A stretch of DNA of 32,000 bases. It comes from Candidatus Saccharimonadota bacterium (GTDB lineage Bacteria; Patescibacteriota; Gracilibacteria; Absconditabacterales; Absconditicoccaceae). How positions within the stretch are numbered: the stretch's first letter is position 1; each line of letters starts with the position of its first letter. Under the pieces are notes generated by a model. That model saw only the letters and a program-made list of their open reading frames with translations, did not search any database and was not told where the DNA came from. The DNA lies in contig CP006913.1 of NCBI GenBank assembly GCA_000503875.1, positions 1,050,001 through 1,082,000 on the forward strand. The letters run 5' to 3'. The translations under genes and the position numbers were made by a program. This document shows positions 1 to 32,000 of this stretch, in pieces.

Positions 1-338
1 TAGGAAGATCCAAAGAAGAAAATAAAATAAGAAATGAGAAACAAAAAAAATATAAAAATCCCGAAATAATTAATGAAAAAATATATGAAATTGCAAAACA
101 AGTAAATCAAAGAAACCACATAGAAAATAAATTTGATAGATATTTCAATCTTGACGCTACGAAAACAATATCTGAAAAGCTTCATGAAACTCTTGAAAAG
201 AAAAATATTCGTTTTAAAAATCCAGAAACTGCAGGGAAAATAAGACATATTCTTTCTGAAAAAGATAATTCAGAGAACCTTTCTGATGATGATTTGGCTG
301 CTGCTGCTCAAATGGAAGAAGATCAATATTATAGTTAA
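1..338 (+). CDS. hypothetical protein, C-terminal part (open to window edge)
   Basis: Frame 3 is open from the window edge to TAA at 336-338. Lys/Glu-rich with no recognisable motif. Confidence 0.4.
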   Translation, partial: GRSKEENKIRNEKQKKYKNPEIINEKIYEIAKQVNQRNHIENKFDRYFNLDATKTISEKLHETLEKKNIRFKNPETAGKIRHILSEKDNSENLSDDDLAAAAQMEEDQYYS

Positions 339-387
339 TAGTTTTTTTAACAAAAAAATAAGCATTGCTGCTTATCTAGATTTAATT

Positions 388-458
388 CGAGGGATGAGGG
401 GATTGAACCCCCGACTGCGGTTCCGAAGACCGTCATGTTACCACTACACCAATCCCTC
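388..458 (-). tRNA. tRNA-Arg (anticodon UCG)
   Basis: Hand-folded cloverleaf: acceptor GAGGGAT/ATCCCTC, T-loop TTCAATC, anticodon loop CTTCGGA. One A-C mismatch at the top of the anticodon stem. Confidence 0.65.
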
Positions 459-501
459 ATAGATTGAACTGCCCTTAACTTTTCATCAAAAATTTAACAA
501 T

Positions 502-1275
502 TCACGACTGTATTTGATCAAGAACTTCTTGTTTACCTTTTTCTGGTATCTGGGTATCAGACAACAAAAACGCAACAAGCTTATCTCTCATCTCTTCAGT
601 GAAAGCTTTTTTACTTATTTTCTCAAACTTTTCAATAGCTTCGTGCCATTTAGCAAATACTTCCAACAACTCCCAATCATTAGAAGATATTTGATAAATA
701 ATTCCATTATTTGTTTCTACAAGATCTTTTTTGAGAAAGAGTCCTTGCTGTTGAAGCTGTATAATAATTTCATCTAAATATTCTTGATAATGCAAATATT
801 GTCAAAACAAAGGAAGCTGAATTTTTATGGACATCAATTCCCCTGCTTTCGATTCAAATTTTCCGTATAACAACGTTAATCCATACAACAACGATATTTT
901 TTCTTCTATTGAATCAAATTTCCAGTTACAAGGCGCAGGAATCACAAAATCTACATCCCCGCGTGCCCCTGGCCAAAAATACTTCTGTTCCCCGCTGACT
1001 TCGTCAAACGATACAAACAACCCATATCCCTGCGCCATTGCATCACTTTTCAGATTCAACAATCAACATCCAGAATTTTTTACAAAAATCAAATTCATTC
1101 AATCACCAAAATGTTTGAGATTAACTAATTTAAAATCTTTTTTATGAAGAACAACCATTCATTTATCTCGATCAGAAAATTGATACCCAGCAACCTGATA
1201 GGTATATTGTTTTACCTGAAGTATTTCTGGGTGTTCAACGCACAACAAATTATGCTGATCAATGACAAGTTTCAT
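502..1275 (-). CDS. hypothetical protein (257 aa with TGA=Gly)
   Basis: Track ORFs 502..795 and 802..1062 are in the same frame, separated only by TGA codons. I checked for in-frame TAA/TAG up to the ATG at 1273-1275 and found none. Confidence 0.55.
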
Positions 1276-1312
1276 AGACACACAAATATAAGATAAACAT
1301 TATTATCTATGC

Positions 1313-1933
1313 TCAAATAACAACTTTGCTAGGTACAATAACTGTTCTTTGACCGTTTCTTTCTATATAGAATCCTTGTTGAAAAACTTGTACGATTTTA
1401 CCTTTTTGAGATTCATCCTCTACTGGCAATGTAGATAACGGTTCATGTAATAAACTATCAGGAGCAAGTCCCAAAGATTCAATAGGATAAATATCAAACG
1501 ATGCTAATGTTTTTAACATATTGTCATATACCATTTTTACTCATTGGACAAAAGAATCATTATCCTTTGTTGTATCAGTATGATCCAAGGAAGATTTAAG
1601 CTGATCTATTACTGGAAAAAGCTTTTTCATGTATTTAATTAAGGTATCTATTTCCATTGATTTTTCTTTTTCCAAAGACAATCTCTGTAATCTATCAAAA
1701 TCTGTTTTTAGGTTTATATAATCATACTGAACTTTTTTGGCTATATCCAAAGCCTCTTGTTTTTCTTTTTCCAACAAAGAAATTTTTTCTTTATATTCAT
1801 TTTTTTGTTGTTCAGAAGAAATTGTTTCTTCATCAAGTTTATCTTGTTGAACTTTTTTCAAAGCTTCTTCCAAAGAAGTATCTTCTTGAGAGATTTTATT
1901 CTCATCTTTTTTATGTTCGTCTTTTTTTGTCAT
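1313..1933 (-). CDS. grpE: nucleotide exchange factor GrpE
   Basis: Track ORFs 1313..1534 and 1541..1933 join through one TGA, giving QGVKMV. N-terminal coiled coil plus C-terminal GrpE beta domain (FQQGFYIERNGQRTVIVPSKVVI). Confidence 0.85.
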
Positions 1934-1936
1934 AAT

Positions 1937-2668
1937 TTACAACAAATAATCATCTAAAACAGTTTGTTGAACCGCATACCATTCTGCAAAAGATTGGTTA
2001 TTATCACGAAGTATTTGAGCCAAATCAGTTCATAAATATCTTCGATGTCGACTCTCTTCCATTTGTCCATCTATGTCGACTCATTTTTGATAACTATTAT
2101 GAAATCATCGGTCGGCACCTTTTGTAATAAGCCATTTATAGTATACACTTCATTTTGTAAGTGCTATATATTTACCTTTTTTGGTCATAATACCCAAATC
2201 GATAGCAAGTCATAATTGATGTTCACTAGACCCTACTTCTGCACATTTTAAACGAGAACATCATTTTTTTAATAATGATTCTTGAAATTTTGCCGATCTA
2301 TACGTACTAGTAATAAACAACTTATCTCATTTATTATCCTTCCAAAAATGCCAAGCCAAATCGGCAAATTTTTCTGCTACCTCTTTTCTCAAAAGAAATC
2401 TACTAGCTTTATTTGCAGTAAAGTCTGAATCAATAGCAACAAGGTCAATAGGAACATATGTAGAATCAACTAATAATTGTCAATTACCAAGATATTTTTG
2501 TAAAGAAAGGTCTTCTTTTGTATTATATATAGAAAAATAATTTGGTTCTTGTTCATAAAATTCTATAACCTGATCTTGCATGGCAACAAATCATCCCCAA
2601 CCAAAGACACCACCTAGGATTAAAGATCAAACCAACAAACGAAATCCAGAATATTTAACAATATTCAT
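1937..2668 (-). CDS. VanY-like D-alanyl-D-alanine carboxypeptidase (peptidase M15B)
   Basis: N-terminal TM segment. Motifs TSTYRSAKFQ, SEHQLGLAID and RHRRYLG. Frame checked: only TGA interruptions. Confidence 0.75.
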
Positions 2669-2825
2669 GTACAAATACACAAAACAGATAAAAAATCAGA
2701 TTATATATAGCATTTTATTCCAAAATTTCAACTCAACTTACTATTACAGATATAGTAACCAAAAATTTGCGTTTTTGACTAAAATCGAATATAATTATAA
2801 AGCTTTATTTCGGCAAAACAACTAA

Positions 2826-3785
2826 ATGTCCCAAGAATTCATCCAAGAAATAATACAAACGAGTATTCAGGCAATAAAAGACAACAAAGAGACCAAAAAG
2901 ATATCAGAAGAAAAAGATGTTATAGAAAACACCGAAGATTTGCTTGTAAAACAAAAAAAAACAATTGTAAAAAAATATATCGAGAAAAAAATCGATGATC
3001 CAATTCTTCAACTAACATGAGTTGCAGAAGATTATCTTGTAAGCGAAAATATTCGAGATAAAATAAAAGATAAATTCGTTTTCGAAAAATTCTTAGAAAA
3101 AAGTAATCTAGAAATCAAGACTTTAAACGAAATGAAAGATCTTAAAATAGCGTTGGAAAATGCAGAAACTAAAACAAGTTTAGATCAAATTGAATCTGAT
3201 TTTTTAAGAGAAATACCTGAAGAAAAAGAACAAGAAAAAGAACAAGAAAACAAACAATGAACTGAAAAGGCCCCAGAAGAAAAAGTAATTCCAGAATGAA
3301 CTCCGGGGAATTTTGACGCCCTTCCAGAAACTTACAAAACCTACATAAACAAAATTTCCTCAAAATTCCCCGACCCGAAAAAGTCTCAGATTATAAATTT
3401 TTGACCTATCGTTGTACAAGAGGCTTTAAAACACAAAGAAACAAAAAAAATTGTTGATAAAATTTTTGCACAAATTAATAAAGAGTCATGACGAGATCCT
3501 AAAGCATTAAACGACAAATGAGAACACAGTATAGGATTTATGCAGATAAACAAAAATGCTGGCCATACATGACATATAAATGGACAATTTTATAATATAG
3601 ATGAACCTAATTGAAATATTGCCTATGGAATAAGTTTCCTTGCTGAATGTATAAGAAGGTCAAACGGAAATATTAGAAGAGGTTTTAATATATATAATGG
3701 ATGAGCAAACCTTACCAAACCAACCAAAGACCAATATGCTGAATCTATTATGAAAGATAAACAGTTTAAAGAATATTTAGCTTAA
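2826..3785 (+). CDS. lytic transglycosylase domain protein (SLT-like)
   Basis: 319 aa with TGA=Gly. C-terminal NKESGRDPKALNDKGEHSIGFMQINK (catalytic E-S and GxMQ motifs). Frame checked line by line. Confidence 0.65.
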
Positions 3786-6700
3786 TTTTTATCAGAAAGA
3801 ACATAGATAATTTTTGTTTCGGCAAGTTTATCATGAAGTAACTGCCCATTTTCTCAAGTCCAAAACAAATAAAGATTATACACCCCTAATCATAAATAGA
3901 TAAAAAGTCAGAACATTGCTGCATATCATCAAATCAAAATAGACAACAATCATGTCAAAACCAATGGTCAAATTAATAACAAAAGAAACCAAAACATTCT
4001 TTTTGAAATATGTTTTTTGCTTAAATTTTTTCCATGTAAATCAACTATTTTCATATTCAATGCATCGTGATTTTGTGTCGCACCATTATTTATCCATTGC
4101 ATATATTGTGCTTTAAAATACCAAATAGCATATATTATCAAAAGCAATACAACAAATACAGCAAACCAAACAGATCATAAAAAGCCCAACTCAAAGAAAC
4201 CACTAAATAATATGAGGCCAATAAAAACAACTATTGGTCGCTTAATAAAATTAAAAATTGGAATCAATGCCCTCTTAACAAGCAACACAATTTTTTGTTT
4301 ATCATAGAACAAAGATGGTAGAGCAAATAAGTTTGAAAAAGAACCAAAAAGTAATCAAAATATAATTGTAATAGCCAAGGTTTTCCAAAAATCATCATTA
4401 ATTACTGATGCTAAACCAAGGGTTGCAGCCAAAACATTTACAATAATAGGCTGTAATCTTGATCTGCCAGCATATCTAATAGCTTTCAGAGGTTCCATAC
4501 CTATCCTAATATTCTCGTTTATTTTATAAAGACACAAAATAGAGTCGTTTACTATAATACCTGTCAAAGAAATAAATCAAATTCCAAACATAATACTATA
4601 AGCATTACCAGTTACAAACAATCAAATATTAGCTCCCAATAATCATACAGCAATACTATACATTATGATAGCTGGTTGGAGATAACTATTTAATTGGAAT
4701 ACCAAAATACCAAATATAGCAAAGATCGCTATTAAAAATGCCATCAACATAGCATTTATTAAATCCGCATTTTCTTGATTTTCACCAGACTGTTTATAGG
4801 TGATTCCATCAGGAAATATATACGAAGAAGCGTAGGTATCTAATTGTGATTGAATTTGATTTGATGTATATCATAACTCAAGATTAGCGTCTATAACAAT
4901 AGATATTTTTGTATCCTCTCTCGAAACTGCGCTTATAGCATTATCAAAAGAATAAGTAGATATATCGCCAAAATTAATTTGACCAGCTTGTGTATTTATA
5001 TTTATTTGATCTAAATCAGAAGGAGTCATTCATTTATCAAAACCATCATATTTTAATTTTATATTATGATTGTCTAGCTGTCATTTTAAAGTTCAAGCAT
5101 TTCGCCCATTAGTTAGTGCATATAAATCTAGATACAAAGACCCTGGCGTTAGTCATAACATAGAAAGCTTGGCAGCATCAAGAGTATAAACAAACTGACC
5201 GGGCGTTTCTTGAGAAGAATTTCAAACATTCTTGACACCAGGAATATCACGTAAATAGTTTTCAAAATCTCTAGATATCTCTATAAGATTTTGCATTTTT
5301 TTGTTTGAATCAGCAATAAGTTTAATTCAGACTTCTTTTGTTCCTGGAGGTCAATCTTTTAATGCAGCTATATTAATTCTAAGGCCGTACGATCTTAAAA
5401 AATTTAATTCTTTATCAAAATATTTTTCAAGAACAAATACATTTCTCATTCAATCTTTTTTTCTCTCTATCGGATCCAAAAATTCCAAATTAATAGACAC
5501 AGAATTTCCCATAACATTATAACTATATACTTTTATTTCAGGGGTATTTGCCAAGATATCATCTAAAGTTTGACCAGCTTTATTGGTAAAATATAGCTGT
5601 TTTTCCATTTCTTTGTTAGTTAATCCTTTCTTCCCAACAATAGACATTGTCATATATCAATTATCATTATCCGGAAAAAGTTTAAATCAAATAAGTGGAG
5701 CAAGGAACACAAAGCTAACCACCAATCCTATAAGCGGAATCATAACAGCCCAAAATCTTCTTTTAACATTTTCTGTTACCCAAGTAATTTTTTCAAAATA
5801 CCAATCATTTATTTTATTTAACATATTCTCACGAAAAGAAAGACTTTGATGATCTTTTTGTTCCTTATCCTTTCTATCATCCTCCAAAAGAGCAAGATCT
5901 TCTTTGTTCATATATTGTATTTGTTCTTCGTCATTTTCAAAGTAATTTTTTTTCTTGGCTATTTTGAAATAAAGGGCAGAATTTATAGTCAATCAAATAA
6001 ACAATGCTGCAAGTAAGGTAGAGAAAATAGTTATCGGAATATATGCCAAAAATTTTCCCATAATACCAGGTAACATAAGCATTGGTAAGAAAACAACAAC
6101 ATTGGTTATTGTCGCAGTGATTAATGGTCACTTATATTCTTTAACAGTTAATAAAATGGCATTTTTGGGATTGTATCAAAGTTTTATTTTTTCATTTGCT
6201 CACTCTATAATTACGATCGTAGTATCTACCGCTATAGAAAATGTAATCAAAAAACTAAAATTGGTCAAAAAATTTAACGTCATTCCCATCTGATCAAGGA
6301 CAATAAACGTTACCAACAATGCCAGAGGAAATGTAGTCGCTGCAATCAATGATTCTCTAATCCCAACCAAGACAAGCAAAGACAAAAATACCAAAACAAT
6401 ACTTTGCAAAAAATTATTTATAAGGCCATCATAATCTTTACTAATTAATTCTGACATATCGCTCGTATACAATACACTGAGTCAATCATAATCATATTTA
6501 TTCAATTCATCTTCCAATAATTCTTTAGCAGAAGTTGATGCGTCAAAAATATTCGCACCAGATTTTTTATTGAATTTAAGAGCAACATAATTTTGTCCAG
6601 TGATTTGATATGCTCATAATCTATAAAAATTATCATCATTTAATCTCTTTTCTATTTTTGCGATATCTTTGAGATAGATAAATCATTCACGTGTTGTAAT

Positions 6701-7510
6701 TGGTATATTTTTAAGCTGTTCTAATGTATCAAAAGATCCTTGAATTCTAAAATCGTAAGAAAATTGATCTATAACATGACTTCCCAATGGTTGATTCTTG
6801 TTCCACTGCTGCAATATTTGTCAAAGTTGCAAAAAATTCATTCCAAGTGCTTCTAATTTATCTTTATTTACAAGAACATAGACATCATATGTTTGACTAT
6901 TTCATCAAATTCAATCTACAGATTCCATACCAGCATATCATCAAACATCAATAGTGGTAATAGATCCTTTTCCAGCCAAATTTGATTTTATTCTTCTTGC
7001 TTTTTCTACAAGATATAATTGTGAATATATGTCTTTTTCTCCATATAATAAAACATTAAACATTAATTCATTATCTGATGATATTTCTGTGACAACAGGT
7101 TCTTCTGCATCACTAGGTAAATCTGCTTTATCAACAGAATCTTTGATATCTACAATAACATCATTGGTGTTCGCATCATTTTCTAATTCCAAAATAATAC
7201 TAGAAAATCATACAACACTTGTGGATGTTATTTTTTTAATTCATTGGATATCTTTTATTTCTTGTTCTATTTTTTCAGTAATCAAATTATCAATATCCTG
7301 TGGATTTACTCATTGATAAACTGTACCTACACTAATAATACCAAAGTCTATGTCTGGTGACGTTTCTTTGGGAATCTCATAGACAGAAAAAATTCATACA
7401 ACAATAATTAACGCAACCAAAACAAAAGTAAATCTCCATTTTTGTACCCAAAAACCAAAAAAACCAGACTCTATTTTTTTCTTGATTTTTTCTAAAGATA
7501 TTTTTTTCAT
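3782..7510 (-). CDS. RND-family efflux transporter permease (AcrB/HAE-like), 1242 aa
   Basis: Five track fragments (4355.., 5450.., 5687.., 6200.., 6941..) share one frame. N-terminal TM plus periplasmic loop motifs, and C-terminal GLLFGSFSNLFALPSLFY. The 3782-4354 stretch was checked for TAA/TAG and none was found. Confidence 0.85.
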
Positions 7511-7531
7511 AATCAAGTATGAAGGTAAAAT

Positions 7532-9274
7532 TTATTTTTTTATTTTAAGACTAAATTTAGAAGGATCAAAATAAGAAACATCGTTAGTAACAATATTTGC
7601 ACCATTATATAATCAAGAGAAAATTTCAATATAGGTATCCCAAACACGTCAAAGAATAACAGATTGTTTTTGAATACCAGTACCATCATATACTCGAACA
7701 AATCATTTGTTTTCTGTTACGGGTGTTATTACATTGATAGGAAGGACAGAAAATGGCAATGAAATAGGGAGTTTTACAGAAGCAATACCACCCAAAAGGG
7801 AAACAGAATCACCAAATCAAACAGTTACTTTATATAAGGTTGTCTTATCTGCTACAGAAGAAACAGATAAAATAGTTCCCGTAAAATCAAGTCATCAATA
7901 AGAAATTTTAGCAAGCTGTTTAAGTGAAAGATATCAACGTTCCTCAGCGGTTACATATACTTCAATAGTTTGTTTGTCGTTACTAGAAAGCGTAAAAAGA
8001 GGCGTTCCTGGACCAACCTCTTGTCAAATATCAACAAGAATATTTCAAATGACTCAATTAATTGGAGCTTTTACTGACAAATTATTAAATCTACTCAAAG
8101 CATCTTGATAAGAAAGATTTGCCTCACTGACAGCATTGTTTGCCATACTAATTTGTATGTCTTTGTTTTTCAACAAATTATCATAATTAGTTTCAGCGCT
8201 TTTTACACCAACTTCAGTAGAAAAAAGCGTATTATGAGAATTAATACGAGCTATATCATAGCCAATTTTTGCCTGTTCTTTTGTGACTTCAATTAAGTTT
8301 CATCAAGTACCTTGAGACAATAAAGCATTAACCTGTCTACGATATGCTGAAACACCCGTTTTTGCTCCCTGTAAAGATCACAACAAACCATCAACTTTTG
8401 CTCTATATCAATCAAGCATCCCCTGAGACAAAGATGATGTTACAATAGAATTTGTTATAACAATTTTCATTGTGTCCAACAATTGATTTGCTTTATTATA
8501 TCATTTTTCAATTATATCAACACCGCTTAAAACAACTTTTGAATCATTGGTATTTGAACTTAAATCTGATATTTTTTCTCTTAAATCATATAAATCTAGA
8601 ACATATTGCTTTGCGTTTACTTTTGTATCAACGTCATTTCATCACAAATAAGGTTCATAATATCTATTTATGTTCTCATATTCTTCAGTCACTCACAAAT
8701 AAGTATCCAATTGATTAAGAATGGTGTCAATTACATTTAATGCATTGTTTTTTTCCAAGTCAAATTGAAGATATATATTTTGAGATTGAGCTGTTGCACT
8801 AGAAAAATCAAGCTCTGCTTTTTTTAAAGATTGTTCTGTGGTTAATTTACCAACAGAGTAATTATTTTGAGCAACGTCCAAAGCAGTTGATACATCTGTT
8901 AAAGATTTATCAAGAGAGACTTTGGTTTGTTCTTTTTGTAAAGAAGCCCTATTAATAGCGTTTTTTGCCCTTTGAACTTGTAACCCATAATTAGCAACAG
9001 TGTCTGAAATTATTACCACTAACTGTTCACCAGATACTAAAGCGCCATCTTTCATTTCAATAGATTTTACTCTACCCGCAACTTGAGATGTCACAACAAT
9101 ATCTTGACTTCAAGCAACCCTACCAGGCTTAGAAATGAATATTTCTTGATCTAAATTATTAAATGACATTGTTTCAATAAAAAAATCTTGTTTATTGTCT
9201 TCGGTATTATTTGAACATCAAGCCAACAAACCAACAACTAATAATACAAATAGTCATATAAGATATTTTTTCAT
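7532..9274 (-). CDS. efflux adaptor (membrane fusion protein), lipoprotein
   Basis: Signal peptide with lipobox LLAGC, where the G is TGA. Lipoyl-like TSQVAGRVKSI plus a long coiled coil. Whole frame checked: only TGA interruptions. Confidence 0.75.
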
Positions 9275-9300
9275 ATAATCAAAAAAACAAAAATAAAGAA

Positions 9301-9540
9301 TTATTTTTTAATACGAGCTAATTCCTCTTGCATCATAGAGACAAAAGACTCCAAATCTGTAGATTTAATAAGTCAAATAGCCTTACCATGTTTCACAGTG
9401 ACTATCATACTATCACCAGGGTTAAGATCTATCATTTTTCTCACTTCATTGGGAATAACAATTTGTCCTTTTGCACCGACAACAACATTACCAAAAATTT
9501 GAATATTTGAACACTCTGGATGATTTGAATCTATCTGCAT
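9301..9540 (-). CDS. AbrB/MazE/SpoVT-family DNA-binding protein
   Basis: 79 aa. GQIVIPNEVRKMIDLNPGDSMIV is a typical SpoVT-AbrB looped-hinge-helix motif. Confidence 0.7.
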
Positions 9541-9605
9541 AATATATATAAAATAGATAAAGTATGATTTGTATAACTTTTCATACCTTTAATTCAAGAG
9601 AAATT

Positions 9606-10313
9606 TTATCTTTTTATCCAAAATAGACTATCTAGATGTAATGATGAAATACCAGAAATTTTTGATAATTCATATGTTTTTGCAATAATTTCTTTGTCAG
9701 AAAGCGCACCATAACTAATCAAAAATAACTTTCTAATTCTAGAATCTACAGGAATAGCGACATCCAAAGGATATGGAACAAATTTATCATAAACAACTCT
9801 TGCGGCATACCCAAACATTTTTACTGCAAAACAAAGAGTTTTAGACCAAATAGGTACTGACATAGCTTGTCATAAATCCTGCCACAAACCAACCATATCA
9901 TCATGATAAAGGTCCATCGATTTCAAAGAAAATTGAGATAGTTTTTTTAATCTAGCTACTTTAATATTGTATAACCTTTTATTGTATTTTGACGTGATCA
10001 TCAAATTATACCATCGATCAAAACTAGCTTTTCATTGTATAAAATCAAGTAACAATATATCAAAATCAGACTTTAATTTTTCTGCAAATTCCTCCCATCG
10101 TAACTCGCCACTTCACGCTATTTGATAACTTATCAACGCATTGTATATTACCGCTCTCAAAAACACTTCTTGAACTACCTTATTATCAACATCACCAAAA
10201 TCACGATTTTTAATCAATTCCCAAGCTGACCTTAATGCCAAAAATTGCCTATCAGATTCCTCTATAGCAACAATTTCTTCAAATGAATAATCAGCGATAA
10301 GCTTGGTTAGCAT
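9606..10313 (-). CDS. AGOG-type N-glycosylase/DNA lyase (8-oxoguanine)
   Basis: Two track ORFs joined through TGAs. NALISYQIAGSGE, KTLCFAVKMFGYAARVVYDKFVPYPLDVAIPVD and LHLDSLFW match the archaeal-type AGOG family as I remember it. Confidence 0.8.
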
Positions 10314-10375
10314 AGGACAAAAAAATCTCTAAACAATCAGAGTATAGAGATTTAGCAAACAAGGTAAATACTTTT

Positions 10376-12049
10376 TTATTGAAGTTGATCAAATACTTTT
10401 TTTTCTGTAGATTTCATAAACATTTGTTTAATAGCGTCAACCAATGACAAAGAAGATAAATATACATAACGATTGATGTGTAAAATATCTGATATATTAA
10501 ATTTTTTCATTTTTTCTTTTCCCATTTCTTTGCTTAAATTTTCCAAAAATACTTTGTCTGCGAGCTTAATATCAGCAACAACCTCAAGCATTTTTGGTAG
10601 AACTTCATCAGTAGTTTTTTCATCAATAACCTCAGAAATAATTTTATAAAGACGAACTACCATAGACCTAAAAAGTTCATATTGTTTATATAGCCATGGT
10701 GAAGGTGTTTCTTCCAAAAATCTAATATTATGAACAATATCTTTCATATATTTTGCAGTTGCAACTGCCAAAGAAATAGCCGAATATAATTCATCAATGG
10801 TATCAATATCACTACTCTTGGTTGTGTGTCTTTTTGTGTGAGAAGCAAAAGACACCAAAGACGCTTCTATCATTTTTATTGTCAAATATTCTTGTTCCAA
10901 AATAGCTTCATCGACAGCTTTTTGGTGAGCCAAAATTCCATCTACATCCAAGTGCGATTTCAACAAAATTTTCTCATCAACAGACCAAATATGTAAAACG
11001 TAGACAAATGTTTTTTTCAACAATTTGACGGTATCTTTTTTGATAGCAATAATCGCTGCCTCAGGAACGGCTGGATCTACTTGCTCCAATGACAATCAAA
11101 GCAACGTTTCTTTATCCGGAAATAATCGCTGCAAAAAACGAGTAAAATATCATACAAAAGGGGCCATCAAAAGAACTCAAATAATTTTAAATCAGATAGC
11201 AAACATCGATAACCCAAAAACTACATCAGCAAAGACATTGTCCAATAAGACAACTATCCATGGCAAAAACAACAATCACAAAACAACAGAAAAGAGATTG
11301 AAAAACACATGACTAAATGCCACCTGCTTTTTTAAAACATTAGGACCCAAAGATCACAAGACAACCGTCAATGTTGTCCCCAAAAAAGCACCCATAATCA
11401 AAGGAATTCCCATGCGATAGTCGACAATTCCAGAGCTCGCTGCTGTCAAAACCAAAATAGTCGTTGCAGAGCTTGATTGCATCAAAACAGTTACCAAAAA
11501 ACCTATCCCAAAATAAGCAATGCTCGACAGTGACACATATTGACCAAAATCAACTGATGCGGACAACACCATCATACTATCTTTCATAAATCAAAGCCCC
11601 AGAAAGATAAGTCCAAGTCAAACAAAGGCTCTAGAAATATTTTTGATTTTTCCATATCTCGAAAAAATAAGAAACGCAAAGCCAGCAATCCCTATCATAG
11701 GCAAAGCGATGCTCGACAATGAAAATTTAAGTCCCAAATTTCCCAACACAATATCCATAAGCGGAGCTCCTATATTAGTTCCCAAAATAATTCCAATTGC
11801 ATTTTCTAATCAAATAATTCCTGCACCCACAAAAGAAACTGCTATCAAAGAAACTACCGCACTACTTTGCAAAATAGACGTAGCAAAAAAACCAGTAGAA
11901 ATAGATGAAATCAGGTTTTTCGTTGCTGTTCTCAAAAGATTTTTTAAATTTTTAGTCACCAAAAAACTTATAGCTTCCTCAAAAGCCATAGTTCCAAATA
12001 AGAACATTCCAAGTCATCATACTAACAATCAAATTTGTTCCCAAGTCAT
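10376..12049 (-). CDS. Na/Pi cotransporter family protein with PhoU-like C-terminal domain
   Basis: Track fragments 10376.., 11354.. and 11810.. are in one frame. Two QSSSA repeats (LQSSAVVS, MQSSSATT) and a helical C-terminal half. Confidence 0.8.
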
Positions 12050-12158
12050 AGAATATAGATCAAGTAAATCTGTTAACTATACTATAATTATACCCAAGAA
12101 CGTTTTTTTTGCAAAAAAAAGGACGTAAAATACGCCCTCTTACAATAACCAAAATATA

Positions 12159-12545
12159 TTAACTTTTCTTTGGCATAAGCTTATGAAGATATGCAGAATA
12201 TGCCATATCAACAGCTTTTTGTAATTTTTGTTTGTCGGATGGTGTTTTCAAAATTTTTGCCAACATTTCTTGAAGAATGTCCAGGCCCTGTTTCATCATT
12301 TGTTGTCTTTCTTGAGGAGAAAGATCAAGAACAATGGCAACTTTTTTATTTTTGCGTTTTTGCCATTCAATAATGGCACGAAAAATAAATCCTCTTATTG
12401 CCATATCGCTCATGTCTACAAACGGTGACATTATCCGAGAAATACCATCCATCAACTCCCTATATTCTTTGGGAAGCTCAACCTTTTCGTACTCAGCGGC
12501 GGCATTCTGAACTTCTACCGCATTAAAACCAATTTTTGTTATCAT
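12159..12545 (-). CDS. hypothetical protein (128 aa)
   Basis: Intact ORF with ATG start and no in-frame TGA. No motif recognised. Confidence 0.45.
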   Translation of the reverse strand: MITKIGFNAVEVQNAAAEYEKVELPKEYRELMDGISRIMSPFVDMSDMAIRGFIFRAIIEWQKRKNKKVAIVLDLSPQERQQMMKQGLDILQEMLAKILKTPSDKQKLQKAVDMAYSAYLHKLMPKKS

Positions 12546-12611
12546 ATATTTAGATTTAATTGTGTTTTGAAAATTATTATAACAAATTCTTGTTAATTGT
12601 CAATTTAATTA

Positions 12612-12860
12612 TTATTTCCTCAATACATACAAACAAAAGAATCTGAATATTTGTCTATACTGTCTAATTTTATATAACGATCTACCTTTATTTTTCATAT
12701 TGGCTAGAAATTCACGAAACATTTGCTGATTAAACATCTCCATTGATCCATGACACCAAAGAAAAAACAATCCAAGATAAATACAATATCTTTCAACTTT
12801 TTTCTCACTATAGCCCCTAAGCAACAATTCTTGTTTGAATTGCATCATAAGTTTCGCCAT
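12612..12860 (-). pseudogene. remnant of a second tyrosine recombinase (N-terminal SAM-like domain only)
   Basis: MAKLMMQFKQELLLRGYSEKKVERYCIYL...IRQYRQIFRFFCLYVL aligns by pattern with the N-terminus of the neighbouring integrase (LSRELQQRNYSPRTVEIYSNCL...INLYKEVIKFFCSQIL). It stops after about 82 aa and has no catalytic domain. Confidence 0.55.
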
Positions 12861-12900
12861 AATACCGGACATAAAAGATAAATTTAAACAAACCAAGGAA

Positions 12901-13002
12901 GAGAAAGATTTCCTTATCAAAGGACCGATACATCCTCTCCCTCATGTTCGCCGAAATTCTAACAATCCCAAAAAAGAAAAAAACTGACAAAAGTAGGACA
13001 AA
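12901..13002. repeat. 102-bp direct repeat, copy 1
   Basis: Matches 14423-14524. The core CTC(C)CTCATGTTCGCCGAAATTCTA[A/G]CAAT[C/T]CCA[A/G]AAAAGAAAAAAACTGACAAAA[G/A]TAGGACAAA is near-identical. It ends exactly at the integrase stop codon. Confidence 0.85.
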
Positions 13003-13815
13003 CTATAATGGACTCTGAATGCTCTGTAAATTATGTGTCGAAACCTGGGTATATATCTGCGTCGTTTTGATCGACGAATGTCCAAGTAATTTCTGAATAT
13101 AACGAATATCTGTCCCATTTTCCAACAAATGCGTCGCAAAACTATGACGCAAGGAATGAAATGACGCCTTTTTCTGGACACCCGACCTGAGCAAGGCATC
13201 CTGAAAAATATGCTGTGCGGTTCTCGAATGTAAACCCCCGCCTTGCTCAGAATGAAATAACGGATCCTCATAACTCTTGCTTTCCATCAACATTCTTATT
13301 TCTCCCATAATTTTCTCTGGCAAAATCGTTATCCTATCTTTCTGTCCTTTGGCTGATTTAATATGGATAATCTTTTTATCGAGATTTATATCTCCTACTG
13401 CCAAATGGATCACTTCCGAAACTCTCAAACCCGCACCATATGCCAACGCCAATAAAGTTTTATGCTTCATATTGGACACACTATCCAGAATTTTTTGAAT
13501 CTCCTGACGAGACAAAATAACGGGCAATGTGCGTGGCTGCTTAGAAAGCTTAATATCCAAACGGATAGACAATTTCAAAATCTGACTACAAAAGAATTTA
13601 ATCACTTCTTTGTACAAATTTATGGTCTTCGGCGCTCTACCTTGAGATTCCAAATAAAGAATAAAATCAATGACCTTTTCACGATTGATCTTCGACACAT
13701 CATACTCCAACCGCTTCAAAAAAGACCTCAAACAATTACTATAAATTTCCACCGTCCTCGGACTATAATTTCTCTGCTGAAGCTCCCTAGAAAGCTGACT
13801 TACATAATCTTGCAT
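13003..13815 (-). CDS. tyrosine-type site-specific recombinase (XerC/D-sized, IntI-like C-terminus)
   Basis: 270 aa, no TGA. Catalytic boxes AYGAGLRVSE, KGQKDR, HSLRHSFATHLL and LLGHSSIKTTQIYTQV. Ends in QSPL. Confidence 0.9.
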   Translation of the reverse strand: MQDYVSQLSRELQQRNYSPRTVEIYSNCLRSFLKRLEYDVSKINREKVIDFILYLESQGRAPKTINLYKEVIKFFCSQILKLSIRLDIKLSKQPRTLPVILSRQEIQKILDSVSNMKHKTLLALAYGAGLRVSEVIHLAVGDINLDKKIIHIKSAKGQKDRITILPEKIMGEIRMLMESKSYEDPLFHSEQGGGLHSRTAQHIFQDALLRSGVQKKASFHSLRHSFATHLLENGTDIRYIQKLLGHSSIKTTQIYTQVSTHNLQSIQSPL

Positions 13816-13839
13816 GATAACTATTTAAATAATAAAAAC

Positions 13840-13867
13840 TTGATTTTTAAAGATTATTTATTATAAT
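13840..13867 (+). promoter_or_regulatory. candidate sigma70-type promoter (TTGATT-16 nt-TATAAT) facing away from the recombinase
   Basis: Hexamers at 13840-13845 and 13862-13867. AT-rich background makes chance matches likely. Confidence 0.3.
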
Positions 13868-13890
13868 ACAACCATCATGCTTACTTCTTG

Positions 13891-14015
13891 TAGGCCCCAC
13901 CCTATCAATAGACAGATAGGGTAAACTATGCCTTCGGGCTCCTACCCCGCAAAACACTGCGGGGGAAAACTATCAAGAATCTTCTGGGAAATACATCAAT
14001 CTCAGAAGTTTTTTT
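13891..14015 (+). ncRNA. candidate structured RNA or DNA element (GC-rich, four helices, cUUCGg tetraloop)
   Basis: Hairpins: CCCTATC/GATAGGG (13900-13921), GCC-TTCG-GGC (13930-13939), closing TAGG/CCTA (13891-94/13941-44), CCCCGCA/TGCGGGG (13945-13964). These are followed by CTTCTG/CAGAAG plus a T7 run (13981-14015). Confidence 0.35.
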
Positions 14016-14395
14016 ATATGTTCGAATTCTTCCTTTGACATCAAACCTATTTTAGTGAAAAATCTTTGAGTATCAAAAGTTCTTCATTGACTATTAACGA
14101 TAAAAGATTTTCTTCTGAATTTTACGCTTTGGAAGGCTAAATAATATTTTTCACTATTTTATTTAGTAGTCATAGGCAGAGAAAAATACATATTTCAAAT
14201 CACACTTACAACCAAAACAGGCCTAAAAAATCAATCCTTACCAAAAAGTTCTCTTCAAACATTAGCTCAAATCTTAATATATCGAATTTCTCTTGGTTTG
14301 GGATAAATAATTTTATGAGATCTATTAAGCTTCTTTTTTTCTGAATTCCAAAGATCAAATGTTTTATCATTCAAACAAAATTCTTGCATTACCAT
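13970..14395 (-). pseudogene. MazF/PemK-like toxin interrupted by an in-frame TAA
   Basis: With TGA=Gly: ...WNSEKKKLNRSHKIIYPKPREIRYIKIGANVGRELFGKDGFFRPVLVVSVIGNMYFSLPMTTK-TAA(14159-14161)-NSEKYYLAFQSVKFRRKSFIVNSQGRTFDTQRFFTKIGLMSKEEFEHIKKLL. The PemK-type pattern continues in the same frame after the stop. Confidence 0.6.
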
Positions 14396-14422
14396 AAATA
14401 ATACATATAAAAAATCAAAAAA

Positions 14423-14524
14423 GAGAAAGACACTCATATCAAAAGAGCCAAAACCGTCTCTCCTCATGTTCGCCGAAATTCTAGCAATTCCAGAAAAGAA
14501 AAAAACTGACAAAAATAGGACAAA
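14423..14524. repeat. 102-bp direct repeat, copy 2
   Basis: See copy 1. On the minus strand both copies contain an extended -10-like TGnTAGAAT (copy 2 at 14478-14486), upstream of the toxin here and of the recombinase remnant in copy 1. Confidence 0.85.
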
Positions 14525-14620
14525 TATCCCACTATCACAAAACCATCCATTTTACACCCATTTCACGCCACACAACGTCACAGCAACAACCCCTTTGACC
14601 ACTTATGCGCCACTCTCATG

Positions 14621-14656
14621 TCGCACAAAACCTAGTTGTCGGACATCTACTTTTTG
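14621..14656 (+). other. half-site resembling the 3' side of the hairpin family (candidate primary, attI-like recombination site)
   Basis: CTAG|TTGTCGGACAT compared with ACG|TTGTCTGTCAT (A) and ACG|TTGTATGACAT (B). There is no hairpin to its left. It is preceded by a CA-rich tract with CGCCAC direct repeats at 14566 and 14608. Confidence 0.4.
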
Positions 14657-14789
14657 TTTCAAGCGGAACCTTTTTGATTTTTTCAGAGTGGAGGTAAAAA
14701 CTAGAAAATAGGGATTGACTTTCCATAGTAGATATATATGTACCTTACAGGTAATAAAATATAAAACTAAATAATGGAGAAAATATATT

Positions 14790-15065
14790 ATGGAAATTTT
14801 AATAAAAGGTACTAGCGTGAAATTAATCCAACAATGGATTTCTACAATGTTAAACGACATTAAAAATAATAAAATTTACTGCTCTACAAAAGAGCGTAAA
14901 TTATTCGCTGTAAGCGAAATCAACAGAACTAGATTACAAATAATGAGAGACATTATGCCTACAGAAAGTGACTTGCCTACTTATACTGATACCGAAAGCA
15001 TGAAAATGGATCAAGAAGCACTAAAAAAGTATTTATTAGACATGAAAACATTTTTGGAAAGTTAA
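14790..15065 (+). CDS. hypothetical protein (91 aa), unit 0
   Basis: ATG preceded by GGAG, intact ORF, followed by a strong intrinsic terminator. Confidence 0.5.
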   Translation: MEILIKGTSVKLIQQWISTMLNDIKNNKIYCSTKERKLFAVSEINRTRLQIMRDIMPTESDLPTYTDTESMKMDQEALKKYLLDMKTFLES

Positions 15066-15086
15066 CAATCATTGTGAAATTTGTTT

Positions 15087-15114
15087 AAGCCCGCTTTTTT
15101 CGGGCTTTTTTTTA
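15087..15114 (+). terminator. rho-independent terminator
   Basis: AAGCCCG-CTTTTTT-CGGGCTT stem-loop followed by a T run. Confidence 0.75.
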
Positions 15115-15191
15115 TACTTTTAATTTCCTCCATAATTCATATATTTCCTTTAGTAAACATTTCCACTCAATAAACAAAAAGACATAAACAA

Positions 15192-15279
15192 CAAAAAGAT
15201 AGATCATCCAACAACAGGCTCTGCTGCACATACATTTGTACGTCCAGCTAGAGCCAGACGTTGTCTGTCATATCCCTTA
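15192..15279 (+). repeat. hairpin site A (attC-like)
   Basis: ACAAC-a-GGCTCT-GCTG-[cACATACAtttgTACGTC]-CAGC-t-AGAGCC-agac-G|TTGT. Core 15211-15264. Confidence 0.7.
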
Positions 15280-15447
15280 TAACTAAAAAGTCCTTTCTGA
15301 AAGAAATTTGGAGGGGATTTTTTATTTTAATTTAGATTTTTTATAAAAAAAAGAAAAACTTGTAAGGAAATATAGAATTTCTTTAAATTATTTAAATTTC
15401 TATTTACACTAAAAAAACAAAAACATATAAATCTTAATAAAAAATTA

Positions 15448-16518
15448 TTATTTTATAAGAAACCTTAATTTTTCAATAATTTTTTCAATTAATGGTTCGG
15501 CACTTTGACCATTTAAAAGAGGCAAAAAAGACTTTATTGTATTATTGAGTAATACTTTATCTTCATTATTTAAAACAAGTTTATTAGAAGAATTAGTTAT
15601 TCTTCATAAAACCAAATTCGCAAATATTTTAATCATTAATTTTTCAAAAAAACTACGTAATTGAATTTCTAGTTGATCTCCTTCTAATGTTCGTATATTG
15701 TTTGGAATGTCAAGTTTTTCTTTAACTATATATTCAAGTTCTTCAATAGATCAATTTAATCATATAATTCAAATTGTTTCGTCATTAGAATAATCTTCTG
15801 AATCATAAAAATTCCAATCTTTAAAATTTTTTATATCATTCAACAAATTTAATTCTCTAGTGGTAAGATTTCCATAACAAGATTTTTCTTGTTTTAATGG
15901 AGCGTCATATTCTTGACTAAAATATTGTTTTTTTTTAGCATAAGATAAAGCATCTTTCTTTTCAAAAAAGAATGCACTTCAAATTAAATCTTCTGACACG
16001 AACAGCGATCAATATCATATTGACATATTTTCTTCATAAATTCAATAAGGATTCCCAGCATAAAACCGACCCTTTTTTTGTTTTAATTCATTAATCATCT
16101 CATCCTTATATTCACCAGGTTCTTCTAGACCAAGCTCAATCCAAGAGTCTTGAATAATGATTTCTCAACCATTTTTCTTTTCATATGGAATATTAATATA
16201 TGCTATTTCATAAACAGGATATCAATAACGAATATCTTTTCTATTTCTTTTTCCTTCTTCAGTTATTTTAATTATATCATTAATTTTTTCTATAATCATT
16301 TTTCTATCTCAGATACCATGAATAGTAACTTCTTTTTTTCATGAAGCAAAAGAACTATTAAATAATTTTTTTTCAATTATTCTTGCTGTATTTCATTTTT
16401 CTTGCAAATCATTAATTATATTCTGTTTAGTTTCCCCTTCTACGACTTTTTTTCATTTTAAAACAAATCATTGTTCTTGTAAAGATTGATTGTTTCTTTG
16501 TTTAATTTTATCAGTCAT
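15448..16518 (-). CDS. hypothetical protein (356 aa with TGA=Gly), unit 1, inverted relative to the other units
   Basis: Frame checked line by line: 15 in-frame TGA, no TAA/TAG. ATG at 16516-16518, TAA at 15448-15450. Absent from the standard-code track. Confidence 0.65.
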
Positions 16519-16547
16519 AATAATTTATAAAAAAATAAACATACCTG

Positions 16548-16575
16548 ATTATACTCCCCCCCCTAGATTTGTCAA
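16548..16575 (-). promoter_or_regulatory. consensus promoter TTGACA-16 nt-TATAAT with a G8 tract in the spacer
   Basis: Minus strand reads TTGACAaatctaGGGGGGGGagTATAAT. The -10 lies 29 nt upstream of the unit-1 ATG. C8 on the plus strand at 16556-16563. Confidence 0.6.
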
Positions 16576-16730
16576 ATTTTTTAGGATTTTTTTTATTTAG
16601 GTGGGAAATGGGGTGTTTACTGTGTTTTTGAAAAAAGTCTAAAAAAAAGAAATTTTCTTTAATTTTTTGGTTGATTTATCTTATTTTTATCTTAATTTAA
16701 TTTAGAAAAAATCCCCTCCAAGTAATTAAG

Positions 16731-16811
16731 TAAGGGATACAAACAGACAACACGCACTATCCTACATACAAGCTACAGTCGGATCAGTGCGAAACGTTGT
16801 ATGACATAGCC
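16731..16811 (+). repeat. hairpin site B (attC-like)
   Basis: ACAAC-a-CGCACT-ATCC-[tACATACAagcTACaGTC]-GGAT-c-AGTGCG-aaac-G|TTGT. Core 16747-16800. Confidence 0.7.
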
Positions 16812-16885
16812 TAATTGGATTAAGAAATTAAGGAGGAGCAATTTTAATTTAGATTAGATTTTTTTAGATTTTAGAACCAAGAAAT

Positions 16886-16913
16886 TTGCTAAATTCAAAT
16901 AGATGATTATAAT
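16886..16913 (+). promoter_or_regulatory. candidate promoter TTGCTA-16 nt-TATAAT for the unit-2 ORF
   Basis: Hexamers at 16886-16891 and 16908-16913, 30 nt upstream of the ATG at 16943. Confidence 0.4.
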
Positions 16914-16942
16914 TTAAGTATTTAAATTATAATATAAATTAA

Positions 16943-17644
16943 ATGTCTTCATTAAATGCTTATAACTATGATGAGAATATTGATACAATAGAATCTGATA
17001 AATCTGATATTTTAGAAAAAAATATATATTCGGAAGAAAAAGCACAAGAATTTAAAAAATGATTAGATGCAGAAAAAGATACAACAAGAAGAAAACAAAA
17101 CAAGATAGTAAACCAAACAATAAATGAATTTATTTTGGCTTCTTATCCATTGAATGAATGATGAGAAGAACATTTAAAGAAAAAGTTTTTAAAAATAGGA
17201 GATTGTTATGAAAATTGAGTAAAAGCAGTTGAAATTACAAAATGAGTAAATAATTGAGCAGATCTTATGTGAATATATCAAAAAAAAATTAAAGAAAACG
17301 AAGAAAACATTAAAACGACAGACAAAGAAGAAAAAATACAAATGAATTTTAATAAATTAGTTGAAACATGTAAATGATTAGGAAAAAGAAATAAAGAACA
17401 TATCTTCGCACTTATTAGTACAGATTGATCAATACATTTAGTAAACGACATAGACACTGGACATTATATAATACCCAAATGATTAATTGAAAATTGAGAT
17501 ATATGAAGCTTGGCTAAACCAAATAAAATAGATCCAAACAAAATGGAACGATGAGGTGATCCATTTAATTTAGAAGACCAAGTCTTAGGTGATAAATTAT
17601 TAGAAGTATGAAAAAATGAATCTCTAACAAATAGTAAAAATTAA
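16943..17644 (+). CDS. hypothetical protein (233 aa with TGA=Gly), unit 2
   Basis: ATG to TAA with about 14 in-frame TGA and no TAA/TAG. Absent from the standard-code track. Confidence 0.6.
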
Positions 17645-17700
17645 TTTAGATTTTTTTAATTAAATTTAGAAGAGCCTTTCCTTTTAGTAATTATAGTTTT

Positions 17701-17772
17701 AATTACGGACTACGAACCTACAACAGCCGATACACGACATACACATTACGGTCGTACATCGGCGAACGTTGT
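17701..17772 (+). repeat. hairpin site C (attC-like)
   Basis: ACAAC-a-GCCGAT-ac-ACGAC-[ATACAcatTACg]-GTCGT-ac-ATCGGC-gaac-G|TTGT. Core 17720-17772. Confidence 0.7.
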
Positions 17773-17825
17773 ACGAAAACTCTTGTAGTCTTAGCAGTTG
17801 TACGAAAACTCTTGTAGTCTTAGCA
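17768..17825 (+). repeat. perfect tandem duplication, 2 x 29 bp (GTTGTACGAAAACTCTTGTAGTCTTAGCA)
   Basis: Copies at 17768-17796 and 17797-17825. It begins exactly at the conserved G|TTGT of site C. Confidence 0.9.
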
Positions 17826-17877
17826 AATGAATATTAAATTTACGAAAAGATGTGATTTTATCTTCTCAGCATAAAAA

Positions 17878-18807
17878 ATGGAAATACTTCCACAAAACTT
17901 AAAAATCAATCATAAGAAGACAGCAATGATTGCAGAGAAAATATCTGAGACAAAACAACTTGAAATAATATGAAAGAAAACACAGAATCCAGAAATAAAT
18001 ATTTGGTGATACGATCGACTTATTCATAAAATGGAACCTCATAGAATCACTTTTTTCGATGATGAAGAAAGTACCATTGAAATCAAAATTTGAAGATGAG
18101 ACTATTTGCAGTTTAATAACGAGAAAATTTGGGATGATAAACTCAAAGAAGAAAAAATTAAAGGTGTAAAGACATGAGATAAATCTGTTGAAAGAGCCGA
18201 AATAGAGGGGAAAGAACATTTTCTACTAGGAAAAAGTTACAGGTTCAATTTTGAATTTTTTATACCTGAAAATTTCCCAATAATAGACAATAGACTGGTT
18301 ATTTGACAATGGAAACAACAATTTGAAGAATGAACAAAAAACAACGCTCTCATTGCCCAAAGATTTAGGAACTGAAAATACACAATATCATTTAATCCAA
18401 CCTGAGATCCAAAGGGAAATTGATGAAACGTTAATATATGTGAATTAAATGCTAAAGACGTTCTATGAAAACGAATCCAGACAGAATATGAGATAAGATT
18501 TTCAGAAGACGAAGATGGCTACATCAAAATACGACATAATTGAAATTTTCTTTGGGAATATCATGGTAAAGTAAGTTCAAGTAGTAAAGAATATCCAGTT
18601 TGAAAATACTATAAAGACAACTTTTTCTTCAAATTTTGACTATACAAAGATAGCTACGAAAAAAGACTATTAGAACTAGAAAACGAAGAACAAACAGACG
18701 AAAACCATAAGAAAATTGAAGCTCTAAAAAAAGCAATAGACGATGAAAATAACTGAAAACTTATGACCGTTTATTTCAAAAACTATAAAGTGGAAGAAAT
18801 AGGATAA
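17878..18807 (+). CDS. hypothetical protein (309 aa with TGA=Gly), unit 3
   Basis: ATG at 17878, TAA at 18805-18807, about 16 in-frame TGA. The track shows only a spurious antisense ORF here. Confidence 0.6.
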
Positions 18808-18854
18808 AATTAGCTCTTTTATTTAACTATTCATGTTAAAAATAGATAATCAGA

Positions 18855-18919
18855 ACAACTACAAAAGACTTTCACTTTGCTCGCAGTCAATACACGACAT
18901 ATACATCGGCAAACGTTAT
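18855..18919 (+). repeat. degenerate or chimeric hairpin site D
   Basis: The left part is ACAAC-t-ACAAAA-GACT-[loop]-AGTC. The right part, ATACACGACATATAC-ATCGGC-aaac-G|TTAT, copies the right arm of site C but has no partner for ATCGGC. Confidence 0.5.
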
Positions 18920-18959
18920 CGAGTTATCATAATATTATTTTAAATAATAATCATATAAC

Positions 18960-19457
18960 ATAGAACTCTTAAAAGAAATTACTGATACAAAATTTCCTGA
19001 AACGGAATTAGGTATAAAAATCAGGGAAGCTTCAAGAGCTGTAATTTTTGATGATAATGGACAGATTCCTTTATTGTTTGTTTCGAAACATAATTACCAT
19101 AAATTACCTGGTGGTGGTTTTGAAATAGGAGAAAACAAAAAAGAAGCATTGATAAGAGAAGCTAAAGAAGAAGTCTGATGTGAAATAGAAGTAATTGATG
19201 AAATTTGAAAAATTATTGAATTTCGTTCTAAAAGAGATCTTAAACAGACTTCATATTGTTATTTATGTAAAGTAGTTTCAAAAGGAAATCCTGATTTCAC
19301 AAAAAAAGAATTAGATGAATGATTTAAAATTATTTGGGTATCTCTTGATAAAGCTATATATTTAATCGAAAACGATAAACCAGATTATTATGACAATTTC
19401 TTTATTCAAAAAAGAGACATCGTTTTTTTAAAAAAAGCAAAACAAATAAAAAAATAA
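18960..19457 (+). CDS. Nudix hydrolase
   Basis: Nudix box GGGFEIGENKKEALIREAKEEVGCE, with the conserved G of EEXG encoded by TGA (19176-19178). The frame opens at 18951, but there is no ATG/GTG/TTG before the conserved core, so the start is uncertain. Confidence 0.7.
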
Positions 19458-19562
19458 CTGAATATTTAACGCTTATGCTCTACAAGATAGATAACAGGAA
19501 TTATCTGAATATTTAATGATGAGAAACCGACATTATTCTTCTTTTATTTACTAATACACCTT

Positions 19563-19856
19563 ATGGAAACAAAGACAAAAAGAATAAATATCAAAAATAT
19601 TATCAGCCGATTCTTTGGAATACTTTTTTTGACAATAGCTATATTAAATGCTGTTTTAATCCACCGAGTACCTGGAGTTCTCTATACTCTATTTTCGCTT
19701 ATTTATTTTCCTCCAATCCAAAAAATAGCCAGAAAATTCTTTAATTTTTCAATTCCTTTTTTCCTAAAAATACTCTTAGCTTTGGTTATTCTTTGGTGAA
19801 CATTGGGCGTAGGCGATCTTATGGAACTATTTGAAACATATATGAGAACCAAATAA
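19563..19856 (+). CDS. small membrane protein (97 aa)
   Basis: Track ORF 19563..19799 extended through one TGA to TAA at 19854-19856. Two to three hydrophobic segments. Confidence 0.5.
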
Positions 19857-19940
19857 AAGCCAAGTTTTCCAATAAATTTATTGATTTTCTTATCCCAATA
19901 CATACACCAAAACTATCTTTATTTACTATAGCAAATAGAT

Positions 19941-21419
19941 ATGAAAAACAAATTTCTTCTTTGAATAACAATCATATCAACAATTGGAATCTGACTTTTT
20001 CTTTCTTGATGTAAACAAACAGCATCGACAGACTCGACACAAGACGAACAACTCCTTTTGGAAAAGACAATAACTATCTCTAAATCATATATTGCTTTAC
20101 GTTACCAGACTGACCACTTACTAAACGAAGCGGAAACCTATACCTACGACGAGCGAAACCAAAAAATGACAACCACAATACAAGCGTGGACCTCGCTCGA
20201 AAACGACGCAAAAGAGTTGGAAAAACAAGCAACCGAATTTTCAAAACCAGCTCTCAGTTTTCGCCTTTTTCCAACCGCCTCCGCTTACGACAGAAACGAA
20301 ATCTCAAATATTTTCGACAAAGCACCAGCCGGGAAAAAGATTGCAACCCTTGCAAAACACCTCTGAATAGATGCTAAAACAGCTTTCAAAATACTCAAAA
20401 ACGACCAGGCTCAAGTAGAAGCAGACGCATGGAACGAAGCTGGAGATACCTTTCAGAAACTAGAAACCTCAGCAACACTTATAAAAGACGGTTGTAAGAT
20501 AGCTGGTTTTGTAGGTGGAATTGCTGTTACCTGATGAGCTGGGGCTATTGCCGCTGGTTCAACACTAGGTAAAGCAGCTATCATCGTTTGAGGTGCTGAC
20601 CTTGTGCTTGAAGTCACTGATGACGGTGCAAAAATAGCGCTCGGAAATCATAATAAGATTTCTAGCATAATATGAGACGTACGTACCGTTACCGAGCCGA
20701 TCGCTAATATTTTAACCATTACTGATATCCCGAACAATCTCAAAAATGGCTTCGAAAAATTTACTGCAACAATGGTGGCTTTAGAATCATTTAGAGGAGC
20801 TGCACAAGAAGGAAAAATAATTGGAATAGAACTCCCTAAATACGAGAAAACAGAGGAATTTGCCAATATCAAAAAACACAAAGCACCTATCTACATATCA
20901 TCTTTAACAGAAAAAGATGTTGATACTTGGTTACAAGAAACACAAACAACAACAGTTGGAAACGAAGAGGCAAACGATCAAACCATGATCAAAGAACTAA
21001 TTAAAAATATCCAAGAACAAATAAAGGCTCAAGATATTGAAGTACAAGAACCAGAAAAAACAGAACAAACAAATAATAGTTCTCTATTGGGAGTATGGGA
21101 AGGTGTAGCAACACGGAAAGAATCATCTACAGCAAAAGAAGATAAAACCACACGAACCTTTAATTTCAAAGAAAATGGAATTGCTTCAACAAATGTTTCT
21201 GAGTTATTAGAAAATTGTACTTGGACAAAACAATGAAATATTGTAAAAGTAATTATAAGCGAAGAAGATGGTTTTTATGAATTTAATCTTGATGGAGACG
21301 AAATGAAGTTTATTAGATTTGCATGACCTGATGAAAGTTGAGAACTTGTTGAAATATTAGCATGAGGAGATTTCTTTGGTGGTAAATTCTTTGGTGTAAC
21401 ACTCAAAAAAGTAGAATAA
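19941..21419 (+). CDS. lipoprotein with internal glycine-zipper-like segment (492 aa)
   Basis: Signal peptide MKNKFLLGITIISTIGIGLFLSGC, with the lipobox G as TGA at 20007-20009. Track ORFs 20058.. and 20772.. share its frame. Confidence 0.65.
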
Positions 21420-21478
21420 TTTGCAATCTCTCATCAACTAAGTATAAACTCTTCATTCTTACTTCTTAATAGCAATTA

Positions 21479-21925
21479 ATGCTCGATCTTATCAAAACAA
21501 AACTCCTCTCGTTCTACAACAAAACAGACAAACTCTGACTTTTTTTCTCATTATTTGATGCTAACAACAATCTCCTCCTTTCCAACGGAGTCCTTACTAC
21601 AGACAAAGCATTGCCAGAGCTGGTTGAAATACTGTACCACGCAATTCTCGAAAAAGTAGAAAAAAGCACAAAAGTAGTCGCAATAGACATCGTTAAAGAG
21701 ATCCAACTTCAACCAGACATCCAAAAACTTCTCACCCTTTCGCCCAAGGAATATGGAATTTTCATGATTAACAAACAAACCAATATAAGTGGCGTAGTCC
21801 TTCCAGACACCCAAGGAATTACTGATATCAAATGAGCCTTAGGCCTTTTGAAGCAAAAATATAACCTCACCGGTAACGTAGAAATTTCTTCTTTCACTAC
21901 TCGTAGAATTGCTTTTCAAATATAA
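21479..21925 (+). CDS. hypothetical protein (148 aa), weak AMMECR1-like pattern
   Basis: Track ORF 21611..21835 extended in both directions through TGA. The pattern GLFFSLF...GIFMINKQTNISGVVLPDTQGI...RIAF is only suggestive. Confidence 0.45.
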
Positions 21926-22480
21926 TTATTTCTTATACAAAAAAATACATCATTTACCCTTTTTATCTTTGGTTACTTCAAACGGTACATGATTTTTAAA
22001 TTGAAACGAATTTGCAATAATTATTGCATCTTTTTTCATATTATTCCAAACCCAATCTTCTATAAAGGCTAGTTGTGCAGGCAAAAGATAGACATAGATA
22101 TAGTCAAAGGTAGACAAATCTACATTCATAAAATTTTTCTTTTCAAGAAAAACAGATTTTCTAAATCCAAACCAACGATTGAAAGCTTTACCTAAGGTAA
22201 TAGCAAAAATATTAATATCATATCAGAATCATTGTATTCCAAATGTTTTTACAAAAAATCTCAAAGCCTTTCCATCTCCACAGCCTAAATCAACTAATTT
22301 TTTTCCTTTTTCTAAATGAAGGTTTTCCTTCATCAACAAAAGTTCTTTACGAAAAGATCAAACATAAGGTGCGGCTTTGTCTTTTCTAAAAAGTCATACA
22401 AAAAACAATGAAATAAGCCAAATATTAAGTCCAAAAACAATCAAAATTATCAAAAGCAAAAAATATGCAAAAAAATTCAT
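21926..22480 (-). CDS. class I SAM-dependent methyltransferase with N-terminal TM helix
   Basis: Motif I LVDLGCGDGKAL. Frame checked: only TGA interruptions. Absent from the track. Confidence 0.7.
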
Positions 22481-22524
22481 AAGCAGCAAAAAGAATAAAG
22501 AGATATAAAGAGAAAATAGATTTA

Positions 22525-23109
22525 TTATTTCAATAATCAATGCATTTTTAATGCTTCAATGGTTTCTTTGGATATATTTTCAATAGATTGGTTGGCATTT
22601 ATGTGAATAATTTTACCCAAACCATCCAAATACTCAATCACAGGTTTTGTCTCCTTCTCGTAAATATCGAGCCTGGTACGAACTGATGTTTCTGTGTCAT
22701 CTTTACGCTGTTCTATCTTTCATCTAGCAACAATTCTTTTAATAGCTTCCTCTTTATCCAAGACATAATGAATTCATACAAAATCCCTTTTATGTTTATA
22801 TTGTTGATTGAAAAAATAGTATAATTGGTCTAATGTTCTCAAAAATCAATCAATAAGCATATATTCTCCTGGTTTCAAAAGATGTTGGTAAACATCAAAC
22901 AGTCCAAAAATAATGGCATCATCGACCATCTTTCCTTGATCCATACAATCTCTAATATGCTCCCCCAAGACATTGTCATTAGATTTCAATGCCCTAAGAA
23001 TCTGACCTGGTTCAAAATATTGATATCCTTGAATATTTTTCATCAATAAATCAGCCTGAGTTCCTTTTCACGAACCTTGTATCCCAAAGAGAATAATGTC
23101 TTTTTTCAT
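22525..23109 (-). CDS. adk: adenylate kinase
   Basis: P-loop GIQGSGKGTQA, with the G before K encoded by TGA (23068-23070). Continues through track ORF 22846..23046 to TAA at 22525. Confidence 0.85.
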
Positions 23110-23341
23110 GGATAAAAGTATAATTATAAAATAAATATTTTTAAAAATCAATTGAGCAATAAAAAGAATAAACAAAAGAAGAAAACATCAACAAACCAAT
23201 ATTATTCGTAGCCAAAGCAGGAATTTAATTATTACAAGACTTTACACTCAAACAAAGATACTGCTTTGATGGTTGATGAATTTTGTTTGTTTTTTATTGC
23301 AAAACAATCTTAAGCAACAAATCAAATATACTGATTTTCTC

Positions 23342-23374
23342 AAAAAAAGCAAAAATCCCGCTTGCACGGGATTT
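23342..23374 (-). terminator. rho-independent terminator after rpsI
   Basis: Minus strand AAATCCCG-TGCAAG-CGGGATTT followed by a T-rich run. Confidence 0.7.
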
Positions 23375-23397
23375 CTGTAAAATATATAATCAAACGT

Positions 23398-23820
23398 TTA
23401 TCTCTTTGACCACGTAGGTGATTTTCTCGCCTTTTTCAAACCTGGCTTTTTTCTTTCTTTAACTCTTGGATCTCTTTTAAGAAGACCAAAAGGTTTCAAT
23501 GTTACTCTAAGATCAGCATCTCGATCAATCAATGCTCTAGCAAATGCTAATTTGATAGCATCAGCTTGTCCTGAAATACCACCTCCAACAATTTTGATTT
23601 GTGCATCAAATTTCTTTACATAATCAGCTCCCAAAGTTGTGAATGGAGTAATAGCATTTTGATATAAGTAGTCATTACCTCCAAAGTATTGTTGTAATGA
23701 TTTTTCTACTCCTTTTGCTGTTTTCACAACAAAATTACCAGTACCTTTGCTGAAAAGCTTTACAACAGCACTAGTTTCTTTTCTTCTACCAATTGCGTAA
23801 TTATATTCTTTGTTTGTCAT
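23398..23820 (-). CDS. rpsI: 30S ribosomal protein S9
   Basis: Intact 140-aa ORF with a typical S9 C-terminus ending SKR. Confidence 0.95.
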   Translation of the reverse strand: MTNKEYNYAIGRRKETSAVVKLFSKGTGNFVVKTAKGVEKSLQQYFGGNDYLYQNAITPFTTLGADYVKKFDAQIKIVGGGISGQADAIKLAFARALIDRDADLRVTLKPFGLLKRDPRVKERKKPGLKKARKSPTWSKR

Positions 23821-24278
23821 TATTTATAAAGGTTAAGAGGTTTAAAATTATCATATTGAGTAGTTGTTCCAACAACTAATTTCAATCTTTTCATTCTTTT
23901 GTCTCTGAGCTTGTTTTTTGCAAGCATTCCTCTTACAGCTTCTTTTAAGATTCTTTCAGGATCTTTCTTAAGAATGTTTTCATAACTTGTTGTTTTAAGA
24001 TTTCCTTTATAACCACTATAGTCATAATACATTTTTTTAAGTTCTTTCCCTCCTGTAACAGAAACAAGTTGGATGTTTTCAACAACAACATAGTCTCCAC
24101 AATCCCAAAAATCACAATAATGTGGTTTGTTTTTTCCAAGAAGTTTTTTAGCAATATCTGTTGCTAATCTTCCTAGTGTTTTTCCTGTTGCGTCAACTTT
24201 CCACCAAATCCTTTGGCCATCCATATCTGCAGGTTTTACCCAAAGTGTTTTATTAAGATCTTTTTTAGTAAATTCCAT
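23820..24278 (-). CDS. rplM: 50S ribosomal protein L13
   Basis: WWKVDATGKTLGRLATDIAKKLLGKNKP motif. The ATG at 24276-24278 is preferred over the TTG used by the track. Confidence 0.9.
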   Translation of the reverse strand: MEFTKKDLNKTLWVKPADMDGQRIWWKVDATGKTLGRLATDIAKKLLGKNKPHYCDFWDCGDYVVVENIQLVSVTGGKELKKMYYDYSGYKGNLKTTSYENILKKDPERILKEAVRGMLAKNKLRDKRMKRLKLVVGTTTQYDNFKPLNLYK

Positions 24279-24318
24279 TTGTATAATATCTATCAATTAA
24301 AGATTGAATGTTTTACTA

Positions 24319-24705
24319 CTATAATAATTTAAGTAATACTTTTGGAGCAGCATCTCCAGTTCTAAATCCAAGATTATATAAGGCAACAAATCCTGTTTTT
24401 CTACCTTCTTGAACATATTTTGGAAGAAGTATATCAATTACTTTTTTACCTTCATCACCATAAATAATAGAGGTAATATATCTAATACATTCTCTTCTTG
24501 CATCTTTTTCATCTGCAAATCTAGCAGTAATTTCCAAAAGTTTAGAAAAGAAATGATCAATTTCTGATTTAACTACTTTTCCTCTTTTTTGAGTAGTAGT
24601 AAGTTTTCCATGTTGTACAAGATTAGTAAGCAACACTCTCAAGTAGACTGCCTTTTTCTTTGCTCCTGTGTCGATTTTCAATAATCTGTTCTTTTGATGT
24701 CTCAT
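24319..24705 (-). CDS. rplQ: 50S ribosomal protein L17
   Basis: MRHQKNRLLK... with the L17 pattern. Sits in the canonical position after rpoA. Confidence 0.9.
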   Translation of the reverse strand: MRHQKNRLLKIDTGAKKKAVYLRVLLTNLVQHGKLTTTQKRGKVVKSEIDHFFSKLLEITARFADEKDARRECIRYITSIIYGDEGKKVIDILLPKYVQEGRKTGFVALYNLGFRTGDAAPKVLLKLL

Positions 24706-24732
24706 TGACTATAAACATAAATTATAAAATAA

Positions 24733-25725
24733 TTATCCGATCAAAGATTTGCTAATATTAGCTAGTGAACTAACAATTTCATCGATAGCTTTCCTTCCAA
24801 CTCCTTTCATCAATAATAATTCTCCTTTCTTCTTCTTTTCAAGATCTTCAACATACAATATATTATTTTTGATCAAAGCATTTCTTGTTCTTTCACTCAA
24901 AGGAAGAGCATCAATTGGCATTGTTTTTACACCAACTTCATGTTCTGTTCTAGCTGTTTCTTGAACAAGATCATCCATATCAATCAATACTGATCTATCA
25001 ATATATATATTATCAAAGACAAATAATTTAGCGTAAGACGCCAATATTTCTCAAGCAAACATAAGGATTTCTTTTGCAGAAACACCACTATATCATGCTT
25101 TTACTTCCAATACTAACAAATCTTTTGTAGAACCTGTAAAATCTTCTATAACTTCTTCTACTTCATATTGGATTAAATCAACCAATTTAAATTCATTATC
25201 TATAAGCAAAATATTTACATCGCTATCTTCTTTTTTATCACGACTTCTCAAGAAATCAATACTGTAATATCCATATCCTTTTTCTATTCTAATATCCATA
25301 TTTAATTCAACTGAAGGATCAGTTATTTCAAACAAACGAACATCTGGATTTAATAATTCTACACCTGCAGGAAGTTTAATATCTTTTGCAGTATAAATCC
25401 CAACTCCAGAAAATCTTTGAGATATCCATTGAATAGCATCAATACCATCATCAAACTTAAAGCGTAAAGACTTAAAGTTAAGCATAATAGTAATCACATT
25501 TTCAAGAACACCATCAACAACATGATATTCATGAGAAACTCCTTTGATTTTAAGTCCTGTAACTGCAGCACCAATGCTGTATCACAAAATTATTCTTCTC
25601 AAAGCATTTCCCAAAGAATGACCAAATCATCTTGGTAAGTATTTCACTTCAAACTTAGTGGTTCTTTCATCTGATTCTGAAACAACAATTCTTGGAGCTC
25701 AAATAAGTTTTTGGATATCTAACAT
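24733..25725 (-). CDS. rpoA: DNA-directed RNA polymerase subunit alpha
   Basis: LPRGFGHSLGNALRRIIL, with the first G of GFG as TGA. Three fragments share one frame (checked). C-terminal HhH domain. Confidence 0.9.
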
Positions 25726-25754
25726 ATGTTTTTGTTAAAATATATAAAGAAGCA

Positions 25755-26372
25755 TTAAGCTCTAGCGTAGAATTCAATAACTTTCAATAAATCTGAATTA
25801 ACATGTATTTCACCAACTTGAGGAAGGCTCAACATTTCTATTGCGTATGCATTTCTATCTAATTTTATCCAAGAAGGAACTTTATTTTTGTTATCCATAG
25901 CTTGAGAATATAATGGTGAGTTATGGAGAGAAGCTTTCAATGTTATTTTATCACCTGGTTGAACAAAAGTCGAAGGAACATTGTGTTTTTTTCCATTCAA
26001 TAATAGATGTCCGTGAACAACTATTTGTCTTGCTTGCATAATAGTTTTAGCAAAACCAGCTCTATACACAACAGAATCCATTCTTTTTTCCAAAAATTGA
26101 AACAACGCAGTATCATGTGTTATTTGTTTATTTTTTGAGTATTGTGAAGAAATTTCTCTTACAATTCTTACAAATTGTTTTTCTGATAAACCATATGTTC
26201 TTTTGAGAAGTTGTTTGTTTCTTAAAAGTTTTCCATATTCAGAAGATCTTTGCATATTTGCTCCATGTTGTCATGGAAGATTTCTATTTTTTTTCACATC
26301 ATATTTCTTTGATCCAAACAAATCAACTTGTTCCCTTCTACATAACTTAAACTTAGGCCCTGTATATCTCAT
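25755..26372 (-). CDS. rpsD: 30S ribosomal protein S4
   Basis: MRYTGPKFKLCRREQVDLF...LPGQHG, with the G of PGQHG as TGA. Confidence 0.9.
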
Positions 26373-26396
26373 GTATACAAAATGTTAAAAATAAAA

Positions 26397-26792
26397 TTAG
26401 TTTTTCTTTGGTCTTATTCCTTTCACTCCACCAAATTGTAATGATGTAGCTTCTTTTATGTATTGGATATCAATCAATCAAATTTCGTTGATTGCTTTAA
26501 AAACACCTTCTCTTGCGAGTCCAACACCTTTAAAAATAATACCAATTTCTTTGAGACCAAAACCTTGAGCCTCTTTCAACAAGTGTTTTGCTAACACTTC
26601 AGCCGCATAAGGAGTGTTTTGTTTTGCTCATTTATATCACATAAGTCCTGTACCACCTCCAACAATTTTATTTCCAGCTTCATCAACCAAAATAATAAGT
26701 GTGTTGTTTTCTGTAGTAGTAACTTTTAAGATACCAGAAGTAATCTTGATATCTCTTTTCTTCTTTGGAGAAGCTTTATCTTTTACTGCCAT
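26397..26792 (-). CDS. rpsK: 30S ribosomal protein S11
   Basis: GGGTGLM-G-YK-G-AKQNTPYAA aligns with the E. coli GSGFRGSRKSTPFAA. Both TGA codons fall on invariant Gly residues. Confidence 0.9.
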
Positions 26793-26819
26793 AATAAAAA
26801 ATTATCTAAACAAATAAAA

Positions 26820-27194
26820 TTATTTTTTCAAGACTGGTCTAACTTTTGATCTTCCCAAAAGTTTTTTAGCAGTTCTTGCATTTTTTCTTGTACATTGTCC
26901 CCTAACTGGCAACCCAACATTGTGTCTCATACCTTTGTAACACTTAATTTCTTTAAGTCTTTTGATGGCATGAGCTATTTCTCTTTTGAGATCGCTCTCC
27001 AAAACAAGACTCTTAAGTTGGTCACTTAGTTTCTTTTGTTCGTCTTCGTCGATATCTTTAACTTTTTTCATGGGATTAATTTTCAATATATCCAAAATTT
27101 TATTGGATCTACTTCTTCCAATACCATAAATTGTAGTCAATGCTATCCAGATAGACTTATTTTCTTCCAAAACATGTCACATTAATCTAAACAT
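26820..27194 (-). CDS. rpsM: 30S ribosomal protein S13
   Basis: MFRLMGHV..., with TGA (27177-27179) at the conserved ARIAG glycine. Confidence 0.9.
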
Positions 27195-27222
27195 AATTAT
27201 GATTTTTCAATGATATAAAATA

Positions 27223-27339
27223 TTATCCTTGTCTAGCTTTATGCCTAGGATTTTTTTTGCAAGTAACATAGAGTTTTCCATGTCTTTTAATGATTTTACA
27301 ATCTATACATCTTTTCTTTAATGATGTTTTTACCTTCAT
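27223..27339 (-). CDS. rpmJ: 50S ribosomal protein L36
   Basis: [38 protein letters not shown]. Confidence 0.9.
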
Positions 27340-27375
27340 TAGGAAACACTTTATATAAGTAAATAATTCGAATCT

Positions 27376-27636
27376 TTAAGCGGCAGCAACTGCATGTTGT
27401 TGTTGATTTTTGTAATCATTGTATCTATAAACAATACGTCATTGAGCCATATCATATTGATTTACTTCAACTTTAACCCAATCTCAAGAAATAATAGAGA
27501 TATGAGATTGATTCATTTTTCAGGATTTTTTGCAACGAATCAGCGTTTCAATATCTTTAAGCTTGACTTTAAAAAATCCAGCCGGCAAAGCCTCTAACAC
27601 CTCTCCATCTCGTTCTAAAACACCTTCTTTTACCAT
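27376..27636 (-). CDS. infA: translation initiation factor IF-1
   Basis: S1-like fold motifs. TGA at SGKM, GDWV and GRIVYR, all conserved Gly positions. Confidence 0.9.
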
Positions 27637-27953
27637 TAAGCGTTTATTTTTTTAATGTGTAAAACAGTTTGTTGTGGTCTAAAACCAATTGTTCTTTCAT
27701 ATCTATTTTTTCTTTTGAATTTTGTAATTCTTATTTTATCTCCTTTTTGGTGAGCAACAACGTCGCAAACCACAGAAGCTTTAGTAAGATAAGGAGCACC
27801 AACAGTAACACTTTCTCCTTTTTCATCAAAAATAGACAATACCTCCTTTATTTCTAGTTTTTTTCATTCTTCAACATCCAAAGAATCTACAGTAATAGAA
27901 TCTCCTTCAGTAACAATATATTGATGTCAATTAAGACCAATAACAGCGTACAT
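27636..27953 (-). CDS. rplU: 50S ribosomal protein L21
   Basis: MYAVIGLNGHQYIVTEGDSI. The stop overlaps the infA start (TAATG). Confidence 0.85.
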
Positions 27954-27991
27954 TACAAACAAATTTATAATTTAAAATCTGACTTTTTATA

Positions 27992-28255
27992 TTATACTAT
28001 TTTTCCAAGTTGAGCTAATGTATTATATTTCTTTTTAGTCTTTCTATATGATGATGATATAATAGCTTTTATTCTTTTATATCTTCTTGCACTTGGAAAG
28101 TCTAAAGAAACGTTTTTTCTATACCATTGTGTCCCATAGTGCTTTTGTTTTTTAGCTTTATCCAAAATATGAGAAGCCCATAGTTCTTTTTTATAGAAAG
28201 ATATAACTCTTTCGTTGGTATTTAAATCACCTGCTCTTCGAACGGTAAATCACAT
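27992..28255 (-). CDS. small basic protein (87 aa), possibly S21-like
   Basis: ATG-TGA start context. Lys/Arg-rich, with a loose resemblance to the S21 pattern (VRRAGDLNTNERVISFYKK...PSARRYKRIK). Confidence 0.35.
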
Positions 28256-28286
28256 TACATATGATCTTAAAAGGTAAAATTCAACT

Positions 28287-28370
28287 TGCCGGGAACCGGA
28301 ATCGAACCGGTACGACATTACTGTCGCAGGATTTTAAGTCCTGTGCGTCTACCAATTCCGCCATCCCGGC
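28287..28370 (-). tRNA. tRNA-Leu (anticodon UAA)
   Basis: Acceptor GCCGGGA/TCCCGGC, anticodon loop CTTAAAA, long variable arm. Confidence 0.85.
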
Positions 28371-28402
28371 ATAGGGAACAAACAGAGTAGACTATATTTT
28401 AA

Positions 28403-28750
28403 TTATTTAACTATTTCAGCGTACATTTTATCAAAGACTGCCGGAAAAGCTACTGCAATATTAGATAAGACTTTTCTATCAAGTTGTATATTTTTTGCTG
28501 TCATAGTACCAATAAAAGAAGAATATGTATTTCCTTTTTCTCTAATAACTGCTGACAATCTTTCTATCCACAACTTTCTAAAATCTCTCTTTTTTTCTTT
28601 TCTATTCTTGTATGCGTGCTGACCTTGTTTTACCAAAGCAAGTCTTACTTGTTTATATACGTTTTTTCTTCCTAATCTGAATCCTTTTGCCAAACCAATA
28701 AACTTTTTATGTCTCTTGTGTCTTTGGATTCCATTTTTTACTCTAACCAT
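28403..28750 (-). CDS. rplT: 50S ribosomal protein L20
   Basis: Intact 115-aa ORF, MVRVKNGIQRHKRHKK... Confidence 0.95.
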   Translation of the reverse strand: MVRVKNGIQRHKRHKKFIGLAKGFRLGRKNVYKQVRLALVKQGQHAYKNRKEKKRDFRKLWIERLSAVIREKGNTYSSFIGTMTAKNIQLDRKVLSNIAVAFPAVFDKMYAEIVK

Positions 28751-28755
28751 GAGAA

Positions 28756-28953
28756 CTAATTATAAGGAAATAAATCTTTAACTTTTTTTGCATAACAAAC
28801 ATGAAGTTCTTTTCAAGAAACATGTGCTTTATTTGATTTTCATTTATTTGTTAATAAATGATTGTTACACGATTTCTTAAACATAACCTTTTTTGATTTG
28901 GTAATTTTAAATCTTTTTTGTGCTCCTTTATGTGTTTTCAATGCATGAGCCAT
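28756..28953 (-). CDS. rpmI: 50S ribosomal protein L35
   Basis: MAHALKTHKGAQKRFKITKSKKV..., with two in-frame TGA. Canonical position between infC and rplT. Confidence 0.85.
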
Positions 28954-28962
28954 TATAAACAA

Positions 28963-29652
28963 CTATTTACTAAATAAAATCATACTATATCATTGAACTT
29001 CTTGTTTGGGTTGATCAAATTGAGATCTTCCAACATCAGCTAATGAATCTTTCATAGAGAGAATTTTTTCTACTGCTTTACTAGCATATATTTTTTCTCT
29101 TCACTTAAGCCTTATCATAAGTTTAACGTTATATCCATCTTTTAACATTTCTTTTGCTTTCTTTATTTTCAATTGAAGATCATTGTCTCATATAGCGTAA
29201 TTGATTTTCAATTCTTTGAGTCAGCTGCTTTTTTGCGTTTTTTTCTTTTCTTTATCATCTTTTTGTTTTTGATACATATATTTTCCATAATCCAATAACT
29301 TAACTGTTGACGTCATTGTCTCCTGGTCATATTTCATTTGAACCAAATCTTTTCAAGCTTCTTGTGCTATTTCAAGCGCTCTTCTCCTTGGATATGTTCA
29401 AACATTAGTTCCCTCTTCATCTATTATGATAATAGTGGGTGCTTTGATGTTTTCATTAGTAAAAACCATTGGAGCCCTACGATCTTGAAACCCAGAAGAA
29501 TGAGACCTATCTATAGGCTTTTGTGCTGGTCTTGAAACGAAGGCTGGCTTTGCGCCAAAAGCTGGTTTTCCACCAAAAGCTGGTTTTGCTCCAGCCGGTC
29601 TTGGTGTAAAGGACGGCTTTTTTTGTTGATAAGAATTGTTTTGTTGTGGCAT
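28963..29652 (-). CDS. infC: translation initiation factor IF-3 with a repeat-containing N-terminal extension
   Basis: Track ORF 29398..29652 continues through TGAs. KLLDYGKYMYQ and LKGREKIY (RGRE glycine = TGA). Confidence 0.85.
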
Positions 29653-29715
29653 TAATACATGAAGAATAAATGAGTAATTATATATTTAATTATTCATTAC
29701 AAGAATGGGTCTATT

Positions 29716-29789
29716 CACTCCCGGCGGGATTTGAACCCGCGATCTTCACCGTGAGAGGGTGACGTCCTAGACCACTAGACTACGAGAGC
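29716..29789 (-). tRNA. tRNA-Glu (anticodon CUC)
   Basis: Acceptor GCTCTCG/CGGGAGT (two G-U pairs), anticodon stem TCACC/GGTGA, loop CTCTCAC. Confidence 0.75.
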
Positions 29790-29909
29790 ATCTAAGATTA
29801 CGCGAATATTCCACCAAGAAGAATCGAAACTAACATTTTTACAACTAATAGTTAATAATCTATAATAAGTATTACTATAATCTATTAACTACTAGCTATA
29901 AGCTTAATT

Positions 29910-29981
29910 TACCCCCGCTAAGAATCGAACTTAGATCCACAGCTTAGAAGGCTGTTGTTCTATCCATTGAACTACGGGAGC
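29910..29981 (-). tRNA. tRNA-Arg (anticodon UCU)
   Basis: Anticodon stem ACAGC/GCTGT, loop CTTCTAA, T-loop TTCGATT. Confidence 0.8.
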
Positions 29982-29993
29982 GGGAGAGAAAAA

Positions 29994-30070
29994 TGGTGGA
30001 CCCTATCGGAGTCGAACCGATCACCTCCTGCGTGCAAAGCAGGCGCTCTAGCCAAATGAGCTAAGGGCCC
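29994..30070 (-). tRNA. tRNA-Ala (anticodon UGC), CCA encoded
   Basis: GGGCCCT acceptor with a G3-U70 pair, anticodon loop TTTGCAC. Confidence 0.9.
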
Positions 30071-30091
30071 ATGTAATGGGCAACGTTTTTA
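30049..30091. repeat. 43-bp direct repeat, copy 1 (5' part of tRNA-Ala plus 21 nt upstream)
   Basis: Identical to 30160-30202. Confidence 0.9.
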
Positions 30092-30159
30092 CTTAGATAT
30101 CTTTTCTAGAGGTGAATATCTAAACACCTAATCAAGCGCTCCTTGTCCTCTTTAGAGGA

Positions 30160-30202
30160 TAGCCAAATGAGCTAAGGGCCCATGTAATGGGCAACGTTTT
30201 TA
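30160..30202 (-). pseudogene. 43-bp direct repeat, copy 2: truncated or decayed tRNA-Ala 5' fragment
   Basis: Repeats the first 22 nt of tRNA-Ala and its upstream hairpin GCCCAT-tac-ATGGGC. The sequence that follows only loosely resembles the tRNA (GAGCGCTTGATTAGGTG versus GAGCGCCTGCTTTGCACGCAGGAGGTG). Confidence 0.6.
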
Positions 30203-30206
30203 AATT

Positions 30207-30289
30207 TGGGGAGAGTAGGATTTGAACCTACGTAGACGTGAGTCGTCAGATTTACAGTCTGATGCAATTGACCGCTCTGCCATCTCCCC
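30207..30289 (-). tRNA. tRNA-Tyr (anticodon GUA)
   Basis: Acceptor GGGGAGA/TCTCCCC, anticodon loop CTGTAAA, long variable arm. Confidence 0.85.
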
Positions 30290-30296
30290 ATATATT

Positions 30297-30533
30297 TTAT
30301 ATAGAAGGAACCGTTTCCGTAACCGCTTGAGATATAGGAAGCACACCAAAGAGAATAAGAAAGCCTACAATAATAATCAAAAAACCAAAAATCACATAGC
30401 CATTTCTTGTCGAACTCATATGGCGTTCAAACCATTCAATTCTTCAAAACAAATCAGTAACTGCCTGAGAAAAATACATCAATACACCTCCCAATCCAGC
30501 AACAAATAACCCAACAAAGATTTGTTTTAGCAT
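30297..30533 (-). CDS. small membrane protein (78 aa)
   Basis: ATG at 30531-30533 to TAA at 30297-30299, one TGA, two hydrophobic helices. Confidence 0.45.
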
Positions 30534-30582
30534 TTCTTCATAAGGAATAATAAAGAGCTTAGCATCAAATTAACAGTTTCGT

Positions 30583-30656
30583 AGCGGATAACGGGACTCG
30601 AACCCGTACGAACAGAGCTGAAGTCTGCTATGCTACACCAATTACATCATATCCGC
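30583..30656 (-). tRNA. tRNA-Gly (anticodon UCA), the UGA decoder
   Basis: Acceptor GCGGATA/TATCCGC (G1-C72, C2-G71, G3-C70), discriminator U73, anticodon loop CTTCAGC, T-arm ACGGG-TTCGAGT-CCCGT, normal 74-nt size. Confidence 0.8.
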
Positions 30657-30889
30657 GTATTAGGATACTACAAAAAAAACACGCTGAGTCCAATATATAG
30701 GAAAAAAAAACCTAAAATCAAGTAATTTTTTATAAAAAATGGTTGTTTTAAAAAGCAGTTTAGAAGCAGATATAGACAAAAAAACCACCAAAAAGACAAA
30801 AAACATTTAAAAAAGGGAGGAAAAAAGTGATTTGAAAAAGGCTTTTTTTTAGTTATATATAAGAAATTTTTTAAATCAACCTTAAAAGC

Positions 30890-31831
30890 ATGTTTTTTAA
30901 CAGCAGAAAACTTCAAATTATTTTTACAAATATTCTAGGAATAGGGCTTGGATACTTCATTTATCAACAAAGTTCTTTCTCACAGGAACAAATGTTAGTA
31001 TATATATGTCTACAAACCATAGGAATAAATCTTCTTTTTTTTCAACAAAAAATATTTAAAATTATAAGTTTACCTTTTATGGTTAGCCTCTGAGTCTTTC
31101 TTCTTTTGGGGTTTTTGCCCTTATACAAAAACAGTCTCAATGAATCGACATTTTATCTTAGTCAACAAATTGACTATATCTTCCTAGGAAATCCCCAAAA
31201 TATTGAAATAAAAGAAACCTGAGGGTTTGGAGAACAAAAAATCATTCCAACACAAAACAATCAAAAACTTTTTTTTATAGAAAGTCCTTCAAGAACAATT
31301 GTTTTCGACGAAAAAATCGAATCTCCACAAGAAAAAAATAAATTAGTAATCAAATTTCCCGATAACACAATATATATAATGTATCCTTGATCCAAAGTTG
31401 TTTTAGAAAAGAAAAACGAAATCTACGCTCTTAGTAAAGAATATGGGAAAAGTGAATTTTATCAACCAACCAACAATACACAAGTACAAATAATAAATAG
31501 CAACACTCAAGAACAGAAAAATAAATCTGATTTTAATGTATGATATATGATCGATAATTATGAAAAACGTAAAACACAATATATTATTGATCAAGCAGGA
31601 GGAAGTATAATTATGCAACCAATTTATCAACGTTTTTCTAAAAAAATATTGGATATTGCTTACAAAGTATGGCCAGATATTTATTCAAAAAATCTCAGAA
31701 ATTATGAAGAATACAGTCAATTTTTTGGACGAAAAAACACAATAACAGAGTATCAAACAACAGCCAATTGGCGACAAATTATTCTCCAACAAATTGGAAA
31801 ATGACGTCAAGAAACACGTATTTTATACTAA
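30890..31831 (+). CDS. membrane-anchored hypothetical protein (313 aa)
   Basis: Track ORFs 30890.. and 31547.. share a frame and are joined through TGAs. The N-terminal region has 2-3 TM helices. Confidence 0.5.
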
Positions 31832-31839
31832 GAATAACC

Positions 31840-32000
31840 ATGAAAATTATTTCTTTAATGAGAGAAGAAAAGATAATCAAGGAGGATCTTGTTTTTCATT
31901 ATATAAAAAGTACTGGTCCTTGAGGACAAAACGTCAACAAGAGAAATACCAAGGTACAATTGTTTTTTAATTTCCAACAAAGCAAAAATCTCTCTGACCA
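31840..32000 (+). CDS. release-factor-domain (GGQ) protein, ArfB-like, N-terminal part
   Basis: ...YIKSTGPGGQNVNKRNTKVQLFF, with a motif glycine encoded by TGA at 31921-31923. Runs off the window. Confidence 0.7.

Follow-up and report, generated by a model that had tools for sequence, protein, structure and literature searches.

We consider it probable that the locus described here is a chromosomal gene-cassette platform, integron-like in its working but built on a Xer-type tyrosine recombinase. The layout is carried by one Gracilibacteria genome, of which we analysed a 32-kb stretch (the window), and by at least eight related genomes; no paper describing it was found in the literature searched. 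A first-pass annotation had proposed an integron-like cassette reading, which is largely supported by the linkage of a hairpin family to the recombinase, its orientation, an attI-like site, turnover at G|TT and folding. The mobile units that the platform would handle contain one to several genes; a long imperfect palindrome ends each of them, and many bring their own promoters.

The presumed cassette recombinase is encoded on the minus strand at 13003-13815. As annotated before, the product is a 270-aa tyrosine recombinase with the R..K..HxxR..H..Y set, and exactly 58 residues separate KGQKDR from HSLRH. In profile searches it matched PF00589 (E = 2e-41) and, above the cut-off of 220 bits, the NCBIfam XerA equivalog NF040815 (227.8 bits); among solved structures the best match is P. 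abyssi XerA (4a8e), aligned over its full length with 150 bits. TIGR02249 matched in two stretches with 193.6 bits, below its cut-off of 265, and VchIntIA (2a3v) scored 140 bits, the C-terminus being IntI-like. The alignment to 2a3v pairs query residues 10-200 with 11-205 and 204-270 with 251-317, skipping residues 206-250, so that about 45 aa, the IntI-specific domain, are absent from the recombinase. Integron integrases have this additional domain around patch III (Messier and Roy 2001, as cited in PMC9668308), and its absence here agrees with the first-pass annotation. The 270-aa length is kept in more than 100 homologues. What is left of another tyrosine recombinase, 82 aa of its N-terminus (12612-12860, minus strand; Pfam Phage_int_SAM_4, E = 8.5e-7), is kept at 88% in the sister-species locus L014/L015 and represents a remnant of an older platform copy.

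An attI-like site (14545-14646, plus strand) adjoins the recombinase gene as the place of insertion, as expected of an integron. Its core (14618-14646) consists of a left arm, ATGTCGCACAA (14618-14628), a 7-nt spacer, AACCTAG (14629-14635), and a right arm, TTGTCGGACAT (14636-14646), preceded by G to give G|TTGTCGGACAT. The two 11-bp arms are inverted and fit YTRTnnGAcAT, making an 11-7-11 core of dif type. The site is conserved in 13 loci, and conservation stops at TAGTT; the crossover point falls after G14635, where strands would be exchanged. This first boundary (14635) is no hairpin but a double-stranded core site of attI type. In six loci, 5-7 of 7 positions in the sequence following attI can pair with the site that terminates the first unit itself. 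A search of IMG/VR with the attI motif returned only a chance match.

From here on, G|TT recurs at 14635/36, 15260/61, 16796/97, 17768/69 and 18915/16, which reproduces the four consecutive units of 625, 1536, 972 and 1147 bp annotated previously. Each holds one ORF (91, 356, 233 and 309 aa), a rule that applies to the window only; multi-gene units of up to 7.6 kb also occur in relatives. Unit 1 (14636-15260) comprises the 91-aa ORF (14790-15065), a terminator (15087-15107) and hairpin site A (15209-15266, with its G at 15260; 63 bits with covariance model R2). Unit 2 (15261-16796) contains a 356-aa ORFan on the minus strand (15448-16518), confirming the inverted unit of the earlier annotation, and site B (16745-16802; 67 bits); its ends are inverted over about 70 nt. 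Unit 3 (16797-17768) has a 233-aa ORF (16943-17644) and site C (17718-17774; 57 bits). Consensus promoters precede the genes of units 2 (TTGACA-16-TATAAT, 16575 to 16548) and 3 (TTGCTA-16-TATAAT, 16886-16913), in agreement with the suggestion that at least two units carry their own. Unit 4 (17769-18915), whose start bears an exact 29-nt tandem duplication (17768-17825), contains a 309-aa ORF (17878-18807) that resembles polysaccharide lyases (Polysacc_lyase PF14099, E = 6e-14). The remark that no unit ORF belongs to a recognisable family therefore fails for this one. A search of 5.8e9 proteins returned no homologue of the 356-aa protein of unit 2; the protein is carried on a 1.18-Mb contig.

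Units and sites lie on the plus strand. A hairpin had been noted at the end of each unit, which holds for A, B and C; the fourth, site D (18856-18919), is a decayed half-site without a fold that gives only a partial match (13.2 bits) and resembles site C in its 3' half alone. The pattern ACAAC-N-RACGTTGT has four matches in the window against 0.03 expected, three of which are the plus-strand hairpins (15211-15264, 16747-16800 and 17720-17772). These fold with z = -2.5, -2.1 and -1.2 for A, B and C, respectively.

Across loci, the sites (52-135 nt) form one family under selection for folding. They show an attC-like architecture with AAC/GTT, an internal loop, a bulged base and covariation, while their boxes do not fit RYYYAAC / GTTRRRY. 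Stems are paired in 89% of cells and score 0.49 for covariation; slid controls give 21-36% and 0.03-0.06, respectively. Each L-box pair shows 10-16 double-sided changes. All four arm types, from attI and the hairpin sites, fit one consensus. The sequence conservation noted earlier for the apical loop does not hold in that form: 'ACATACA' is not kept as such across the family and belongs to the conserved arm motif ..TCTGACAT. Folded as a single strand, a hairpin would mimic the attI core. Its R arm would be TTGTnnGAcAT paired with the unit's own far end, and its 'spacer' would comprise one C-G pair, one internal loop (A / RAAC) and four base pairs that covary freely. The L arm would be CTATCTGACAT / ACGTCAGA(C)TAG, in which a single base is extrahelical, below a variable apical part of 10-90 nt.

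The family is tied to the recombinase in place and orientation. We sampled regions around recombinase genes only, 736 kb around 90 loci, using covariance models R1 and R2. The covariance model found the family in eleven related loci, eight of which have arrays of at least two sites; R1 and R2 together gave three sites in the window, 21 more in 10 loci and a further nine in three additional loci, all upstream of the recombinase and on one relative strand. In the first search, 17 of 17 matches were upstream and in the same orientation (P of about 1e-10, given about equal flank lengths). These orientation calls are meaningful because site B scores 8 bits on the reverse strand compared to 67 bits on the forward strand. 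With filters off, the 32-kb window contained no family member beyond the three array sites, and no hairpin copies occurred downstream of the recombinase in 100 kb of flanking sequence from the 20 closest loci. Thus the scattering that would have counted against the first annotation was not seen: there are three sites in the window, and all 21 in the 736 kb are upstream on the same strand. Arrays are present in 9 of 9 loci with a recombinase at least 62% identical and enough upstream sequence, in non-syntenic contexts, and more distant homologues (40-57% identity) are mostly without sites. In all nine, units join head-to-tail and always at a single fixed point within a conserved site next to the recombinase. 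Site orientation tracks the recombinase and not the adjacent ORFs, as unit 2 and many ORFs of locus L011 are inverted relative to their sites.

Arrays turn over at the same breakpoint. In the orthologous locus of a sister species (L014/L015), recombinase, flank and attI are kept, homology stops at 14637, and beyond the G|TT of attI the array is wholly different from that of the window. This is the unit-level polymorphism between relatives that the first-pass annotation called for. Two runs gave an identical array. Cargo is diverse and barely common between arrays, including restriction-modification, a Thoeris-type TIR protein, NUDIX proteins, a beta-lactamase-like gene and ORFans. None of the units examined was found to carry a transposase, and units of the window, L011, L012, L014 and L094-L096 contain no replication or virion genes.

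Unit ends carry a signature that fits circular intermediates. The reverse complement of a site's 5' flank matches the start of its own unit at 4.71 of 7 positions, across distances of 0.5-7.6 kb; permutation gives 3.33 (p<1e-4), and the start of the next unit 3.52. For 19 units, simulated circle junctions fold at -23.6 kcal/mol. The value is -16.4 for the arrangement in the array (p = 3e-4) and -16.3 for junctions made with foreign starts (p = 6e-5); 3 of the 19 lack this own-end advantage. The values are -27.7 versus -16.4 kcal/mol for unit 1 and -38 (-35.9 with shorter flanks) versus about -15 kcal/mol for unit 2.

From these patterns we infer catalysis by the recombinase, a single-stranded substrate, which strand is exchanged, and circular intermediates. 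Recombination of a circular unit with attI would insert the unit beside the recombinase, and site-by-site recombination would excise units. Exchange would take place at the border of spacer and right arm, G|TT on the top strand and AA|C on the bottom strand. Cassette sites and attI have unrelated spacers, so that most likely a single strand pair, the bottom one, is exchanged and replication completes the resolution, as happens in integrons and when the CTX phage integrates.

The locus resembles integrons, sedentary chromosomal ones in particular, in many respects. The recombinase reads away from an adjoining attI; units are arrayed head-to-tail and each closes with an imperfect palindrome; the triplets AAC...GTT are kept, and crossover falls at G|TT; and the fold of the site comprises an R box, an unpaired centre, an L box bearing an extrahelical base, and a top that varies. 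Cassette starts are complementary to their own sites, arrays vary between close relatives, and the cargo is rich in ORFans and defence genes, alongside a toxin module. Differences from integrons include the XerA-level enzyme without the I2 helix, the box consensus (YTRTnnGAcAT arms, A / RAAC loop), sequence conservation of both arms, and hosts that are Gracilibacteria with genetic code 25. Integron cassettes mostly have no promoter and are driven by Pc, a promoter of the platform; here, many units have promoters of their own, several are multi-gene, and no convincing outward promoter was found in attI or the platform repeat. Several points count against our main explanation. The enzyme is without the I2-containing domain, on which integron integrases depend to handle folded attC sites, and some units, unlike classical cassettes, are big blocks of several genes that bring promoters of their own. 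The identical array in two runs, the 3 of 19 units without an own-end advantage and the mostly site-free distant homologues count on the same side.

A canonical integron with a misread integrase would explain the TIGR02249 and VchIntIA scores and the IntI-like C-terminus, but that reading is barely credible given the score below the family cut-off, the split alignment, the constant length among homologues, and R boxes that misfit RYYYAAC / GTTRRRY beyond AAC / GTT. Nor are the hairpins plausibly REP- or terminator-like RNA structures without a role in recombination. They are intergenic and follow ORFs, and unit 1 has a separate terminator too, but they are without a T-run, are oriented by the recombinase rather than by ORFs, and have no copies in the downstream flanks, the rest of the 736 kb or the rest of the window; own-end complementarity over kilobases has no RNA explanation, and we regard this possibility as largely refuted already. 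A transposon- or MITE-like nature of the units, whose ends would be terminal inverted repeats (TTGTnnGAC ... GTCnnACAA), is quite unlikely too, though less so; an enzyme encoded elsewhere would have mobilised them, and they would have piled up near the recombinase in a permissive region. The inverted ends of unit 2 and the units' own promoters would fit; the absence of transposase from the units examined, the invariable head-to-tail joining at one fixed point and the single consensus shared by attI and site arms argue against it.

The strongest competitor, still an improbable one, holds that the recombinase resolves chromosome dimers for the cell, 'attI' is its dif, and the units are Xer-exploiting integrative elements (IMEX) that, like the CTX phage, entered by a folded single-stranded site. 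It overlaps our explanation mechanistically, the main difference being the enzyme's primary role. The recombinase passes the XerA model, the attI core is of dif type, and the simple tyrosine recombinases of candidate phyla, the 'Cand' subgroup, which match ours in size and two-domain build as archaeal XerA does, have been grouped with subgroups possibly compensating for Xer function (PMC8138268). A single dif would lie at the replication terminus, where GC skew switches; in the window, however, skew is negative on both chromosomal sides of the locus, which is therefore no terminus, and a single locus gave a clean skew test. The platform also occupies non-syntenic places in relatives and contains a toxin module and a second recombinase remnant, and the units of the window and of the loci named above encode no replication or virion genes, unlike replicons that integrate through host Xer. 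XerA is a dimer resolvase at a single dif, unlike the arrays here, and we know of no cassette arrays or hairpin sites for XerA. CTX-phage and other IMEX do offer a mechanistic precedent, in that a Xer-type enzyme without the IntI domain acts on a folded single-stranded hairpin mimicking a double-stranded core and exchanges a single pair of strands, leaving an intermediate for replication to resolve. IMEX, however, are phages or plasmids at the terminus dif, whereas the gene units here are non-replicative and stand in ordered arrays; their site moves together with the gene of the recombinase and is not at a skew switch. The pdif modules of Acinetobacter plasmids resemble our units as discrete gene modules between XerC/D sites in varied contexts, but pdif sites are plain 28-bp double-stranded sequences in alternating orientation. 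They are not known to have a covarying hairpin, or an adjoining dedicated recombinase gene or docking site.

Returning to the cassette platform, we propose tentatively, as a claim that could well fail, that it represents a Gracilibacteria lineage of gene-capture platforms of integron type, whose recombinase, plainly Xer-like and devoid of the I2 insertion, recombines folded hairpins mimicking its own dif-like core. If so, it would be a living model of a pre-IntI integron stage or an independent invention of the integron principle. The I2 insertion is thought to have enabled single-strand recombination, which this platform would manage without it.

The platform has further features. A repeat of about 115 nt is present directly after the recombinase stop codon (12887-13002) and again between a mazF-like gene and attI (14409-14524); the copies are direct, 94% identical over 63 nt and spaced by 1522, and the repeat block adjoins attI in 11 loci. 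The second copy is probably a promoter/operator or accessory binding region. The PemK/MazF-like gene (13970-14398, minus strand) is interrupted by an in-frame TAA at 14159-14161. Its orthologues in L016, L017 and L028 are intact (138 aa; PF02452, E = 2e-8) and have TGA or GGC at that position; no adjoining ORF for a protein antitoxin was found. A candidate sRNA of about 140 nt with hairpins and a terminator (13840-14015, plus strand, including its promoter TTGATT-16-TATAAT at 13840-13867) is antisense to the 3' end of this gene (fold z = -4.3) and has no Rfam match; its promoter and terminator are kept in six loci, with hairpins partly compensated. The pseudogene and candidate sRNA are located between attI and the recombinase, and together a toxin and antisense RNA of this kind probably would stabilise the platform. 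Finally, the earlier reading of UGA as a sense codon stands: table 25 yields 14233 aa of ORF content in the window compared to 4974 aa with table 11, one in-frame TGA aligns to GGC (Gly) in a relative, and a tRNA(UCA) is encoded at 30583-30656.

The recombinase gene (13003-13815, minus strand) encodes 270 aa with Phage_integrase and SAM_4 domains, and the motif spacing described for it in the first-pass annotation is right. It reached the cut-off of the NCBIfam XerA equivalog (227.8 bits against 220), and its best solved-structure match was P. abyssi XerA, aligned end to end with 150 bits. It failed the integron-integrase model, scoring 193.6 bits in two separate stretches against a cut-off of 265. 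The expected lack of an IntI-specific insertion was also found: VchIntIA aligns in two pieces, with its residues 206-250, the IntI-specific domain, skipped. A length of about 270 aa is common to more than 100 homologues with 51-91% identity, the nearest of which are labeled Gracilibacteria or Absconditabacterales. Candidate-phyla recombinases have been described as an Xer-related subgroup, 'Cand', listed with class-specific recombinases for which a role in compensating for Xer is considered possible (PMC8138268).

The motif ACAAC..RACGTTGT has four matches in the window, compared to 0.03 expected, and three of them are the plus-strand hairpins that end units 1 to 3 (site A, 15209-15266; site B, 16745-16802; site C, 17718-17774). 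Two corrections concern the hairpins: site D (18856-18919) does not fold and keeps its 3' half alone, and the first unit boundary (14635) is not a hairpin. The apical loop noted as conserved corresponds to the GACAT-type motif at the distal end of the L arm. Among the loci fetched around recombinase homologues, all oriented with the recombinase on the plus strand, a simple regular expression found the same site architecture in six (L011, L012, L014, L021, L028, and L029), with each instance upstream of the recombinase on the minus strand, matching the geometry of the window. A covariance model built from 8 sites (R1) gave 20 matches at E<=1 in 688 kb searched on both strands, 3 in the window and 17 in relatives, and a model built from 20 sites (R2) gave 24 matches at E<0.2 in 736 kb, again on both strands, 3 in the window and 21 in relatives. 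No match in relatives departed from this upstream, minus-strand placement. In the first search, this placed 17 of 17 matches in one quadrant (P~1e-10), with about equal amounts of flanking sequence in the loci with matches (48 kb upstream versus 45 kb downstream). R2 found 9 further matches in 71 kb from four new loci, in three of them (L094, L095, and L096) and with this placement too. With filters off, it detected only sites A, B, and C in the 32-kb window at 57-67 bits, and a partial site D at 13 bits; the reverse strand of site B scored only 8 bits.

Arrays were present in all nine loci that have a recombinase at least 62% identical and sufficient upstream sequence, and their genomic contexts differ. 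Loci of distant recombinase homologues mostly had no detectable sites, with L029, L052, and L081 as exceptions. A classical-looking array, in L011, has seven sites, and most of its units are single-gene and 0.5-0.6 kb long. No Rfam family matched the hairpins at either the gathering score or E<=10. When 185,579 species genomes were scanned for the exact pattern, including the window loop motif ACATACA, only six chance matches in unrelated phyla resulted, which score about 15 bits with the model; the loop motif was too specific, and the source genome is apparently not a species representative.

The stretch that leads from the recombinase side to the first unit shows conservation in 13 loci, which stops sharply at ..CACA[A/G]AA[C/G]CTAGTT. 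This attI-like docking site (attI below) reads as an 11-7-11 core, which in the window is ATGTCGCACAA / AACCTAG / TTGTCGGACAT (14618-14646). Searching IMG/VR with the attI motif gave one chance match, inside a phage gene. The first-pass annotation had proposed comparing related loci for gain and loss of whole units at the G|TT boundaries, and such polymorphism was found. The orthologous locus of a sister species (L014/L015) is syntenic with the window from the recombinase through about 7.5 kb of flank at 75-88% identity; its homology ends at window position 14637, beyond which lie 9 kb with three sites, unrelated to the window units. Within the window, about 190 nt (23126-23316) correspond to three consecutive, slightly overlapping L015 stretches (7804-8355) at 73-78% identity, and the counterpart in the sister species looks like a tandemly repeated element.

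Folding of the sites is under selection. In the model alignment, 89% of cells pair, compared to 21-36% with slid partners, and the covariation score is 0.49 compared to 0.03-0.06, with 10-16 double-sided changes per L-box pair, in an alignment that is biased towards the model. An independent anchor-based dissection agrees, with 6-nt L boxes that are perfectly complementary in 11 of 14 sites and have many different sequences. From column counts of 33 sites, the site consensus is 5'-..GTCnnACAA|C A N4 CTATCTGACAT ..variable.. ACGTCAGA(C)TAG N4' RAAC G|TTGTnnGAcAT. The arm consensus is CTGTGCGACAT for the left arm of attI (reverse complement), TTGTnnGACAT for its right arm, TTGTnTGAnAT for the R arm of the folded site, and CTATCnGACnT for its L arm, which carries one extrahelical base. 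All four arms fit YTRTnnGAcAT, suggesting that the folded site mimics the attI core. The spacer of the folded site consists of four freely covarying pairs and an A / RAAC loop. Tyrosine recombinases make few base contacts in the spacer and cut at arm/spacer borders; given such cleavage, the G|TT breakpoint would, like that of integrons, correspond to bottom-strand cleavage at AA|C. Because the cassette spacer is unrelated to the attI spacer AAGCTAG, exchange of both strands in the classical manner is unlikely. An economical model would be a single strand exchange followed by replication, by analogy with integrons and CTX integration. Seen this way, attI is a textbook 11-7-11 core and the cassette site its folded copy, whose freely covarying pairs all fall within the spacer. 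Such site logic would be a simple, testable rule for recruiting a double-strand recombinase to single-stranded substrates.

Measured from the G|TT positions at 14635, 15260, 16796, 17768, and 18915, the units have the sizes first reported for them, 625, 1536, 972, and 1147 bp, and unit 1 has a terminator. If units have existed as circles, the two ends of each would once have been joined, and the junctions carry such a signature. Taken as its reverse complement, the 5' flank of a site agrees with its own unit's start at 4.71 of 7 positions, compared to 3.33 +/- 0.26 when permuted (p<1e-4), and agrees less well with the start of the next unit, at 3.52 (Wilcoxon p = 0.03). First units, which adjoin attI, match their own ends at 5-7 of 7 positions in six loci. 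Simulated circle junctions, in which the unit end, up to G, is joined to its own start, fold at a mean of -23.6 kcal/mol compared to -16.4 kcal/mol for the array junctions of 19 units; the circle junction folds better in 16 of these 19 (p = 3e-4), and with foreign starts the value is -16.3 (p = 6e-5). The 7.6-kb helicase unit of L012 shows this difference too, at -41.8 compared to -20.5 kcal/mol. By these sequence measures, the units resemble former circles. The 29-nt sequence GTTGTACGAAAACTCTTGTAGTCTTAGCA is present twice in exact tandem (17768-17825), starting right at the G|TT crossover of site C; this duplication may have been left by aberrant recombination or by slippage. Two repeat pairs (D1 and D6) share a spacing of 1522 nt, which was taken as coincidence.

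Hairpins of a REP- or terminator-like kind are contradicted as an explanation: the sites obey an orientation rule, none occur elsewhere in the sequence searched, and their complementarity spans kilobases. A true IntI is excluded by the missing IntI-specific domain. An Xer/dif system with IMEX is mechanistically close to the integron-like interpretation, but three observations disfavor it: GC skew does not change sign across the locus, relatives carry the platform in non-syntenic positions, and replicon genes are missing from the units. The window GC skew, from this one locus, likewise disfavors attI as a dif site; the GC skew of other loci is uninformative on this point because arrays fill the upstream flank. 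The first-pass observation of the locus is confirmed and its integron-like interpretation is supported, and the system would work like an integron.

What defines an integron is IntI with its extra domain, a requirement shared by tools such as IntegronFinder. IntI-based surveys would not see a cassette platform on an Xer-type enzyme, and such a platform would bring gene-cassette capture into the candidate phyla radiation, a group with poorly known mobile-element biology. Given the absence of the IntI domain, the system falls outside the integron family under its present definition; PMC9668308 restates the extra domain as the defining feature of IntI. How integrons arose from Xer-like ancestors has to date been approached only by IntI engineering (PMC4792948, PMC7790495), and an Xer-type cassette system would offer a natural test case. 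No such system was described in the literature searched on integrons in Gracilibacteria, Patescibacteria, or CPR, on attC-like sites, and on integron-like systems; within that literature, the system appears undescribed, as had been suspected.

Cargo is almost never common to arrays, with one exception, a Dcm-type methylase in L014 and L028. Among the window ORFs, three proteins are indeed without a recognizable family, as first noted, but the 309-aa ORF is polysaccharide-lyase-like. The unit-2 protein (15448-16518, minus strand) has no homologue among 5.8e9 proteins and is an ORFan, and PADLOC found nothing in the four window ORFs. Of the promoters noted for individual units, those of units 2 and 3 are indeed consensus-grade; promoter-like matches as a class are not enriched (38 versus 38.8 expected). 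In relatives, the 7.6-kb unit of L012 lies between two sites (569-8294), and its ends are strongly complementary. Its products are a DEAD helicase of 1248 aa and an RNase_T/Helicase_C_2 protein of 995 aa, and immediately outside the unit is a type III restriction-modification methylase; this content looks like a defense island. The Gracilibacteria array L096 (GCA_021734475.1) has a first unit (6638-9708) with ThsB_TIR, 8xMP, and NspV domains, which looks Thoeris-like, and a single-gene unit between sites 5499 and 4453 that encodes a Beta-lactamase2 (PF13354) protein (4598-5377). Unit genes of L011 encode a peptide deformylase, two NUDIX proteins, and small ORFs. This cargo (restriction-modification, Thoeris-type TIR, helicase-nuclease, beta-lactamase-like, NUDIX, and ORFans) suggests a bank for defense and adaptation in organisms with genomes of about 1 Mb.

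The window sequence lies within a 190-kb contig from a sediment metagenome (DPJE01000001.1, GCA_003543185.1) and in an ENA assembly, and a Logan assembly of another run is 100% identical to it over 10.8 kb. A 1.18-Mb contig carries the unit-2 protein cluster as well, and public data therefore probably include a near-complete genome of the source organism. The reading of UGA as a sense codon agrees with the ORF content (ORFs of 80 aa or longer total 14233 aa under table 25 compared to 4974 aa under table 11) and with a tRNA with anticodon UCA (30583-30656), and its assignment to Gly with one in-frame TGA aligned to GGC (Gly) in a relative.

A platform repeat of about 115 nt flanks the recombinase (12887-13002 and 14409-14524), and every relative has the 49-nt core of this repeat between attI and its first platform gene. 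Downstream of repeat copy 1 is an 82-aa N-terminal recombinase fragment (12612-12860, minus strand). The second repeat copy and the fragment suggest that an older platform copy received a newer one by recombination. The same arrangement is found in L014/L015 and is absent from L016 and L028; in L013, the downstream repeat copy is present and the contig ends there. An independent assembly of the same strain (L003, Logan contig SRR6485897) breaks 29 nt past the recombinase stop, within the platform repeat, and contigs of many recombinase homologues likewise terminate near the recombinase start, which fits assembly breaks from repeats or variation.

Between repeat copy 2 and the recombinase is a PemK/MazF-like gene (13970-14398, minus strand), with intact orthologues in L016, L017, and L028 (PF02452, E = 2e-8). 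The window copy has a single TAA (14159-14161) where relatives have TGA (Gly here) or GGC; a single-base change converts a recoded sense codon into a true stop. A candidate sRNA of about 140 nt with multiple hairpins (13840-14015, plus strand) is antisense to the 3' end of this gene. The divergent promoter (TTGATT-16-TATA[AC]T) and terminator that bracket it are conserved in six loci (the window, L016, L017, L018, L028, and L095), and the RNA co-occurs with the MazF-like gene. We had considered 13870-14015 a free-standing ncRNA beside an 80-aa 'orfX', which was dropped when alignment showed that orfX and the downstream frame are the MazF-like gene with one nonsense codon, making the RNA antisense to its 3' end. 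The RNA has no Rfam match at the gathering score or at E<=10 and could be an RNA antitoxin or regulator of the MazF-family toxin. In L010, whose platform is 90% identical and in a different chromosomal context, next to folD, the slot from the platform repeat to the recombinase holds a gene for an NYN-domain protein (RNase; 91-786) instead of the MazF-like gene and the sRNA. A solitary 79-aa MazE/AbrB-type (PF04014) gene lies in the conserved host flank at about 9301-9540 (14276-14515 in the fetched locus L001), about 4.6 kb from the MazF-like pseudogene.

Follow-up and report, generated by a model that had tools for sequence, protein, structure and literature searches.

Upstream from a tyrosine recombinase gene of candidate division SR1 bacterium RAAC1_SR1_1, a tiny and uncultured host that uses genetic code 25 (UGA read as glycine), lies a row of units separated by hairpins, and these units raise the question of why a unit should begin with the complement of the hairpin arm at its own far end rather than of the hairpin that it adjoins. 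Analysis of the window (the whole 32,000-nt stretch of DNA) and of related genomes leads us to consider it quite probable that the region is a chromosomal integron-like gene-capture platform, in which a Xer/IntI-related recombinase would act on an attI-like site and on hairpin sites.

Cassettes and hairpin sites

The array comprises the following features.

14636-15260, plus strand: cassette 1, with an ORF at 14790-15065 (91 aa, hypothetical) and a terminator at 15087-15107
15211-15264, plus strand: site A, attC-like hairpin, ACAAC-A-GGCTCT-GCTG-loop(18)-CAGC-T-AGAGCC-AGAC-G|TTGT
15261-16796, plus strand: cassette 2, with a minus-strand ORF at 15448-16518 (356 aa, without a family match)
16747-16800, plus strand: site B, attC-like hairpin, ACAAC-A-CGCACT-ATCC-loop(18)-GGAT-C-AGTGCG-AAAC-G|TTGT
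16797-17768, plus strand: cassette 3, with an ORF at 16943-17644 (233 aa, hypothetical)
17720-17772, plus strand: site C, attC-like hairpin of 53 nt, recognized by its fold and by covariance model
17769-18915, plus strand: cassette 4, with an ORF at 17878-18807 (309 aa), polysaccharide-lyase-like (Pfam PF14099, 6e-14)
18855-18919, plus strand: site D, decayed hairpin with a mutated left L box and no fold (z = 0.16)
18916-19562, plus strand: distal variable segment with a NUDIX ORF at 18951-19457

The ORFs of cassettes 1 to 3 had no family in NCBIfam or Pfam, and Rfam searches of the whole window, and of 13780-14100 separately, returned only tRNAs, with no match for the hairpins or for a small RNA. 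Promoters were scanned for by consensus matching only; no common Pc promoter was identified, and cassettes 2 and 3 have promoter-like sites of their own, that of the inverted ORF in cassette 2 (16575 to 16548) agreeing with the consensus at 12 of 12 positions and that of cassette 3 (16886-16913) at 10 of 12. At the start of cassette 4, 29 bp are duplicated exactly in tandem (17768-17796 and 17797-17825). The right half of site D (...ACACGACATATACATCGGCAAACG|TTAT) resembles site C minus 13 nt, and a search of the right end (18916-19577) found no intact terminal hairpin.

A simple regular expression overlooked most sites, and covariance models were therefore adopted, which gave site A scores of 82 and 61.8 bits; at a threshold of E<0.01, 28 sites were recovered, all upstream from recombinase homologs, on the opposite strand, at Absconditabacteria/SR1-type loci. 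One additional site was found in a contig labeled Gammaproteobacteria (L022). Among the 80 loci searched, archaeal and Bacteroidota XerA-like genes had no sites at this threshold and gave only weak matches (E of 0.3 to 0.5). The 28 sites, distributed over 8 arrays, all have AAC/GTT, with a covarying L stem and a loop of 18 to about 60 nt, in keeping with the imperfect inverted repeat R''-L''...L'-R' by which an attC array is recognized. With the reservation that the model was trained on the same sites and that pair counts on a model-fitted alignment favor structure, 89% of cells were paired, against 25 to 36% when the partner was slid; compensatory changes were present in all 10 L-stem pairs, and the covariation score of 0.646 (0.15 when shuffled) was reached in none of 500 shuffles. 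The units carry one ORF each, and by our own count about 24 of 28 have their longest ORF on the array strand.

The bottom strand is the folded strand, as in integrons. The L-stem cells comprise 232 Watson-Crick pairs, no plus-strand G.T pair, and 19 plus-strand A.C pairs, equivalent to G.T on the minus strand, and the minus-strand hairpin is the more stable at 24 of the 28 sites (at site A, -16.5 kcal/mol with z of -4.7, versus -10.5 kcal/mol for the plus strand); folding of this strand has been under selection. In the minus-strand fold, both the 3-nt bulge and the extrahelical base occur on the 5' arm, which is also the arm of AA|C, and the spacer is unequal between the arms (1 nt versus 4 nt) in every one of the 26 aligned sites. 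Canonical attC sites follow another rule, with extrahelical bases opposite the AAC arm and a spacer of 5 to 6 nt on each arm; the unpaired bases here are on the arm for which the canonical arm and bottom-strand rules predict poor bottom-strand use (PMC5027507).

Pairing of cassette starts with their own distal hairpins

The preliminary description had proposed the one-unit offset from three cases, and all the sequences that it quoted are present where it placed them. Junctions were folded with DNA energy parameters, comparing each unit's own circularized junction with in situ and permuted junctions at three flank lengths. For the first case, 14636-14656 complements 15192-15214 at ~19 positions, and circularizing unit 14636-15260 gives a junction of -19.6 kcal/mol, where in situ and permuted junctions range from -9.7 to -13.0 across the three flank lengths; the outer-flank duplex alone (halves at about 14645-14693 and 15161-15205) ranked 0/34 against other partners. 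For the second, 15261-15279 complements 16731-16750, with a further perfect 14-nt match between 15310-15323 and 16706-16719; the own junction reaches -21.4 kcal/mol (-35.9 with longer flanks) versus -10 to -17 for other junctions, and the outer flanks (halves at 15270-15324 and 16705-16740) again ranked 0/34. The third case, at site C, proved to be at chance level: the own junction folds at -13.9 and the in situ junction at -15.0 kcal/mol, R-box matches number 4 in either context, the outer-flank rank is 16/34, and the left flank pairs about equally well with the adjoining start of cassette 4. Own-unit pairing was dropped for this site, since junction energy, R-box count and outer-flank rank were all no better than chance. 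The decayed fourth site (about 18855-18919) gave a weak own-unit gain (-11.4 versus -7.0 to -8.7), and the own-end signal is absent at sites C and D and in several cassettes of relatives.

In the sample of 28 units from 8 arrays, made up of the window and seven related genomes, the offset is general: the bases beside the invariant AAC pair with the start of their own unit and not with the adjacent DNA. The summed own-unit score of 152 was reached by none of 20,000 permutations of the pairings. R-box positions 4 to 9 are complementary in 79 to 93% of own-unit pairings, compared with 25 to 79% in situ and 28 to 70% when permuted, and R boxes in situ are poorly paired at positions 4 to 7 (1.7 of 4). 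Beyond the R box the pairing extends over ~20 to 60 nt in 20 of the 28 units, those whose outer flanks reach z<-2, with an outer duplex that begins at position 11 or 12. The pairing does not amount to a single long hairpin, being composed of an R box of 9 to 10 bp, two conserved mismatches and a gapped outer stem. The outer stems were tested for strand bias, with none detected, and are therefore uninformative as to which strand folds. The cut on insertion, placed at G|TTGT in the preliminary description, keeps its position; its motif is better written G|TT, because only GTT is invariant and position 4 is G or A. A derivation of the units from circles, as first proposed, would follow the logic of integron gene cassettes, and it gains support from the comparative boundaries and from the recurrence of unit 2 in another context, both described below.

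Recombinase, attI-like site and cassette boundaries

The platform that precedes the array has the following features.

13003-13815, minus strand: tyrosine recombinase of 270 aa, XerA/IntI-like, pointing away from the array and lacking the IntI-specific insertion
13970-14389, minus strand: PemK/MazF-like gene, upstream from the recombinase in the same orientation, with an in-frame TAA at 14159-14161
14401-14617, no strand assigned: conserved region beside attI, of which 14401-14525 is repeated at 12878-13002 (blastn)
14618-14646, plus strand: attI-like core, with left arm ATGTCGCACAA, 7-bp spacer AACCTAG, right arm TTGTCGGACAT, and exchange at 14635|14636

The right arm of the attI-like core is the opening 11 nt of cassette 1. 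Reverse complementing the left arm gives the consensus of 42 cassette starts, G|TTRTNNGACAT, and this arm and the spacer are kept in 13 genomes, with conservation ending at G|TT. The whole site (14586-14639) shares with sites A and B a 54-nt ACAAC...GTTGT spacing and has no fold (z = 0.47). In the genomes compared, the attI-like site is located 190 to 1280 nt upstream from the recombinase start and is followed by differing first cassettes, as is characteristic of an attI site with insertion at G|TT. The conserved region, which contains the invariant block GAAAAAAACTGACAAA in a six-genome alignment, is probably the promoter/leader of the minus-strand genes. The PemK/MazF-like gene, matched in read-through translation by Pfam PF02452 (31.7 bits, cut-off of 23.1), has counterparts in the same place and orientation in nine relatives (L004-L006, L008, L014, L015, L017, L020 and L021), one of which (L021) has TGA, read as glycine, where the window has TAA; the gene may belong to the platform. 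In L005 and L011, the platform is followed by a cassette-like start with no hairpins within 3 to 5.7 kb, and these may be empty platforms.

The recombinase exceeds the curated threshold of the NCBIfam model XerA_Arch (NF040815; 227.8 bits, cut-off of 220), whose own name is "site-specific tyrosine recombinase/integron integrase," and scores 193.6 against the integron-integrase model TIGR02249, under the cut-off of 265 and split into two stretches. Its closest solved structure is XerA; Pfam reports Phage_integrase and a SAM-like N-terminal domain, and the conserved tyrosine-recombinase motifs appear to be kept, as read by eye from the translations. In alignment to VchIntIA (2a3v), residues 10-200 and 204-270 match residues 11-205 and 251-317, and VchIntIA residues 206-250 face just three residues of the recombinase, which therefore lacks the ~45-aa IntI-specific domain. 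IntegronFinder looks for a tyrosine recombinase with precisely this additional domain around patch III, which reads the extrahelical bases of the folded attC and is seen as the innovation that enabled single-strand cassette recombination. The integron literature holds it to be necessary for attC recombination (PMC9668308, PMC8138268). Homologs with 61 to 91% identity adjoin the arrays in 7 other genomes, and all 20 intact homologs are 270 to 279 aa long. Two relatives have damaged genes (interrupted by an in-frame stop in L001, frameshifted in L004); these lesions and the decayed end of the array suggest that parts of the system may be inactive.

As difSL adjoins its recombinase gene, the position of the attI-like site beside this one invites another explanation, namely, that the enzyme is a housekeeping dimer resolvase of the XerS/difSL or XerA type, that 14618-14646 is its dif site, and that the cassettes are IMEX-like hijackers that act via a folded single-strand hairpin, in the way CTX phage uses XerCD, and accumulate at dif. 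The mechanics of cassette movement would be unchanged, and the platform would be exploited rather than being a dedicated gene-capture device. The XerA affinity of the recombinase in both family and structure comparisons accords with this explanation, as do the dif-like geometry of the core (inverted 11-nt arms, symmetric at 9 of 11 positions, around a 7-bp spacer), the same neighboring gene (a p21473 homolog) beside the platform in distant relatives, and a published scheme in which candidate-phyla recombinases related to Xer form a "Cand" subgroup with presumed Xer function (PMC8138268). We nevertheless regard it as unlikely. A dif site, with inverted 11-bp arms and a spacer of 6 to 8 bp, is expected at the replication terminus, and no terminus signature is seen within the 32 kb examined, where the GC skew is -0.2 at both 9 to 14 kb and 22 to 28 kb and the flanking genes diverge rather than converge. 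A toxin-like gene and an RNA gene lie between recombinase and site in many genomes, and the lesions in L001 and L004 argue weakly against a sole or essential resolvase. The cassette ends, moreover, are finely adapted (GACAT, CGATC arms, R box and bulge), more like a coevolved attC than occasional parasites.

Comparison of related genomes places the cassette boundaries exactly. Synteny with a close relative (L001) breaks at 14637 and returns at about 19577, inside the next gene; in subgroups of 13 and 7 genomes, the site is identical through ...CTAG|TT or ...CGAG|TT and diverges directly after, and five contigs terminate exactly at the attI-like exchange point. In L003, the attI-like site is followed directly by the first 32 nt of cassette 3 of the window. 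The platforms of L015 and L017 are 99.6% identical up to GAG|TTGT, at which point they part; a comparison of the two for a clean gain or loss of one cassette meets a scaffold gap in L015, 30 nt past the exchange point, beyond which nothing matches. Unit 2 itself was found with site B in another context, in L017, where a different hairpin precedes it and a different sequence directly follows GTT. The hairpin therefore travels at the 3' end of the unit, and the exchange point is within GTT. The ends of cassette 2, site B included, have 86 to 90% identity to cassette 6 of L017, and the inner hairpin of site B recurs at L017:2652-2715. A cassette of L007, located between two hairpins and not first in its array, has both ends homologous to those of cassette 1.

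A reading of the hairpins as REP-like elements or terminators, ordinary repeats between resident genes, would make the offset a by-product of repeat families and leave no unit mobile; it is very improbable, since the breaks fall precisely at G|TT in >20 genomes, the same cassette and hairpin occur with different neighbors, and every array is tied to one recombinase family in one orientation. Hairpins between ORFs would suit such repeats, some cassettes share end families of ~100 nt that could inflate complementarity statistics, and three same-site assemblies with an identical recombinase showed no strain variation, all carrying the same array. The G.T bias of the stems, which favors the minus strand, argues against an RNA terminator, given that most ORFs, and hence most mRNAs, are on the plus strand; cassette 1 also has its separate, classical terminator. 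Scarcely credible, finally, are single-strand transposons or rolling-circle elements (IS200/IS605-like or IS91/Helitron-like) served by an HUH enzyme encoded elsewhere, which would share the subterminal hairpins, the inferred circles and the strand-specific folding, but the window has no HUH transposase, the units form a head-to-tail stack at a single locus beside a tyrosine recombinase, all junctions are GTT/AAC, a triplet typical of tyrosine-recombinase integron sites, and the attI-like core consists of two inverted arms with a 7-bp spacer.

Proposed mechanism and relation to known systems

In the integron-like reading that we prefer, the recombinase would act on the double-stranded attI-like core and on the hairpin at the 3' end of each cassette, which is laid out as an R box (GTC-NNNN-AAC with GTT-NNNN-GAC), a small asymmetric bulge, and a covarying L stem that bears one extrahelical base and is closed by a variable loop. 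Strand exchange would take place at G|TT (AA|C on the bottom strand), so that the first 9 to 10 nt of a cassette, and usually 20 to 60 more, belong to its own far-end hairpin. Excision between successive sites would yield a circle carrying the whole long hairpin, with, for example, the junction GGATCAGTGCGAAACG|TTGTCTGTCATATCCC, and insertion at the attI-like site would cut that hairpin again. We infer that the recombinase catalyzes these reactions, which in an integron comprise attI × attC and attC × attC exchanges, and that recombination proceeds through circular intermediates; the substrate would probably be a single-strand hairpin, with replication resolving the product. We speculate that the outer stems, formed in single-stranded DNA, might join the ends of an integrated cassette and so juxtapose both exchange points.

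The likeness to integrons, above all to sedentary chromosomal ones of the kind found in Vibrio cholerae (the superintegron with VchIntIA and VCR sites), is extensive: a divergent recombinase gene, an attI site, and head-to-tail, mostly one-ORF cassettes; at the end of each cassette, an imperfect palindrome in which an unpaired spacer separates the R box from an L box that has an extrahelical base, around a variable loop; an invariant AAC/GTT with exchange at G|TT and an R' supplied by the next cassette; and a bottom strand that folds better and carries the G.T pairs, with sites alike within an array. Besides the absence of the IntI-specific domain, the opposite placement of the unpaired bases (PMC5027507) and the unequal spacer, the present system differs in its R box of 9 to 10 bp with a conserved GACAT/CGATC flank, in complementarity that continues 20 to 60 nt past the R box in most cassettes, in cassettes with leaders of 45 to 160 nt and apparently their own promoters, where integron cassettes are promoterless and expressed from a common Pc, and in its host, a candidate-phyla bacterium with genetic code 25. 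The literature that we searched reports no integron from this host lineage.

Xer/dif systems (archaeal XerA/dif and XerS/difSL) share the XerA-type enzyme and the double-stranded site with inverted 11-nt arms and a short spacer beside the gene, and in the case of the CTX phage, XerCD, which is without an IntI domain, recombines a folded single-strand hairpin attP by exchanging one strand pair. Unlike these systems and their exploiters, the locus described here has no sign of a replication terminus, its units are single-gene cassettes rather than phages or islands, and its hairpins form an ordered array with R/L architecture of the integron type. The pdif modules of Acinetobacter plasmids (XerC/XerD) are likewise small gene modules bounded by Xer sites in varied contexts; their sites are 28 bp, double stranded, alternating in orientation, and without a hairpin, whereas those described here are directly repeated hairpins beside a dedicated recombinase gene.

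A pattern scan of viral contigs gave mostly single chance matches, and only one contig, phage-like L112, passed the covariance model. It carries six sites of the same family that separate small ORFs, with the offset apparent by eye, and no recombinase was found within the 12.9 kb examined. Phage-borne attC sites and integrons have been described (PMC9892861) under canonical attC/IntI definitions, unlike the sites of L112.

Tentatively, and with somewhat more doubt than confidence, we suggest that these loci represent a separate integron-type lineage, found in Absconditabacteria/SR1 and at least one phage-like contig and distinguished by a Xer-like recombinase without the IntI domain, mirror-image unpaired bases and long outer stems that pair the two ends of each cassette; the lineage might be either a surviving early Xer/dif-integron stage or an independent invention. 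The cassette logic is kept almost fully despite a plain XerA-like enzyme and unpaired bases on the other hairpin arm. If the system is active, the IntI domain is dispensable for this mode of gene capture, and the locus would lend itself to comparison in studies of the still open origin of integrons from Xer-type recombinases. Standard surveys probably miss such platforms, because they require the IntI domain and gene calling may ignore genetic code 25. Structure-specific recombination sites would gain a second family, which might be useful for engineering, and a dedicated means of exchanging genes would be available to candidate-phyla bacteria despite their very small genomes.

Pairing across unit junctions

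The preliminary description of this DNA had proposed that the start of each unit is complementary to the left arm of the hairpin at that unit's own 3' end, as though each had been a circle cut within the hairpin on insertion, and the sequences that it quoted were found at their positions. When the 3' end of each unit was joined to every possible unit start and the junctions were folded with DNA parameters, the first unit (14636-15260) gave -19.6 kcal/mol at its own junction versus -9.7 to -13.0 at the others over the flank lengths tested, and the second (15261-16796) gave -21.4 kcal/mol (-35.9 with longer flanks) versus -10 to -17. The proposal thus held for these two units and failed for the third (16797-17768), which gained nothing from its own start (-13.9 versus -15.0 kcal/mol in situ); the fourth, ending in the decayed hairpin site D, showed a weak own-junction gain.

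As a general rule, the offset held across 28 cassettes in 8 arrays, where none of 20,000 permutations of the pairings reached the complementarity sum observed for own-unit pairs. Positions 4-9 past the invariant triplet were 79-93% complementary in own-unit pairings, versus 25-79% in situ and 28-70% in permuted ones; position 10 is a C opposite A on the top strand, equivalent to G.T on the bottom strand, and positions 11-12 are conserved mismatches. Duplexes of the outer flanks (positions 10-70), which usually start at position 11-12, reached -14 to -26 kcal/mol when paired to their own partner versus about -8 with others, with z < -2 in 20 of the 28 cassettes. The signal noticed in the first two units is a long extension of the pairing past the R box, the paired box that carries AAC and GTT. 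This extension appears unusual, because canonical integron attC sites, as far as is known, end at their 7-bp R box.

Hairpin sites, their relatives, and strand choice

A scan for recombinase homologues, with one genome per species, identified 21 loci of the Absconditabacteria/SR1 type, whose recombinases are 61-91% identical, and many archaeal XerA-like genes at ~40% identity. A covariance model that started from the window's sites A, B, and C and was then retrained on 21 hits detected 28 sites at E<0.01 (in L001, L007, L009, L013, L017, L020, L021, and L022), all 28 upstream of recombinase homologues and on the opposite strand. No sites were found beside archaeal or Bacteroidota genes at E<0.01; two archaeal loci had weak matches (E 0.3-0.5). 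Locus L022, labelled Gammaproteobacteria, has a 46%-identical recombinase (3642-4457) with a hairpin site (3412-3473, minus strand) ~170 nt upstream of its start; the recombinase/site family may reach beyond SR1, or L022 may be mis-binned. Six sites of the same hairpin family (E 2e-8 to 7e-4) lie at 310-3531 on the plus strand of a contig with terminase- and portal-sized genes (L112, IMGVR_UViG_3300031673_000740), a phage-like sequence in which TGA is apparently a stop. They separate ORFs of 50-120 aa and, on visual inspection, obey the own-unit R-box rule. A possible insertion site is the motif ...ACGAACAAAGTACTGATAAAAACAAG|TTGT, which is present there in two copies; no recombinase was visible in the 12.9 kb examined.

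Sites A, B, and C follow one fixed 53-54-nt plan, which runs ACAAC, a single A, stems of 6 bp and then 4 bp, an 18-nt loop that includes ACATACA, the 4-bp stem again, one extra base, the 6-bp stem, RRAC, and G|TTGT. Site D is a decayed copy that is similar to site C. Across the aligned sites, 89% of cells are paired, versus 25-36% with the partner slid; compensatory changes occur in 10 of 10 pairs of the inner (L) stem, and within the R box invariance is limited to AAC and GTT. Although the alignment was fitted to the covariance model and leans towards structure, we regard the covariation signal as real because of the slid controls and because several matches lie outside the training set.

The pairing points to the minus strand, which folds better at sites A, B, and C (3/3). 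L-stem cells comprise 232 Watson-Crick pairs, no G.T on the plus strand, and 19 A.C, which are G.T on the minus strand; the minus-strand hairpin is the stabler one in 24 of 28 sites. Structure in mRNA does not explain this bias, since the cassette ORFs lie mostly on the plus strand. The minus strand also carries AA|C at the exchange point and has a 3-nt pyrimidine bulge and an extra base on its 5' arm, the same arm as AAC. Canonical attC sites carry their extrahelical bases on the other arm, opposite the bottom-strand triplet, and it is this placement that directs which strand is used (PMC5027507). Relative to them, the arrangement here is inverted, which would at least fit the lack of the IntI domain, the part that binds extrahelical bases.

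Exchange point, cassettes, and recombinase

Synteny between the window and L001 stops at 14637 and restarts at ~19577. Beside the recombinase, 13 genomes carry ...ATGTCGCACA(A/G)AA(C/G)CTAG|TT and seven others carry ...CAGATAGCGACGAG|TT, and in both groups sequence conservation is lost after G|TT. Five contigs end at the exchange base; L015 and L017 are 99.6% identical over the 731 nt leading to it and then unrelated, with a scaffold gap in L015 shortly after. In L003, what comes after the attI-like site is the beginning of cassette 3 of the window (the third unit). Cassette 2 recurs in L017, where its 3' end has the same inner hairpin (B) while the hairpin before it and the sequence directly after GTT are different; the hairpin is therefore part of the cassette's 3' end. 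These break points place the exchange within the GTT of the right-hand box, as in integrons.

The consensus of cassette starts is G|TT-R-T-N-N-G-A-C-A-T (n=42). Its reverse complement is the left arm of the attI-like core, ATGTCGCACAA (14618-14628), with the 7-bp spacer AACCTAG between. In layout, the site is an ordinary tyrosine-recombinase core, whose exchange point would lie where spacer and right arm meet. Each incoming cassette would supply a new right arm, which would be why GACAT is kept at cassette starts. Excision of cassette 1 would be expected to yield the circle junction CAGCTAGAGCCAGACG|TTGTCGGACATCTACTTTTTG and the empty-site junction CGCACAAAACCTAG|TTGTCTGTCATATCCC; for cassette 2, these would be GGATCAGTGCGAAACG|TTGTCTGTCATATCCCTTAT and CAGCTAGAGCCAGACG|TTGTATGACATAGCC. 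Two of the loci, L005 and L011, retain the conserved attI-like site and a cassette-type right arm with no hairpin sites downstream of it in the first 3-5.7 kb upstream of the recombinase, and they may be empty platforms. In L015-L021 (e.g., L020, ~770-822), the recombinase-proximal site is a two-stem hairpin, ACAACTCGTC-CCTT-ATCTGC-loop-GCAGAT-AGC-GACGAG|TTGT, which, unlike the window's site, might be recombined in folded form. At the exchange point of site C begins an exact 29-bp tandem duplication (GTTGTACGAAAACTCTTGTAGTCTTAGCA x2, 17768-17825), which places two potential right arms after a single hairpin and may have arisen by slippage or aberrant recombination.

Each unit spans 480-1600 nt and has a single main ORF, in most cases on the array strand. 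No family match was obtained for ORFs 1-3 of the window cassettes; ORF 4 resembles a polysaccharide lyase, and a NUDIX gene is present in the distal segment. Cassette 2 is inverted, with a perfect consensus promoter, and cassette 3 has a good one. Ends of ~100 nt are common to several cassettes of different genomes with different cargo. The features that accompany the units are as follows.

12612-12860, minus strand: 82-aa ORF resembling only the N-terminal SAM-like (core-binding) domain of a tyrosine recombinase
13003-13815, minus strand: tyrosine recombinase (270 aa), directly left of the units
13840-14015, plus strand: candidate small structured RNA (~140 nt), between the recombinase and a PemK-like gene
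30583-30656, minus strand: tRNA with anticodon UCA, labelled SeC by ARAGORN

In the window (30.5% G+C), TGA is a sense codon: long ORFs appear only when it is translated, and adenylate kinase (22525-23241) has TGA at a P-loop glycine (GS-x-KGTQ). The tRNA corresponds to the tRNA-Gly(UCA) by which SR1 bacteria recode UGA (PMC3812714). Candidate division SR1 bacterium RAAC1_SR1_1 encodes proteins identical to the recombinase and to two of the cassette products.

The recombinase scores above the curated cut-off for XerA and below that of the integron-integrase model, which matched in two pieces. Its alignment to the solved VchIntIA structure skips IntI residues 206-250; the IntI-specific domain is therefore missing. 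Its best solved relative is Pyrococcus XerA. The 82-aa ORF is intact at the same length in L001, L002, and L004, which rules out a truncated recombinase, and its product may be an accessory or regulatory protein; the segment preceding it (12878-13002) is a copy of the attI-proximal segment 14401-14525.

A PemK/MazF-like toxin gene (13970-14389, minus strand) lies upstream of and co-oriented with the recombinase, as in about half of the related platforms; where it is missing (L009-L011, L013, L016, L018, and L019), the attI-like site is ~190 nt from the recombinase start. The window copy has an in-frame TAA at a codon that is TGA (Gly) in L021. The toxin gene has no protein antitoxin gene as a neighbour; a MazE/AbrB-like gene is located at a distance of 4.5 kb (~9301-9540, minus strand). 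The candidate RNA has a promoter (TTGATT-16-TATAAT, 13840-13867), an intrinsic terminator, and three hairpins kept with 8 covarying pairs in six genomes, and it had no match in Rfam. It runs convergently to the PemK-like gene, with ~45 nt of overlap at that gene's 3' end, and could therefore be an RNA antitoxin.

Relation to integrons and to Xer/dif

A literature search on integrons in Patescibacteria, Gracilibacteria, Absconditabacteria, SR1, and the candidate phyla radiation found nothing relevant among the papers covered, and the RAAC1_SR1_1 genome paper, which describes UGA as Gly, makes no mention of integrons, integrases, or cassettes (PMC3812714). In surveys, the extra domain is the defining feature of an integron integrase (PMC9668308), so by those criteria the platform would not count as an integron.

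The main rival explanation is that hairpin-bearing elements exploit the cell's own Xer/dif system, as CTX phage does with XerCD. The XerA score of the recombinase, the dif-like core of the attI-like site, and a published 'Cand' Xer-like subgroup (PMC8138268) fit this explanation, whereas the uniform GC skew with diverging gene orientation, the pseudogenised recombinase in L001 and L004, and the insertion of other genes between recombinase and site speak against it. Readings of the hairpins as terminators or REP-like repeats, or of the units as HUH transposons, are poorly supported. On the integron-like reading, the platform shares the cassette logic of integrons and, to judge by sequence features, would work like one, yet it misses two of their defining membership features. 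The mechanics of the cassettes would be identical under the integron-like and Xer/dif readings.

Follow-up and report, generated by a model that had tools for sequence, protein, structure and literature searches.

Candidate attC-like hairpins of an integron-like gene-cassette platform adjoining an Xer-related recombinase

The locus described here raises the question of what role is served by three hairpins of one design and unrelated stem sequences that recur among the genes beside a tyrosine recombinase, in a 32,000-nucleotide stretch of DNA (the window) from a bacterium in which TGA codes for glycine (genetic code 25, of the Gracilibacteria/Absconditabacteria type). We consider it probable, at about 0.8, that the hairpins serve as attC-like sites for recombination in a gene-cassette platform of integron-like character. 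What defines an integron is an integrase with an extra domain, by which the flipped-out bases of the folded attC site are read, and search tools require this domain; the platform in the window is integron-like with attC-like sites, and is not a canonical integron.

Architecture and folding of the hairpins

Hairpins A (15211-15264; 71.9 bits), B (16747-16800; 73.1 bits) and C (17720-17772; 66.8 bits) are all located on the plus strand and follow a common plan, consisting of ACAAC, a single A, a 6-bp stem, an inner stem, a loop, the return stems, a spacer of the form RRAC (AGAC, AAAC and GAAC, respectively) and GTTGT. DNA folding of both strands reproduced the single architecture which the sequence-only reading had assigned to them, and the 6-bp stems are, as it had stated, perfectly complementary and unrelated in sequence (GGCTCT/AGAGCC in A, CGCACT/AGTGCG in B and GCCGAT/ATCGGC in C). 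The inner stems are GCTG/CAGC in A and ATCC/GGAT in B, with an additional T and C, respectively, on the return arm, and ACGAC/GTCGT in C. The single-base bulge that had also been attributed to site C is instead an internal loop (2x2, AC/AC); read on the minus strand, this loop closes as G-T wobble pairs. The pattern ACAAC-N35-60-GTTGT occurs five times in the window, against 0.47 expected and with none of 100 shuffles reaching five. Three of these matches are sites A, B and C, while the remaining two overlap (14572/14586-14639) and correspond to an unfolded attI-like site.

The minus strand (-15.9, -10.8 and -12.1 kcal/mol for A, B and C) folds more stably than the plus strand (-9.2, -7.7 and -9.9 kcal/mol) at all three window sites, and across 26 sites the minus strand is the more stable in 21 of the 25 non-tied comparisons (one tie; sign test p = 9e-4). 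This advantage agrees with the bottom-strand folding bias reported for attC (PMC5027507).

The apical region is less constant than had been proposed. All three window sites contain the motif ACATACA-N3-4-TAC-N0-1-GTC, as claimed, but it is complete in only five of 25 family sites, and the only part of the loop to persist across the family is ACAT...[G/A]TC at its base, a core (ACAT...GTC) resembling the motif repeated in the attI-like site. When the apical motif alone was searched in the window with mismatches allowed, seven matches were found against 6.6 expected, which is the level of chance. A search of 185,579 species genomes with the exact pattern ACAAC-N12-13-ACATACA-N22-27-ACGTTGT returned 21 single matches in unrelated taxa, none of which folds into the architecture, and these were discarded as chance matches; the pattern was too restrictive, requiring a loop motif that is not of general occurrence.

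The hairpin family and covariation

Comparison with other loci demonstrates a hairpin family in a constant position and on a constant strand relative to the recombinase. Relatives of the hairpins are found upstream of homologous recombinases at a minimum of 14 other metagenome loci, nearly always on the opposite strand. A covariance model derived from A, B and C retrieved 13 further sites at five related loci, and a geometry-only scanner detected still more, reaching recombinases of ~40% identity. In a relaxed scan, the 189 kb lying upstream on the opposite strand yielded 24 matches, compared to 16 in 991 kb for the other three strand/side categories combined (Poisson p = 4e-14).

The 6-bp helix shows both-sided changes at all six pairs among 25 family members from nine loci, with 91% of cells paired, a value reached in none of 500 shuffles and far from the 23-36% of the slid controls; in the model-fitted alignment 12 of 17 pairs covary, although the additional members were obtained with stem-rewarding tools and are thus subject to selection bias, such that only their strand and position count as independent evidence. 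The sequence-only reading had argued, from three copies, that selection acts on the fold, and in the larger family the same covariation is evident.

AACA and ACGTT are invariant in all 25 sites, and the spacer is always one nucleotide (A) opposite four (RRAC), while site length ranges from 52 to 134 nt and loop length from 12 to 95 nt. An excess of bases on the 3' arm of the plus strand is observed in 17 of the 25 sites and an excess on the 5' arm in none, in line with the earlier claim that the extra bases lie on this arm. Their likeness to attC in this respect was not upheld, since the arrangement is the mirror image of that in canonical attC once polarity is fixed by the attI-like site. With this polarity the bottom strand is the minus strand of the window, on which the extra bases (GTYY and one further base) reside on the 5' arm, together with ACAA|C.

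The attI-like site and the crossover

An attI-like site (about 14525-14639, plus strand) is conserved in 12 loci, in each of which it lies upstream of, and on the strand opposite to, the recombinase. It comprises repeats of an ACGACA/TGTCGC motif at about -105, -70, -58, -27 and -16, a dif-like palindrome with arms of 13-14 nt around CTCTA, and CTA|GTTGT, with the mapped crossover 16 nt to the right of the palindrome. No folding above background was observed for this site (z = -0.2). The sequence ...ATGaCGACActctaTGTCGCACAgAAgcTA|GTT is retained in all 12 loci, and the sequence to its right varies by locus. Two loci (L029 and L030) are syntenic with window positions 4548-14637 at 75-88% nucleotide identity; their homology stops exactly at the attI GTT (14637), with no match to its right. 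In a third locus (L031), attI is followed directly by GTTGTCTGTCATATCCCTTATA..., which is the start of the window cassette located behind hairpin A (91% over 91 nt). A common start is likewise shared between the attI-adjacent cassette of L029 and a cassette behind a hairpin at 4878 in another locus (L036), and contigs L025 and L030 break 13-16 nt past the attI GTT.

The comparison demonstrates a conserved attI-like site and a crossover at GTT, which is placed there because one and the same cassette 5' end is found behind attI in one locus and behind hairpin A in the window; on these junctions, the exchange would occur at G|TT, at 14635-14637 in the attI-like site. Two other placements were considered and rejected. 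With a crossover within the loop or the attI palindrome, the L arms would derive from different cassettes and could not pair. The plus strand, which has the geometry of the canonical bottom strand, was rejected as the recombined strand, since insertion at attI would then put the 4-nt spacer on the top-strand 5' arm, the opposite of what is observed.

Between the attI-like site and the recombinase gene, a PemK/MazF-like toxin gene (13970-14395, minus strand; Pfam PF02452) is encoded. The window copy scores 31.7 bits, compared to 44 bits for an intact copy in another locus (L043), and contains an in-frame stop near 14159 in the frame translations.

Gene cassettes of the array

The resemblance to attC drawn from the hairpins is strengthened by their setting, as the sites sit in an array composed of recombinase, attI-like site and cassettes. 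Four cassettes are delimited on the plus strand. Cassette 0 (14636-15260) contains an ORF of 91 aa (14790-15065) and a terminator (15087-15107) and ends in hairpin A, the left flank of which matches the complement of the cassette start, GTTGTCGGACATCTACTTTTTGTT (score 14). Cassette 1 (15261-16796) carries an ORF of 356 aa on the minus strand (15448-16518) with its own sigma-70-type promoter, matching 12/12 positions in a consensus scan (16575->16548); it is bounded by an inverted repeat, GTTGTCTGTCATATCCC / GGGATACAAACAGACAAC, and includes a second inverted pair. The ORF of cassette 2 (16797-17768) codes for 233 aa (16943-17644) and is preceded by a promoter-like site (16886-16913; 10/12 in the consensus scan). 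Cassette 3 (17769-18915) codes for a polysaccharide-lyase-like protein of 309 aa (17878-18807), which was for this reason rejected as a candidate second integrase, and ends in a decayed site, D. A perfect 29-nt tandem duplication (17768-17825, plus strand) begins at the GTTGT of hairpin C, and possibly originated through slippage or aberrant recombination.

Complementary cassette ends and hypervariability of the array are also demonstrated by the comparison. Complementarity between the start of a cassette and the flank before its own terminal hairpin scores 6.1 on average, whereas other pairs reach 3.0 (p = 2e-4) and the two flanks of a single hairpin 2.6 (p = 0.002). The inverted repeats at the cassette ends span 10-27 nt. 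In L043, the partners GTTAG/CTAAC and GTTGT/ACAAC are found across cassettes and not within a single site. Four of the five ORFs in the window are co-oriented, as are five of ten in another locus (L026). Some of the units designated as cassettes are 2.5-4.5 kb in size and contain several genes, and sites within them may have been missed or lost. Viral contigs scanned for the conserved cassette start ACGTTGTCTGTCATATCCC gave no matches.

The recombinase and the comparison with integrons

The adjacent gene (13003-13815, minus strand) codes for a 270 aa tyrosine recombinase which is Xer-related (XerA-like), incorporates the Pfam domains Phage_integrase and Phage_int_SAM_4, and is transcribed away from the array. 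Homologues of 270-273 aa are abundant in the Gracilibacteria and Absconditabacteria. The protein passes the cut-off of the NCBIfam model NF040815 (recomb_XerA_Arch; 227.8 against 220), which carries the name 'tyrosine recombinase/integron integrase', while with TIGR02249 it scores 193.6, below the cut-off of 265 and split into two stretches. Its best PDB match by sequence is the XerA of Pyrococcus (4a8e; E = 9e-43). Residues 206-250 of IntI4 (2a3v) have no counterpart in the recombinase, the gap being flanked by query residues 200 and 204, and judged on this alignment the protein is without the IntI-specific insertion. It is through this insertion that the extrahelical bases are contacted, and integron recombination reportedly requires it; an additional IntI-specific domain around patch III defines the integron integrases (PMC9668308, PMC8138268). 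Recombination of the hairpins by the adjacent recombinase, the presumed catalyst, is thus putative. The recombinase family may in addition, or alternatively, provide the lineage with its chromosome-dimer Xer, the role assumed for the 'Cand' subgroup (PMC8138268).

The parallels with integrons, especially the sedentary chromosomal ones, are extensive. In both, a tyrosine recombinase is transcribed away from an adjoining attI with repeated binding-type motifs, cassettes end in imperfect hairpins with 5'-AAC...GTT-3' triplets in the R''/R' boxes and paired L boxes, the crossover falls at G|TT, and the end of a cassette can pair with its start. The terminal loop is variable, the bottom strand folds better, array content is wholly different between related genomes, and a toxin gene is found in the platform. 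The attC sites of integrons are 57-141 nt in length and have a variable terminal structure. Were the platform a true IntI/attC member which is divergent only in sequence and works like the class 1 or Vibrio integrons, its recombinase-attI-cassette layout, conserved triplets, imperfect hairpins of 52-134 nt, variable loops and bottom-strand advantage would all be expected, as would the inclusion of 'integron integrase' in the name of NF040815 and the TIGR02249 score of 193.6 bits. That score is, however, split and under the cut-off, and the domain corresponding to IntI4 206-250, the defining IntI feature, is lacking in the XerA-like recombinase. The central spacer is one nucleotide opposite four, as opposed to the 5-6 nt on each arm of canonical attC (PMC5027507), and the extra bases of the bottom strand occur on the AAC arm, whereas canonical extrahelical bases are found opposite it. 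R-box complementarity extends over 10-27 nt, compared to 7 in integrons, and the semi-conserved ACAT...GTC motif at the loop base is common to the attI-like site. In integrons, most cassettes lack promoters, share one orientation and depend on Pc for expression, while consensus scans of the window give cassettes 1 and 2 putative promoters of their own and ORF orientation is mixed, and the host is a candidate-phyla bacterium with genetic code 25. Membership of the canonical integrons is therefore very improbable.

Xer-mediated systems and other explanations

Xer-type recombination without the extra domain offers a second point of comparison. In the CTX phage, XerCD integrates single-stranded DNA by recombining the folded attP hairpin with dif, exchanging one strand and leaving replication to resolve the product, while dif itself is a single 28-30-bp site (11-6/8-11) at the replication terminus. 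The window shares with CTX-phage XerCD, Xer-dif and archaeal XerA an Xer-type recombinase devoid of the additional domain and, putatively, a folded single-stranded hairpin substrate imitating a core site. It differs from the phage system in that a chromosomal array of many cassettes, and not a phage genome integrating at dif, is involved, and in its covarying family of sites with AAC/GTT triplets and a dedicated attI by the recombinase gene. Similarly, the pdif modules of Acinetobacter plasmids are discrete gene modules bounded by Xer-type recombinase sites. The pdif sites are 28-bp duplexes of alternating orientation which have no covarying hairpin, whereas the sites described here have one orientation and a conserved fold.

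If modules were exchanged between double-stranded sites in a pdif- or IMEX-like manner, the sites would be read as duplexes and the hairpin potential would be incidental or serve another purpose. The XerA-like recombinase without an extra domain would fit such exchange, as would the dif-like palindrome in attI, with its 13-14-nt arms around CTCTA, and the GTCG located 17-19 nt before GTT in the right half of the hairpins, which can be compared with the TGTCGC at -16 in attI. The 6-bp stems, however, covary freely without sequence conservation, which points to base pairing and not to the reading of a duplex by a protein. Furthermore, all sites face in a single direction, one strand has a consistent folding advantage, and the crossover lies outside both the palindrome and the stems, all of which render duplex exchange very unlikely.

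Many hairpins are located just 3' of a co-oriented ORF, which suggests that they might act in RNA, as terminators or by governing processing or stability at gene 3' ends, and covariation alone does not separate RNA from DNA folding. Intrinsic terminators combine a G+C-rich stem with a subsequent T run. No T tract follows any site, however, a terminator scan called none of A, B and C, and hairpin B is upstream of both of the divergent promoter-like sites that flank it, so that the attC-like reading withstands the suggestion that the elements are simply terminators of the adjacent genes. Cassette 0 also has a separate terminator of its own, the strand that folds better runs antisense to the co-oriented ORFs, and an Rfam search at gathering thresholds returned tRNAs only, with no matches to the hairpins. 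Moreover, an RNA role would account neither for the junctions at attI nor for the hypervariable array and the complementary cassette ends, and is considered highly improbable. Least credible of all is that the units are small transposons or MITEs inserting at GTT, with the hairpins as junction artefacts, which would account for the 10-27 nt inverted repeats at cassette ends and the second inverted pair in cassette 1, but is at odds with the absence of both a transposase gene and target-site duplications, with a hairpin core (the L stems) outside the inverted repeat of either neighbouring unit, and with the strict tie to one recombinase, one attI and a single orientation.

Proposed mechanism

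For the attC-like sites, a mechanism can be drawn by analogy with integrons and with the action of XerCD on the folded single strand of the CTX phage. The bottom strand (the minus strand of the window) would be exposed by an excised cassette, or by the array during replication, and would fold into an R stem, a 4x1 internal loop, the 6-bp L stem, an extra base, an inner stem and a variable loop. The folded site would be bound by the recombinase and cut at 5'-ACAA|C-3', the complement of the G|TTGT at the right end of the hairpin, after which a single strand would be exchanged with attI or another hairpin and the resulting junction resolved by replication. Folded single-stranded DNA is the presumptive substrate and, in line with the folding bias, the bottom strand is presumably the one used, while the cleavage chemistry and the resolution by replication are modelled on the two reference systems.

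Potential significance

On comparative grounds, a complete platform comprising integrase, attI and hairpin-ended cassettes appears to function without the IntI domain and with a reversed site asymmetry. A broader proposition, to which we assign even odds, is that this represents a separate, domain-less integron lineage, widespread in candidate-phyla bacteria, in which a plain Xer-type recombinase captures and shuffles cassettes via folded single-stranded attC-like sites with a mirrored code of asymmetry, the spacer being 4x1 and the cleaved arm bearing an extra base. Searches of the literature on integrons in Gracilibacteria, Patescibacteria or the candidate phyla radiation, and on integron-like systems without the IntI domain, returned nothing relevant. 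If the interpretation is correct, the IntI-specific domain would be dispensable for hairpin-cassette recombination, and the platform would either reflect an ancestral-like stage on the way from Xer to integrons or have arrived at the same solution independently. Integron-type gene capture would extend to ultra-small uncultured bacteria with a reassigned stop codon, and a whole class of such systems would be missed by current integron finders, which would at best report clusters of sites without an integrase. The platform would likewise allow the evolution of strand choice and hairpin recognition from Xer recombinases to be studied in a natural system and, as a compact structure-specific recombination system, could serve as a tool.

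Decayed sites

Two further sites are situated beyond the range covered by the sequence-only reading. Site D (18884-18919, plus strand) is a relative of hairpin C which has lost 13 nt at its apex and has a broken 5' arm, but in which ATCGGC, AAAC and GTTAT are kept. Site E (19491-19535, plus strand), which is assigned with lower confidence, follows a NUDIX ORF (19074-19457) and has lost its 3' arm, while its 5' arm, ATAAC A GGAATT ATCTGA, is intact.

Architecture of the hairpins

Hairpins A (15211-15264), B (16747-16800) and C (17720-17772) are among the five matches to ACAAC-N35-60-GTTGT in the window, where 0.47 would be expected. Folding with DNA parameters reproduced the architecture which the sequence-only reading had ascribed to all three, comprising a 5-bp outer stem, a spacer in which a single unpaired A faces four unpaired bases (AGAC, AAAC and GAAC, respectively), a 6-bp stem that differs wholly in sequence among the sites, and an inner stem with its loop. 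An extra base between the stems, also claimed for all three, is present in A and B, while C instead contains a 2x2 AC/AC internal loop and no bulge. Two further sites to the right have decayed: D (18884-18919) copies C but has lost 13 nt from its apex, and E (19491-19535) retains an intact 5' arm alone. As both lie beyond C, the array comprises at least five cassettes. The hairpins constitute a genuine family of attC-like recombination sites and, with a probability of roughly 0.8, are part of an integron-like cassette platform whose Xer-type recombinase has no integron-specific domain. A perfect 29-nt tandem duplication (17768-17825) starts from the GTTGT of hairpin C. An analogous 22-nt duplication of the 5' arm starts from the ACAAC of a site (4664-4737) in L026, one of the metagenome contigs (L-numbered) carrying homologues of the window recombinase.

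Related hairpins and stem covariation

The strict pattern ACAAC-N12-13-ACATACA-N22-27-ACGTTGT yielded no genuine sites in the genome collection. Contigs encoding 270-273-aa recombinase homologues were retrieved and scanned for hairpins. A covariance model built from A-C located 13 further sites in L026, L027, L029, L036 and L043, all upstream of and on the opposite strand to the recombinase homologue, as in the window. A geometry scanner whose sole requirements were AACA, a 6-bp stem with its complement, and NNACGTT found more in L044, L067 and L102, and a looser scan (AAC-N-6 bp...6 bp-N4-GTT) added others in L063, L065, L078, L095 and L107, where the recombinases are only about 40% identical. 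The looser scan gave 24 matches in the upstream, opposite-strand category (189 kb; 3.1 expected, Poisson p = 4e-14) versus 16 in the other three categories (991 kb). Neither strand nor position entered the search criteria, so the stem requirement cannot account for this association. The searchable literature yielded no account of an integron-like platform of this kind, nor of integrons in bacteria of the Gracilibacteria/Absconditabacteria type.

Covariation of the stems, as previously claimed, was borne out in 25 sites whose alignment relied solely on constant distances from AACA and ACGTT, both invariant. Both-sided changes occur at all six pairs of the 6-bp helix, with 91% of cells paired, and none of 500 shuffles scored as high, while sliding the partner by 1-3 columns reduced pairing to 23-36%. 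A model-fitted alignment of 16 matches showed both-sided changes at 12 of 17 pairs (5/500 shuffles) and 90% pairing. These pairing percentages are inflated by how the sites were found, a bias from which the variety of the stem sequences (GGCTCT, CGCACT, GCCGAT, CATCTA, CAGTAT, CTGGAT and others) is free.

The apical motif ACATACA-N3-4-TAC-N0-1-GTC, considered conserved on first inspection, is complete in just five of the 25 sites, although its base elements persist: 18 sites open the loop with CAT on the 5' side and 21 close it with [G/A]TC on the 3' side. Loop length ranges from 12 to 95 nt. A second hairpin sub-family, in L044, L063, L065, L067, L095 and L107, has long loops with a common CCACCCA(T/A)ATTT motif, and the adjacent recombinases are distant homologues (about 40-51% identity).

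The attI-like site and the cassette junctions

Between the recombinase and hairpin A (approximately 14525-14639, plus strand) lies an attI-like sequence, ...ATG(a/c)CGACA-ctcta-TGTCGCACA(g/a)AA(g/c)(c/g)TA|GTT, which is found in 12 loci in one orientation throughout. Within it lie a palindrome and, at fixed distances from the GTT (-105, -70, -58, -27 and -16), between three and five copies of ACGACA/TGTCGC; folding revealed no hairpin-type fold in it. The motif of site C, ACGACAT...GTCGT, corresponds to the inverted ACGACA/TGTCG pair of attI, and the GTCG element lies 17-19 nt before GTT in the hairpins versus 16 nt in attI. The GTCG/ACGACA element common to both is thus inferred to be a putative protein-binding determinant.

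Right of the attI GTT, the sequence varies from locus to locus. The window from 4548 to 14637 is syntenic with L029 and L030 (75-88% nucleotide identity), but the similarity ends at this GTT, and the 9 kb beyond it in these contigs has no match to the window. In L031, attI is followed by GTTGTCTGTCATATCCCTTATAGC..., the start of window cassette 1 (15261-16796), which follows hairpin A in the window; the two copies are 91% identical over 91 nt, starting exactly at GTTGT. Another cassette start is common to L029, where it adjoins attI, and L036, where it follows a hairpin. Two contigs break off 13-16 nt past the attI GTT, as a population polymorphic at this point would lead one to expect. Taken together, these findings locate the crossover at GTT or immediately to its left, where each hairpin has its right end, and show that cassettes sit at different junctions in different genomes. 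A homologous segment of ~900 nt (71% identity) occurs in the arrays of L029 (3008-3905 from attI) and L043 (5806-6703) at different positions and in opposite orientations relative to attI.

The two ends of a cassette are complementary, in that the bases following a junction match those preceding the next hairpin, as in GTTGTCTGTCATATCCC with GGGATACAAACAGACAAC. Across 18 cassettes this complementarity scored 6.1 on average; the remaining combinations averaged 3.0 (p = 2e-4), and the left and right flanks of the same hairpin 2.6 (p = 0.002). The ends of any one L043 site do not match each other; instead, GTTAG pairs with the CTAAC that comes next, and GTTGT with the following ACAAC. The integron rule that R'' matches its own cassette start therefore holds here, although the complementarity is longer (10-27 nt). 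Copies of TTAATTTAGA in plus orientation lie close to either end of cassette 1 and of cassette 2 (16797-17768), at 15330, 16697, 16847, 17643 and 17663, as well as close to the beginning of an L043 cassette. Cassette 1 carries a second inverted pair, GGAGGGGATTTTTT (15310) and AAAAAATCCCCTCC (16709).

That the hairpins are terminators of the adjacent genes can be rejected, since no T run follows any of them, a terminator scan calls none, cassette 0 (14636-15260) has a separate terminator (15087-15107), and hairpin B is situated between two consensus-scan promoters, a 12/12 match (16575 to 16548) for the reversed cassette-1 ORF and a 10/12 match (16886-16913) for cassette 2.

Polarity and comparison with attC

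In canonical attC sites each arm has 5-6 unpaired spacer bases, and the bottom strand that recombines has its extrahelical bases on the arm opposite AAC (PMC5027507), whereas the spacer here is always 1 nt facing 4 nt. The earlier placement of the extra bases on the plus-strand 3' arm holds, with that between the L stem and inner stem found there in 17/25 sites and on the 5' arm in 0/25. Relative to canonical attC, this asymmetry is the mirror image: attI fixes the polarity, making the window minus strand the bottom strand, and in it all extra bases lie on the arm of ACAA|C. With the plus strand as substrate, insertion at attI would give a chromosomal top strand whose 5' arm carries the 4-nt spacer, contrary to what the sites show. 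Folding likewise favours the minus strand, both at A, B and C, because plus-strand A-C mismatches there become G-T pairs, and in 21/25 non-tied comparisons (one tie among 26 sites; p = 9e-4), in agreement with the bias described for bottom strands of attC. Spacer position and folding advantage together argue for a canonical array polarity with a mirrored asymmetry code, as would suit a recombinase in which the domain for reading canonical extrahelical bases is absent.

The recombinase and its genomic setting

The 270-aa tyrosine recombinase is encoded left of the hairpins (13003-13815, minus strand). Among curated families it fits XerA best (NF040815, 227.8 bits, cut-off 220), and among solved structures Pyrococcus XerA (4a8e). 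The integron-integrase model TIGR02249 matches in two pieces at 193.6, below the cut-off of 265. Vibrio IntI4 (2a3v) likewise aligns in two stretches, skipping residues 206-250, the integron-specific insertion, which published work regards as the defining and necessary feature of integron integrases (PMC9668308; PMC8138268). The 'Cand' group of Xer-related recombinases has been assumed to act as Xer (PMC8138268). Many homologues of 270-273 aa are annotated from Gracilibacteria and Absconditabacteria.

A direct repeat (12887-13002/14409-14524; 63-116 nt, 94% identical over 63 nt, spacing 1522 nt) flanks the recombinase gene and is also duplicated in L028, L029 and L030; copy 1 begins directly after the recombinase stop codon and copy 2 spans the 5' end of a PemK-like gene. 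Downstream of the recombinase, a short ORF of about 86 aa (12612-12880, minus), kept in L029 at 83% nucleotide identity, encodes an N-terminal SAM-like recombinase domain alone (PF13495, 29.5 bits). It could represent a fragment of a gene, or else a small DNA-binding protein with an accessory role. The PemK/MazF-like toxin gene between attI and the recombinase (13970-14395, minus) has an in-frame stop in the window and is intact in L029, L031, L032 and L043; an NYN-domain gene takes its place in L025, and the attI-recombinase gap is merely 172 nt in L026, L027 and L036.

The window has a G+C content of 30%, and TGA is a sense codon. Its translation as glycine is sensible, restoring a lipobox (LAGC) and the adenylate-kinase P-loop, and a 74-nt tRNA of normal length with anticodon UCA (30583-30656) is labelled 'SeC' by ARAGORN; genetic code 25 (Gracilibacteria/Absconditabacteria type) is therefore indicated, with TGA probably glycine. 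ORF calling with standard table 11 breaks up most window genes. GC skew is negative on the plus strand across the window and the minus strand holds most genes, so that lagging-strand synthesis, which exposes single-stranded DNA on its template, would copy the parental minus strand, the one on which the hairpins fold better.
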